From Thalia democratica (taxonomy: Eukaryota), in contig OZ241826.1 in the NCBI GenBank assembly GCA_965202585.1, forward strand, positions 41,726,001 through 41,790,000: DNA of 64,000 nucleotides. The letters run 5' to 3'. The number at the start of each line of letters is the position of its first letter. Positions within the stretch are counted from its first letter, which is position 1. The notes beneath the pieces were generated by a model. That model was not told where the DNA came from. It made no database searches and was given only the letters and a program-made list of their open reading frames with translations. This document shows, piece after piece, positions 1 to 64,000 of this stretch. A program made the position numbers and the translations under genes.

Positions 1-1434
1 TTTGATTAAGTATTGTTTTTAACTTGTAAGTACTAGATTGTAGTCAGTTAGTTTCCATTATCAAAACTTGCACAAATTGTTCTAGGACATGCACAAATCT
101 ATTTAGATATTTGAATTAAAACAAACGGTAGGCGAACTAAAAAACTTATGTTTTATTTATAAAAAAAAAAAGATATAACTTTCTAAAAAATTTATAAAAC
201 AGTTATGTAATTTGACAAACTAAAAAAGCATGTAGCGTCAACTGACCGTCTACCTTTTATTTCATTAACAAATATCTACCGAGACGACCTAGAGCAAAAA
301 AATCATTGAATTTTAAACAGACTTGTTGGTTGATACAACAAATACGAGGATGAACAAATCTCGACTAGTTATTTTTCTTCAAAATTTTCAGTTTGTATAA
401 TGTATGAAAAGTGTTAACAATTGATTTGCTTTAATTGTTTTTAGTACCTCTAAATAAAGACTTATGTTAATACAACTATTATTTTACGCATACTTTATTA
501 AAAAGAGTGAAAAAACGTAAGCACAAACGGAATAACAATAAAAAAAATTACTTTACAAAATATAAAAACAATTATAATGATACTAGTAATAGTTACGAGA
601 AAAGATCGTAAAGACTTTTTTTTTGTAAAGTAATTGTAATTGCAAAAAATAAATATATCAACTTTAGTACTAATTCAAGTCGTAATTAATTTTTTTTTTG
701 ATATTGATACTGATGAGTGGCTATATCTAAAAGTTATGATTTTCCACTAAATACAACAAAAGTGTTGTAAATCGTTTAATTTTCGTTTCAATTACATCAT
801 CTAAAAGGTCTTTGCAAGTCGTAAATCAATTTGTGCAAGTTTTTTTAATTAAAATAAAAGTTTACATATTTAAAAATGGTAATAGATTTTAGTCAACAAC
901 TATACAACAAATCTTATAGACTTTAATATGAAAATATTTGTATATAAATACTACGTTTGTAACAGTTTAGTTTTATTAATTTACTTGAGCTAAAAAAATA
1001 TTCTAATTACTTAAATGACAAGAGTCTTTAACTTAAATGTATTCAAAACAGCTTATTTTGAGAGTTTAACAAAGCAGAATCAAAATTTAAGTTTAAGTTT
1101 AAACAGTTTAGTAAAGCTTTATTAATCCTAAAATGAATGTTCGATTTAAGCAGGTTGGTTTGAAACGAAAATAAGAAAAACTATATGAAATTCTAATGAG
1201 TTAAAATAATTTGATTATCAAAGCTTATTTTAATTAAAACTATATAAACATTAAGTTTCGGTTAAGACAAAGTATACCATATTTTAATACAAAAATAATT
1301 TTGGTAATATTGTTTTGGTTTTAAAAAGAAAAACACTGATTAAAATAAATCTAAAAAAACAAGTTTTTACTGATCCGGTTGAAAATGATCGGGTTAGAAA
1401 TGATCAGGTTAGAAATGGTCGGGTTAGATTCGGT

Positions 1435-4400
1435 TAGTGATTTACTGGATCCAAGATCTCGAACCATCCATCTTTTGCTTGGAACCGGATACGGACGGAT
1501 CTTAATTAAAAAAAAAGATCCGGACTCGAATCCAGACGGATCCTAGCTGAATTTTTGCCCGGTCCGGGTTCAGTTAGTTTGGAAAGATCTAAGAACTTTG
1601 TTTTCCGCGATAAGCTTCTTTCAGTTATATAAACTTATATTATAGTGGTTTGAATATGTGATATATATAAAAATAGTCAAGCGAAATAGACTAATTAAAC
1701 TATAGTTAACTAATCATTTTTTCTAAAAATGCAGATACATACAGTAGTTTATCAAAAAGTTATTAAGTTATCATCTTAATTATGACCATTGTTTAATCTA
1801 CTTTTGATGCAAACTTGAAAAAGTTTTTGAGTAGAATATAATTTTTTAGTTTCATTATAATAAATTCAGGGAGATGTGATTTGGTTCTTTTATTTAAATG
1901 TGTACTTAGAAATACGGTTTAGACACGGTTAGGATATTTCAGGATAGTTTTGTAAATTTAACTTTTTAAATTTTAGAAAATATAAGTTCTAGATTTTATC
2001 TTAAGTAAGATTTAGTTGAATTCAGTTTTTCTACTTCAATTCATTGAACTAGATTTCTTAATAAAAAATTGAAATTCAATAGTTTAAAAAAGTTAGAAAA
2101 ATATTTTAAAGTATTTGATAAAACTCAAAATGACTCAGTACAGTTTCATTGACAGAGTAACAAGTCTGTAGAAATATAAGACTAATCATATTGTTTAAAT
2201 ACAAACAATTCTAATTTTTAATGTAATTTGCATGGAAATTTTTCAACGTAAGTGAGGGAGACCCTTGTTATTCAAATTTCATTCTTTACAACGTACACTT
2301 TTACAGCACTTCTTCTTTACCAAAACATTTGAATTGAAAACATCAAAAAGGAATTTCAGAGGCTAACAAATCATCATCATCATCCAATAAAGCAGTCAGC
2401 GATAAATCGTTCCAAACTCCAAAACAAAAGAAGCCATCAGCAATGAACCAAGCTAGTATGGAGAGTTATTGCCCTTTTTAACAATGGAAAATAAACGATC
2501 AAAAAGCAACCAAAATTTATAAAAAAAATAATGAGTATGATTACTCTGGACAACCAACCATTTTTAAGTACTAGCGATCAAAGTTTCATAGACATGTTGG
2601 CTGCATTAGAGCAAAGTAATTTGATTCCAAGGTACTTCACTAGTACAATGCTTTTTCAGACTTATGAAAATTTTAAGATTAAAATACAATTTGCTATAAA
2701 AAATTTCCGTATCTTAGCTTGTAGAATGCTGATAAACAAGTTTTGATTAAAATTTTAACAATGAAAAATATAATTTTACGAAACGTTTTGTTCATTCTTG
2801 TACCCTAAAACACACATAACAACTCTATATTTTATTACATATTTTATACAAATAATTACACAAAACTTATTAATTTAATAAATTAATTTATTAACCCTGT
2901 TTATCAAAAAATTCTAAAGTACTTTGGGGGAACTTATTTTCTGCATTAATTTTTGACACATCTACTAGCTTGTACATGGCTCGAAAGTATTTAGTTTTTT
3001 TTTATTTAAAATCTAAAAATGCTCAAAGTAATTTATTTCTAAAAGAAAAAAAAGAAAATATTTAACACTTTTTGTAAAAAGTTCTTTTGAAAACTTTGTA
3101 AAATTAGTTTAAAATTTATGTTGAGTTGTTGAATGGTAACAAGAGACTATAAAAAAAATATTAGACTTTTTTACAATGTGCATATGTAATGGGAACATGT
3201 CAAATATGCACTAAGAAACTTTTGCAAGAAGGGTCAAATATGCACGAGGAGACAATTTTGCACGAAAGTACATTATTGCACAAAGAAATTTTTTGTATTA
3301 AGTTACTTTTGCACGTGAGTAAAAAAATTGATAAAAAAAAATAAATAAAAAACACAAAACGATACATTAATAATAATAAAATAAGTTACCGACCGACTGT
3401 AACAAATAGGCATAACAGCGATTGTACAAATAAAGTATAAAGATTACTAATAAAAGTTATAGATAAAAAGTAAAAAAAATAAAATAAATTAGGTGAATAA
3501 AAAAAAAAAAAAAAAGTTACCCATCGAGTTTAAGGGTTAGGGGTAAAAGTGGTAGTAAAAATTAAGATATAATAACACAAAAAAACTAAGCTTATAAAAA
3601 AAAGACAGAAACTAAATAAATTTATAAATAAACAAAAAATAAGAAAAAAGTTACCGACCGAGGGAGAGGGTTAACAGTTATAGAAAAAAAAAGATTAATA
3701 AAATGATAAAATTGAATTAAAAAGATTAAACTAATAACAATACTTCGACCCGTGCAAAAGTGACCCTTCGTGCAAAGTTGGAGACGTGCAAAAATGTCCC
3801 TTCGTGCAAAAGTCTCCCTAAGTACATATCTCCTACCCATATACAATAGAACTAATTTTTTATAGTTGGTACTAAAATTAAAATAAAATAACTATATTAT
3901 GAGATTAATCACAAAATCTTTACAATAATACAAATACAGACAACGGAATGTAGATATCATTTGTAATACAAACTTAATGTAAGAAACTTAAGATCTTATA
4001 CTTTTCAGCTTTTATGTAATTAAGGTAGCCACAGAGTTACTCAAGCATTTTATTTTAAGTTAAAACAAATATACTTTTATCCGGTTTTTATAACCCTTTA
4101 TTTTTAGCTTTAATTCAACTCAGCTTTTAAGAAACTTTGAAGTGAAGTATACTAAAACAATTTAGACAGGGTTGCCAATTTTTTACAGAAATTTCTTTCA
4201 GGTTTTCTGAATTTCTTCCTGGTTTTTAAAAGTACACATTTTTGAGTCTAATTTTAGTTTAAAGCTAAGTATTATAACAACATTGGAAAGATACTGTAAA
4301 GCTACTTTAAAAATGATTAAAAAAAATTATAATGACAAAACTTATAACATTTTACTACTTAACATGTAAACAATTGTTTAAATTTCCAGTTTTTTCCAGG

Positions 4401-5994
4401 GTTTTAGTGTTTTTTTTCTAAATTCTATGTTTTTTTTTTTCAAAATTTTTCAAACTAAAGTTTTTTGCAGCATTTTTTAGCCTTAGTTGTCTAATTTAAG
4501 GTATTTCAAGAACTCCAGGTTCTTTAGCAACTCAAATAAGAAATTTATACTTAAAAGTTTTATTACTGATAAATATTTTTAAAGTTTAAACTAAATTACA
4601 AATTTTTATTTTTTTAATTTTTTTTTTAACTAAAGGTCCTGTCTCTGTTTAAGTTAAAATGTTATAAACCATTCGACAAACTTAGTTTCTAAGTTCAAGT
4701 GACAATTAAAACACTAAGGTTAAAATATCACTATTGCAGTATTCTCTTTAGAGAAATTACAAATATTTATATTATGTTATGTTTTTTAATTAACCTTTAA
4801 TGTTTATATATCACAAAAGTAGTGTAATGAAAAGGTTTATCGTTAAGATAAAAAATGAAAAATTAATAGTTTTGAGATATTCTGCATTAGATAACTCGAT
4901 TTTTTTTAAACAGAGATAACAAAATTTTGGTATTTAAATGATAACTATTAAAAGTTTTTTATCTAAAAAAAATTTACACATAAAAAACATTTTTATGAAA
5001 ATATAAACGAATTACTCTGTAAAATGTTAAAATTTTTAAAAATTAATAGTTTTAAGGCTGTAATTCTGAATATAATTAGTTTATACTTATATATAATAAT
5101 GTTGTTTATTGAACGATAAAAAAAGCGCTTAAAAAGTTTGGTCTAAGGACTTTGGGTACAAAGAAACCTTTCGGTTATCGAGTCGTACACCACATGATTA
5201 CAAAATTTTCGTACAAGCTATGAGATTTAATTTTTATCATTTAAACATTTAAATCTCCAGTAATAAACAACCATTTAAACGATAAAAAAAATAAAGAAAA
5301 TAAAACTAAACGAAAACTAACCTAATTTTTCGTTTAATAATGTACTATGAATCTTATTTAGTAACATATGAACTTAAAATATACATAACTTTAAATTAGC
5401 TTTTAAAAGAAAGTAAACAACACTAATAACAAACATGTGAATACTTGAATTATAGGTTACAACTTCTTTAAAGAAAATGATAGACTACGCTGAAATATTT
5501 TTACGAAATTTTTTTTTTAATTACTTGGTAGGTTTAATTCAAAACAATGAGCTTTATAAATTTTTTGATGACAAAAAGTTTTTAAAATTTGTTGTAAAGT
5601 ATAAACTAAATGTTTTTTTTTTTAAATAATATAGATAAATCTTTCTCAGTTAAAATCAATGCAACAATCAGCTTATAATTTTAATATAATTTTTCTAATT
5701 ATATATTACACTTCATATTTATTTTAGAACAAAGTAAAATTTTCGATTATTTTGAACTTAGAAAGTTAGCTTATTGGCTTTTGCTACTTTTTACTAAACT
5801 TGAATTGAAAATAAATTTGGAAAGCAACACAAAAACATTAAATTTTTACTGGTGATTTACCAAAAAAACAAATGTCAGATCTGTTTGAATCCAAATCCGA
5901 ATATTTTTTAAACCAAGGTCCGGTCGGAAACGAATCTAAATCCAAAAAAGCATCGTTCGGCCGAATCCGAATATTTGGATCTGGTAAATCACTA
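1435..5994 (+). mobile_element. Decayed hAT-superfamily DNA transposon with transposase remnant
   Basis: Inverted ends tagtgatttactggatc (1435-) and gatctggtaaatcacta (-5994), with subterminal GGATCC/ATCCG-rich repeats. 2230-2340 reads as a degenerate BED finger (WKFF...C...STSSLPKHL*KH). ORF 2531-2746 (ITLDNQPFLSTSDQSFIDML...PRYFTSTML..TYE..K) resembles the ZBED/Ac-type hAT segment 'D.QPFS.VED.GF..L....P.Y..PSR'. No 8-bp TSD found. Confidence 0.7.
3191..3840. mobile_element. MITE with GCACGA/TCGTGC subterminal repeats, nested in the hAT remnant
   Basis: Left end gggtcaaatatgcacga... and repeated ttgcac units; right end repeated cgtgcaaa units in inverted orientation. Same family as 52829-53017. 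Boundaries approximate. Confidence 0.6.
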
Positions 5995-8900
5995 TTCTAA
6001 ATCTGTAGTATATATTTTTCAATGTTAGAATCTTCAACTTAAGTTGATTTCTTTGTTAAATCTGTTTTAGCAGTCATTAAATTAGTTATAATACTAGACT
6101 TAATTTAATTCAACTAAAAAAATCGAGTATATATATAATATATAACTTTATGAAAGTTCTTTTATTTAACTTTAAAATAAAACGTTTAAGAAAAAAGTAA
6201 ATGATTAGAAAAATTGCTTTTTATTTCAAAATTTTAAGTTTGACTCTATTTTAAGTGTAAGTATAATTACTAAATATACATTTGCATTACATATATTTTA
6301 ACAAACTTTAAAATCAACTCAGATAACAACTATCATCATTCATAAGTTTAAAAATTTTTAGGTATCATTTCTTATTGTTTTCAAAGAGGAAACTAATTTA
6401 TTAACTAGTTCACAAAATACAAAATAACTATTATGATCACAATTTTAGTCAAAAAATCACACATTTACTTTTTTAATTAAAAGTTTAACAAATTCCAAAA
6501 TTAGATAATAAAGGGTTTAGATTGTATTAAGCTTGATGTATAAATTTAAACACTAACTAAATAAATAATGAAAGTTTGTGTCTCGTTTTACATAAAACAT
6601 TTGTTTTTACTATTTTTATCATATTTTTACTAAAAAAGCACACAAAGTTTAAAACGTATCAAAAACAAATTAAGTTTAACTTTGACTAATTTTTACACTA
6701 TCTAAGAAAATACTTTGAAGGTTTATGTAAAACAAATAACTAAAACTAAAACTTTAACTTAAAAGGCTAAGTTTTAGCATTCAGCAAAAAAAAATAGTTA
6801 GGAAATATCACAAAAGCGAATTGTTTTAGATGAATTTAAGAGATTTTAAAGTGTCAAAATAATTTTCATGGACAAAATAAATAAAAATGATCAGAACCTT
6901 TAGTATAAATATTAAAACAAGATATCAAGAAAACCATTATAACTTTGTAGTACTAGTACTTTTAAGTAAATGGGTTTAAAGTTACTTTTAAGGGTATTAA
7001 CGGTAATTTTTGAGTCATTTTGTTTTTATTTTTACAAACAATCTATTTTTTATCTTAGAATTTTTTTTTGTCTAAAAATTTTCTAAAACTTTCAGCAGGT
7101 GGTTGTTTTTGTGATACTACCTAAAAATGAATTGTTTTACCTCAAAGGTAGCCTTTGAAAAAACTCACAGTTACGCAAAAATACGTGTGAATATAATAAG
7201 AAAAAAGTTTTAGAACTTCAAACTGTTGTACAGAATAATGTACTAGTCATTGCTAGATTTAATTGAAGTTTGGTATAAAATTATTAGAAGGAAAGTTTTT
7301 ACCTCAGTAAACGAACATTTTTGTTATGTACAACTACTTGATATTTGTCAGTGTTATTCGATAATATTAAACTTCGATTATTAAACTTAAAAAAATTTCT
7401 ATATAAAGAATATAACGAAGTTAACATAAATATTAATTACTAAAGTACTTGACAAATTAAAAGCAGATACGTACTATCATTGTAATATAACTTTTAAAGC
7501 GAGAAAAAATTACTTTAAAAAAAAAAAAAATTATTTGTTATTTTATAAATACTCAAACAACACAAGTTAGTGTACAAAATAAGCATGTTTATAGTTTTAA
7601 AAAGTTTCTTACACGGAATAACTGAATAATTATATTTGATCTTAATAATATTTTTTTTTGCAATTATAGTTTTATAAGTATAATAAAATTGCTTGTTGAA
7701 ACTACGATGTAAAACGAAGACTGTATTAAATTTTTTTAGACTTTGTATACACACTTAGTTTAAAGTTAGAACTGAAAAACAAAATTCCTTAACTCAATTA
7801 TGTTGTAACATTCTTTTACAAGTATTTTGATTATTTGTTATCGAACTAAACATGAAAAAGTTTTCTATGTACATGATATTTTAACTTTTGTATTCAACAA
7901 AACAAACTTTATTTTTTTAACCAGTTTAGAAGTTCCGTTATTTACTTAAATTAATTTTATTTCAAGAACTTTTTAAAACTATAAAAAAAAATACTATAAA
8001 GTTAAATACGTCTGTTGATATATTGTGTAATATCAATGAAGAATAAACTTTTATATAAATAAACAATCATAATTCAAAATTGCGTAACAGACGTTTAGAA
8101 CTTTCTTATTAGTCATTGATATTTTTCAAACAAAAATAGTTAAAATTTCATGCAATCAAGTATTTTCATCAAAGTTTAGAAACCCCCGCATACATTTAGA
8201 GCATAGCGGAAAGAAAGAAAAGGTGTCGTCTATTTATTTAAGGCTTATCTGTTTGTGAGAAAAAGAAAACTGATAATGTAGACAGCTTTGTTATGGAAGT
8301 TGTAGTATAAGCTTGAAGTGCTTACATGCAGTTTTAATTATCTAAGGTGATTGCTTGTTATAATTTCAGCTAGTTTACTTTTGACTTTTTTGTTAAATTA
8401 CGAAAGGTATAAAATTAAAAAAGAGTTTAGTTTTACATTCTTTCAAAAACTAGTAACCAGGTATGTTCAAGAAACTGCTAATTTGAAGAAGGTGGATAAA
8501 AGTAAATAATTAAATAGTATTTATTATTAGTATGTATCTGATAATTCATAAAAAGGCTTTTAAAGCATTTTTAAAATGCTACTATTACAGCTTGTTATAG
8601 TACGTTGTAAAGTTTCTCTTCACAAAAGTGTTATAAAAACGTCAAAAAGCCAAACCTCATAAGAAATTTATATCTTCCCATTAATCATTGAATGCTTACG
8701 CTGCACACATTTTTTTTCTGAAGTTTCCGAGTAGAGCGTTTGGAAAGCTGCTTTTTTTTGCTTCGTTTGTTTTGTAAGGCAAATTTAATCACTTTTTAAC
8801 AGAGAACATGACGTGAGATTTTAGTATTAGGAAACCTTGTAGTTATGTGTATTGTTACGAGTGGTTTTGAATAAAACGCAATTTTATGATTGCTATATTT

Positions 8901-9986
8901 AACTAACACGCCCCGTCTTATGTTACGTAGTGGGTTTATTGTGACGTAACTTACGTCTCAAATTCATTTGTAAAAGTTTTTCTTTTTGTTTCGGGTCTTT
9001 TTAAACCATGGAATTTAATAAATAAAGTTCTGAACCGCTTTGTGAGATATAGAATTACTTTACGGGCATCATATTTCTCATTAAAAGAATTTTGAAAGTC
9101 GATATAAGTAAATATTATGTTGTTTGTCACTACATATAAAAGCTTTTTCGAAAGAAAGCAAGCATATGTACAGTTAACTTAAATTTTTGATTAAAGTTAT
9201 TTTTTTTTTCAAGATCAAAATTTAGTACAAAATTTAACATACAGTAATGGAACAAAATACGCTATGAGAATGCAAAAAAAGTAGTTAGTTAATCGGTTAT
9301 TGTTTATTAAATGTAAAGAAATAATTTGTTCTCAGTAGAATAGTTTAGTTTTTGAAAGTTCTGAATTTAGTAATAAAAATAAAGTTTATTACAATGAAAA
9401 AGCACTACTAGTCTAATAAAACTCGTGACATAACTAAATGTTAGTAAAACATGTCGTTTAAAAAAAACTTTTGTCATGGTTCAGCTAATGCACTTGAAGC
9501 AAAAGTGCTAAAAAAAAACGTTTCGTCTATCACTTTTAGCAATTAAGGATTTTTCCTAGTTTTGTGTTTGAACGTTATGCTTAATACTAATTTTTCGAAA
9601 TAGTGTAGATAAAAATATTGTATAAATTGTTTATTTTGGTTTAAAACCAGCTTTTACTTATAAGTAATGCTTTTGATTTATCAATACATAACAACATCTT
9701 AGACAAGGTGTTTATGTTTGCCAGGACTTAACTTTTGTATTTTGTTTTTGAATAAGACTTTAAACAATAAATTAAGAAACACTTAATCATTACGTATTTC
9801 TGTGTTTAGTATGTACAAAATTTTGGTTTTAAACTACATAAAAATGCTTAAAATATGCATTTTCAGTTAATCATTTTATTAAGTTATTTACATAGATTTA
9901 CGTGGCAACTTGAATGTTTTCAAAAATATAAATGTAATTTTCTAACTTGGAAAAAACGTTTATCTTCTACACATTAAGTTTGTTAT

Positions 9987-11685
9987 CACGCACAAGATTC
10001 ATTACTTTACTTGTAAACTCGTGTTTGTCAAACTTTGATTGATTGTTATTAATCCTGCAGAAAATAATGTATGTAGTTAAATAAGTTTTGTTAGCTTAAA
10101 ACAAAAAAGTAAAAAGTTGTTTTTATGAAACAAAATTGTAAAAAAGTGCGTGAAGCATTTCTTTTTTAATAGTTGTGATTTGTTTGTAAAAATTTAGTTA
10201 AATTTTAGTTAGTAAAAATCTAATCTAATTGCCATCTAAAATAAACTAAAATAAAGAGGACTATTAATAAAGTATAATTTTCGTATTTAATTATTAAAAG
10301 ATAATGGATAAAAAATTAACAAGTTTATTTTCATAAAAAATGTTTAATTAAAACATAATTTCACTTATAGCTACGTGCTTTAAAAAGTTTGATAAATTTC
10401 TGAATACTAAAACTTTTTACTAATAAAACTTTTATTTTTTATAATGAGTAAGGTCGTACAAGTTCATGTTTATAAAATCACATAAACTAAAAAACTTTAT
10501 TCATAACCCTACACGGTTGACGTACTTATAAAATTGCGTAGTTTTCTAAGTAAGTGTAGACTTATTCGTTTTTTAATCTAGCTTAATCACTTAAACTTTT
10601 ATTGTTTATTAAAGTTTACAAATTTTTTTCAGCAAAAACTAGCTATTTACTAGCATTTTAATCAAACAACTAAACATGGACCCCGTAACAAAGGACGAAA
10701 GTTCAAAAACAACTGTTACCAAAAAGCTTCCAGGTCCTGTTAGGTGGCCGATATTCGGATCCTTGTTCTACCTGACCAGTTTCAAAGAGCGGGTGTTTAT
10801 GGACTGGACCAAACATTACGGCGACATCTACCAAGTTAAAGTAGGATCAAAAGACGTTGTCGTTGTCAATGGGTTAGTAATGTTTAGTTCGATTAAGATA
10901 AGTACAACGGTTTTTTTTAAAGTTTTGCAGATCTAATCATGAAAATATGTTGTTGTTGTAAGTTCTCTAAAAAATCGTGCATTGTATATATGTTATTAAT
11001 TTATAATTACAAATTTGCTATAATACTGTTTTTGTCTTAAAAACTTAAGCAGAGTTCTTAATATATTTAGTTAGTTTTATCTTCAAAATATACAAGTTTA
11101 CTTTACTTTGTATTAAATCTAATTTTTTTTTGCAGATATAATGCGGTGAAAGCGGTATTAGAAGACAGGCAGGGGATTTACAGCAGTCGCGACCACAGAA
11201 ACCACATACAAGCCCACAGAAGGCCGGGAGAGGGTTTGTTTTTCTGCCCCGACAACCAAATTCACAAGAAACTGAAACCATTCTTGATTCAGAATCTGAG
11301 CATACTTAAAACACGTTGGTATTTTTGCGTTTACGAAATTTTATAACAAAATTTTTTTTTTTTTTAATTTGGTTAAAATATGTAAAAACAGTTATACATT
11401 AGTATATAACATATTTATCTGATTTTTGTTGTTATGAAAACCAATAATAACTTAAAAAAAGTTGTTAAAACTGTTTTTGTATGGTTTTCATTTTAAAACA
11501 GGTGTAAGTAGAAAATAAGTATTTAAAAGTATTAATATTTATATACTATTAATAAATAAAAGTTTTATTAACAGTTTTGTTAGAAAAAAATCAAAAACGT
11601 TGCAAACAGAGTAGTCAGATATCAAAAGCACAAAGTTGCTGTATTAAATCACACGGTTGACACGCGAATCAGCTCTTATCGCGTG
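9987..11685. promoter_or_regulatory. Candidate xenobiotic response elements (AhR/ARNT-type) around the CYP 5' end
   Basis: GTGCGTG at 9987-9993 (-) and 10146-10152 (+) upstream of the ATG; TCGCGTG at 11661-11667 (-) and 11679-11685 (+) in intron 2. Motif match only. Confidence 0.3.
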
Positions 11686-14600
11686 TAATAGCTAGAATTC
11701 AATGTAGTTTTAATAAAAACACTTCATGTTTTGTCACAAGACACAGTAATAACTGATGTTATTAAATCAATTTAATATTAAAACTACTTCACATGCTACA
11801 CAGTGGCAAACACATCAAATTGACAATAAAATTTCTATATTACTTTCAAATTTATAAGAAATATATTATTATTTTTTGAAAGTTTAATATTATTTTAGAT
11901 AACTGAATTTAGGAATTTTTGTTTTTGATTGTGCGTAAAATTAATTTTCACACTAACTTGACTTCAAAAGTGACTGTTTTAAAAAAAAACATTTGACGGC
12001 TGATAAAATTTAAATTCTTGTCTTATCTTAAACTGACAGCTCTTACGTTAAACTTGACTGATTGCAAAATCTAGTGCACAGTTTAATTATTTTTATAACT
12101 TTATCTAACTTGTGCGTAAAGTTTGTTAAAACGTTTTAGATTGCTTTTAAACTTCAACCTACTAAGCTGTATTTATACTTAAACAAAATAAAGTTTTAAC
12201 CAACTAATGTTACGTAGCAACCCATTAATACAATGTTGATTGTAAAAGGCTGTTATTCAGCATTGTATATAATTATAATTTTATGGTTTTGTATTTGCAG
12301 ACACAGACAGAGCAGTGAAAACTGAAATAATAAAAATGATAAGTCATCTCAGTAAGACATCAAACAAACGGGTCGACATTCAGCACGTAGTAAGATCTAC
12401 AATGGCAAATGTTCTGCTACAAGTAAATTTATATTTAAAATATTTTAAATTTTGATTTACGCAGCTACCTATTTACACGCGGGAAATTTTTATAAATTTT
12501 ATAAATTTAATAATTAAATTATGCCTTAAATTATTTTTTAGCTTTTATGTTACAAAGATATATCAAATTAGTATACGATTTTATAGAAGAAAGTCAAATT
12601 ATGAATTTTAATTATATATGATTTCTAAATATATACTTTTTTTGTTAAAATTTTCTAAGCATCTGTAATTAAAATAAAATTCGAAATTATATGTATAAAG
12701 GTAAAAGCAATAAACCTAATCTGAATTAAAAAAAAAAATAATTTAGCATAAGCTTTAGTTTTATTTTAAATTGTTTATTAAATTTATCCATCTATAAAAC
12801 TTAATTAAAAGTGTTTTCAAACAAAGATTAATTAAAATACCACAATTAGGAGATTAATACTATTGAGAGCTTTAAATTTAATTAAGTTTTACAAAGTATT
12901 TTTCGGTTGTATGACTGTGTATAAATTTTAAAAACTAAAAATTTTAAAACATTGTTTTCGGGCTGTATAGCATGCAAGAAAAGGATTTTATTTCATAAAT
13001 CATTTCATAATCTTAGAATTTATCTAAATTACTTTACAGAATTAAAAAATGGAAGCATAAAATTTTTATTTAGTTTCTAATAATTAGATTTTAATCAGAA
13101 TAAAGTCAACATTAAGATTATTTTTGGCATAATTTATTTTTAATTATATAACATTTTATTTTATTGTCAATACCATCACTACAAATTAGGCAAACAATTA
13201 TATATATTTTACCAGACACTGTATTCCAAATCGTTTGATTATGGAAACCCAGAGTTAGAGAACATTATGAAACTGTGTTGCATTGGAAACACAGAAAGAG
13301 ATAAAGGAACTGGAAAAGTATTAACGTTAGACTGGATAATACATTTTCCCTCAATTAAAAGGTAACCTTGATGTAATTGTATTTAAAAAATACTAAATTT
13401 TATTGAAATTCACTTAAATTATTAGCATTTTAGAATAAAAGTCTCTAAATTTATCAAAAACAGTGTTCAGTAAATCACATAAAACAAATAGACGTGAACA
13501 CTAAACTAACTAAAATTTAGCAAATAAAACTTGACTTATTATACTTTTTTTTTCATTATTAAAGTAGATGGTGTAAAGGTTGTTATAATTCTTTTAATAA
13601 AAAATAAAAAACATTTTTATTATTAAAACAATATTTCATTACATATACGAGTATTTTTCACACATTATTAAACAGTAAAAAATTATATTTTTAAAACATT
13701 AGACTAATGAACGCGAAACGAAATGAACACAATCAAGTAAAGAAAATTTTTAACAATTTTCACGAGCAACGGTTGTCTGGCCCCGATGAAATAAATGATC
13801 TTTCCTCAGCTTTTAATAAATGCAAGTAAAACATTATAACTTTAATTGTAATCTCATTTAAAGATACAGTATATGTACTAAAAAAGACTGACAATAAAAC
13901 GTGTCGTTTATTTACAAAGCTGTACAGTATTTTGTTACAAATGTTTTAAATTGTATGATTATAATTTTTTTTAGTTTTGAAATAAAATGTTATAGAAAAT
14001 AAATGTAGAACAGTAAACATTCAGCACGTTTTGGAAATTAGTTTTAATTAAAAACTAATTCCTTTAAAACTTCTTGTAATTACAAGCCTTACACGTTAAG
14101 TGTGAAATTAGTATGACGAATAAGAATAACGAAATACAATTTTTTTAGTATAAAATAACTGTTGGGTAAATTTACAAGTTTTCAAATTTGTTAAAAAAAA
14201 TAATATAAAAAGAAGTGTAGCATTTATTAAAACTTTCGTAAAGTAAGAGTTAAAAAAATGGTTTAAGTTAATAAAAAACAAATGAAAACAAGTCTGTTAG
14301 AATGATTATTTATTGAAACAGAGAGTTTCTTTTTCATAGAGCTCCGATACGGATAATTTTGCAGTAACAGAAAAAGTACTAGGGTTTGTAAAAAAACAAT
14401 GTTAAGTTAGTAAATTGTCAGTATGTTTATAAAAAAAAGATATAATATTAAATAGTTAATTTTTTATTGAAAATTATCTATAAAAAAAAAAACTTAAACA
14501 TTGTCTTGACAACAGTTTCACCTGAGCCGAAATTCAGGGATGAGTTATATTGCATGAGCGAGGATTCCATGACGGGTGGTACTCAAACGACGAAATGTCA

Positions 14601-15413
14601 ATTTTCCTGGATTTTATTAGAACTTCTTAAAAGCGGCGAAGCGTTGCAGAAAGTCGAGCAGGAAATAGAAATTGTTTTTAAAAGTTTGTAATTAACAACA
14701 AAACCGTTTTTAATTTTTGTTTGAGATTTTCTTTTAATTGTTTAAAGAGTTTCTTTATACTTTAAGTGCTTCACAGGCACAGTTGTCACAACTTTTATTT
14801 TGTTCTCATGTTTCAATGTATATTTCAAGTATTAGGCTACTTTTTGTAATAAATGTTCACCGGTTACATATAGTTTTTACGTGAAAACATAAATTTATAA
14901 AAGATTAATATAATGTTAATTCAAACAGACAATAATGACTACTTCGACAAGGACTTGTATTCAGAACTCCATTACTGCAAAGCTGTAATCGAGGAGGGGC
15001 TCAGATTGCGACCCATCGCCCCCACCGTCACCCCTCACTTCACCACCCAACATTCCACGTTGCTGGGCTACCACGTCCCCAAAGACACCAACATCCAGCC
15101 CAACCTGTGGTCCGTTCACAGGGACCCCGTGTTCTGGTCGCCCGACCCAGACAGCTTCAGACCCGGTAGACATTTGGACGAAAACGGTCGGTTCGCCCCA
15201 ACTGGCAGGGTGCTGACGTTTGGATTGGGGAGGAGGCAGTGCGGAGGGTACAAGCTGGCCAAGCAGGTCATTATGACGTCACTGGTTAACTTGATGGCCC
15301 ACTTTCATATAAGGACTGCCGACGGGGTGGTTGCTAGGGATTTGGGGGAGGGTACCTCCGTTCTTATTTACACTCCGCCAATGTTTGAAGTCGTTCTCAC
15401 ACCTCGTCATTAG
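10676..15413 (+). CDS. Cytochrome P450, clan 2 (CYP1-like), 7 coding exons, about 471 aa
   Basis: Exons 10676-10872, 11136-11314, 12301-12422, 13216-13361, 13703-13821 (3' boundary uncertain), 14516-14683, 14929-15413. Phases match at GT-AG junctions except exon 5/6, which needs a GC donor or a mini-exon. Motifs: PGPxxWPIFGSL, YGDIYQVKVG...VVVNGYNAVK, STMANV, I-helix GGTQT, K-helix EGLR, heme FGLGRRQCGG. Confidence 0.93.
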
Positions 15414-16268
15414 TTTTTGCACTCGTTCTGTTTGGTCGAACTTGTTTTTACTTTTTTATGAGCAAAAAAAAAAATTGTTTGAGTAACCTTTATTTCTATT
15501 TATAGAACATTTGGTTTACAATAAGCTTAAACAATTCTTGAATATGACTTCATTAATTTTAATTTATACTGTTATTTGTTTGCAATAAGTTTTTAGAAAA
15601 CTAGAATTTTACTACTATAAAAGATTCAAAGAACGATATTTTTATTTGTAGCCAAAAGTTGATATAACAATTCAGCTTTTTTTACTATTAACAAAGTACA
15701 AGTTCCTGTTAGTTTTTATTGTTTAAATTTTCTAAATACTTTATTTGGTTTTTTATTTTGCGAATAAATTTATTACTTTACCCTTTTAAATTATACTTTG
15801 ACAAAAGTTTTATTTTGATTGATTATGTGATGGTTAATTGAAATTTTTGGTTTAATAAAATACAGAAAACACTTATTTGTTAAAAAGTTGCAAAAATGCA
15901 AAAAGTAATCAAAAAAAAGTTTTACAAAATCATTTAGTTATTTTAGATTTAAAAAGGAATTACTAAATTATACTACATAATAATTTTTTTTATTCAATTG
16001 AAGTAATTCTTTAAAGTATAGGCTCCAAATAATATTTTAAACAACTATGTTAAAATTATGAAAACTTGCCTTAAAGCACTCAAAAGCTGAGGAGGTTTTT
16101 AACATATAAACAAAAACGTAATGATATTTTTTTTTAATTGATTTAATCTAAGATAATTTTTCAACAAAATCGGCGAAAGTCTGCAGAACAAGTCCGGACT
16201 TTCGTTTGCCGTGAGACAAGCTCAAATTTAACAAAAGAGTTGATCATGCCAATTCGATCATCAGACCA

Positions 16269-16339
16269 CAAGTTTCGGTAGTCTGAGACCGGTTTCGTCC
16301 TTATTAGGACTCATCAGTCAGTCACAACCGAAAAACTTG
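16269..16339 (-). ncRNA. Type I hammerhead ribozyme, copy 1
   Basis: Minus strand: CAAGUUUUUCGGUUGU-GACUGA-CUGAUGA-GUCC-UAAUAA-GGAC-GAA-AC-CG-GUC/UCAGAC-UACCGAAACUUG. Intact core, G10.1-C11.1, GUC triplet (cleavage between 16287 and 16286), extended stem I with one A-A mismatch. Confidence 0.88.
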
Positions 16340-16596
16340 TAGTCGTCAATCTACAAACGGTTTGTCATGCTTTCGCATGAAGCAACCATTTGCTGGCAAT
16401 GATTAGTGACGTCAGTATTGTCTTTGCCGTGCAACGTTTAAAACATTGTCCACTAGGCAAGACATCTGGTACGCTCGTTTTAGTACAATCAACAAAATCG
16501 GCGAAAGTCTGCAGAACAAGTCCGGACTTTCGTTTGCCGTGAGACAAGCTCAAACTTAACAAAAGAGTTGATCATGCCAATTCGATCATCAGACCA

Positions 16597-16667
16597 CAAG
16601 TTTCGGTAGACTGAGACCGGTTTCGTCCTTATTAGGACTCATCAGTCAGTCACAACCGAAAAACTTG
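16597..16667 (-). ncRNA. Type I hammerhead ribozyme, copy 2
   Basis: Same as copy 1 but with a perfect 6-bp proximal stem I (GACUGA/UCAGUC). Predicted cleavage between 16615 and 16614. Confidence 0.92.
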
Positions 16668-18609
16668 ATCGAATTGGCATGATCAACTCTTTTCTTAAGA
16701 TAATTTTTATTAAAGTTTTGACTATCATTATTGTTTATTTTTCTTAAATTTAAGAGAAAAGTTGCATAATCATTATATTGATTCTGTAGAACTTCTTTAC
16801 TATTTTATATCGTACTTTAAATAAATATAAAGTAATGTTTTAATTTTTGCAAACTTGAATATCTAAACTATTTAAATGTGAGGTTAAGAAAATAGAATTA
16901 ACTTGAAAAATTAGTTTTTATTTCCAGTTTTAGTTCAAAAGCTATTAAAACGCCTTTGTTTAAGCATGAAAATAATAAACGAAAATAAGAAAAATTACTT
17001 TCTATAAGATTGTAATATGTATAAAGAAAATTACTACTTCAGCTTTAAAAAAATACTTTTTCGTAAAAGTTTTCTTAAAGTTTTTATTGCAGTTTCAAAT
17101 TAAGTATTACATTATAAATAATTAAGTTTAAAGATCTAAATTAAAATGTTGTTCTAAATATTCTTCTAAATGTTGTTCTAAACTTATTTTCATATCTTAT
17201 TCATACGTTTTTATTTTTGACACTATATTTGAATAATCTTCAACTAGTTTAAAGTAGCTGTAATAAATTTCTGAACATGTTTTACTAAATCTAGGGTAGA
17301 ATTTTACTTTATCTTTTGTTTATCAAATAAGTAAAACAAGTATAAAAGCATAATAACGTTATTTAACTATTATTTAAAAGTTTTTTTTTAAATAAAAGTA
17401 CTTAATATAGTACTACACTCTAAATTTAATATAAATTTTAAATTTATTATATACCTGGAAAACTTTTATAATTCTTACAAAAAATTAAATAACAATTTTT
17501 TTTTAATGTTTCAAATTAAAACAATTTTAAATAACTTAATGAAGCTTTAATGAAGTTTTAATGACATTTGAAATCAATTTAAAATATTGCAACATAATAT
17601 GTTACCGAACACCGTTGTAATTTGTAGAAACATGTATCTGTTACCATGTGCATTTATGTTTTATTCACGCCAATTCAAACATAATTTTTTTATCTACAAT
17701 GCAAATAACGTGTCTATTGTCAAACTACGACTGAGAGTCTTTTTATTTAATCTTTGTCATAAAATTTTGTTATTTTTTGTAATTCTTAGTGATATAAAAC
17801 ATAAAAAAAAAACTAAAGAAAAGTTATATAAATAAAAGGTAATTAGTACTCTATAAACTATAATGATACAAGTATTATAAGAGATATTATAAAACATAAT
17901 ATAAAAGTATTAAACTTTAAAATGTACCAGCAAATGTTAAAATACTATATCACGATACTGACTTGTAGACTTGAGGTATTGAATAAATAAAGTAAGCAAC
18001 TACTAAAGTAAAATTTTGATAGATTTTACACAAGCCTAATAAGATAGCTAGGTTTTAGTTTTTTTTTTATCAAGGTATTTGAATAAAACCTGAAGAAAAC
18101 AGCTGAGTCTTGTTTTGCTTTTAATACCTTGCTATTTTGTCGTATAGCTCATGGTTAGGTTTTGTTATGTTTTACAAATGCTCTTTCAGCACTTTTTAGG
18201 CACTTTAGATAGATTTTAATTGGTAGTTGCTAACAATATAAAAAACTTGTGTTTATAATTGAAAAGTATGTTTTAGGAGAAAAGCGTTGTTGTAAAATAT
18301 TTTAAAGAAAATAGATTTAATGGGTGCGCATCTTATTTATATTTTGTTCTTTTTTGTAGTACTTTTTTAAAAAGAACTCTTTGAAACTGTTTAACACAGA
18401 TAAACATACATCAGTTAAATATATAAAAGTACTGTGTAAATTTATGTTAGTACTAGTAGTATACTTTGTACATTTATGTATTTAAACTAACCTAAAGTGA
18501 TTTTTTAAAATTCAAACTTGCATGTGCGCTATAGAAAACATATGCATAACACTTAGTCGTGTGCAGCTATTTTTTGGTTTAAAAAATTGAGCAGTTTGAT
18601 ATCTCAAAG

Positions 18610-18815
18610 AAATTGCGAAAGTTTACCTAGGGTTTGCATGGCAACGAAAGATCACCAACGAGGAAGTTTTGAGACGTACTGGCCTCACCACTGTTTACTT
18701 TACTCTTAGTCAACGAAGTTTCGGTCATGTTTTATGGATTGGCGAAGAGCGTTCTTGGGTTTAGATTAAGTATAGAATTGATCATTACTCTCTTATTCAT
18801 TACTCTTTATTAATT
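18610..18815 (+). mobile_element. 3' fragment of an RTE-type non-LTR retrotransposon
   Basis: Translates to LGFAWQRKITNEEVLRRTGLTTVYFTLSQR..FGHVLWIGEER, matching the 'W.DKI.NEEVL.R...RW.GHV.RM' post-RT motif. Followed by a short tandem tail (tcattactct)x2. Confidence 0.7.
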
Positions 18816-18819
18816 ATTT

Positions 18820-19352
18820 CAGTGGCGTCGCGTGGTATTTTTCTTAGGTGGTGCAGAAAAAAAAAAACCGAGTTGCCAGTGCTCGATTTGCCCCTACTTG
18901 AGTTGTCCCTGCTCGAGTTGCCTCTGCTCGAGTTTTCCCTGCTCGAATTACCTCTGCTTGAGTTGCTTCTACTCTAGTTACTTCTGCTCGAGTTACCTCT
19001 GCTCGAGTTGCCTTTACTCTGCTTAGCTTTGTTTTCATTTTTTGTTTAGAATAGCTTGTTGAATGATACTTAAGCCTGTACTGTTTTAGTAAATTTTCAA
19101 CTTAGCTTACTTACCGCAAGATATTGATTTTGCGGTAATTCTTGAAGAAATTTAGCTTTTTTGAGTTCATTTGCGGCAGTCTGCTAAGAGTTTGCGGTAG
19201 TGTAGTGAGCAAAATGGTCGTTTTCTAAATTTAAGTTTTATGAAAGATTTTGTTCTAAAAAGAAACGAAAACGTTATAGATACTTAATTTTTTCTTACAA
19301 AGTTTTAAGGTTGTGCATTTGCGGCAGTGCAACACACCATGCGACGCCCCTG
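18820..19352. mobile_element. Non-autonomous hAT-like MITE containing a 15-bp minisatellite
   Basis: TIRs cagtggcgtcgcgtggt and accatgcgacgcccctg. No matching 8-bp TSD. Confidence 0.65.
18884..19020. repeat. 15-bp minisatellite (consensus ctcgagttgcctctg), about 9 units
   Basis: Visible tandem units; explains ORFs 18832-19026 and 18844-19038. Confidence 0.9.
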
Positions 19353-21329
19353 CTCTCAATAATCATTTATTTTAACTAAAAAAGGCAGTGTGTAGCTAAA
19401 CTGCTAAAACGTCTATTAAATCTGATTATTTGAGCATCGGACTATTTGATCGTTTAAAAACATTGTATACTGTAAAAAACATCGTAAAAGTATTTAAAAA
19501 CAAACTCGATTTTTAACCTATAAAGTTTAGTATTTCATTTTTAGATCTATGTTTTAACTATGAAAAATTAGAATAAACACAAGAATGACACAAAAAGTGT
19601 TGTTAAATTTTTGAGTTTTACATTTTTTATGGTCAATAAACAAATTGGGAATCAACTTTTTAATTTGACTAATAAAAAAATATATACTTATTAACTAAAC
19701 TTTGGACTTTTGATAATATGACCTATAAGCTAAAACTGTATACAAGTTATCTGTTATCTACATATTTCACACTAAAAGGTAAATACTTATTTGCCTATTA
19801 AAAACAAAGATGTATTAAAGAGCTTTTACTTATATAGTTTTTTTTTTAATTATATTTACACTGGACAATAAGTAAACTGAACTGACTAAAGAAACGCGAA
19901 ATAAGAATATTTATAACCTTGTGTATATAATTATAAAATAAACTAAATCGCTAGTCTTTGCTCTAGTTAAGATGAAAAACTTGAGTCCAGTTAGTTAGCT
20001 AAATTTTGTTAAAGTTAACAATTAATCAGTGAAAAAACATGTAATTTTCACAACTTGAATGAGCTTTTATTAGTACAAAAACCCTTAATGAATGCTGACA
20101 AAAACTAAAAAGCTTTCTAAAGACTAATTTAACGTTTTTAAAAAGTTATGTTTTTTATAGAAAAAAAGAAAGAAAAATGTGAACGCTCACAACTAAGGTC
20201 AATGTATTGGTGTGGAGAAAGACCTTTCGGTCATCGAGCTGCACACCATTTACTTGTAACTAATTCTTTGAGCTAACTTTAAAACAATAATGAAAAAAAA
20301 GACAAAAACTTGGAAAGTAACTTTTTATACATTTTTTTTTAAGTTTAAAAATGGTAAACACCCTTTTTTAACCCATTACTGCCAATATTGACCATGGAAA
20401 GCATAGTCTACTATGGGCTCCACACCGTCTCCTTCCTTAGATTTCTATTTTTATGATCATGTACATTCACATTTTTCTTGTTGCCCTTTCTACAAGAGCA
20501 ACCACAAAAAATGCAACAAATATCTCAAAATTAAATAAATGGGGAGAGTTAGTGATGTAAGTATACATAAAGCATTTAGTTATGTCATAAAACTGTAAGA
20601 GCACCATGTATTTTAAAATAGTGTCTTTAAATTTCTAGTATATGTGTTTGTAGGTGAATTAAAATAGAGAAAAAAAAATAATTGTTTATTTGTTTTATAG
20701 ATTTGTAAAAAATTCAGTTTTAATCAATAAGATTAGCACTAATAATTAATAGAATTTGTTTAAACTAGTTAAAATAAAATCACTCCTAACAATAAACAGC
20801 TAAATTTCAAAAACAAAATTATAAAACTTAACAAATATTCTGAAAAAATAAGGTAATAACAAAAGTATTTTAATTGATTTATATAAACTGTTTGTAAACC
20901 TAAACCTAATTTTTAACAAATAAAATTAAATAACCAGAATGTCTAAAAAATATCAAATTTTTACACCTAAATTTAGAATCTATATTTTCTGAAACAAATA
21001 AACAATTAATATATAGTTAACAAAAAACTAATATATAGAATTTAAAATAAAAATAATACATCTACTTGTTTAATCACACTGTCAATGAGGACAAAATAAT
21101 ACTTTCAAGTTTCATGTAAAAGAAACAAATTAAAAAAGTATATATAATAAATAATATAATAAAAATCTTAAAACCAACATATACCAATTCAGCTCTACCT
21201 TCACCCAGTTTATAAGACCAACAGCAATCAGCCCAAAATAAGTACAAACGCCAATACAAAAATATAAGTTTAACTATTGGTAAAGATTAAGCTTGATATT
21301 TTTCTGATTGTCTTTTAAGTAAGTTTTAT

Positions 21330-21455
21330 CTCATTCCATACTGAAATTCTCTAGGATAGCTCTGATCTATTAAGTTTCTAGGCAATTGTTCCCATAGTTT
21401 ACAACCAAGGTAAGATAATGTTTTAAGACCAAAGAGACTATTTACTCTGGGAAAA
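21330..21455 (-). mobile_element. CR1/L2-type LINE C-terminal fragment
   Basis: Minus strand translates PRVNSLFGLKTLSYLGCKLWEQLPRNL...REF, typical of the 'G..SF.Y.G.KLWN.LP....S...FK' tail of CR1/L2 ORF2. Confidence 0.55.
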
Positions 21456-21818
21456 AAATAGTTTGATGACTTGATTTAATTGTTGTCAAAATTTGAATTG
21501 GTAGACTGTAAAAACAAAATTATAATCAATTTTGATACGTCAGCTAAAGATATATTTATAGAATATCGGAAACAAGTGCCTTTTTAAAATGTACAGCTAA
21601 AATTACATTGAATATTATAAACGCAATTTATCAAAAATATTCTTGTTCGATCTCCAAATTTTTATTCAAAAAGTTAACAATAAAGTTACGTAACAATTAA
21701 TTATAAACAAACTGGTTTAAAAATTAATTCAATTGTTGTCTTTTAATTTTCACGAGACACAAGTTACTGCCACCAAGTCGGACAACGTCGTAGTTGTCTG
21801 AAAATTAATCAACGCAAG

Positions 21819-23821
21819 ATGAGTCACCGCCTTAACAAGAAAAGAAAAGAAGACCAGGTCGTCGACATGAAGCATTTGGCGCCAGTATCCATCGTGGACA
21901 CGGGCAATACTTGGCCGAGGGCGATCCAATCGCCCGTGGTCCACACCGCCGTCAACGGAAGCTTCCAGGGACCGAGAGAAGCGGTGAAGCTCGATCCCTT
22001 CGACGACTACTACAGGACGAACGAGAGCGGGCACTTTGTGTGGACCGACCAGAACGTAGTGAGGCACGGCACCGAGATAGACAGGACCATCCTCGAAGAT
22101 AATGTTTACGAGTTCGGCGTGGAAGACATCATGCACACCGACGGCTTGAACAACTTGAGGGAGCCGAGCGAGAGGTTCGATTTGAAGAGAGTGCAGGGTT
22201 TCGGGTTGGAGCTGTTCGCGAAGAAAGAAATAAAAGAAGGTTTGTTCGGCGATTTCAATTAGGTTACTAGTTAAGCATGAAAATGCAAAGTAGGTCAAAG
22301 TTGTGTTTAAGTCTTTTTTTTCTAGTTAATGGTATTTTATCTTTGTTCAATTGTTTATATTTGTTTATCTGTGTAACCTACTTAATACTAGTAACAATTT
22401 ATAAGTAATTGTAAACTAAAGCAGCTGGTTAAAGTAGTTAAAAATAAGGACTGTGAACAAAACACCAAAGAGTCATTTGCATGAACCATGTTCAAATTAC
22501 CAAAGTAAAATGTTCGCAACACAACTTTTTCAAACGCACAGTAAACAATTTTTCAAACAGGCGTGACAATAGGAGAGTACACGGGCGAGCTGATAAACGA
22601 AAGGGAGTTCATCAGGAGGGACCTCTTGATAGGCTTCAACAAGCAGATCAACTTCTTCTACCAAACCGGCACAGGAATGACCATAGACGCCAACCCGATG
22701 GGCAACCACACAAGGTGAAGTAATCGTTACACTATTTTACGATAGAATTTAATAAAAAGTTTAAGCATAAGTTTTTGCTTTAAGATAGGTACATAACAGG
22801 TAAAAAAAAAATTGTAAAGTTTTTTTTTGTGATAAATTAATAAATGTTTCTCTATTTATCTTTAGAAACCAACAGTAGATATAGTTACTATAATATTTTT
22901 GTTGTCACTGAGAATCTCGTAAATCTCGTTTCTTAACTGAGTGAAGTATTGCTTTATAAAAAAATTATAAACTAATTTGTATATAGAAGTTAAAGAAAAG
23001 AAAAATAATAATATATTAAATTAAACTATATAAAACTTTGAGCTTGCGCCGCGGGCCGTAACTCACCGACACCTGAAAAAGTAACACTCTGATTAAACAG
23101 TCATAAGTGTTTCAGTATCACAACAATCATTAGTTCATGTCTTGCTTGAACTTATTAACAATTCTTGTTGATATAAGTAATTTTGTAGCGATTTGAATCA
23201 AATATTTTTTGAAAATCAATCAACTGCGGCTGCGTGAATAAAAACTGCTAAAACAAGCCTGAAAGCTTGAAACAAAGCGTAAAAAAACATCATTTTAAAG
23301 GTTCATCAACCACAGCTGTGAGCCGAACTGTTACGTAACTTGCCACTGGCTGGAGGAAACCGACCTGCCTAAAGTCTTCGTCCACGCCCAGAGGCAGATC
23401 AGAGGGGGAGAGCAACTTTTCATAGACTACAGCACTGACTACTTCACCGACCTGAGGTGAGGGCAAAAAATATCGTTCAAGTAAATGTTTTTAGTTTTAA
23501 AGACGCGTGTTCAAAAACTACTTTGAATGTAAACCACACGCGTGCCGAGCAGTCGTGTGTGTGTGAGTGACCTTTTGTAAAAGCCGCGCGTAATCTAATG
23601 CTTTAGTTTGAGTAAGTACAAGTCAAGAATTTAGTCGTAATATTTTTTTTTTAAGTTCGTGATCAACATTTTAACTTTCACAAAGGTGCTTGTGCAACAC
23701 GGACAGCTGCCTGGAAAACACTAGGAAGCCGAGAAGGAGAGATTCGCTGTTCGAGAGGACGCCCTCCTACGATCCCGAAACATGGCCGGAAGAAAGGATG
23801 AACGTTACTTTTGTGTATTAA
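21819..23821 (+). CDS. SET-domain protein with post-SET (histone lysine methyltransferase-like), 4 exons, about 288 aa
   Basis: Exons 21819-22239, 22561-22714, 23301-23456, 23686-23821, all GT-AG with matching phases. Motifs GFGLELFAKKEIKEG, GEYTGELI, IDANPMGNHTRFINHSCEPNC, QLFIDY, post-SET CLCNTDSC. The frame is open upstream to an acceptor at 21756, so the N-terminus could be longer. Confidence 0.92.
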
Positions 23822-25255
23822 AGCAAATCAGACGTGCATTTCTTTGTCTTATATTAAAAGTTATTTTGACAAGTTTAAGCAGTTTTCGAGGCTGCTCGGT
23901 TAAGTTAACTTACTAAAAAAGGCTGCAATGTAACTTCAAGTGGCTTGCTTATTTTCTTATTCTATAGTTAAAGTAATTAGTAGCAGTTTATAATACAATT
24001 TAAAGCATTTTTTCAAGATTGCATTCCCGTATAGTTAAGCTAAGTTTTTATGAGATTAAGCATTGTAATTAAAGTATTACACTTTAAAAAGCTAATGAGT
24101 ACAAAGCAGTTTTACAGTTTTGAAATTATAATTTTCGCAACAACCAGGTAAATATTTTCATCTCAAATCTTTGACAAAAATCAAAACGTGTTTCATCAGT
24201 TTAATTTTTTCCCGTTTTTTTATATCTTACTGTTATGCTATTTAGCATGGAAGCTAAGTAAGTTTGTTTAAAGATTCTTTAAAATGTTACCAAAACATAA
24301 GTTTGTTACATACAATTACATCTACCATGTTATATAATTGTTTGAAACACTTTATACGACTTTTCTACGTAAATATAAACATGAGTTGTATCTATAAAAC
24401 TAAAGTTTTGTAAATAACTAAAGTTTTTACGCATTACCTTAAAAGTATTTCGAACGAAACTTTTAATAAAACTACTAACAAACTCAATAAACTGACTTAA
24501 TTAATTTTGAGCAATAAAAGTTGAAACTTCATAATAACAAATAAATTTCGTTTTAACTTGTACCCTTATTAGTATGAATATTTTAACTTTTAAGTCTCAA
24601 CACTTAACAAAATAACTCAAAGTAAAACGTTTATATAATTTAAATTCAACAAAAATACTTATTTCTGTTTTTTTTTTTGTATTTCTTATGTTGAACCTAA
24701 GTCTTTATGATACCAAAAAAACGCCAAATTTAAAAAACATTTAAAAATTGCATATATGGTTGCAAAACTCGAGCTAAATGCATGTGTTAAAATATAAAAT
24801 TTTTAAAAATAGAACAATAATATATGGCGTTAGCAGTATCCACAGCACTTAGTAACTTGTTGGTATTTTGCCTGAGTTTTATACTTTTAATCTCTTTGAA
24901 ACTTACAAAACAACTTGCTACTTGCAAGCTCTTTACCATTGAGAGTTTATAAAAACATTAAGTTTGTACCTTAAATGATAAGTATAAAATTAAAAACACA
25001 AACTTGCATACAAGGCTACTCAGACTGATTTAAGTATTCTGCAAAAAAAATTGCTAGTAGATTTTAGATTTTTATTTCATGGTAAGTAATATTTAATACA
25101 AAAATTTTTTTGTCTATCAAAGTCCAAATACTAGTTTAAAGTAACTGTAAAACTAATTGTTATCGCTTTGTTGCTTTATTTTAAAATACGTGGAATTTAG
25201 AATAACTAAAATTTAATACCGTTTGTATTCATTCGATTTACAGCAATAATTAGAT

Positions 25256-28200
25256 CAGGGGTCGGCAGGCAGTTGGTGGTCGCGGGCCAAATTTCAAGTT
25301 TTCAAAATCTTCGCGGGCCACAGTTTTAGTTTTAGTGATATTTGAATAATCTTTTGGCTTAGTCTTGGTCACACCAGAGATAGTTTTTACTTTTATTCAC
25401 TTTATTACTTTAAATGACTTTCAACTACACATAAAATGCTTATTTCATATATAAATATCTATTGGAATAGAATTTACATTGTTTAATATACTTAAGTCTT
25501 AATAAAATATGTACTTTCTTAAACACTTGATGAGTTAAGCTTAATAAGTTATTTTTAAGATGTAACGTTAAAAGGCGTTAAATCCTGGAGATCCTGATAA
25601 GCTAAGCTTATCGGAATATATACCACAGATGTTCTTGTGTTAAAACTTTATTTCAACTAACGGCGTTTCACTGCTCTCAAATAAATTTAAGAACAGTTCT
25701 TAAATTTATTTGAGAGCAGTGAAACGCCGTTAGTTGAAATAAAGTTTTAACACAAGAACATCTGTGGTAAGTTATTTTTATTATTTTACTTACAACCTGA
25801 ATATTTATTAACACCTAGCTTGAAAGACATTTATCGGTTACTTAATACATTTTTAATATTATGAACCACCTTTTCATACTTTAAAAAATTTTAACTTTTG
25901 AAAATGGCTTTTGCGTCTTAAATAGTTTGCACTCTTTTGAAAACTCAGTAAATAGTTAATTAGATAAAATTAATACCTATCTATACTGTAGATAAGCTAA
26001 ATCAATTTTTTTAAATATAATTAATGCTCGAATACTTAAATAAAACACTTTATTAGTAATTAATTAGTCTTTTACACGGTTGCCACTTTAAAAGCAAAAA
26101 TGTCTGAATTATATTAGATGTTTATTAAAAAATAAAATAGCTAAAAACTTTCTGTTGATCAAGTTTAAATACATAGCTAAAACATCATTATTATAAAAAA
26201 GCACAATATGTAAATAGACAAAAAAATTACGATTAGTAAACTACACTACAGTCATAAAAACTATCCTGAGAATTTGAAGATTTATTCAAAGTGTTCGAAA
26301 TAAAAGTTTCAGATACTCCTGAGTTTTATAAAAAATTCATAAACAGCTTTAACCTAGCCTGAGTTTTTTTAAATTTTTAAACTAGCCTGTTTATTTGTCA
26401 ACCCTGTTTAAAATAAAGTTCAAAAAAATAAAAAAATATCGAGGTTAACAGTGAATTAATTATATTAAAAAAAAATGTTATGATTCAGCTTGAATGGACA
26501 ATTAAGTTTTTAACCATTTTAACAAATGTATAAAAATTTATTAAGCTATTAATGAATTGCAAAAACCTATTTTTTGTTGAGCATTATAGCAATTCTTTAT
26601 TTGCAATAAAAATGTAGCATTTAAAAAGAGCAAGTGTGAATTATAAGACGAGCTATAAGAACTATAGTACATTAGTTTGGAGTAGTTGCGAGAACCGAAA
26701 AAAAAAGACAAATCGTTTAAGTCAGTTTCAAGAACGCACATGATTATTTTCATTAACTACAGACTGATCAGAAAAACTATAAAGGCAAGTTATAAAGTAG
26801 CAAAAGTAATTACCCTTTAGAGATGAAGACTTATTAAAATAATTTGTGTTGGTTTTAGTAAAATATTTTTGTTTATTTCTTTAATATCAACAAGAAGTCG
26901 TTTTAGAAAATGTCTGAATATTATTAAGCCGCATAAACCAAATTAGGACTTAAATATATCTGTTAAAATGAGAGAACTGATATAACATATATTGCTTATT
27001 TTAGGATTTCGTTACAATTGGTGTTACTAATTTTGACAATTAAGATGAATTTCTAGGTTTAGTTCCAATACAAAGCACAACAGTAGGTAAACACATTTTA
27101 AAAGCAAAGGTGCAATGCATCAATATAAACTTTTTAAAAGTAAAACTTTTTGCTTCTTATTTTAGTATAGTAGTAAGTTAAAGGTAAAAAAAAACTGTCT
27201 TAAATAATATATAAAAATTTAAAAGATACTGTTAAGCTACTTAAAATGTGTTTTTGAATAAAAAATGTTTATATGGTAGATTTTTGGTGTCAAATCAAAA
27301 TTTCATACTTTACATGTAAAAGTTGTTTGAAATTATAGGTTTTTTCGATAATTCTGAAATTAAGAATTTTTCAGATTTTTAAGTATAAATTGTCAAATTC
27401 CAAGCTTTTTCGGGATTTTTGGCATCACTAATTGTTCACACTTGTATGTAAACATTTAATACAAATAATAATTTAAATTATATCTGCTGCAAGACTTAAA
27501 ATTCAAAATATATTTAATTCAAATCAACACTGTACATTGAACAAAACATACATCATAAATTTAGTTTACCACTCTTTAAAGCAAAAAACTCAGTCCGAGT
27601 GACCAAAACTAGCATGATGTTTTACCATACAAAAAGCAATTCAAGCAAAAAACTGAAAAATTACTAAATTTGCCTGAGATTTGAAGTCTTAAAATAGTCG
27701 TAGTCTGAGGGTGTGGCAATTTTTATTTGTTTATTTGTTTGATTTTGAACTATTATGATTAAAAATGTACAAACTTAATAAATAAACATTTTCAATCTAG
27801 TTTGTATTAAACAGGTAGTTCCAAAAAACATTTTTTGAAAAATCAAAAAGTAAACCTATCAATAAATAGTTTATTTTATGTCATATATTTTGTTTTTAAT
27901 GTGTCTGTAAAAATTAGATATTACAGGTAGAAACAATAGTGTTATAAAATTATGCATAAACTAAACTTTATCTTGTTTAGTAAAATAAAAAGTGGTTTAA
28001 AATATGAGCATCTTTGTTCATTGGTGTGCATAGAAACTAAACTAAAAATCAAAGGTGCAAAATCAAAATAAAATTAACTTTATTATTTATTGTTATGTTG
28101 TTTTAAGTGTTTTTGTGCACACTAAAATATAACATTTAGTAATAAAACATCTATGATAGAAACTTAGGTATAGAAAACGTGCAAAAAAAAAAAAACTGAA

Positions 28201-28666
28201 CTGTAAAGAAATGAGTTTTAAGTTAATTACTGTGCATTACTTTTGTGCAAAACGAAAAAAAATTGCATTTGATTTATTTACTAAATAAGTGTTATATAAC
28301 TATTTTTTTAATTCTAAGCAATTTTTAAATTATTTTTCAAGAATAATTTGCTGTTGTACAAAAAAAATTTTTATGAAAATGAGATAAAACCTAGTGGAAT
28401 GCTAACTTGTCTTTTTCACATTTTGAAGCTAAATCAGTAAAGTGTTTTAATTGTTTTAAAATGTTATACCGGGACTTAAAACTAAATTAATCAAACAAAA
28501 TTAACTTAAAAATTATTTTTGCTCAGCGGGCCATATATACATGCTCGCGGGCCGCAATTTTTTTTTTGCGGGCCGCATTCCATTTAAAAAATAACGTGCT
28601 CGCGGGCCGCAGATCTACCCTTTGAGGCCCGCATTTGGCCCGCGGACCGCAGTTTGCCGACCCCTG
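25256..28666. mobile_element. Non-autonomous hAT (Charlie-like) element, 3.4 kb
   Basis: TIRs caggggtcggca... and ...tgccgacccctg with subterminal gcgggcc repeats. 8-bp TSD aattagat / aattaaat (7 of 8 match). No transposase ORF recognised. Confidence 0.85.
25621..25769. repeat. Perfect palindrome, 74-bp arms with a 1-nt spacer
   Basis: 25621-25694 is the exact reverse complement of 25696-25769; centre A at 25695. Confidence 0.97.
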
Positions 28667-29820
28667 AATTAAATTCAACAATAAACATCATTTTTATAAA
28701 CCTTGATATTGAAATTTTTATAATTAAAAAAAAGAGTTAAATTGTTAAAAACTTACAAGGTTTAAAAAGTAAAAGCATTTGTAAATCCTTATGTTTTAGA
28801 GATTGTCTCAAAAATGTAGAATAATATATTTAACTTCAAAAATTCCAAAAATAGTAGCTAAAGGTAAGAAAAAACAAAAAAATTAGTTGCTTAATGAAAT
28901 AAACAAAATAAAAACAAATTTTGTTTTATTTTAAAAGATATAAAATATAAAACTTAACTCAAACAACCTTTTAACTACAAAAAATCACTTTAATATGTTC
29001 TTCGAACTAATTTTAGTGATGAATCATTTCAAACTTACGTGTTAAAGCAAAATTAAACGTTTTTTCTACATACTAATTTGACTTGTGAATTTTGTTTTTC
29101 TCTTGAAACACTCATTAGTGACAGTGTGCATATTAGATTGACGTTTATTAAGTGAAGTTGTTACGAAATGTTTTTATTAATCAATTTGGACATCTAGCGA
29201 AAAAGTTTAAGCCAAATAGTGTTTAAGCCAAATAGAACATATGTATTTATTTCATTGTTACAATTTAAAACTAACTTAAAAATGTTTTAGTTTAAAATAG
29301 TTTATGCTATTTTGTTGTTTGATATTGACTATTTTTAATACTTTTGTCTTGCCTGAAGATGCATGATATTAGAATTTCTATTAGGTTCAGTAAGTATATA
29401 ACTGTATTAACAAAGTTTAATAAGTTAGACAATTTTATGTAAAAAATTACAAAATTACCAAAAAAATTATCAATGAACCTTTTAAACCAAATAAAACGTG
29501 TTTGGAGCTCATTAAAAACATTTTTTGATAATGAATTTCAAAAAATTAACAACTTAATACTTAAAAAATAATTAAGTTTTACTTGAAAGTTACAATAATT
29601 TCATTAAGTGAAGTAAAGTTAGAAAAACTTGCTATGTATTTTACAAATCATAAAAATGTTGATACTTTACGTTTAAAACATATACAAAATATTATAACAA
29701 AACATTTTTTTTTTGAATTATTTGTTAAAACACAAATGTTTAGCAATTTTAAACTCTGTTAAAGCTTTTGATGCATTAGAAGTTTAGTTTAGCTTTAATT
29801 AACAGTCTGCCTGATAAAAA

Positions 29821-30440
29821 TTTTGTTTAGTCTATTTGTGTGCTAAAGCCTGTATATATTATCTTATGTTAAAGTTGGGTAAAAAAATTTTTTGACATTA
29901 GACCAAATCCAGACAGTAACTGATAAAATATTGATAAGTTAGAATTAAAGCCGCTAACTATGTAGAAAATTTCCGTCAAAAATATGACTTTTCAGACGTA
30001 AAGCATTTTATTTTGTTTAGATTAACCCTGTCTGAATAAATTGATTATTTTTCTCCACAAAGAGTAGATTGATTGTTTAAAATAGTATGTATTTTTTTTG
30101 TGTTTAATGAGAGTAAGTTTTAAATTAGCTATTTTGTTTAGTACATTTGTGTGCTAAACCCTGTATATATTATCATATGTTAAAGTTAGGTATAATAAGT
30201 TTTTTGATATCAGACCAAATCCAGACAGTAAGTGATAAAATATTGATAAGTAAGAGTTAAAGCCGCTAACTATGCAGAAAATTTCCGTCAAAAATATGAC
30301 TTTTCAGACGTAAAGCATTTTATTTTGTTTAGATTAACCCTGTCTGAATAAACTTCTTATTTTTCTTTAAAAAGGATTAAGTAGATTGATTGTTTAAAAG
30401 AAACAATTTTTTTGCTGTGTTTGAAAAATATCAGTTTTGA
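29821..30440. repeat. Tandem duplication of about 311 bp
   Basis: ttttgtttagt..tttgtgtgctaaa at 29821 and 30132, with a long shared block including gaaaatttccgtcaaaaatatgacttttcagacg. One inverted copy at about 56330-56480. Confidence 0.9.
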
Positions 30441-30885
30441 CTTTGAAAATTTTTTAGCTTAAAAAGTTTGATTTTAAAACAAAATTAAAGTACTCTAGTG
30501 AATTGTTTGTTAGTTATATGCTTAAACCGTTAAAATATACGTCAACATTATAAATTAAATTGTTTTTAGAACTGGAAGTAAAACCCTAGCATTTAAATAG
30601 AAAAACATTTAAAAGTGAGGTTTAAAAAGTTTATAGCTTGTTTATTTATACAGTCAATAACATTATAAATAAAGTTTTCAAATAAGTTATTATGATTTTA
30701 TAAAATATTATTTTAATATAACTAAAAGCTTAAACTACTTAAAACTAAAAATATTAAAAAAAACTTACATTCAAAGTTCAACCTGAACTAAAAAATAGCA
30801 GCTAGAAAGCATTTTTGCATGCAAGTTTATCATTGAGAAAATGTATTCAGAAGGGGAAATGAGTCAAGTTGGCTGCAAAATTTTC

Positions 30886-30992
30886 AGCTGATTTATCACC
30901 TAGCAACGACTTAAAAGCTTTGTTGACGTCTAATTAAAGCGGTAATTACTCGCTAAAATCGCTTGTTGATAGAACATTAGCTCTAACTCGAC
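30886..30992. promoter_or_regulatory. Conserved non-coding element CNE1 (putative enhancer of the NCS gene)
   Basis: 107 bp identical to the reverse complement of 55865-55971 while flanks have diverged. Contains an RFX-like atcacctagcaac, tgacgt and taatta motifs. Confidence 0.6.
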
Positions 30993-33900
30993 TTGAATCA
31001 GTGTGAAAGTGTTTTGTTTCTTCAAATACATAATTCTTGCACTGTGTATAGAAAGTTGATTATCCTTCTAACGCTATCTACCTTTTTTCTTCTTTTTGTT
31101 GAGCGTCACCTGCGTTTATTTTTTTTGCGTTGCTCTTGTTTTAAAAGCGACAGTTGCTTTCTAATGAGACGCATACAAGGTAAGCGGAGGCTACAGAAGA
31201 TAACAGAAAGCTTTTAAATTGTCAAAAAAAAAAGAAACATCTAATCTAAAACAGAAAAAATATTTGTTACTACATTAGAGACGAAACTTAAGTTTTGTCA
31301 TACAACCTAAAGTTTTTTCTTCGTTAATTCGTTTTTTAGCGTTTTTTTTAAATAAAATAATATTTTATAAAAAAAAATTTCAGATGAAAGAAAAAAGGTG
31401 TGTTAATTTAAAAATACTATAGAGTGGAAAAAAATAGACTAAAAGTGCTAACTTTGTTTAAATGTAAAGATTCAGTATGAAAACTTAAAGTAAAGATGTA
31501 GTAAAGTAACAACAGTTGTTTATTAGTTTAAGTTTGTTGTATCCGTTATGATAAGTATTTAAACACTAATACAAGACTTGTGTATTAAAAAGTAAATTTT
31601 AAAAGACTTGAATGTTTATAACTATTAAAAAATAGAGCAAACAAGTTTATTAAAAGTCTCAAAAAAAAATTAACAAAGAAACTAAGAGTTATATAAAACT
31701 TAAAATAATTGATTTCTTTTAACAGTTTAAGTTTGCCAATTATTTATTCAACAGCTGTTGAGTTTTATCGCTTCTAACGTCTGGGGCTCGATTAAAAAAA
31801 CCAATAAAAATCAGTTTGAAAAAAAAGACTTAACGTTTCGAAAAAATAAGCAAAAAACAAAAGTTTTTTTTTATAATTTGAAATTGATTTAAAAGCAGCG
31901 AACTTTATCAACAGCTTAACTTTGAAATAGTTTTGAATATTTAGTTTTGAAGGGAATACTAATTACTAACATAAAGTTCAACTTTATTACTATCACGGTT
32001 TTGAAAATAAAGAAACATAAAAACTTTGTGAAGTATGTTTTAAAATAAAAAATATAACATGCTTCTTAAAGCAGTATAAACAATCTTATTTTAGTGATTT
32101 TGAATGTATTATAATTTCCAGAGTTTGAAATAAACAATACCAATTTTACATTAGTTGCTATTAACTCTTTGTAATAAATTTACTGATACTATTAATCAAT
32201 TGTTTTAAAAAGTAGTTGTATAAAAAAACCTTAATAAACATTAATACCTGAAATTTTCAAATTTTTTCAATAAAAGTCAAAATTGGTGTATGTCGATTAA
32301 AAAAAAGTTTTTCTTTTTTTATATTTAATAAGATACATTTTTTGTATGTCTTTTTTGCTTGCCTAGTTATGTTGAGTGAAACAAAATGTTATTTTATTTA
32401 TTTTTTTTGTTTTAGTTGTTGCTTAGGAGTTTGCATTTACAGTGAAAAAAATGTTTGAATAAATTAAATATAAAGTATATAACACAACTGAGTCTATGTT
32501 AAACAGTATTGTGAGGCTTATAGTTCATGTTTTGGTTAAGCTTTTTATGAATTAAATTCATATTTTTGATGAACTTTGTAAACTTCTCAATATAAGCTTA
32601 CAAAAAAAAACATCACGCTTTTGATTAAGATATCATACAGTAATTTTTATTGGCTTATTTTAAATCATAGAAACAAGTTTTAGTCATGCACTCGACCTTT
32701 TGTACAGTTTTAAGTTTTTATAAAAAACAAAAACATTGAGAGGAATGAGTATAAATCAAAACAAAATTCAAATTTGATTGGATTTTCCCAAATACATCAA
32801 AGAAAAGAATAGTTGTAAATTATACTAAACTGCAGACATTGTTTTATTTACAAACTCTGTGTGTTCTGTTCATTTGTGTACATAAATAAATATTAAAAGA
32901 AAAACTCTTTTGTTGTAGTGTATTTTTGACGTAAAATAATTTTACTTTTTAGTTGGTTGTAAATTAACGTTCTGAATTAAAGGCGAATTTTTTTTAGTAG
33001 ACGTTAATATTTGATAAAATATATTTATTGTTATACAGAAAAAAAAAAGTTTAGAAGATTAAAATTTTTGAATTGTTTTAATATATTACGTTTAGTTGTT
33101 AAATTGTTTTAACGGTTAGTATGTAATATTTAAAAAAAAAAAGAATATTAAAAATCACTTAAATTTTTTTTTTTAATTTTGAACAATAACTTCGAAAAAC
33201 ATTTAAAAGCAAATACTCTATATTTGGAAAAGTATAAGTTTTTGTATTTTGAAAAAAACAATTGAAAACCTAATATGACGTCACAATAGATTTTTGTGGT
33301 TGTAAAATATTACCTTTGTAAAGTCAATAAAACTTTGGTGACTTCTTGTAAGTTTGATTATAAGTTTTATACGTAACTGAAACTTGTGTGAATTGTTTAA
33401 ATAATATAAAATTTAAATAGTCGTTTTTTGAAACAGAAAGTTATATATTTGAGCTGTTAGTTATTTAAGAAATTTTGTTGAGCTTATATGCTTAGACAGT
33501 AAGATATTTTCATAAAGGTATAAAATAGTAATAAACCAATTTGGCCATGTATTTGATATTTATAAATTTGATTGAAAATTTTCGTTTTGATTCAGTTTCA
33601 AAACCCTTCACTATGTTTATTTACTCTAAGAATGCAATATATACTTTGTCTAGACTCTAGACCGAATAATGGAAAAATAAACAGCTTAGAGTCAAAATAA
33701 TTTAAATCAAAAAAGATCTGAAGTTTAAAGTGCTTCTATCATAAACTATTCATAACAACCACAGTAAGTATGTATTCTTTTTTACACGTATTCTAGACTA
33801 TAACTTTACATCTTTCAGAAGCAATAAATCGGTTCTATGTTTTATTTTTGTTGCAATAGTTGACTAATTACTTTACAAAAATTACTAATGTTTTTACTAG

Positions 33901-34359
33901 TATGAGATAATAATGTCGATGTTCTTATAACACATAAAACAAAAAAAATTCGGAATTCTGGTATACACAAAAATAATAAAATTTTTAGGCTACTTTAGGC
34001 TTGTAAAATTTGTAAACCTAGTGTTTTGACTTCAAAAGATTTGAATTAACCCTGTAAGAAACATATCAACAAACTTTACAATATATAGTTGTTTTTAATT
34101 ACAGTGTCATACATGTACATAAACAAAAATTGAATAAGATTTTTGTTAAAATAGAATAAATTAAAAGTGCATTATAGAAAAATTTAAAGTAAAATTCAAA
34201 AACAAAGGTGTTGAATAATTTATGCTAGTATTTAAAAGTGTGTAATTTAGCTCTGTTTGCATGAAGTAAGTACTTTTTATAAACTATTTTTATTATTAAA
34301 TAAATAAATAAAAAGGAATAAAAATATAAAGATACCAATGCAATATTTTTGTAAATTTC

Positions 34360-34560
34360 ACAGTGAATAATCATGCTGCTTGTCTTTTTTGTAGTAAACA
34401 AATCGATTCATGTCATCTGATTACACGGTTTTATTATGACGTCACTGTATATGTGAACTTGTTTACTGTGCTTTATCGTGTTTTTGTGCCGAATCTCAAT
34501 TTGTATTTGCGGTTTTTCCTTTGTGATAAACAATCTCACCTTTAAAACATTTTACGATTG
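34360..34560 (+). promoter_or_regulatory. Conserved non-coding element CNE2 (putative promoter or first non-coding exon region of the NCS gene)
   Basis: About 800 bp upstream of the ATG; full CRE palindrome TGACGTCA. Inverted copies at about 53080-53280 and 61920-62125. Confidence 0.5.
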
Positions 34561-35354
34561 GTTGTGTATTAATGCTGTTGATTTTATCAAAAAAAATTTT
34601 TTTATGGTTATTAAGTGTTCATTTAGTTTTCAATGTTCAATAGAATATTATAAACAAGTTGTGTTTTGGTATAATCAGATGTTAAGTTAACTTCAAAAAA
34701 AGGTTCGTTTGTTTGTGTAAAACTTATTTAGTATATTAAAAATTAATTTAAGAAAAAAAATCATAAGGGCATATATGGTAAGAAAAAACTGAAAACAGTT
34801 AGTAAACACTTTTAATTAAAATTTTTAGATGCTAAACTTTGTTAATTTAAAAAAAAGTAAATACTGTTTATGATAACCAAGATATTTGAAAGTAAGTTAG
34901 ATGTTCTTATTTTTGTTTTTTGATAAAAACGTTGTTAAGCTCTTATAATCTATTGGACATTCACAAACTGTTAACTATGACAAAATTGAATTAAAATTCT
35001 TTAGTCTTCTAACTTTTTGCAGACAATGAAGTAAAAAATAACTTTATGCTTTTATTATAGTAAACTATTGAATAAGAATTAGTTTCAAGAAAAGTCTATT
35101 TTATTTACTAAAAAAGAATGTAAAAAGTAATTCGAATGTAAACTAAATAACTACCTTTTTTTAATATAATAATAAACAGTATGATTTGAAAAATTAGATT
35201 AGTTATCAAATAAGTATTAATAAAAAATGGGAATTTACAGAAAAAAACAATTACAATAGCAGAATAAACTAAACACAAAAAAAATGTTGATTTTTTTTTG
35301 GTACAGATATAATAGTAAAACATCTTACAGTAAAAAATAAAAACAACAATTAGT

Positions 35355-38300
35355 ATGGGTAAGGGAAGTTCGAAATTATCTCCGTCAGACCTTCATGAGC
35401 TTCAGAGCACCACAGAGTTCACAGATGTTGAAATCAGGGAATGGTACAAAAGTTTCAGAAAAGACTGTCCGAGTGGAATCCTGACGTTAAAGGAGTTCGA
35501 GAAATTGTACAAGGACATATTTCCGCAGGGAGACGCAAGCGCATTCGCTAAACATGCTTTCAGGTCAGGGGAATTTGTTTGTTGTACCTACAAATAAGTT
35601 ACAAGAAGTTTAGAAAAATTAAAAGACAAATTTAGACCTATTAATTGCTGCTTAACACGTTTCTAAACTATGGTTATATAAAGTTGTATAACTAAACTTA
35701 CTAAAACTTATAATTTTATGAATCAACAAAATAAAAATGATGAAATTTGAAACAAAGAAACAGCTTTAAATCAGTTTAAGAAACTACTAAAATATGCATT
35801 TTTTTTGATAATTTTACTTAAAGAACTACATTATTGCCTTCATCGTATGTGTATCTAATTTTTTACACTGTTGAGTTATTGTTTTATTTGAATCTGCTGT
35901 CCAGTGTTAAAAAAGAGTTAACATCAACAACAATGATAAAAAATAAATATAACTAGTTTTTACGCAGTAACTTAAATTAAATTTTCGTTTGTTTAAGTAG
36001 TTGAGTTTTCTTTTAGGGTAAGATTTAGATTTAATTTAGATTTTGAAGGTAAGTTCAAGCCCTAAATATCATTTTCTTGGTTAGTGTTTCCGTAGTCACA
36101 TTTAACAATTAGTAATAAAGCTTTTGCAATCTTGCGCATTTTTTATTAAAGATATTTAACAGGTTTGTGCAAAATAACGGAATATTAAAACAGCAATATT
36201 TACTAAGTAATTTGTTAATAAATTTCCTTTTACTTCTTTGTTAACCTTTTTTTTATTGAAATAGTAAGACTAAATTTAACCACAACTAAATAAAACATTC
36301 ATGTTACAAGTTTAATAATAGTCCATAAAAGCAGAAAATTAAACTGTTATTGAATAACTAAGCTCAACTGTTTTTTTATTCAAAGCAATAGATAATAAAA
36401 GGACATTTTTTATTGATACTTACAACTTTATGCCGTGTTTCTAAAAAGTTTTTTCATTGTTTTTACTATTTATTTTTGTCTTATATGCTTATCCGAAGTT
36501 GCAACTAATCATTTCAAATAACTATTTATTTACTAAAATAGTTATGTTAACTATAACATGACATTTTGTTCTCGAATGATTTCAACAAACAAAAATGATT
36601 TGATTGTAAAGTTCAAATTAGTTAACTTGTAAGTACCTTACTAACATTTTAACTAAAAATATTTTATTTCAAACTTTTTAAGATAAAAAATTAACTCTTG
36701 ATAAGCAAAAATAAACTTTTACTTACTTTTGCAAAATACACATAAAAATTGATTTCAGCCCATATTACTTACAAGGATTGTAATTTTTTATATAAAAAAT
36801 CATTAAAAATAATTGAAGTCTACAATTTTTAACAAAGTATATGGTTTTTAAATTGTTACTCAATGTTTTGGTTTTAATATTTTATATTCAAGTAACAGTT
36901 TTTTTGTCTCAATGATTATAGTTTAAGAGAATATTCAGATTTAATAACACATTGTTTAATTTTTTTTAAATCTACAAAAGCATAAAAAACAAAGATATGT
37001 GTACAAAAAGTGTTTATATATATATATATATTTATTTATTTACAGTTTTTTTAAAAGCTCTGGTCAATAGCGTTCGTCAAGTTGAACTGGAGCTAAAAAT
37101 TTATTTAATTACATGTTAAACAACATCTTTTCACAGCTGTTTCGTATACGAGAAATTTCTATACCATATATTCCTCAGTAAAGCTAAAAAGTTATTAAAC
37201 ATGTTTTACAGAAATAAAAAAATTAAAGTTTTTATAACTATTATGATTTTAACCACAAATTTTAATTTTTATTTTAACAACAAATACTTTAGTTTAAATG
37301 GAAAGTACTGAACAGGACGAGATCAAAATTAAATTCTAAATTCGGCTGTGGACTTTAAAACTTAGAAAAAATCGAAGTTAAAAATTTGCACAAAACCATA
37401 ACACTAAACAAGAAAAGCGAAAGATAAAACTAGGCGTTCAATTACCAAAAATACTTTTTAGCAAAATCAAACTTAATTAAATATCAAATTAAAGTAAACT
37501 AAGCCGCGCAGTTTAAAATATTTTTCTAATGCAATCGTTCCTTTACATACTTTACAATATATTTAACAGCATTTACTTAAACTTATTCTAAATTATTGAA
37601 CCAGTAAAAATCTAAAAACAGTGTATTTTTTAAACTTAGCTTACTGCACAAAAATAGTGATTCATAATACTTATAAAATTTTCAAATTCTAAATTTCTGT
37701 AAGACATGTTTAATAAACTTTAGCTTTACTGAGGAATATATGAAATAAAAATTTCTTGTATACGAAACAGCTGTATAAAAAATTTGCTTATTATATAATT
37801 AAATAAATAAATAAATATTATTATAAACTGGAAATTTCAACAGTAACGGGGAAATTTTAGCAAAAAATAAAATAATTTCAATTTAAAACATAGCTGCACT
37901 GTCTGCAATATGGAAAAACACGAGACCTCAAAATTAAACTTAAATATAGCTTTAGACAATCAAAATAAACTTTTAGTAAATTTTCAAGCTTTTATTTTTA
38001 GTAGTTTTGAACGCTTACGCAAACTAAGTGTGTATTATATTTTTCAATGATTTATATAGTGACAAAACAGTCCTTAAAGTTTTTTGCTTAAATTTCATGT
38101 ACATTTTGATTTACGTTTTAAGATAATGTTTTAATATACTATCTGGGGAGCTGTTCTTTCAATTAGAACAGTGAAAAAGTTGTATTACTAAAACGTATTG
38201 CTGTATTAATATATACATCTATATATGCATATTGATATACTGATTAACTTAAAAAATTAAACTATTCAACACGGAGCCCACCTTAAGGGCTTTGATAATC

Positions 38301-41300
38301 AAAAAGTTATTTCAAGATTTTAAAACTTTCAAAAGTCGAGTTTCTACGCACTCCTCAACTGCAAGGTGTTTTTTTTTGTGCTTTATTTTGAACTTGTTTT
38401 GCAGTTGAAGAGTGCGAAGGCACGAAACTTGAGTTCTGCAAGTTTTTACATCTTGTAATAAACTTAAATATATCAAATATACAACGCTGTAAAAGCTTTC
38501 GAAATAAAAACAAACTATTTGTTTTGTTATATAAGAATGTTTTGTTGTACCTTAAAGACAAGCCTAAACAACGCCACGCTTTTACACTTTCTTAAAAAGT
38601 TTCACCGCAAAGCAAATAAAATATTTTTAGAGAGCACCCTATTCTAGTAGCTATTGTTTCACAAACAAATACTTTGTTTGCATATACTCTGCACGGCATA
38701 AATTCAACAATATTTGGAAGTATTTACAACAAACGTTGAAAACAAAAAGTCTTAGCACAAAAATAAAATCATTAAACATAGTAAAGAATAAACAAAACAA
38801 TGCTTTTTTGAAAACACTTTAATATTGGTCTAAAACATGAAGTTATAATTGTAAATTAGCATAAAAAAACAAGCAGCGTCTCCAAGGACTGTTATAACAG
38901 TAATAAAACGCAATTATAATATAAAACTTTGATTACGCCACTTGGATCATAAGACCACGAATTCTTGTCATCTGACAATTCAAGCGTTATGCTCAAAACT
39001 CTATGTTAATTTCAGCTTGTCTTATAGCACATGAAAGTCTATACTTTGGCTTTGATCACTTTCACCGATATTTTTTTTGACAATATAACATATTACCACT
39101 ATTTAGTATTACCGAGGCTCGAATGCTTAGTATCTAAAATACACTTTTAACAATATTTAGTATTATGTAAACTTAGTTTTATTAGCTTTTTAAATTGTAA
39201 AACCAAACACTGTAGAACATTCGATTCAAACGGTGACGGTTCGCTTGACTTCAGTGAGTTCATGTTCGCCCTGTCAATTACGTCACGTGGTACATTTGAA
39301 AGGAGGTTGAGGTGGGCCTACTCCATGTACGATCTCGACCATGACGGGTTCATATCGAAACACGAAATGCTCACCATGGTCAAGGTTGGTTTTGTGTGTT
39401 TACAAAGTTGTACAATAAAAACGGTATACTATCAAAATCCACCCGCGTTCAAAATCCACCCGATCAAAATCTACCCGCGTTTAAAATCCACCCAATTTTT
39501 TTTTATTTGTTAACTTATTTCATATATACTTTATATATATATTTTTTAATTTTTTAATATCACTGTTACCCCTAACCCTTACCCTTCATCGGTAAGCGGT
39601 TCTCGAATTTAACTGTGTGGATTTTGAACGCGGATGAATTTTGATCGCGGGTGGATTTTGATCGCGGGTGAATTTTGAAGGTTTTGAAAACAGAGCCTTT
39701 TTTTTCATTTAATGTTACTTTGCTTGTATAAACTCTGTTCATAAATAACTTTTTTCCACAAAGGTACGATTTCTATGACCAAAAGTAGTTTTTTTTACAA
39801 ATGTTCAAATAAACCATCAAAAAAAAAAAGAATTCTATTAATTTAAAATGTTTTTATCTTTTATGAGTTTTTGTAGTTTTTTCTATTGCTTTACAAAAAA
39901 ATATAGTAGTTTCCAAACATTTTTATGTTGTCTCAAGAGAAGTTTTGTAAATACTCTATTATATTATGTTTACTCAAATATTTAAACTCTAAATAGAAAC
40001 ATAACATACACTTATTTTTAAACATGTTAATAGTTGTAGAGAAAATTTAAATAAGTTGATGTAGATTATTTTAAAACAAACTTGAAGCTTAATGTAGTTT
40101 TTATGTACAATTTTGTTTACTGTTTTTTCAATCAGATTTTATCCTAGCTTGATCTTTACGCTTATAAATGATTAATTAGTTAGCTTGTTTACAAAACACT
40201 CGCGTAAATTCAATTAATTAAAAGTAACGTTTTTACGAAGACTACCTTTTGTATTTTCTGTATTCATTATAAAAATGAAAACATACAGTAGCAGTATACT
40301 AGGATGCTAAATAGTTTAAATTCCTGTTTTTAAATTAAAAAATATCTAAATAGTGTCGTCTGAACGAAAATATGTTTATTTTGTAAAAAATAAAACCAAC
40401 TTACTTAAGAGCGAAAGTTCAAACGGAAGCATTCTGAAAATCTCAGCAAAAAGCTAATTTAATTTAACAGATGCTTTCCTTTTCAAAAAACGAATCAGTT
40501 TGAACCTAACGCTTTCATTCAGAGTAGAAAAAATTTAATATAAACCCGCACACACTCGAACGCATGCAAATTTAATTTCATAAATTTGATTCAATAAGTT
40601 TATTTCGCCTTCTATAGGAGCGCGATATATAAAAAGATTTAATCGATTCACGACTTCAACTTGACTAACGCTGTTTAAATGTATTACTAGCACACTGTTT
40701 TTTTAATAAAACTATTAAATGCATATATCTTTGCAAAGTTTACCAGGCCAAAAGATCCTGTTTTATGACGTAACACATGTTTGATAAAGACAATTAAAAC
40801 TTATGCAAGCTGTTGATATTTTTTTGTGAATCACAAAAGAGCGAGGCTTGGCATTGCAGTTCTAAAAATAAACGCTGAATCGAAGTATTTACGTAACTGT
40901 TCGATTTTTAAAAGAGGTGTGGATTGAATAAAGCAATTAAATCAATGAAATTTCTCGCACTTAAAATGTTTGTTTAAGTTTACTTTATTTTCCTTATCGA
41001 GGATTATAAAGCATAACACTAAAGTGAGCAGTATTAATTTTAAAGATAATTGTTTTAGTTGGAATTATTTTCTTGTCAAATTGTTCGCTAGCTAATTTGA
41101 TAAAAGAAAGTAGATTGCATACAAACTTAATTAAAACATAACAGTATATTCCAGTTGTAGACCGTTTAGAAAATTTTTGCTACACCAGACCAAATTTTTA
41201 CCTTAAAACTATAGTTTCAAACAACTTTAAAAATATTTAGTACAAAAGTTGAAAGTTGAGTTTCGGGTCAAACAAGGTTGACCGACTATTTTTTGACTGG

Positions 41301-43737
41301 CACGGTTACAACTTTGACTTCATGAAAGGTTAGTGCTGGTGAAAGTCAAATGTGGTTACAACGTGTTGCAGTAAACTTTTCTACACAAATATTTTTTTTT
41401 AATTTAGTAAAAAATTCTGCATGAAGTTTTGACTTTAAAATGTGATACTGCGTTGTTAATACACTTTTACCGAATTGAATAATTTTAAGTTTTGGTTTTA
41501 ATTTATTTAAAAAAAAAAAGATTTAAAAAAATATTCATTTTCAAAATCAAACGATATATCTGTTGACGTAAATGATAAGGAAATTTTTACTAGCATATGA
41601 TTTTATTACGCATCAGTTTAATTTTAAAATAAATCATTAAGAGATATTTTTTGTTAATGCGTAGTTTTTGAACACATGCTAAAAAAGTAAATTCATTTAA
41701 TTGCAAACGTTTTCCAAATAATAAGTTTTTTAAGATAGGTTTATTTCTTGAAAAGATAAGTTATATGCAAAAATAATAACGAATATTGTAGTAACAGTAT
41801 TGACAGTAGTAACTACATATTTAAGTATATATTTAAAAGTATTAGTTTTAAATTTATAAAATAGCAAAAGACTCGTTAAAACATAAAACTTGTTTAAAGA
41901 AAATAATCAATACAAAATTAAACTAAAAAACGTGATTCTTTTCACGTAATTAAATTATTTTCTTTGTGTTTATCCTGGCTGTAAACAAAAAAAAAAGATT
42001 AAAACCTGTTTTTTTTTTATATTTTAATGTTTGCTACAACTATATAGTCAATTTAAATTTTTAACTTTTAATCTATCTAGTTATAGACTTTTATTAGCAT
42101 TGAGCTAAATTAAAGCACCAGATATTCCTAAAAATATTTATTTGGTTAAACTGTAGTTGTATTTACTTAAAAAATTGAATGTGTTAAAATACTTTATTGA
42201 TTGTAGTTATGAAGAAGGTTATTATTATAAGTAAATATCTTGGCTTTAATATTAAGCTTAATTACAATTTATATAAAAAAAAACCAACATCTTATATTAT
42301 TAACTCTTAAAGTTGAGTGTTTGTTAACAAGTTTATTCCTTTTTTTTAAACTATTAGTTTAGTTTAGAGCATGCAAGATCACACGTTTAAGTTAATTATA
42401 TCTTACACTCGATGATGTGTCATTAATTTTTTTTGTAACTGTTTATTTTTCCTTTTTTTCAAACCTATTAAACAAACAAGTTTACAAATTCTAACTTTAT
42501 TTGTTAAACTTTATAATTTAAATGCTAAATTATTAATGCTATAAATGCTAAATAAGTTTAAATTCAGGATTAAAAGACAGCTTAGATATTTAAAATCTAA
42601 GACTAATAAGTTAGTTTGTTTAAATTCAATTATTAGCAAACATAAAAAAGCAAAAACTTTTAAACTGTTTTATTTCTAAAAATTCAATTACGATAAAAAA
42701 GAAACGTTTTTAAAATAAAAAACAAATTATTGCACCTACAACAATTTTCCCCTTGATAGGTTTTAGTGGAAATTTTAATAGTTTACGTATTTAAAACATT
42801 TGAATGTTTGTTTTCAATAAGTAATATGTGAACAAAATAGTATGTAAACTAATTAATTTGTTTGCACATATGTTGTTATCAATACATTACGCTTTTAACC
42901 AACCATCTCAAAACAAGAACATATGTTTGGAATATATAGCATGAAGCAAAAATAGGCCAACAGTGTCATGTATTTTATAGCAAAAAAAAAAACTACGTCT
43001 AGTTATTCATAAGACAAAAGTTACTAATGAACATGTAAAAACTTATCGACATAAGGTTACAACAACGTATATTCAATTATTTTTATTGTTTAGCTTATTG
43101 TTAGTCAATTACTATAGACATAGTTGAATGAAAAAAAGTTCATATTTTTTTCTTCTCAACTGATGTAAAAATGTTATTGATACTTCACAGTACAGTTAGT
43201 TTCGGTCTTTTAAAAATTTTGAGTCAAATTCAAGTATTCTTATTTTAATTTAAAAAATGTTAAACAATTTTAACATGAATTAGGTTTTACTGAATTTATG
43301 TTATAAAGTTTTCTAAAGCTTTTGAATTTTTTTTCTACTTGAAAAGTTTATAGCTATTACTTGGAAACAAACTTGTTTATAAATTTTGAATCAAAAAAAA
43401 TCTTATAAGGCAATGTTAAATATGGTCGGCAAGGTAGTGTAACTAAATTACTTCTCGTTCCAAGAAGCAAAACACAAATTTAAACTATTAAAATTCAAGT
43501 GTTAAACTCAAAAACAATTAAAATTGTATATTGCAGGCAATATACAAAATGGTGGGCCAGGATGAGATCCACAAATCGATGGGAGCGGATCTGACTCCGC
43601 ACGAGAGGGTGGAGGACATATTCACGCGGATGGACAAGGACAAGAACTGCAAGATTACTTTTGACGAGTTCAGGCAGGCGGTCAACAGGGACCCTTCGTT
43701 GTTGATGCTCATGCGTCACTCGTCCACTACTTCGTAG
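35355..43737 (+). CDS. Neuronal calcium sensor, neurocalcin/hippocalcin-like, 192 aa
   Basis: Exons 35355-35563, 39216-39384, 43537-43737 (579 nt, GT-AG, phases 2 and 0). N-myristoylation motif [18 protein letters not shown] (non-binding EF1), EF2 [14 protein letters not shown]3 [14 protein letters not shown]4 [12 protein letters not shown], 'LRWAYSMYD' and 'AIYKMV' family signatures. Confidence 0.96.
37110..37800 (+). mobile_element. Truncated Penelope-like element: inverted pLTRs flanking a GIY-YIG C-terminal fragment
   Basis: 37290-37510 is homologous to 50900-51120 (KFGC..CNLEK...TLNKKSER). 37120-37250 and 37660-37795 are inverted repeats, each containing a degenerate hammerhead. Lies in NCS intron 1. 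Confidence 0.75.
39422..39682. mobile_element. MITE with aaaatccacccg subterminal tandem repeats
   Basis: Four left units (caaaatccacccg) and four inverted right units (cgggtggattttg), internal taaccc motif. Lies just after the exon 2 donor. Confidence 0.75.
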
Positions 43738-46700
43738 TGCTTGTGATGACGTCACAATACAAGATTTGGTACATCGAATTAAGAGTTGAAAATTACGTTG
43801 CTTCGGCTTCTTTATTTTTCCCGTTTATAAAATTTTGTAAAGTACAACCTAAAGTTTAGTAATTGTAAACAAATTTTTTTATTACATTTTGAAAACAAAT
43901 TATAACATTGAACGTTAAACCTAACTAATGCATATGCTCCGCGTCTCTAGTACGTCATAAATACTTTTAATTTTATCGTTCTTTTTGATACGAATCGGTA
44001 GCTGTAGAGGCAAGTGGCACTAAGTTTAGTAGCAGTTTAATAGTAGTTTAATATTTTTAAATATTACTGAATAATTAAAATATTTTTTATCAAATTTTAA
44101 AATGAAAGTTAATATTTTACTAAACTACACCTTTTATCTGGAAATTTAATTTATACGGCTACCCCAAATTAGCTCCTAGTGTTTATTTACTGTAAATAAC
44201 ACTGATGATAGCTTTTTGCTTGTTTGTTTTTGAATATGAAACGGTTTTTTACAAATTAACCTCAAACTTAATCGTGGTTATTTTTAAACTAAAAAACTGT
44301 TGTATAGATTTTAATACAATATTTCAAACTTCGTTCTACTGAACTCGTTATAGTTTATAGTATGTTTAAGTTCATTCACCTGTAACTTGTATGTTTTAAT
44401 TAAACGAGTTTTAAGTAATTTACAAAGAAGTGTACTGTTGTTTTTCAATAAGTTTGCTTTGTTCTTGATTAGTCTTAAACTTGTTTTGTTAGTTTATTTT
44501 TATATTAAAAATATTTTGTTTATAGATTCTAAAGTTCATTTAAAGTCTTTTTTTACGATGGATAACACAAAACGGATTATTTTAGCTGCCACTTTAATGT
44601 TAAATTACAATATCTTTTAATATTCAAAACAAATTTTTAGAAAAAAATATTGCTTTGAATCAAAACTAGAAACTTAAGTTTGTGATAAAATTTATCAAAA
44701 TATTTTTTTTATTAAGCTGTTATGTCTGAAAACAATTTTTATTTACTTAAATCGTTTATAAATAACCCAAACGGTTGTTTTTATAGTCCTTAAAACTTGT
44801 TTTTAAAATGTTAACTCTTTTTTTTTAATTTCCATACCTTTTAGAAAGAATACATTAATGACTAAGTAGTGGTAACTAGATATTAGCTTTATTTTAAATA
44901 AGACTAAGTGATAATTGATATGTTTACTTTTAGTTTTTGGTATTTGTTATTGTTTTACGTTCAAAGTTTTCTTACCGTTGATTTTAGCTTTAAGTTTACT
45001 GAACTATTTTTTTTTACAATTTTTTATTTATCATATATTACAGAGCATATGCTATGTATTTTCATTAAAGTTACTTACATCTGATAATTTTGTTGTAATA
45101 TCTACTTGCGTTTTATTTTCAAACTGTTTATGGAGTGAAGCTTTAAATTGAAATAAATTCTTAAAAATATTAGACGAAAATATTGCATTTTAAAATTTTC
45201 ATAACATTAATGTCCGACTTACAAGCTAAAAAATTTATATAACAAAAGTATTCATAAAAATTTGAGTAATTATTTTAATGAAACGAAAATGTTTTTATGT
45301 TTTTTATTGCTGCGATAAATCACAAATGTTTCAAAAATTTTAAATATATTCTGCATAAAATAAAAGCAATGTGTACAAAGTTATTAGCTTAACAAAAATA
45401 ATATTTGTACAAAATAGAACTTTTTTAATAATTCCCGTTTACTCCCAAATTTTTTTTAATACTTCCTGTTATTCTGTACCTAAGAAGTAAACAAAAACTT
45501 AAATCAGAACAAAAACATCACTTCAAAAAATAATCTTTTTTGACAGTAAGCTTCAAAAATAAGTTTTATTAAAGTCAGCTTCGAAAGCAGCTTAAATTAT
45601 ATTTTTTCGAAAGTGAAACTAAAGTTTTTAAATGGGCTGTCAACTATTTCCCGTATAAAGCAAAGAGCTATATAGTTTTGATTTATATTTTAGATTCTTT
45701 AAATAACTTCAAAGTTTTCTGCTGCCTAGCACTGCATTACTGTTTCAATTCAAATGAAGGTTTAAATAAGTCTTTTTTTTTTAAGTAGCCTTTATTTTGT
45801 TATTAAAGTGTTTTTAAATAGATAAACAACCAAGTATCAGTATACTATTAATAAAACGTTTTAGTTTTAAAAACATATAAAACTAATATATATACTTATA
45901 GGAGTATATTTCTATGTTTTCTTTACGCTTGCTCACCAGCACGAAATATTATATAACTCTTGTTTGTAGAAAACAGCTTTTTTCTATCAAGTTTGTTTAA
46001 AACAGCATAATATAGCTTTTGAGCATTTTTTCTGTTTTGTTTTCCTTGACTTTATTTACATCTCAAACTAATACAACTTAAAATAGTATAGCTTGAGTAA
46101 TAACCTTGTTTTATATGTGTATATATGTGATTTGCATGCTAATATTATGAATAAGATGTTTATGTTTAGTAATTGAGTTTATTTAAACTGTTTAGTTAAA
46201 TTTTTATAACAATTCTAAAAAGCATAACACTAAACAACTATCAAGAGGGTTGGAAACGTACTGCACGCAAAAAGAAACGTCCTGTCCGCTACGTACTGTA
46301 CAATACGCTTGAAGGTTGAGTCAAACAAAACTAATCTTTTTTCGACAATTTTTTTATAAAGGACTCTTAAATTTCTTTGTAGTACACAATAGTTCTTAAA
46401 AAATGATCATTTTGTTGTAATTTTGCTAATAAAGAGTTTTATCAATTGTTACAATATGTTTTTCAAATTTATGCAGACTTAATTAATGCGTTTTTAATAA
46501 GTTCGTCCCGCAAACCCTAAGTAATTTTTAAGCTTCTAGTAACGTATTAAAGTATAACTGTACATAAATAACACTGAGTAAAATTAAAAAAAAAAAGTAT
46601 TAACGACACAAAAATTATCAATACCTCGCATATTACCTATTAAAAAAAATAATAAAACTAATACAGTTTTATAAAACTTATTTTACAACAATAACTATTT

Positions 46701-47143
46701 ATTTTATTTTTAAGTACAACTTTCAAACTACTACATGCACCTCTATTATGTTTATTTATTAGTTAGTTTATTAAAAATAAGCTAGTGAAAATAATAAAGA
46801 TAGCACAAGAAAATACGGAAAAAATGTGATCAAATGGTTATTAAATTGGTTTGCAGTTATACAATTAGTTAAATAATCATTATAACTACGAGCCAATGAG
46901 ATAAACAACGGAATATAATTGATACTATACAGCATGTAGAAATTTTTCTACATTGATCTTTAGCTGTAAAAACAATTACCAGTTTTAGTCAACAATTAGT
47001 CTGATATTTAGCTTTTATTTTGTTACTTGCTAAAACCGTTTTAAAAACAACAAATTAAGTTATATCCAACAGTTTATAACACTGATTTTCTTGTAATTAA
47101 AATAAAATTCTCCCACATGTGTATTATGACGTCATCACAAGCA

Positions 47144-47344
47144 TTACGAAGTAGTGGACGGTTGACGTATGAGCATCAACAACGAAGGGTCCCTGTTGAC
47201 CGCCTGTCTGAACTCGTCAAAAGTAATCTTGCAATTCTTGTCCTTGTCCATCCGCGTGAATATGTCCTCCACTCTCTCGTGCGGAGTCAGATCCGCTCCC
47301 ATCGATTTGTGGATCTCATCCTGGCCCACCATCTTGTATATTGC
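47144..47344 (-). CDS. Inverted paralogous NCS exon 3 (EF4-containing); open frame, coding status unproven
   Basis: 43531-43760 and the reverse complement of 47121-47350 differ at 9 of 230 nt. Acceptor ttgcag intact, no stops, TAG changed to TAA. In-frame ATG at 47332 in aagATGg context. Confidence 0.6.
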   Translation of the reverse strand, partial: AIYKMVGQDEIHKSMGADLTPHERVEDIFTRMDKDKNCKITFDEFRQAVNRDPSLLMLIRQPSTTS

Positions 47345-48226
47345 CTGCAATGTTTGCTTTGTTCCTAATATAAAATTTCTGACTTAACTACAATGGTTTG
47401 AAATTGTACCATCTTGTGGTACAACTTAATTTATTGCCTTTAATGTGGATGGTTTGATTAAATTAATACATAAAGTCAACCATTATTTTTTATCTAAAAA
47501 ATTGGTTTTATACTTTAAAAACTTTAAAATTAAAACTCCAATAAAACTGAAGTTGTAGAAAATGTTGACAGCATGAATTTTTAAGAGAACTATTGGCTTT
47601 ATAACTAAAATGGTTACTACATGTTTTCCACCGAAATATTATAATGTGTTACTTAAAACTAACTAAATTGCACAATAGTTAAATATAACTGCACTTTCAA
47701 GCTAGCAAATAAAGTAAGTTTTGAAGTGTGTAAAAGTATTTATATCTACATTGACAGTGATAAATTTTACATAGTTTTTATAACAATTTACAAAAAAACA
47801 TTGTAAAATCTTTTTAATCTTTAGGATAAATTATTCCAACTTTGTATAAGAGTTTTTTTTTACAAATGTTTTATGCTAAATTGGTGTACTTCTGCTGTAT
47901 CACCTGAATCCCAAACAAAAGTTTATTTTTGACACAAATTTCGATTAAAAGCTTGATATAATTGCTAAAATATATATGTGCAAATACATAATTAATTTCA
48001 AATTTATTTTATTCAGATACTACTTAAAAAAAATAGTTATGAAAAACATAAGTTATATCCTAAAAAGCGTATTTAGATTTTATTCAATTCTTTATAGCAA
48101 CAGTGTGGTTTTTGTTTAATACAAAAAACAGGTAGTTAGTTTTCACTTTATTTTTGAAAAAGATAATTTTAAAATATTCGCCTTTAGGTTTTACATATAA
48201 AATTAAATATGAATTAAATCTAAGCC

Positions 48227-48480
48227 AAAGCTGGGCAAACTGTGGCCCGCCGGCCGAATGATGAACTGAATTTCAAGTTGGAAACATACCTCTAAAAACA
48301 ATAAAAACTAGTTCTTTTCATAGTTAAAATTTACAGCTAAGTTTTTGACATAATCAGTAATTGTTAGTGCTTAATCACTGCTTATTTTATCAAAGTTTTG
48401 ATTCAAAACAATAACTATTTTAAATTACGACGGCCCGCGTAATCTTTTTTCTATGGAGTACGGCCCTCAAGCAACTACTT
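48227..48480. mobile_element. hAT-like MITE remnant
   Basis: caaagctgggcaaactgtggcccgccggccgaat resembles a Charlie-type left end; cggcccgcg and cggccctc right-end motifs follow. Confidence 0.4.
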
Positions 48481-50098
48481 TTGTATGCGACTTATACAAG
48501 GCTTAGAGTAAATAATATTTAAAGAAAAATAAGTATACGTAAAACGTTTAGGTTTTTATATCAACTATAAGTTAAAAAAAGTTTTTTATTTAGGAATTAA
48601 TAAAAAAATCTACTAAATTTTGTCCATATAAGCACAAAAAGACTTAATCATAAAACTGCTCTAATTTTTCGGAATATTGCTCCAAAATCGGAGGTTTACA
48701 AACAAAAGCATAGTGAAAATAATTTAATTAGAAAAAGGTATCGTGTTTTCTAGCATACTTAATTTTATATTGATTTTTTCTTTTGCAAAAATAAGTTGAA
48801 TTAAGTTTGTTAAAAAGAAAATCTTTTGTTTTCTTTTTTATTTTAAACGATACATTTCAACTATATAGATTAGTATGTAGTTACTACTATGTTAATTAAA
48901 TTATACCGTATGCTACGACTATAAAATAGTAATCGATTACTAATTAGTAAAATTTTTTCTATAAATTTTACTTTTATTCAATTTAGCTTTTATAAAAATA
49001 AGTAAACAACATAAAGTTTATTGTTATTAATTTTCCTGTGAACTTAAATGAGTTTATCTTTTAAGCATGTGTTCAAAACTCACAATCTAAATAAAATTTA
49101 TTTGAAATTAATTTTTTTTTAATTTAAAATGCGTTATAAGTCATGGGTTGTTTTTTTTTAATTTATATCAAAAAGTACAATTCTTGATAGTATCAAGGAA
49201 ATTATACTTGAAAAAAAAAAAAAAAATTGAGTTTTATGAAATCCAAAGTTCTATTTTTATAAATAATTAATCAATTACATTGTTTAAAATTATATTTATT
49301 TCAATAAAAAAAATAACAACTTAAATGCTTCATCAATTCATAATTTAAGATCAGTATTTAGATAAATTTTATTAAAAGTATACCATCAAATTTTTGTGGA
49401 AAAAAAATTGCAACACATTACAAACAAGTTTAGCTTTTACTAGCAGTAACCTTCGATAAAGTTTAAACTGTTTATAATGCGATCCAGCCAAAATATTATT
49501 TGTTAACATTATTTGACCCGAAAGTAAGCTCTCAACTTTTGTTCAAAATATTTTGAAACTTTTACAAAGTTATAACTTTTTTTTTTAATATTGATGTTTT
49601 ATGTTAAAAATTTGTTATTCTTTCATCAAAAAGAAATTAAATTCTTTGTTTTAGTAAGTGGTTATATATGCTTGAAACTTTATTCAATTTTCAGGTTTTT
49701 TAATTTTAAAAGTCAACAATAAAAATAGTTTCATATAAATTAAAATTTTTAAATAACAATTTTTGTCTGGTTGATGCTTTATAACTTTAACAGTGATTAC
49801 AAGGTACAAATGAAATATTAAAAACAAATTAAGCTTTTAAGTGCGAAAATTTTTATTGATTTAATTGCTTTAATCGATTTACATCTTTTGGAAAATCGAA
49901 GAGTTACGTAAAACTTCGATTCAGCGTTTATTTTTAGAACTGCAATGCAAAGCCTTGCTCTTTTGTGTTCTACAAACAAATATCTAAAATTTTGTAAAGT
50001 TTAAATTGTCTTAATCACATCTTTGATACGTCATAAAACAGGATCTTTTAGCCGGTTAAATTTAGTGATTATTTTGTATATGTATATATTGATTCATT

Positions 50099-51439
50099 TA
50101 TCTACTTATATAAAACCAATAGTTTAAACAGCTGTTTCGTACGTGAAATATAAAACTTCATGTACTCCTGAGTAAGCTACAGTTTTTTACAAAAGTAAAC
50201 AGAATTTTAAATTTTGATTTGTTTTATAATAATCATGACGTAGTAATGATACAGTTTATTGTACAGTTAGCTGAATTTTAAAATTACACTGTAGTTGTTA
50301 ATATTTAAAGGGCAAGGTTATTTACGGCAATTGCAAAGTTTATCTTTTATGGTGCTTTTATCGTCTATATTGTTTTTTTTTAATATTTTATTGTTAGGTG
50401 CTATTATTTTGGTTGTGAATTTACTTGTACAACTGTATGATATTTTAATTGTGTTACGGTTGAATATTTTATTGTACGGATGGTTTTCGTCATATGATGT
50501 GGTAATCATATTTAAGAGTTGTTTACCTATTTTAGAACTTACATTTAGACTAAATGGTAGGTTGAACAAATGTCTCTTTTTTTTGTCTTTTATTTCTTTT
50601 TAGTAAAATGGTTGTATCGTATTTTAAGGTTTTATTATACTTGGCTGAATTTAATGCTTTTTGGTATTTTATTACCGTAAAGAACCTTGCCCTTTAAACA
50701 GCCAATGCCTAGTGTCAAATATAATATATAAAGCAACAATAACATCAAATAAAACAACAAAACAATGTTTAGGATCCAAAGGAAATACTTTCAAACAAAG
50801 ATACAGAAACCATAAATCATCATTCAACAATATTAACAAAAGACATACAACAGAACTAGCGAACTACATATGTAGTTTAAAGATAAAAATACAGACTACA
50901 AAATTAAATGGGAAATATTAAACAGAACAAAATCAAAACTTAATACTAAATTCGGCTGCAAACTTTGTAACTTAGAAAAAATAGAAATTTATAAATCAGA
51001 TAAGAACATAACACTAAACAAGAAAAGCGAAAGACAAAACATATGCATTCATTACCAAAAATACTTTTTTAGCAAAATTAAAACTAACTAAATATTAAAA
51101 CGAAATAAAATACAAGCCGCAAAATAATTAACATTTAAAACATTTTTCTAACAGTTTAAAATAATTTTCTAACAGTTTAATACATCTTTCTAAAAATCTA
51201 AAATAACCTTTTCCAAACTCTCCAAAATGCAAAAAATAACATCTACTGCGTACTTTTCAAATTCAGCTAACTGTACAATAAATTGTGTATCATTACTACG
51301 TCATAATTATTATAAAAAAATTCGAAATCTAAATTTTTGGTCACTATTGTAATAAACTGTAGCTTACTCAGGAGTACATGAAGTTTTATATTTCATGAAC
51401 GAAACAGGTTCTAAACTATTGTTTTTATATAACTAGATA
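50099..51439 (+). mobile_element. Penelope-like element with inverted 5' portion and inverted hammerhead-bearing pLTRs
   Basis: Minus 50295-50665: YQKAL...FNLPFSLNVSSKIGK...KIFNRNTIKISYSC...CNCRK (RT thumb and linker). Plus 50666-51070: CRKEPCPLNSQCL...IYKA...LG..GNTFKQRYRNHKSSF...TELANYI...CKLCNLEK (GIY-YIG endonuclease). 50099-50285 and 51250-51439 are inverted repeats. Interrupts sequence that is contiguous in the paralog at about 60260-60300. Confidence 0.9.
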
Positions 51440-52828
51440 ACTATTTAGTTTCAATTTAATTTGTCGAGCACTATCGACCAATACTTTTTATAAAATATAT
51501 AATATATACCTTTATATAAATATATGTTTAAGAGTATTATAAGTAAAACAATATACTAATAGGATCAAAAAAATAATATTTAGCTAGCTAAAGTCGTCAA
51601 TCGATTGGAATTTTTATATCGCACTCCAAAAGAAGGCAAAAGTTTAATAACTGACATTAAAAAATAAGAATACACTAAAAACTAATTGTCTTGTTTATTT
51701 TCCAGTTAATAAAATTTGAAAAAACTTGATAAATTACAACATTTACAAAATTTATCTTGAGACATAAAAGAACGTTTTTAAGCTATAAATTTGTTAGGAA
51801 TTTGATTATTTAAATTACTACTATATAGCAAATAAACTTTCCAATGTAATGGAATATTTTTTCGTATACTGTTTTGATAAAATATAACCACGGTAATACT
51901 TACCACGGTATTAAAACTATAAAATATTTATATATTCTTTAAAAATACTTATATATTAAAAAAAAAAAAATATTTCTAAAGTAAGCTGTAATCAAATGAA
52001 ATTTTTTGTATAATAATTTAGAACATAAAATGTTAATTACCGTTGTTATACTGCTTATAAGATTAGTTGAAAAACGAAACTCAAATTCAAAATAAATCTT
52101 AAATTTAATAATTATTCATATTTATACAAACTTTGAAATGCATATAAAATTGACCATACGACCGAATTCACTTCTTTGTAAATAAGTTTATTTAAGCTTA
52201 CACTTAAATATAATGATTATAAATATTAATAAAAATGAAATTATTTAGCAACAAATAATAAAGAATACCAACACGGTTTGCATGTATTTTAAAATGCTAC
52301 TATTTAACAATCTAAACTTAACCGTTTTTTTCACCAGTTTTATGCATAATTTAAACTTTTCATTTATATAGTAGCTATTGGTTTTTAGTAGAAAATATGT
52401 TCTAATAATGATTTTTATAAATGTGTTAAGTTATTTTTATAATTTGACTTCTGATAAAGATTAAAAACCTAAAATATTTTTACTATAGACATTAACTTGT
52501 TAGGGTTTTTTTTTAATTTTGTGTGTTGTAATAATCTAATGAAGAAAGATTTTTTTTAATTTTTAATACTATTTTTATCATAAACTATACTTTTAATTTA
52601 AAGAAGTACTATAATATAACATGAAAGACTAAATATATTAAGAATTTTACAACTGTTTAACTTAATTACTTAAACAAATTTATTTTATGAAAGATGTGAG
52701 TATTTAAAGTATTTACTTATATTTGAAAAATATGACTCAACTTTACACACATAATTTTGTTAAATTAACTAGTATTTTGTAGCTACTAAAAATATATAAA
52801 TTAATACTGTTTTATCAGACTTCTAAAA

Positions 52829-53017
52829 TGGGAACGGGTCAAAACTGCACGAAGGGACAAAATTGTACGAAGACATTTTTGCACAGATATAAATAAAATT
52901 ATTAAAAAAAAATTAAAAGTGGCTGCGTTAAAAATTGTCTGCTCGTGCAAAATTATCTAAGTGCAATTTGGTCCCGTCGTGCAGTTTCGTCCGCTCGTGC
53001 AAATTTGACACCTGACC
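52829..53017. mobile_element. MITE with GCACGA/TCGTGC repeats
   Basis: gggtcaaaactgcacga ... tcgtgcaaatttgacacc; same family as 3191-3840. Confidence 0.7.
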
Positions 53018-56000
53018 CTCTAAAACACACTCATTATTTTGAGAACCATAACAAAAATATTTTAAACAAAACACAAGCAACCGTATAATGTTTTAAAGGT
53101 GAGATTCTTTATCAAAAAAGATAAAACGCAAATACAAATTGAGATTCGGCACAAAAACACGATACAGTAAACAGTTCACATGTACAGTGACGTCATAATA
53201 AAACCGTGCAGTCAGATGACACGAATCGATCTGTTTACTACAAAAAGCAAGCAGAATTTTGATTCGCTATGAAATTGAAGAATATATTGCATTTATAGTT
53301 ATATATTTTGGTACTTTTTTGTTTGTATATATGAATTTTTAAAAATATTTAACTTTTTATAATATAAAAGAAATTCAATGTTCATGCTTTTATTATACAG
53401 CATAAATTATTTAACACTTTCATTATTTTTTTTGGCTTTTTCATCTAAGTACGCATTTTAGAATATTTTATTTCACTTTAAAAAATGTATGTTTATGTAT
53501 ATGTTAAAAACAGTTAAAATTTTTTTTTTAATCTTTATTGTCTTTGCATATTTGAAATGATATTAATTTTTGTCTTTTTAAAGTGTTAAGTATTTTTCAT
53601 TTTTGTAAATATTGTAGCATAAAAATTTTGTTAAACAAAAAACAATTAAAAGCTTTTTTTTTACCTAAAAGTTAGTCAATGTATAGTGATTATTTTATAA
53701 AAAAGGAGAACTGTTTCTAAAGTTTAAAAGTGTTTTCCTTGTCAAACAAACAAAAAGTATTATATTTGAGTCTAGCGTTTGTGTTCAGAAATGTCATGAA
53801 ATGTACATTACACTTTTAAATATAAAATACTTAATGATAAAATCACTTCTATTTATACATAGTTATTTGAGTACTTTGAATCCTTATTACTTAACTTGGA
53901 CTTTTATATTTCTATAGTTTAGACACATTTTTAATAAAATTTTCAATTTTTAATTACAAAAAATTAGTCAAGCTTTTGGTTTTTTAATAAAAAAAAACAA
54001 TTTCAAAAGTATGATAAAACCGTTTAAGAAATTTTGTCGTTTTTGAATTCAAACGTTTACTTACTTGCTACGTAAAAAGAATTTATTTGCAAAATTTACT
54101 ATAACAAAACATATTTTTTTTAGTATTTGTTTATATAGAAAACTGTAAACAAAGCAATCTCTACATTATATTATAGTTTGCAATGACTCTTAACTCTAAT
54201 GGTTTAGGTAAGTTCCTTCTAGATTTCTTTTTACTTATACCTATTCTCTAACTTTGTTACGAAAATCATAATACAAAAGATCTAATGTAGAATTAAAAGA
54301 TTCTCCATGATTAAAAAAAAACTTCAATTAAAAAACGTAATAACTAATCTTTAAAAAAACTATTAATACTCAAATGTTCATTAACTATAAGTTGTTTATC
54401 AAAACTTAACGTTAAAAATATACATTTTTTTATCACTTTTACTAAAAAAGTTATACAATACTTTAAAACATAAACTATTTGTGTTATCATTTTATTTATA
54501 TGCTTAATGTGAAACACTATTATCATTTATTGCAAGTTAACACAACTAGTTCTAAAAAAAGTATTTTCAATAAATATTTTTTGAAAAATTGATCGATTAA
54601 TAATAAATTTTGGAAAAATAATTTATAAGGTTGATTACTTTACAAATGATTGTTTATGATAAAACTTAAGAGAAAAAATTTATAAAAACTATGTCGAACT
54701 TAGTTAATTTTTATTTGAAATTTTACAGACTCTAGTATACGCAAGTTTAGTAAAAAAATGTTTGTTTGTTATACCAACTTCATACATAATATCACAAAAT
54801 ATATCTTCAGTTTGAAATTATATTTTAAAATCTAAACTGTGGTAGTACAGTACAGTATTAAATTTTCATACTAAACTTTATAATTACGTTTAATAAACAA
54901 CGATTTTTAAGTTTGCAAATTTAAGCTGTGCATAAAAACTACCCCTGTAAACTTAAACTTTATTTGTATACAAAAGACTTGTTAATTTTCATCATTGTAT
55001 TTAAACCACAATTTCAAATGTAATGTTTCTTTCTTAACTAATTTTTTTATCAAATTGGTGTTTATCGGTTTTTTATCGACCACAATCTTTCGAAGCGGGA
55101 AAAATCATTAGCTGTTAAATAAATAATTGGTTTAACTGAACTATTAGAGATAAAATATTTGTTTAGATTTTATACTAAAACTTATTGTGGATTTAAAAAA
55201 AAAATACTTAATTTTTAAGGATTTTTATCAAGACTTGTTTGCTTTTAAAGTTTTAGTACAAACTGTGCTTGTTCTAAACTTAGTTTGTTTTTGTTGTATT
55301 TTTACATTTATTTATTTAGTTACATATTTTGTTTGGTACATAGCATTTGAAAAACTATTTTAACCAAATCAAATAGACATAAAGTATCAGATACTGATGT
55401 TTTTTTACTACATGTTTACATCAACGTTTTAAAGTTGATAAGTTAAGCAATTTTTGTGTATTTTTTCATAGGAAAACTGAAACAAATCAAAACTACTTTT
55501 AATCAATAAATTTCAAACAAACTAAAACGTATAAAAAAAGATTAGGTAAAACTTCACACAGCGTGTCAAAACTCCGCTTTTACTTTTAAAAAATGTAAAG
55601 AAGCATGCAAAAGGATTAAGTAGTTTATGATTTTTGAATTTTTAAAAAAGCTTTCTGTTATTTTCTGTAGCTTCCGCTTACCTTGTATGCGTCTCATTAA
55701 TAAGCAACTGTCGCTTTTAAAACAAGAGCAACACAAAAAATTTAAAGCAGGTAAAAAAAACAGGAAAAAGCAGGAAAACAGGAAAAAAAAAGTTTTAGAA
55801 GGAACTTCCTATACGCAGTGCATAAATACTTATGAATTAAAAAACACACTTTCACAGTGATTAGGTCGAGTTAGAGCTAATGTTCTATCAACAAGCGATT
55901 TTAGCGAGTAATTACCGCTTTAATTAGACGTCAACAAAGCTTTTAAGTCGTTGCTAGGTGATAAATCAGCTTAAACTTTTGCAGCCAGCATGACTCATTT

Positions 56001-57785
56001 CCCCTTTTAAATACATTTTCTCAATGATAAACTTGAATGCAAAAAATGCATTCTATCTCTTAACTTTAAATCACAGGTTATAAACTCAATAAGGTTACTG
56101 TAAGTTTAAAACCAAAATAAGGTTAATATAGAGTTCGATTTTTTTTACACTGTTATAGAGCGCATAAACTCTTTATAAAAGTTATGATTTATTTAAATAC
56201 GTGGTTAAAGATGTTTTTGACTAATCATAAATACCTTTTTTTTAAGGCTCTCACATAAGGTCGAAACTTATTTTTTATTCACAACAAAAATACTAACCTT
56301 TTAAAAAACAAATCTACTTATTTCTTTTTTGAAATAGATAAAAAGTTTATTTAGACGGGGTTAATCTCAACAAAATAAAAAGTTTTGTCTCTTAAAAGTC
56401 ATATTTTTGACGGAAATTTTCTGTATAGATGGTACTACATTAATTATAATTTATCAACGTCTTATCTGTTACTGTCTGGCCTTATTAGATATGAAAAATA
56501 AGCTTTTGTACATGTTTTTTTGAAAAGTATTATAGTGTATACAGTTTAGTCAAAGCATATTAGAACAATTTTGCTAACAGAATAATTTAAAGGTAGTATC
56601 CTTAAACCAATTTATAATGAAACGTTTTATTAGAGCAATAAATTAGTGATTTCTTTTGTTTAGTTTAGAACAAAACTAGTTTACTTTTACAAATGGCACT
56701 TAAATAATTATATTTAAACTAAAATCATGTAAAGTGTTGGTTTTATCAGGAGTACAACAAGTTTTTGTTGTTTTTAAAATAATAATTGGATCATCTCAAA
56801 TAGAAAATTATTACTAAACATGTAATGAATGGATATATTTCGTAACTTAATTTCGTTCAACGTTAAAAGAGAAATTATCTGTAGTCATAATAAAACTTAT
56901 GATAAATATGTAGAAACTCTAAAATAAAAAAGAGATATCTAAACATAAAAGAAAATTAATATGAGCTAAATGATTTTATATACGAAGTCAAAAAATGTTT
57001 TCGGTAATTACTTTAAACTTAAAGTGTTATTTAAAAGTATATACACATTACACAATATTTGAACAGCATCTTATATTATAAAATATATCTCACTAACATG
57101 AAGTAACAAAAGTTGCAAACACTTACTATCCTTCTAGGGTAGTTATACATGGACTTAAATACCTAATAACTTAAAAGGCATTTAAAGAACTTCAAAACTG
57201 AACAAAGGGACATTTTACTAAAAAAAGTCAATTTAATAAGTTTAAACAAGAAGCATGGGATCTTAGTTTTATATATTTGTTAGAATTAACTATAATTATT
57301 TTAACTTGAATCCTAGTTATTAATTATTACAGTAATCAGGTTAGGTGACATTTTCCCCGTCCCGATAAATTATAATATTTTCTTCTATATTTAGTTTTTG
57401 GTTGAAAAATTAAAAACAAAGTGTTTTTTTTAGCTTTTAATTTTCCCGAGTTAATATTTTCTGAGAAGTTTTCAATCTATTATTTAATGCTACTCTTCTT
57501 TATGTAAGGTTTTTATTTAGATGAGTGTTTCAGTATTTAAAGATGTATGATTATTTCAATCATTTCAATTAGTTTTTTAAGAATAAAAAAAAATAATTAC
57601 AAAAGTTCAAACTATCTTTTCTGTCTATTGCTAGGTTTCAGTAAAAATAAAACAATTCCGATCTTGTAAAATATCAATAAGATTTAGTAATGTTTTTAGG
57701 AATAAAACAGTTTAAAAAAATTCGGGTTTAAGGTTTACATAACAACTAAACTTTAAGTTAAGTCTATGCCTTTCTCTATCACTAT

Positions 57786-58100
57786 AAGGGGTCTGAAAAC
57801 TGCGGCACGCAAGTATAATGGTGTACTTTTAAGCTGAAAACATGCTCTTTAAAAACAATAAGAAAGTTTTTGTAGTAATAGTTTACAGTTAAGCTCTTGA
57901 TTAAACAATCAGTAGTTCTCAGTGCTTAAATATTGCGTACTTTTAAAAATATGTAGTTCAAAATAGTATTTTACTTAGTAATTTTTTGAAATATTTTATA
58001 TAACTACTGCCAAATGAAGAATTTTTTAATAAAGTGCGTCACGCGACCAAATACTTTTAGAAAAATTGGTCCGCGACTCATACAAGGCTGCCAACCCCTA
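57786..58100. mobile_element. Degenerate hAT-like MITE
   Basis: aggggtctgaaaactgcggcacgc ... ggtccgcgactc...ggctgccaacccct resembles Charlie-type ends. Confidence 0.4.
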
Positions 58101-58899
58101 GTCTGATAAGTTAGTGGCAAAGCAGCTTAACAGTCATGGTTTTCAAACAAACATTTTTTCATTAAGTATTTTATACTTAAACTAAATATATATTACTGAG
58201 TTATAAAAATGAAAAGTTTGTAAAAAACTATCAGTAAAAGGTAAAGTGCTTGCATGAAAATTTTAAAGAAAAAATTCTTAGTTTTAAAATTAAATATGCT
58301 ACCTTTTTAATATTAGTTCCTTTTCCCAATACATGAACAAAACTAAACTCAAACGTTATCATTATTTTTCTTATCTACTGTTTTACACTTTATGATTTTT
58401 GAAGAAATATGGTAGAAAAGTATTTAAGTGATTTTTTTTGTTATATTAAGTACAAAACAAAGAGACTAATTTATAAACTTTAAAACAGAAAATTAACCTT
58501 TTTAAACGCTCTTTTAAAAGAAAATAAAATTTAGTTGTTAGTTTAATATAACTAAATACCGTAATTTTCTTAATATACAAACACTCTCACTCTTTACTTA
58601 CTATTTCTTTACTCTTAATGATTAATTTTGCAATAACAGTTTGTATTTACACTTTAAAAACTATTTTCATAGTGGAAAATAATTTTGTATCAATATAAAG
58701 CTTAGTTTTACAGTTCTTGAAAATTCCTAAAAATAACTGTATTGAGTAAAACAAGTCTACGTAAAACCTTTATAGGTGTTTTTTATCAATTTTAAGTTAC
58801 AACAAGACATTATATCAACTATATCTTAAAGAAACATTAAAAAACTACATTTCATTAAAGCAGAAAAATATTGAATCATAAAGCTACTTAAAATATTCA

Positions 58900-61800
58900 G
58901 AATGGCAGGTTAGCGAACAAAAAAAGAGAGAAAATAACTTAATTACAAAAAGAGGCTACATTTTCCGGCTTGCTTAATTTTGCATTGATTATTTTTTTAA
59001 ATACAAATAAAATTATTTATTATAAAAGTTGTAAAAAAATATATATTGTATTTCTTTTTAATTTTTAACTTTATTTATTAACTATATAGATTAATTTCTA
59101 AGTACTACCGTGTTAAAAAAATTATAACATATGATACAAACATAAAACATTTATCGAGTATTAATTAGTAAAAACCATTGTAATAATTTTATTTGTATAC
59201 AGATCAGTTTTTTTGAGAAATAAGTTCTTCAAAAAGAATTTTTAATTACTAATTTTTATCTAAGTTTAACAGAGTTTACTTTTTTAGCATGTATTCAAAA
59301 AGCACGCTTTAATAAACATTATTTAAAAATAATACATTTAAATTTAAACTGCGTTGTAAATCATATGTTGTTTTTTCAATTTCCGTCACCAAAAGTAATT
59401 TTAATCAATAATGTCAAGGAAGTAAAAAAGTTGCTTGAAGACTTAATTTGAGTTTGCATGTATATAAGGTTCTTGTTTATTATACTAAACACCTTTCAAT
59501 ATATTTATTATAGCCATATTAATTTCAATAGAAAATACCTTAATAATACAAACACTTTTATTAATTGATACTTTAAACTGGTTTTCGGATAAAGTTTAAC
59601 TAAAGTTTAACATGAAAGTTTTGTATCAGACTTATTTTAAACAAAATACTGCAACAAATTACGAAAAAATTTGACTTTTATTATTAATAACCTTCGACAA
59701 GTTCGTGGTCCTTTCAAAACATAGTTTTTTAACTTTAATTGACCCGAAAATTTTCTTTCAACTAGCTGTACAATATATTTTGAATTTATATTATTTTTTT
59801 TTTATAAAAATGATTGCTGTCTTACATAAAAAAATGTAGTTGTTTTACCAACAATAAATAAATTTGTAACATTTCTATGCTTAATAGTTTATTTAGTTTA
59901 TAAAGTCGAAAACAAATTAATTTTTACGAATACAATATCCTTAGAATTTTCAAACAAAAAAATTGTCAGGTTGATGCTTAATAGTTATTACAAGTTACTA
60001 TTTAAATATAAAAAACGAACTAGATATTTAAGTGCAAACATTTTTTTATTGATTTAATTGCTTTAATCGATTTACATCTTTTGGAAAATCGAAGAGTTAC
60101 GTAAATACTTCGATTCAGCGTTTATTTTTAGAACTGCAATGCCAAGCCTCGCTCCTTTGTGTTTTATAAACAAATATCAACAAATTTTGTAAAGTTAAAA
60201 TTGTCTTAATCAAATCCTTGACACTTATTAAAACAGGATACTTAGACCGGGCAAATTTAGTGACAATGTATATCGATATATGTTAAAGAGTATTATGTAG
60301 AAAACAAAATACCAGTAATATTATATAATTTAATATTTAGCTAGCTATAGTCCTGAATCGATTGTAACTTTTATACAGTGCTCCTATAGAAGGCGAAATA
60401 AACTTATTGAATCAAGTTTAAATAACTAAATTTGCATGCTTTCGAGTGCGGGTTTATATTAAACTTTTTCAACTCTGAATCAAAGCGTTAGGCTCAAACT
60501 GATTAACCTTTTGAAAAAGGGAAGCATTTGTTAGATTAGATTAGCTTTTTTGCTAAGATGTTCAGAATGCTTCCATTTGAACCTTAGTTCTTTATTACAC
60601 TGTTTTTAAATTTAAAAAAATTAACGTATTTTTGTTCAGAAGCCAATGTTTGGATTTTTTCAAGTTTAAAAAGTAGTTTTCTCAAGCTAATATATTTGAA
60701 TTTTCAAACTAGTACAGACAAGTGTAATTTATTATTTACGGAAAAACGTTAGTTTTGATTGGAATAGACACGGATATTTTATAAACTAGTTGGTAAAGTT
60801 TGTTTTTTTTTATAAGCGTAGAGGTCAAATTAAGGTAGCAACTAATTTGAAAATCTATAGACAGAACTCTAAATAAAGTCAAAATTTTAAATTTAATTGA
60901 TGTATAAGTTATTAAGAACATACTAATATATATTGCTATCTTACGATTTGGATTAGAACATTACTATTATGCTAAAAACTAATACATAAAATCTAGTAGT
61001 ATTTTGAATCCAGAATACGAAATGCAATCATAACCATAAAAACTGTATCTATTTTTATGACTTTATTTTTATTTTACTTAAATCAACAACAATAAAGTTA
61101 ACATTCAGTTTTTAAATGAAGAAACTCACAATCAACTATTATTTTTTTCATGAAGTTCAAAATACAAATATACAAAACTAACTTTGACCATTAAAATCGC
61201 ACTTTTTTGTTTAAGATTCTTGTAAATACCTTTTTACCGTTTATATGAGCAAAACAACATTATTTAAAAAAATATAAAACGCTCTGTTTTTGTTGAGTAG
61301 GCCCACCTCAACCTCCTTTCAAATGTACCACGTGACGTAATTGACAGGGCGAACATGAACTCACTGAAGTCAAGCGAACCGTCACCACTTGAACCGAATG
61401 TTCTACAGTGTTTAAAACAGTTAACAAAACTAAATAAGTTTTTATGATAAAATTCTTTAAAGTTTTTTACAGTGAAATAAGAGTATTCTAATAACCTAAA
61501 AAAGTTGTGTTATATAAAAAAAAATTTCATTAAGTAGAAAACAATTATATAAGGTAAATAGTTGAATAGGGTGATAAATGGAGAATATTTTTAACAAAGC
61601 AAAGCTTAAAGCTTACATTGTATTAGAAACAACTTTTTGTTTGCACAAGTGATGTAAACCGAAAAGTTAGTTTTTTAAGATTTTTATCACTTGAAAGCTA
61701 TTCTTTTATGAAAGCTTGCATGTATCTAAAGTATTTAATTATAATTTTGTAAAATCACTTAAACTCACACAAATAAAAGCTTTGTGAAATTAACTTAGCT

Positions 61801-62900
61801 TTGTAGTTAACAAAATATTATAAAGTGCTAGGCGAATACTTACACAAAATTTTAATTATTCTAACGACCTTCTAAAATAAAGTAATTACTTTAACGATAA
61901 CAAAAACCATTCTAAACAAAACACGAGCAAACGTGTAATGTTTTAAGTTGAGATTGTTTATCAAATAATAAAAACTGTAAACACAAATTGAGATTCGGCA
62001 CAAAATTTAACACAGTAAACAAGTTCACATGTAAAGTGACGTCATAATAAAACCGTGTAGCCAGATGACACGAATCGATTTGTTTACTACAAAAAGCAAG
62101 CAGCTTGATGATTCGCTGTGATATTCACGAACATATAGCATTTATAATTATACTTCTTTAACAATTTCTGATTATATGTTTAGATAAAAATGTTTGCTAA
62201 AATATTTTTCTTTGTAAGCCAAATTTATTTTGCACACTCAATGTAAAGCATAAATTATTCAGCACTTTTTTTTTGGCTTTTAATCAATCAAATATGTTTT
62301 TTAAAATATTTCATTACAATTAAAAGATACACTTAATGTTTGTTTATATATATGTGACAGACCATTAAAAATGTTTATGTACTTTTTGATACATTTTAAA
62401 ATTAGTAATAACATTAATTTTATGCTTTTAAAGTATTAAGTATACTTTACTAAGTTAAATGTTGTATTCTCTTGAACTTATTTATATGAAAAATCATTTA
62501 AAACTTGCGTTTCTTTATACAGTCAAATCCTAAAGTTTATTTTATGTTAAGATAACTTTTTCTAAAGTTTATAAGTATTTTCTTTCTCAAACAACAAAAA
62601 CAGAGAACTAAATTTTGTTTCAGAACTTGTGTCCGAAGATTCGAAAAAAATTACAGGACACTTTTCTATAATAAATACTTAACGCGAAAAGCGTTTCAAG
62701 TACAAATATGTTTTGAGTATTTTGACTCAATAATTCTTAATTTGACTTTTTTCTGTTTCACACAGTTTGCTAAAGAATTTATGCACTTTTAGAGTACAAA
62801 TAAAACAGGCTTTATTTTTTAAATTAAAATAAAACTATCAACTAAAGTTATATATAGTTTTCAATATCAACAAATTTAGCTGTTAACTTATACTTATATA
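58900..62900 (-). repeat. Second inverted duplicate B2 of the NCS locus (CNE2, broken exon 2, part of intron 2)
   Basis: 61920-62700 matches 53080-53850 directly and 33600-34560 inverted; 60340-60600 matches 40400-40640 inverted; 60040-60260 matches 49850-50060 directly. Boundaries approximate. Confidence 0.8.
61183..61402 (-). pseudogene. Disrupted paralogous NCS exon 2
   Basis: 61402-61295 matches 39216-39323 with 3 substitutions (EF2 D to G, N to S). The next 52 nt (EF3 loop) are replaced by 103 nt of AT-rich sequence containing an in-frame TAA. The remnant ATG GTC AAA|gttagt donor is at 61191-61183. Confidence 0.85.
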
Positions 62901-63129
62901 AAACTATTCAATTTTTTGAGCAGAACAGTTAATTTTATTAAAGTAGAACAGTAGCAACTAAAGTTTATATATTTTTGTTTCTTAAAAGCACCATTAAAAC
63001 TTTATTTTCTCGAGTTTCAACAGTAAATAAAACAAGTTTCAGTTTCAAATAAAACTTCTTCTAAAAAGGCGCGACTAAAAAACAACACAATAAAAACTTT
63101 TAATGAACTCAATTTTAAAACAAGGATTT

Positions 63130-63470
63130 ATGTGGGGGCGACTAAATTTAATTTCCTAGATACACCCCTAGATACTGCTAAAAATACATTTAAACCATAC
63201 CAAAAAGAAAACGCTAATTTGATTCATATTAACAATTCGTCGAACCATCCGTCCATTTTCAAAAAGAACCTCCCAAAAATAATCGACAAAAGACTTAACA
63301 GACTATCAAATACTGAAGAAAATTTTTAAAGAATCAATGACCGGATACCACAATGCTCTAACTAACTCCAATTTCAAACACAAACTTAAATACTCAAACT
63401 ACCTAGGTAATCAAAATTAAAAGAAACCAACACTTACAAGAAAAACGATCTACTTCAACCTACCCTACTT
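63130..63470 (+). mobile_element. Penelope-like RT C-terminal fragment
   Basis: NFLDTPLD....FKPYQKENANLIHINNSSNHP...KNLPK.IDKRL..LS..EE.F, then Y.NAL..SNF...LKY...RK.IYFNLP, matching the Penelope RT thumb region. Confidence 0.8.
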
Positions 63471-64000
63471 CAATCTATATCAACCTAAACTATTTATAAA
63501 ACTATTAAACTATTTCTCATTTAATGTTTATCAAACACTTTTATTCAAGATTAAATATAAACAATCTAATAGTTCTTTCAAATTTATTATATAGTTCGAA
63601 CTTCGCTTAACGTATTTTTACAAATAACTTTACCATACAACAAGTACTCGTTTTTTTAAAAGTTAAAAAACACGGTAATAAAGACAAAGTTGTTAAAACA
63701 TGAACTCTGCCGTTTTTAAATATAAACATTTACTACCTACATAAAACAAATTTATCTGCAAAAACTTCTAAAACAAGAGAGCTTTTCTTTCAGTATTTGT
63801 TTATATAAAAAACGTATAGAAAACACAAACTTTGTGAACAAAACAACCTCTACAGATTAGTGTAATTTACAACGACTCTCTTCTTTGATGTGTTTATGAA
63901 AATCCACTTAGACTTAAGTTTGATTTATCTCGTTGTCTCATTGTGTTGGTTTTGTTCAAAGTATTTGAAATCAAAACATCTATAAAGTATTAAGTAGAAT

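Follow-up and report, generated by a model that had tools for sequence, protein, structure and literature searches.

A hammerhead retrozyme family in the tunicate Thalia democratica with the insertion scars of Penelope-like elements

Introduction

How does a non-coding unit of only 328 nucleotides spread through an animal genome, and which machinery places it? This question is raised by a 534-bp insertion in a 64,000-nt stretch of the Thalia democratica genome (GenBank assembly GCA_965202585.1, contig OZ241826.1, positions 41,726,001 to 41,790,000), here termed the window, to which all coordinates refer. The insertion carries hammerhead ribozymes in a tandem arrangement typical of retrozymes. 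A 2020 review described the repeats of animal retrozymes as having no motif that points to the mobilizing retrotransposon (PMC7761336). A 2026 preprint ties retrozymes to Penelope-like elements (PLEs) in vertebrates by co-occurrence and pseudo-LTR homology; its text makes no mention of a tail, and inverted repeats appear in it only in a cited title. For tunicates, the searchable literature describes no retrozyme family of this kind, which makes plausible the proposal of an initial sequence-only reading of the window that the family is undescribed in this lineage. Here, we analyze the anatomy of the insertion, the family to which it belongs, and the scars that both the family and the resident PLEs leave in the genome.

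Results

Anatomy of the insertion

The insertion spans 16162-16695, is bounded by perfect 13-bp target-site duplications, and contains about 1.55 tandem copies of the 328-nt non-coding unit. The features at the locus are as follows.

14913-15413, plus strand: final exon of a cytochrome P450 gene (Pfam p450 match at profile positions 315-453 of 462, E 2.7e-37)
16149-16161, no strand: left target-site duplication, 13 bp, TAAGATAATTTTT (exact direct repeat)
16162-16667, minus strand: main arm, in ribozyme sense (BLAST of the unit against the locus, direct repeat, refined ends)
16162-16232, minus strand: "tail", unit positions ~55-125 (from the median termini, 126 and 54, of 37 insertions)
16265-16335, minus strand: hammerhead copy 2 (Rfam Hammerhead_HH9, 35.0 bits, E 5.8e-7, full model)
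16287-16614, minus strand: predicted 328-nt monomer between the two cleavage sites (cuts from the covariance-model alignment)
16593-16663, minus strand: hammerhead copy 1 (Rfam Hammerhead_HH9, 38.8 bits, E 3.4e-8, full model)
16668-16695, plus strand: short inverted 5' arm, ~28 bp (inverted repeats, BLAST, variant comparison)
16696-16708, no strand: right target-site duplication, 13 bp, 100% identical to the left copy

The tandem structure is apparent as a direct repeat of 179 nt (16161-16339 and 16489-16667; 99% identity at a spacing of 328) with two mismatches, at 16227/16555 and 16282/16610. With only ~1.6 copies, the array goes unreported by Tandem Repeats Finder. The main arm consists of unit positions 276-328, one full unit (1-328), and then positions 1-125; its 3' end, which we call the long "A" terminus, bears the tail. 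The inverted arm runs the other way, covers unit positions ~29-56 and stops at the short "B" terminus, which has no tail. It was detected as an inverted copy of 16555-16588 at 16666-16699 (34 nt, 97%), of which ~28 nt lie within the element, and a rare T at unit position 49 is common to both arms. The tail is present at just one of the insertion's two ends, holds the 12-nt palindrome AAGTCCGGACTT, and is flanked by two UUUUGUU heptamers. The termini read ...GAUUUUGUUGA and ...CUUUUGUU, each followed directly by the duplication; they correspond to internal unit positions rather than LTRs, and reading of the insertion ends revealed no poly(A), microsatellite or LTR. The GC content of the unit is 43%, versus 27% in the flanks, and the longest open reading frames (ORFs) inside the insertion encode 65 and 50 amino acids.

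Much of this architecture had been anticipated by the sequence-only reading, which described about 1.5 tandem copies of a 328-nt unit with two mismatches, a 13-bp duplication, an intact minus-strand hammerhead in each copy, and an antisense position about 750 bp downstream of a P450 stop codon. The direct repeat, the duplication, and the two full-model covariance matches bear out these points, and the stop codon of the plus-strand P450 gene lies 749 bp before the insertion. What had been overlooked are the last 28 bp (16668-16695), i.e., the inverted piece of the unit. As an annotation item, the copy is ordinary: one of thousands, some 750 bp downstream of a P450 gene.

Hammerhead ribozymes and predicted RNA

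Both hammerheads contain an intact CUGAUGA...GAAA core, conforming to the conserved CUGANGA and GAAA elements, together with helices I and II and the triplet GUC preceding the predicted cut. The covariance-model alignment places the cut after the C at 16615 in copy 1 (16615/16614) and after the C at 16287 in copy 2 (16287/16286). In copy 1, helix I comprises 6 bp, a UAC bulge and a long extension, and helix II has 4 bp and a 6-nt loop; the downstream copy (16265-16335) has the same core, and its helix I contains a mismatched A.A at 16282. With just one A-U pair flanking a palindromic CCGG, helix III cannot close as a hairpin within one molecule. Because of this geometry, two ribozymes are predicted to pair for cleavage, and self-cleavage thus probably needs a dimer. 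At 38.8 and 35.0 bits the matches stay below the Rfam gathering score of 52 (clan CL00010), mainly because the loop of helix III is deleted; accordingly, Rfam at gathering thresholds reported nothing in the window, and it took an E-value search to recover the hammerheads.

The predicted monomer folds to -108.1 kcal/mol (z -4.9 against shuffled sequences) and, when folded as a circle, to -102.8 kcal/mol with 69% of its bases paired. The minimum-free-energy fold of the isolated ribozyme, alone or paired, is an inactive alternative pairing instead of the catalytic fold and is uninformative either way. Marine metatranscriptome contigs match 16288-16644 at 97-100% identity, while the flanks have no match. 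One contig of 358 nt comprises the unit and 30 nt more, forming a closed cycle, and comes from a library that is labelled RNA-Seq and whose RNA status is only guessed. This contig is compatible with either a circle or a tandem multimer and is only suggestive, with RNA and carried-over DNA both possible, since DNA carry-over from thousands of genomic copies would look identical.

A young family with two fixed termini

A 31-mer from the ribozyme core occurs at 3,492 sites in the 802-Mb genome, as opposed to 0 for the reversed control. A first look had yielded 2,264 candidates and, among them, at least 192 scored matches at 96-100% identity, and 64 sampled units differ from the majority sequence by a mean of 0.9 positions per 328 nt. 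The insertion at 16162-16695 is one young copy in a family of ~3,500 small non-coding retroelements. The assembly contains no second copy of the left flank that would represent an empty-site allele, and none of the joints shown for two DNA-like runs skips the element; each run carries the filled junctions. With no empty-site allele seen, the argument for recent activity at this particular locus is one of sequence identity. A related subfamily with the ribozyme end in common and a different body was also noted (1,327 sites, counted with a 19-mer from loose contig ends).

To characterize the insertion scars, 40 family insertions were mapped, 37 of them with a mapped duplication. The duplications in these 37 measure 10-17 bp, with 13 or 14 bp in 28 cases. 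Thirty of the 40 insertions are two-armed, with the arms head to head and the ribozyme-sense 3' ends pointing outward; each has a different inner junction, so they represent independent events. Individual arms contain ~0.1-4.4 consecutive units and, throughout the 40 insertions, never an ORF. Across the 37 insertions, the median termini are position 126 for A and 54 for B, and their offset constitutes the one-sided 72-nt tail. Twenty-nine of the two-armed insertions have a mapped duplication; in 28 of these, one arm stops at A (122-132) and the other at B (45-68), and in the remaining one the arms stop at A (126) and at position 23. A/A or B/B pairs were found in none of the 29, an outcome with a chance of ~2e-9 if the arms chose their termini freely. 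Single-armed insertions end at either site: five at A and three at B among the eight with a mapped duplication, and five at each among all ten according to BLAST coordinates.

The cDNA 5' ends are also distributed non-randomly. They lie in or adjoining the ribozyme in 32 of 70 arms (P 2e-7), with clusters at unit positions 273-279 and inside the ribozyme, and only four fall at a distance of 2-3 nt or less from the cut (P 0.02). Under the tentative and rather doubtful view of concerted integration discussed below, these clusters would point to linear templates, multimeric or end-joined, whose 5' ends are discrete, and away from free-running circles. Most differences between units of one insertion are singletons and give no means of telling a circular template from a multimeric one. 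An excess of arm 5' ends at unit position 1 (13 of 70) was considered as run-off at a cleaved RNA end and rejected; it is largely an artefact of the query start, because most of these arms extend 1-16 nt further, and only the broader clustering holds up.

Resident Penelope-like elements

The genome contains 136 GIY-YIG matches, many of them in open frames of 400-964 amino acids, and includes two young autonomous PLE families with 96-100% protein identity between copies. The 964-amino-acid ORF of one of these families comprises RVT_1 followed by a C-terminal GIY-YIG match just below the Pfam cut-off (21.1 versus 22.6 bits). In family 1, all three clean insertions have 13-bp duplications; a further locus was excluded (L052), as its flanks are mutually reverse complementary, indicating a palindromic duplication or an assembly artefact. 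In family 2, three two-armed insertions carry a tail of ~70 nt on one arm only, a fourth shows a tail-less left end, and 13-bp duplications were read by eye in two insertions. The sequence-only reading had invoked mobilization by autonomous retroelements; a suitable type is indeed present, and the Penelope-type scars that name the machinery more precisely had escaped it.

The 328-nt unit has no significant BLAST match among 23 fetched PLE loci, a set comprising the two characterized families and the 12 best GIY-YIG loci, with at least one further GIY-YIG group outside the comparison; within this set, no homology to the pseudo-LTR or 3' end of a resident PLE was seen. The start sites of the PLE families bear no obvious sequence likeness to those of the retrozyme. 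An Rfam search of three PLE loci with E up to 1 returned no hammerhead. By eye, family 1 tentatively shows only a minimal motif that resembles a hammerhead and includes the palindrome AGUACU.

Discussion

A non-LTR retrozyme probably outside the described range

The element clearly belongs to the animal non-LTR retrozymes, a kind described in 2020 (PMC7229834), and does not constitute a new kind; all testable parts of the earlier assignment to this group were supported. Each tandem repeat contains a type I hammerhead, the duplications exceed 4 bp, the unit is non-coding and falls within ~150-450 bp and below 50% GC (328 nt and 43%), and LTRs, a primer-binding site and a polypurine tract are all lacking. 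The closest relatives in design are the elements reported by Cervera and de la Pena (2020, PMC7229834), especially HHR_Amex1 of newt and axolotl (~330 bp). The likeness includes the non-coding tandem unit of a few hundred nucleotides with GC under 50%, the classical type I hammerhead that has a UAC bulge in helix I as well as a loop 2, a helix III of one base pair capped by a palindromic tetraloop, duplications of more than 4 bp, a strongly self-paired predicted RNA, and co-resident PLEs. In amphibian retrozymes, such a helix III makes cleavage dimer-dependent (PMC7229834). The Thalia element differs from described animal retrozymes in its tunicate lineage and in having no sequence similarity to them beyond the ribozyme core. 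Whereas the newt and axolotl repeats form very large arrays, its insertions are short and dispersed (~0.1-4.4 units per arm), and in comparison with animal retrozymes that have circular RNA it is known from sequence, with the circle predicted. Plant LTR retrozymes are likewise non-autonomous, hammerhead-bounded and thought to spread via circular RNA, but they have type III hammerheads, LTRs, a primer-binding site, a polypurine tract, 4-bp duplications and Ty3/Gypsy machinery, none of which is found here.

Probable placement by a Penelope-type enzyme

Very probably, the insertion is a non-autonomous retrozyme of this group that was placed by a PLE enzyme via target-primed reverse transcription. 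PLE insertions are known to contain partial tandems and an adjacent inverted 5'-truncated copy, with a tail often at one end only (PMC8557442), and purified PLE protein nicks both DNA strands, extends each of them, and initiates reverse transcription from two internal positions of the RNA, which mark the tail's limits (PMC11167929). A partial tandem with an adjacent inverted, 5'-truncated copy is what occupies 16162-16695, and resident PLEs leave the same scars, i.e., 13-bp duplications and a one-sided tail of ~70 nt. The element further resembles canonical PLEs with a C-terminal GIY-YIG domain, and their non-autonomous derivatives, in its two internal start sites, AT-rich targets and associated hammerhead. 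In contrast to PLEs, it has no ORF, its tail measures 72 nt instead of the reported 30-40 bp, and its hammerhead is a full type I ribozyme rather than the minimal PLE variant; unlike PLE derivatives, it showed no homology to a resident pseudo-LTR among the 23 fetched loci.

From these scars we infer an order of priming events. The PLE enzyme, presumably a reverse transcriptase fused to a GIY-YIG nickase from one of the PLE families, would nick both DNA strands 13 bp apart in an AT-rich target. The 3' end of the plus strand would prime at internal site A (~126) of a ribozyme-sense RNA, and this cDNA would extend across one full unit to reach position 276. The 3' end of the minus strand would prime at site B (~54), 72 nt upstream, and extend by only ~28 nt. 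Joining of the two cDNAs head to head via a 2-nt overlap, followed by gap filling, would generate the 13-bp duplication. Transcripts of the array are predicted to self-cut at the GUC sites, with two ribozymes probably pairing, to release 328-nt linear RNAs that a host tRNA ligase could circularize.

Several features of these insertions also occur in other systems. A SINE-like element moved by a LINE of the L1 or stringent type, with the 5' inversion resulting from ordinary twin priming, could account for the TTTTT at which the plus-strand primer ends just before A, resembling an L1 endonuclease site, and L1 also gives 13-14 bp duplications and 5' inversions. In L1 twin priming, however, the second primer anneals at variable internal sites, whereas 28 of 29 two-armed insertions have fixed internal 3' termini 72 nt apart, one per arm. 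Neither terminus carries poly(A) or a microsatellite, and the same one-sided tail and 13-bp duplication recur in resident PLE families, and we regard a LINE origin as very unlikely.

Even with a PLE enzyme at work, the copies might not be an independent element but fragments, namely solo pseudo-LTRs, of a larger autonomous PLE with unsampled ORF-bearing copies. Pseudo-LTRs of PLEs contain hammerheads and occur in tandem, Xenopus retrozymes show homology to pseudo-LTRs, and the related subfamily with a shared ribozyme end and a different body (1,327 sites) would fit such a relationship. We nonetheless consider this origin very unlikely, since up to 4.4 consecutive units without any ORF were seen in the 40 insertions, the unit constitutes its own tandem period, and no similarity to the fetched PLE loci was found. 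The tandem arrangement and the head-to-head arm are also compatible with satellite DNA propagated as DNA, through unequal exchange or reinserted extrachromosomal circles, with the ribozyme as a passenger; the original description of newt hammerhead repeats was in fact as satellite DNA. The short insertions, dispersed in their thousands and each with defined termini and a 10-17-bp duplication of its own, render this extremely unlikely.

For the PLE-placed retrozyme, the strict combination of a long with a short terminus in two-armed insertions raises a tentative and rather doubtful possibility, that PLE integration is one concerted reaction in which a dimeric enzyme engages a single RNA segment and both nicked strands at fixed sites 72 nt apart. 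The 328-nt retrozyme might, on the same tentative footing, be the smallest natural template that carries everything this reaction needs.

The Thalia democratica genome allows the link between retrozymes and PLEs to be read directly from insertion scars, as the 13-bp duplication, the head-to-head arms and the one-sided tail of ~70 nt are common to the retrozyme and resident PLE families. The finding probably extends retrozymes to a tunicate. It also provides a young, abundant and very small template of 328 nt with mapped start sites, which would suit in vitro study of the poorly understood integration of Penelope elements.

Structure of the insertion

The element at 16162-16695 forms a 534-bp block with a GC content of 43%, as against 27% in its flanks. 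Within it a 179-nt stretch occurs twice, 328 nt apart, the two differing by 2 mismatches, and the block is bounded by perfect copies of one 13-bp sequence, so that both the tandem 328-nt unit and the target-site duplication claimed by the sequence-only reading are borne out, as is the cytochrome P450 gene that it placed about 750 bp away. The tandem array is, however, only part of the structure, since that reading overlooked an inverted 28-bp piece at the far end. Unit positions are counted here from the predicted cleavage site, position 1 being window 16614.

Features of the window copy and its surroundings
15413, + strand: end of the cytochrome P450 gene, 749 bp upstream of the insertion
16149-16161 and 16696-16708: target-site duplication TAAGATAATTTTT, perfect, from repeat comparison
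outer end at 16162, minus strand: main arm, comprising unit positions 276-328, one full unit, then 1-125
16668-16695, opposite in orientation to the main arm: inverted short arm, 28 bp, unit positions ~29-56

The inverted arm does not continue the main arm, and the junction between them is a 2-nt overlap. A rare T at position 49 is common to the full unit, the partial copy and the inverted arm, which indicates that all three came from one source.

Hammerhead ribozyme

At curated thresholds, Rfam gave no match in the whole window. A search restricted to the region returned two full-length hammerhead-clan matches on the minus strand (38.8 bits, E 3.4e-8; 35.0 bits, E 5.8e-7), one for each copy as previously proposed, and their alignment contains the complete core, with CUGAUGA, GAAA and a GUC preceding the predicted cut. 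Helix I consists of 6 bp and continues through a UAC bulge into a long extension, with an A.A mismatch at 16282 in the downstream copy, and helix II of 4 bp with a 6-nt loop. Helix III is replaced by A-CCGG-U alone, that is, one possible pair enclosing a palindromic tetranucleotide. Newt and axolotl retrozyme hammerheads have the same anatomy and must dimerise for efficient cleavage (PMC7229834). A strong structure is predicted for the ribozyme-sense monomer (-108.1 kcal/mol, z -4.9), with 69% of bases paired when folded as a circle; minimum-free-energy folding of the isolated ribozyme gave a competing pairing and is uninformative. In two DNA-like runs a G-to-A change at window 16624 (ribozyme G12, in a CpG) accounts for about 8-10% of k-mer depth. 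This change should inactivate the ribozyme, and its share is as expected for the decay of older genomic copies.

Size and age of the family

Searching the 802-Mb assembly (1,833 contigs) with the unit recovered the other genomic copies that the sequence-only reading anticipated: at least 192 scored matches among 2,264 first-look candidates show 96-100% identity, and the 31-nt ribozyme core, allowing up to 2 mismatches, has 3,492 sites in equal orientations, with none for the reversed control. Among 64 sampled full units, biased to close relatives of the query, a mean of 0.9 positions differ from the majority sequence, which served only as a divergence measure; the window unit differs at 4. These values support a young retrozyme-like insertion, with youth here meaning sequence identity. 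A related subfamily of 1,327 sites has the ribozyme end in common and then a different body (GCATAGTCGCGAGAAACCG...), with loose ends at window 16321 and 16649.

Insertion scars

Forty independent insertions were mapped from genome loci. A recognizable duplication of 10-17 bp flanks 37 of them (13 bp in 18, 14 bp in 10), and 30 are two-armed, joined head to head with their ribozyme-sense 3' ends outward. Since the inner junction differs in each of these 30, they represent separate events rather than copies of one rearranged master. Their outer ends are non-random, falling at positions 122-132 (termed A, median 126) or 45-68 (B, median 54). Where a two-armed insertion has a mapped duplication, A is paired with B in 28 of 29 cases and with position 23 in the other, with no A/A or B/B pair among them, an outcome with a chance of about 2e-9 had the arms chosen their ends freely. 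The window copy obeys this rule, with A at 16162 and B at ~16695. Single-armed insertions end at A in 5 and B in 5 by BLAST coordinates (n=10), or 5 and 3 among those with a mapped duplication (n=8). The pairing implies that two-armed insertions carry a 72-nt extension (unit ~55-126) on one side only.

Both family 3' termini lie at or just past a heptamer, UUUUGUU, found at unit 51-57 and 118-124 (window 16230-16236 and 16163-16169, plus repeats), with offsets differing by a few nt. Between the two heptamers is a hairpin with the palindrome AAGUCCGGACUU, and together these elements may form a recognition and start module. At the target, the duplication starts with T in 24 of 37 cases, and A or C occupies the two preceding positions in 26 and 28 of 37, which amounts to a weak motif at one of the two nicks.

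Penelope-like elements as candidate machinery

The retrozyme termini carry neither poly(A) nor a microsatellite, which speaks against mobilisation by LINEs. Penelope-like elements (PLEs) have hallmarks not seen with LINEs, namely copies in partial tandem, an inverted 5'-truncated copy next to them and a tail of 30-40 bp that is often confined to one end (PMC8557442). Only one PLE protein has been purified to date; it nicks both DNA strands and extends them, starting reverse transcription from two internal RNA sites non-homologous to the target, and the stretch between these sites makes up the tail (PMC11167929). In the genome there are 136 GIY-YIG matches, which often form inverted pairs and lie in open frames as long as 964 aa. 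Two young autonomous families stand out, with protein identities of 96-100% between copies.

Autonomous PLE families in the genome
Family 1: L043 (G000:C7:24116000-24125999), L047, L053; 3,580-bp tandem units; copies 99-100% identical
Family 2: L044, L045, L048-L051; ORF of ~918 aa; mostly head-to-head pairs

The 964-aa ORF of family 1 encodes RVT_1 and, C-terminal to it, a GIY-YIG match just under the Pfam cut-off (21.1 vs 22.6 bits), and all three of its clean insertions have 13-bp duplications. The ~918-aa ORF of family 2 has no Pfam match at E 0.01. Three two-armed family 2 insertions bear a ~70-nt tail on one arm only, a fourth was seen to lack the tail at its left end, and duplications of 13 bp were read by eye in two. 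The resident PLEs thus resemble the retrozyme in staggered-nick spacing, two-arm architecture and one-sided tail, although published PLE tails measure 30-40 bp and the retrozyme extension 72 nt. Among the PLE loci fetched, which cover families 1 and 2 and the 12 best GIY-YIG loci, none matches the unit in sequence; one or more additional GIY-YIG groups, like the 1,327-site subfamily, lie beyond this set.

About 170 nt before its ORF, family 1 contains a tentative minimal motif resembling a hammerhead, with AGUACU as its palindrome, that the Rfam models do not pick up. One further family 1 insertion, L052 (G000:C4:44935500-44944000), has flanks that are mutual reverse complements, a pattern due to a large palindromic duplication or else to an artefact of assembly.

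Template RNA

The sequence-only reading proposed a self-cleaving, probably circular 328-nt RNA. Arm 5' ends are non-uniform, with 32 of 70 in positions 271-328 and 1-3 (P 2e-7), within and just past the ribozyme as reverse transcriptase meets it. Seven of 70, including the window main arm (276), fall at 273-279 (P 7e-4), whereas no more than 4 of 70 are found 2-3 nt or less from the cleavage site (P 0.02). Ends also seemed to accumulate exactly at position 1, but most of this signal was an artefact arising from the query start. Linear multimeric RNAs with discrete ends would account for this distribution no less well than free circles; inter-unit differences inside one insertion do not discriminate between the two. 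Several arm junctions fall on the ACCGGU palindrome, one being a perfect palindrome, suggesting that two cDNAs annealed there.

Evidence from RNA and population samples consists of contigs only. In one marine metatranscriptome run, contigs of 97-100% identity cover 16288-16644, one crossing the predicted cleavage site, and none lies in the insertion flanks. A second library, labelled RNA-Seq, yielded a 358-nt contig, equal to the unit plus 30 nt, which we infer to be the length of a closed cycle with 31-letter words. These contigs are compatible with a circle, a tandem multimer or, given the thousands of genomic copies, DNA carry-over. In sequencing runs X15-X20 the element's 31-letter words also occur at shares of 0.46-0.85, both under the labels of five different organisms and in marine metatranscriptomes of two studies; the family may be common to related species; alternatively, these labels could be synonymous.

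In both of the DNA-like runs, whose labels name two organisms, each of the two filled-site junctions is present, and the flanks differ by up to 1%. The empty-site allele sought on the earlier reading did not appear, no such joint being among those shown for these runs, and the assembly has no second flank copy. The insertion is therefore common to the samples, and sequence identity is the basis for calling it young.

Host lineage and classification

The 16-nt ascidian-type spliced-leader sequence, used as a lead only, has 1,299 dispersed genomic sites against 9 for its reversed control, consistent with a tunicate genome containing many spliced-leader genes or retro-inserted trans-spliced RNAs. 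In the searchable literature we found no description of retrozymes in tunicates; nine type I hammerhead loci are simply listed in one paper on an ascidian genome. Taken at the sequence level, the evidence supports the insertion as a Penelope-style, dimer-type hammerhead retrozyme, a kind already known, to which the window family is an additional member.
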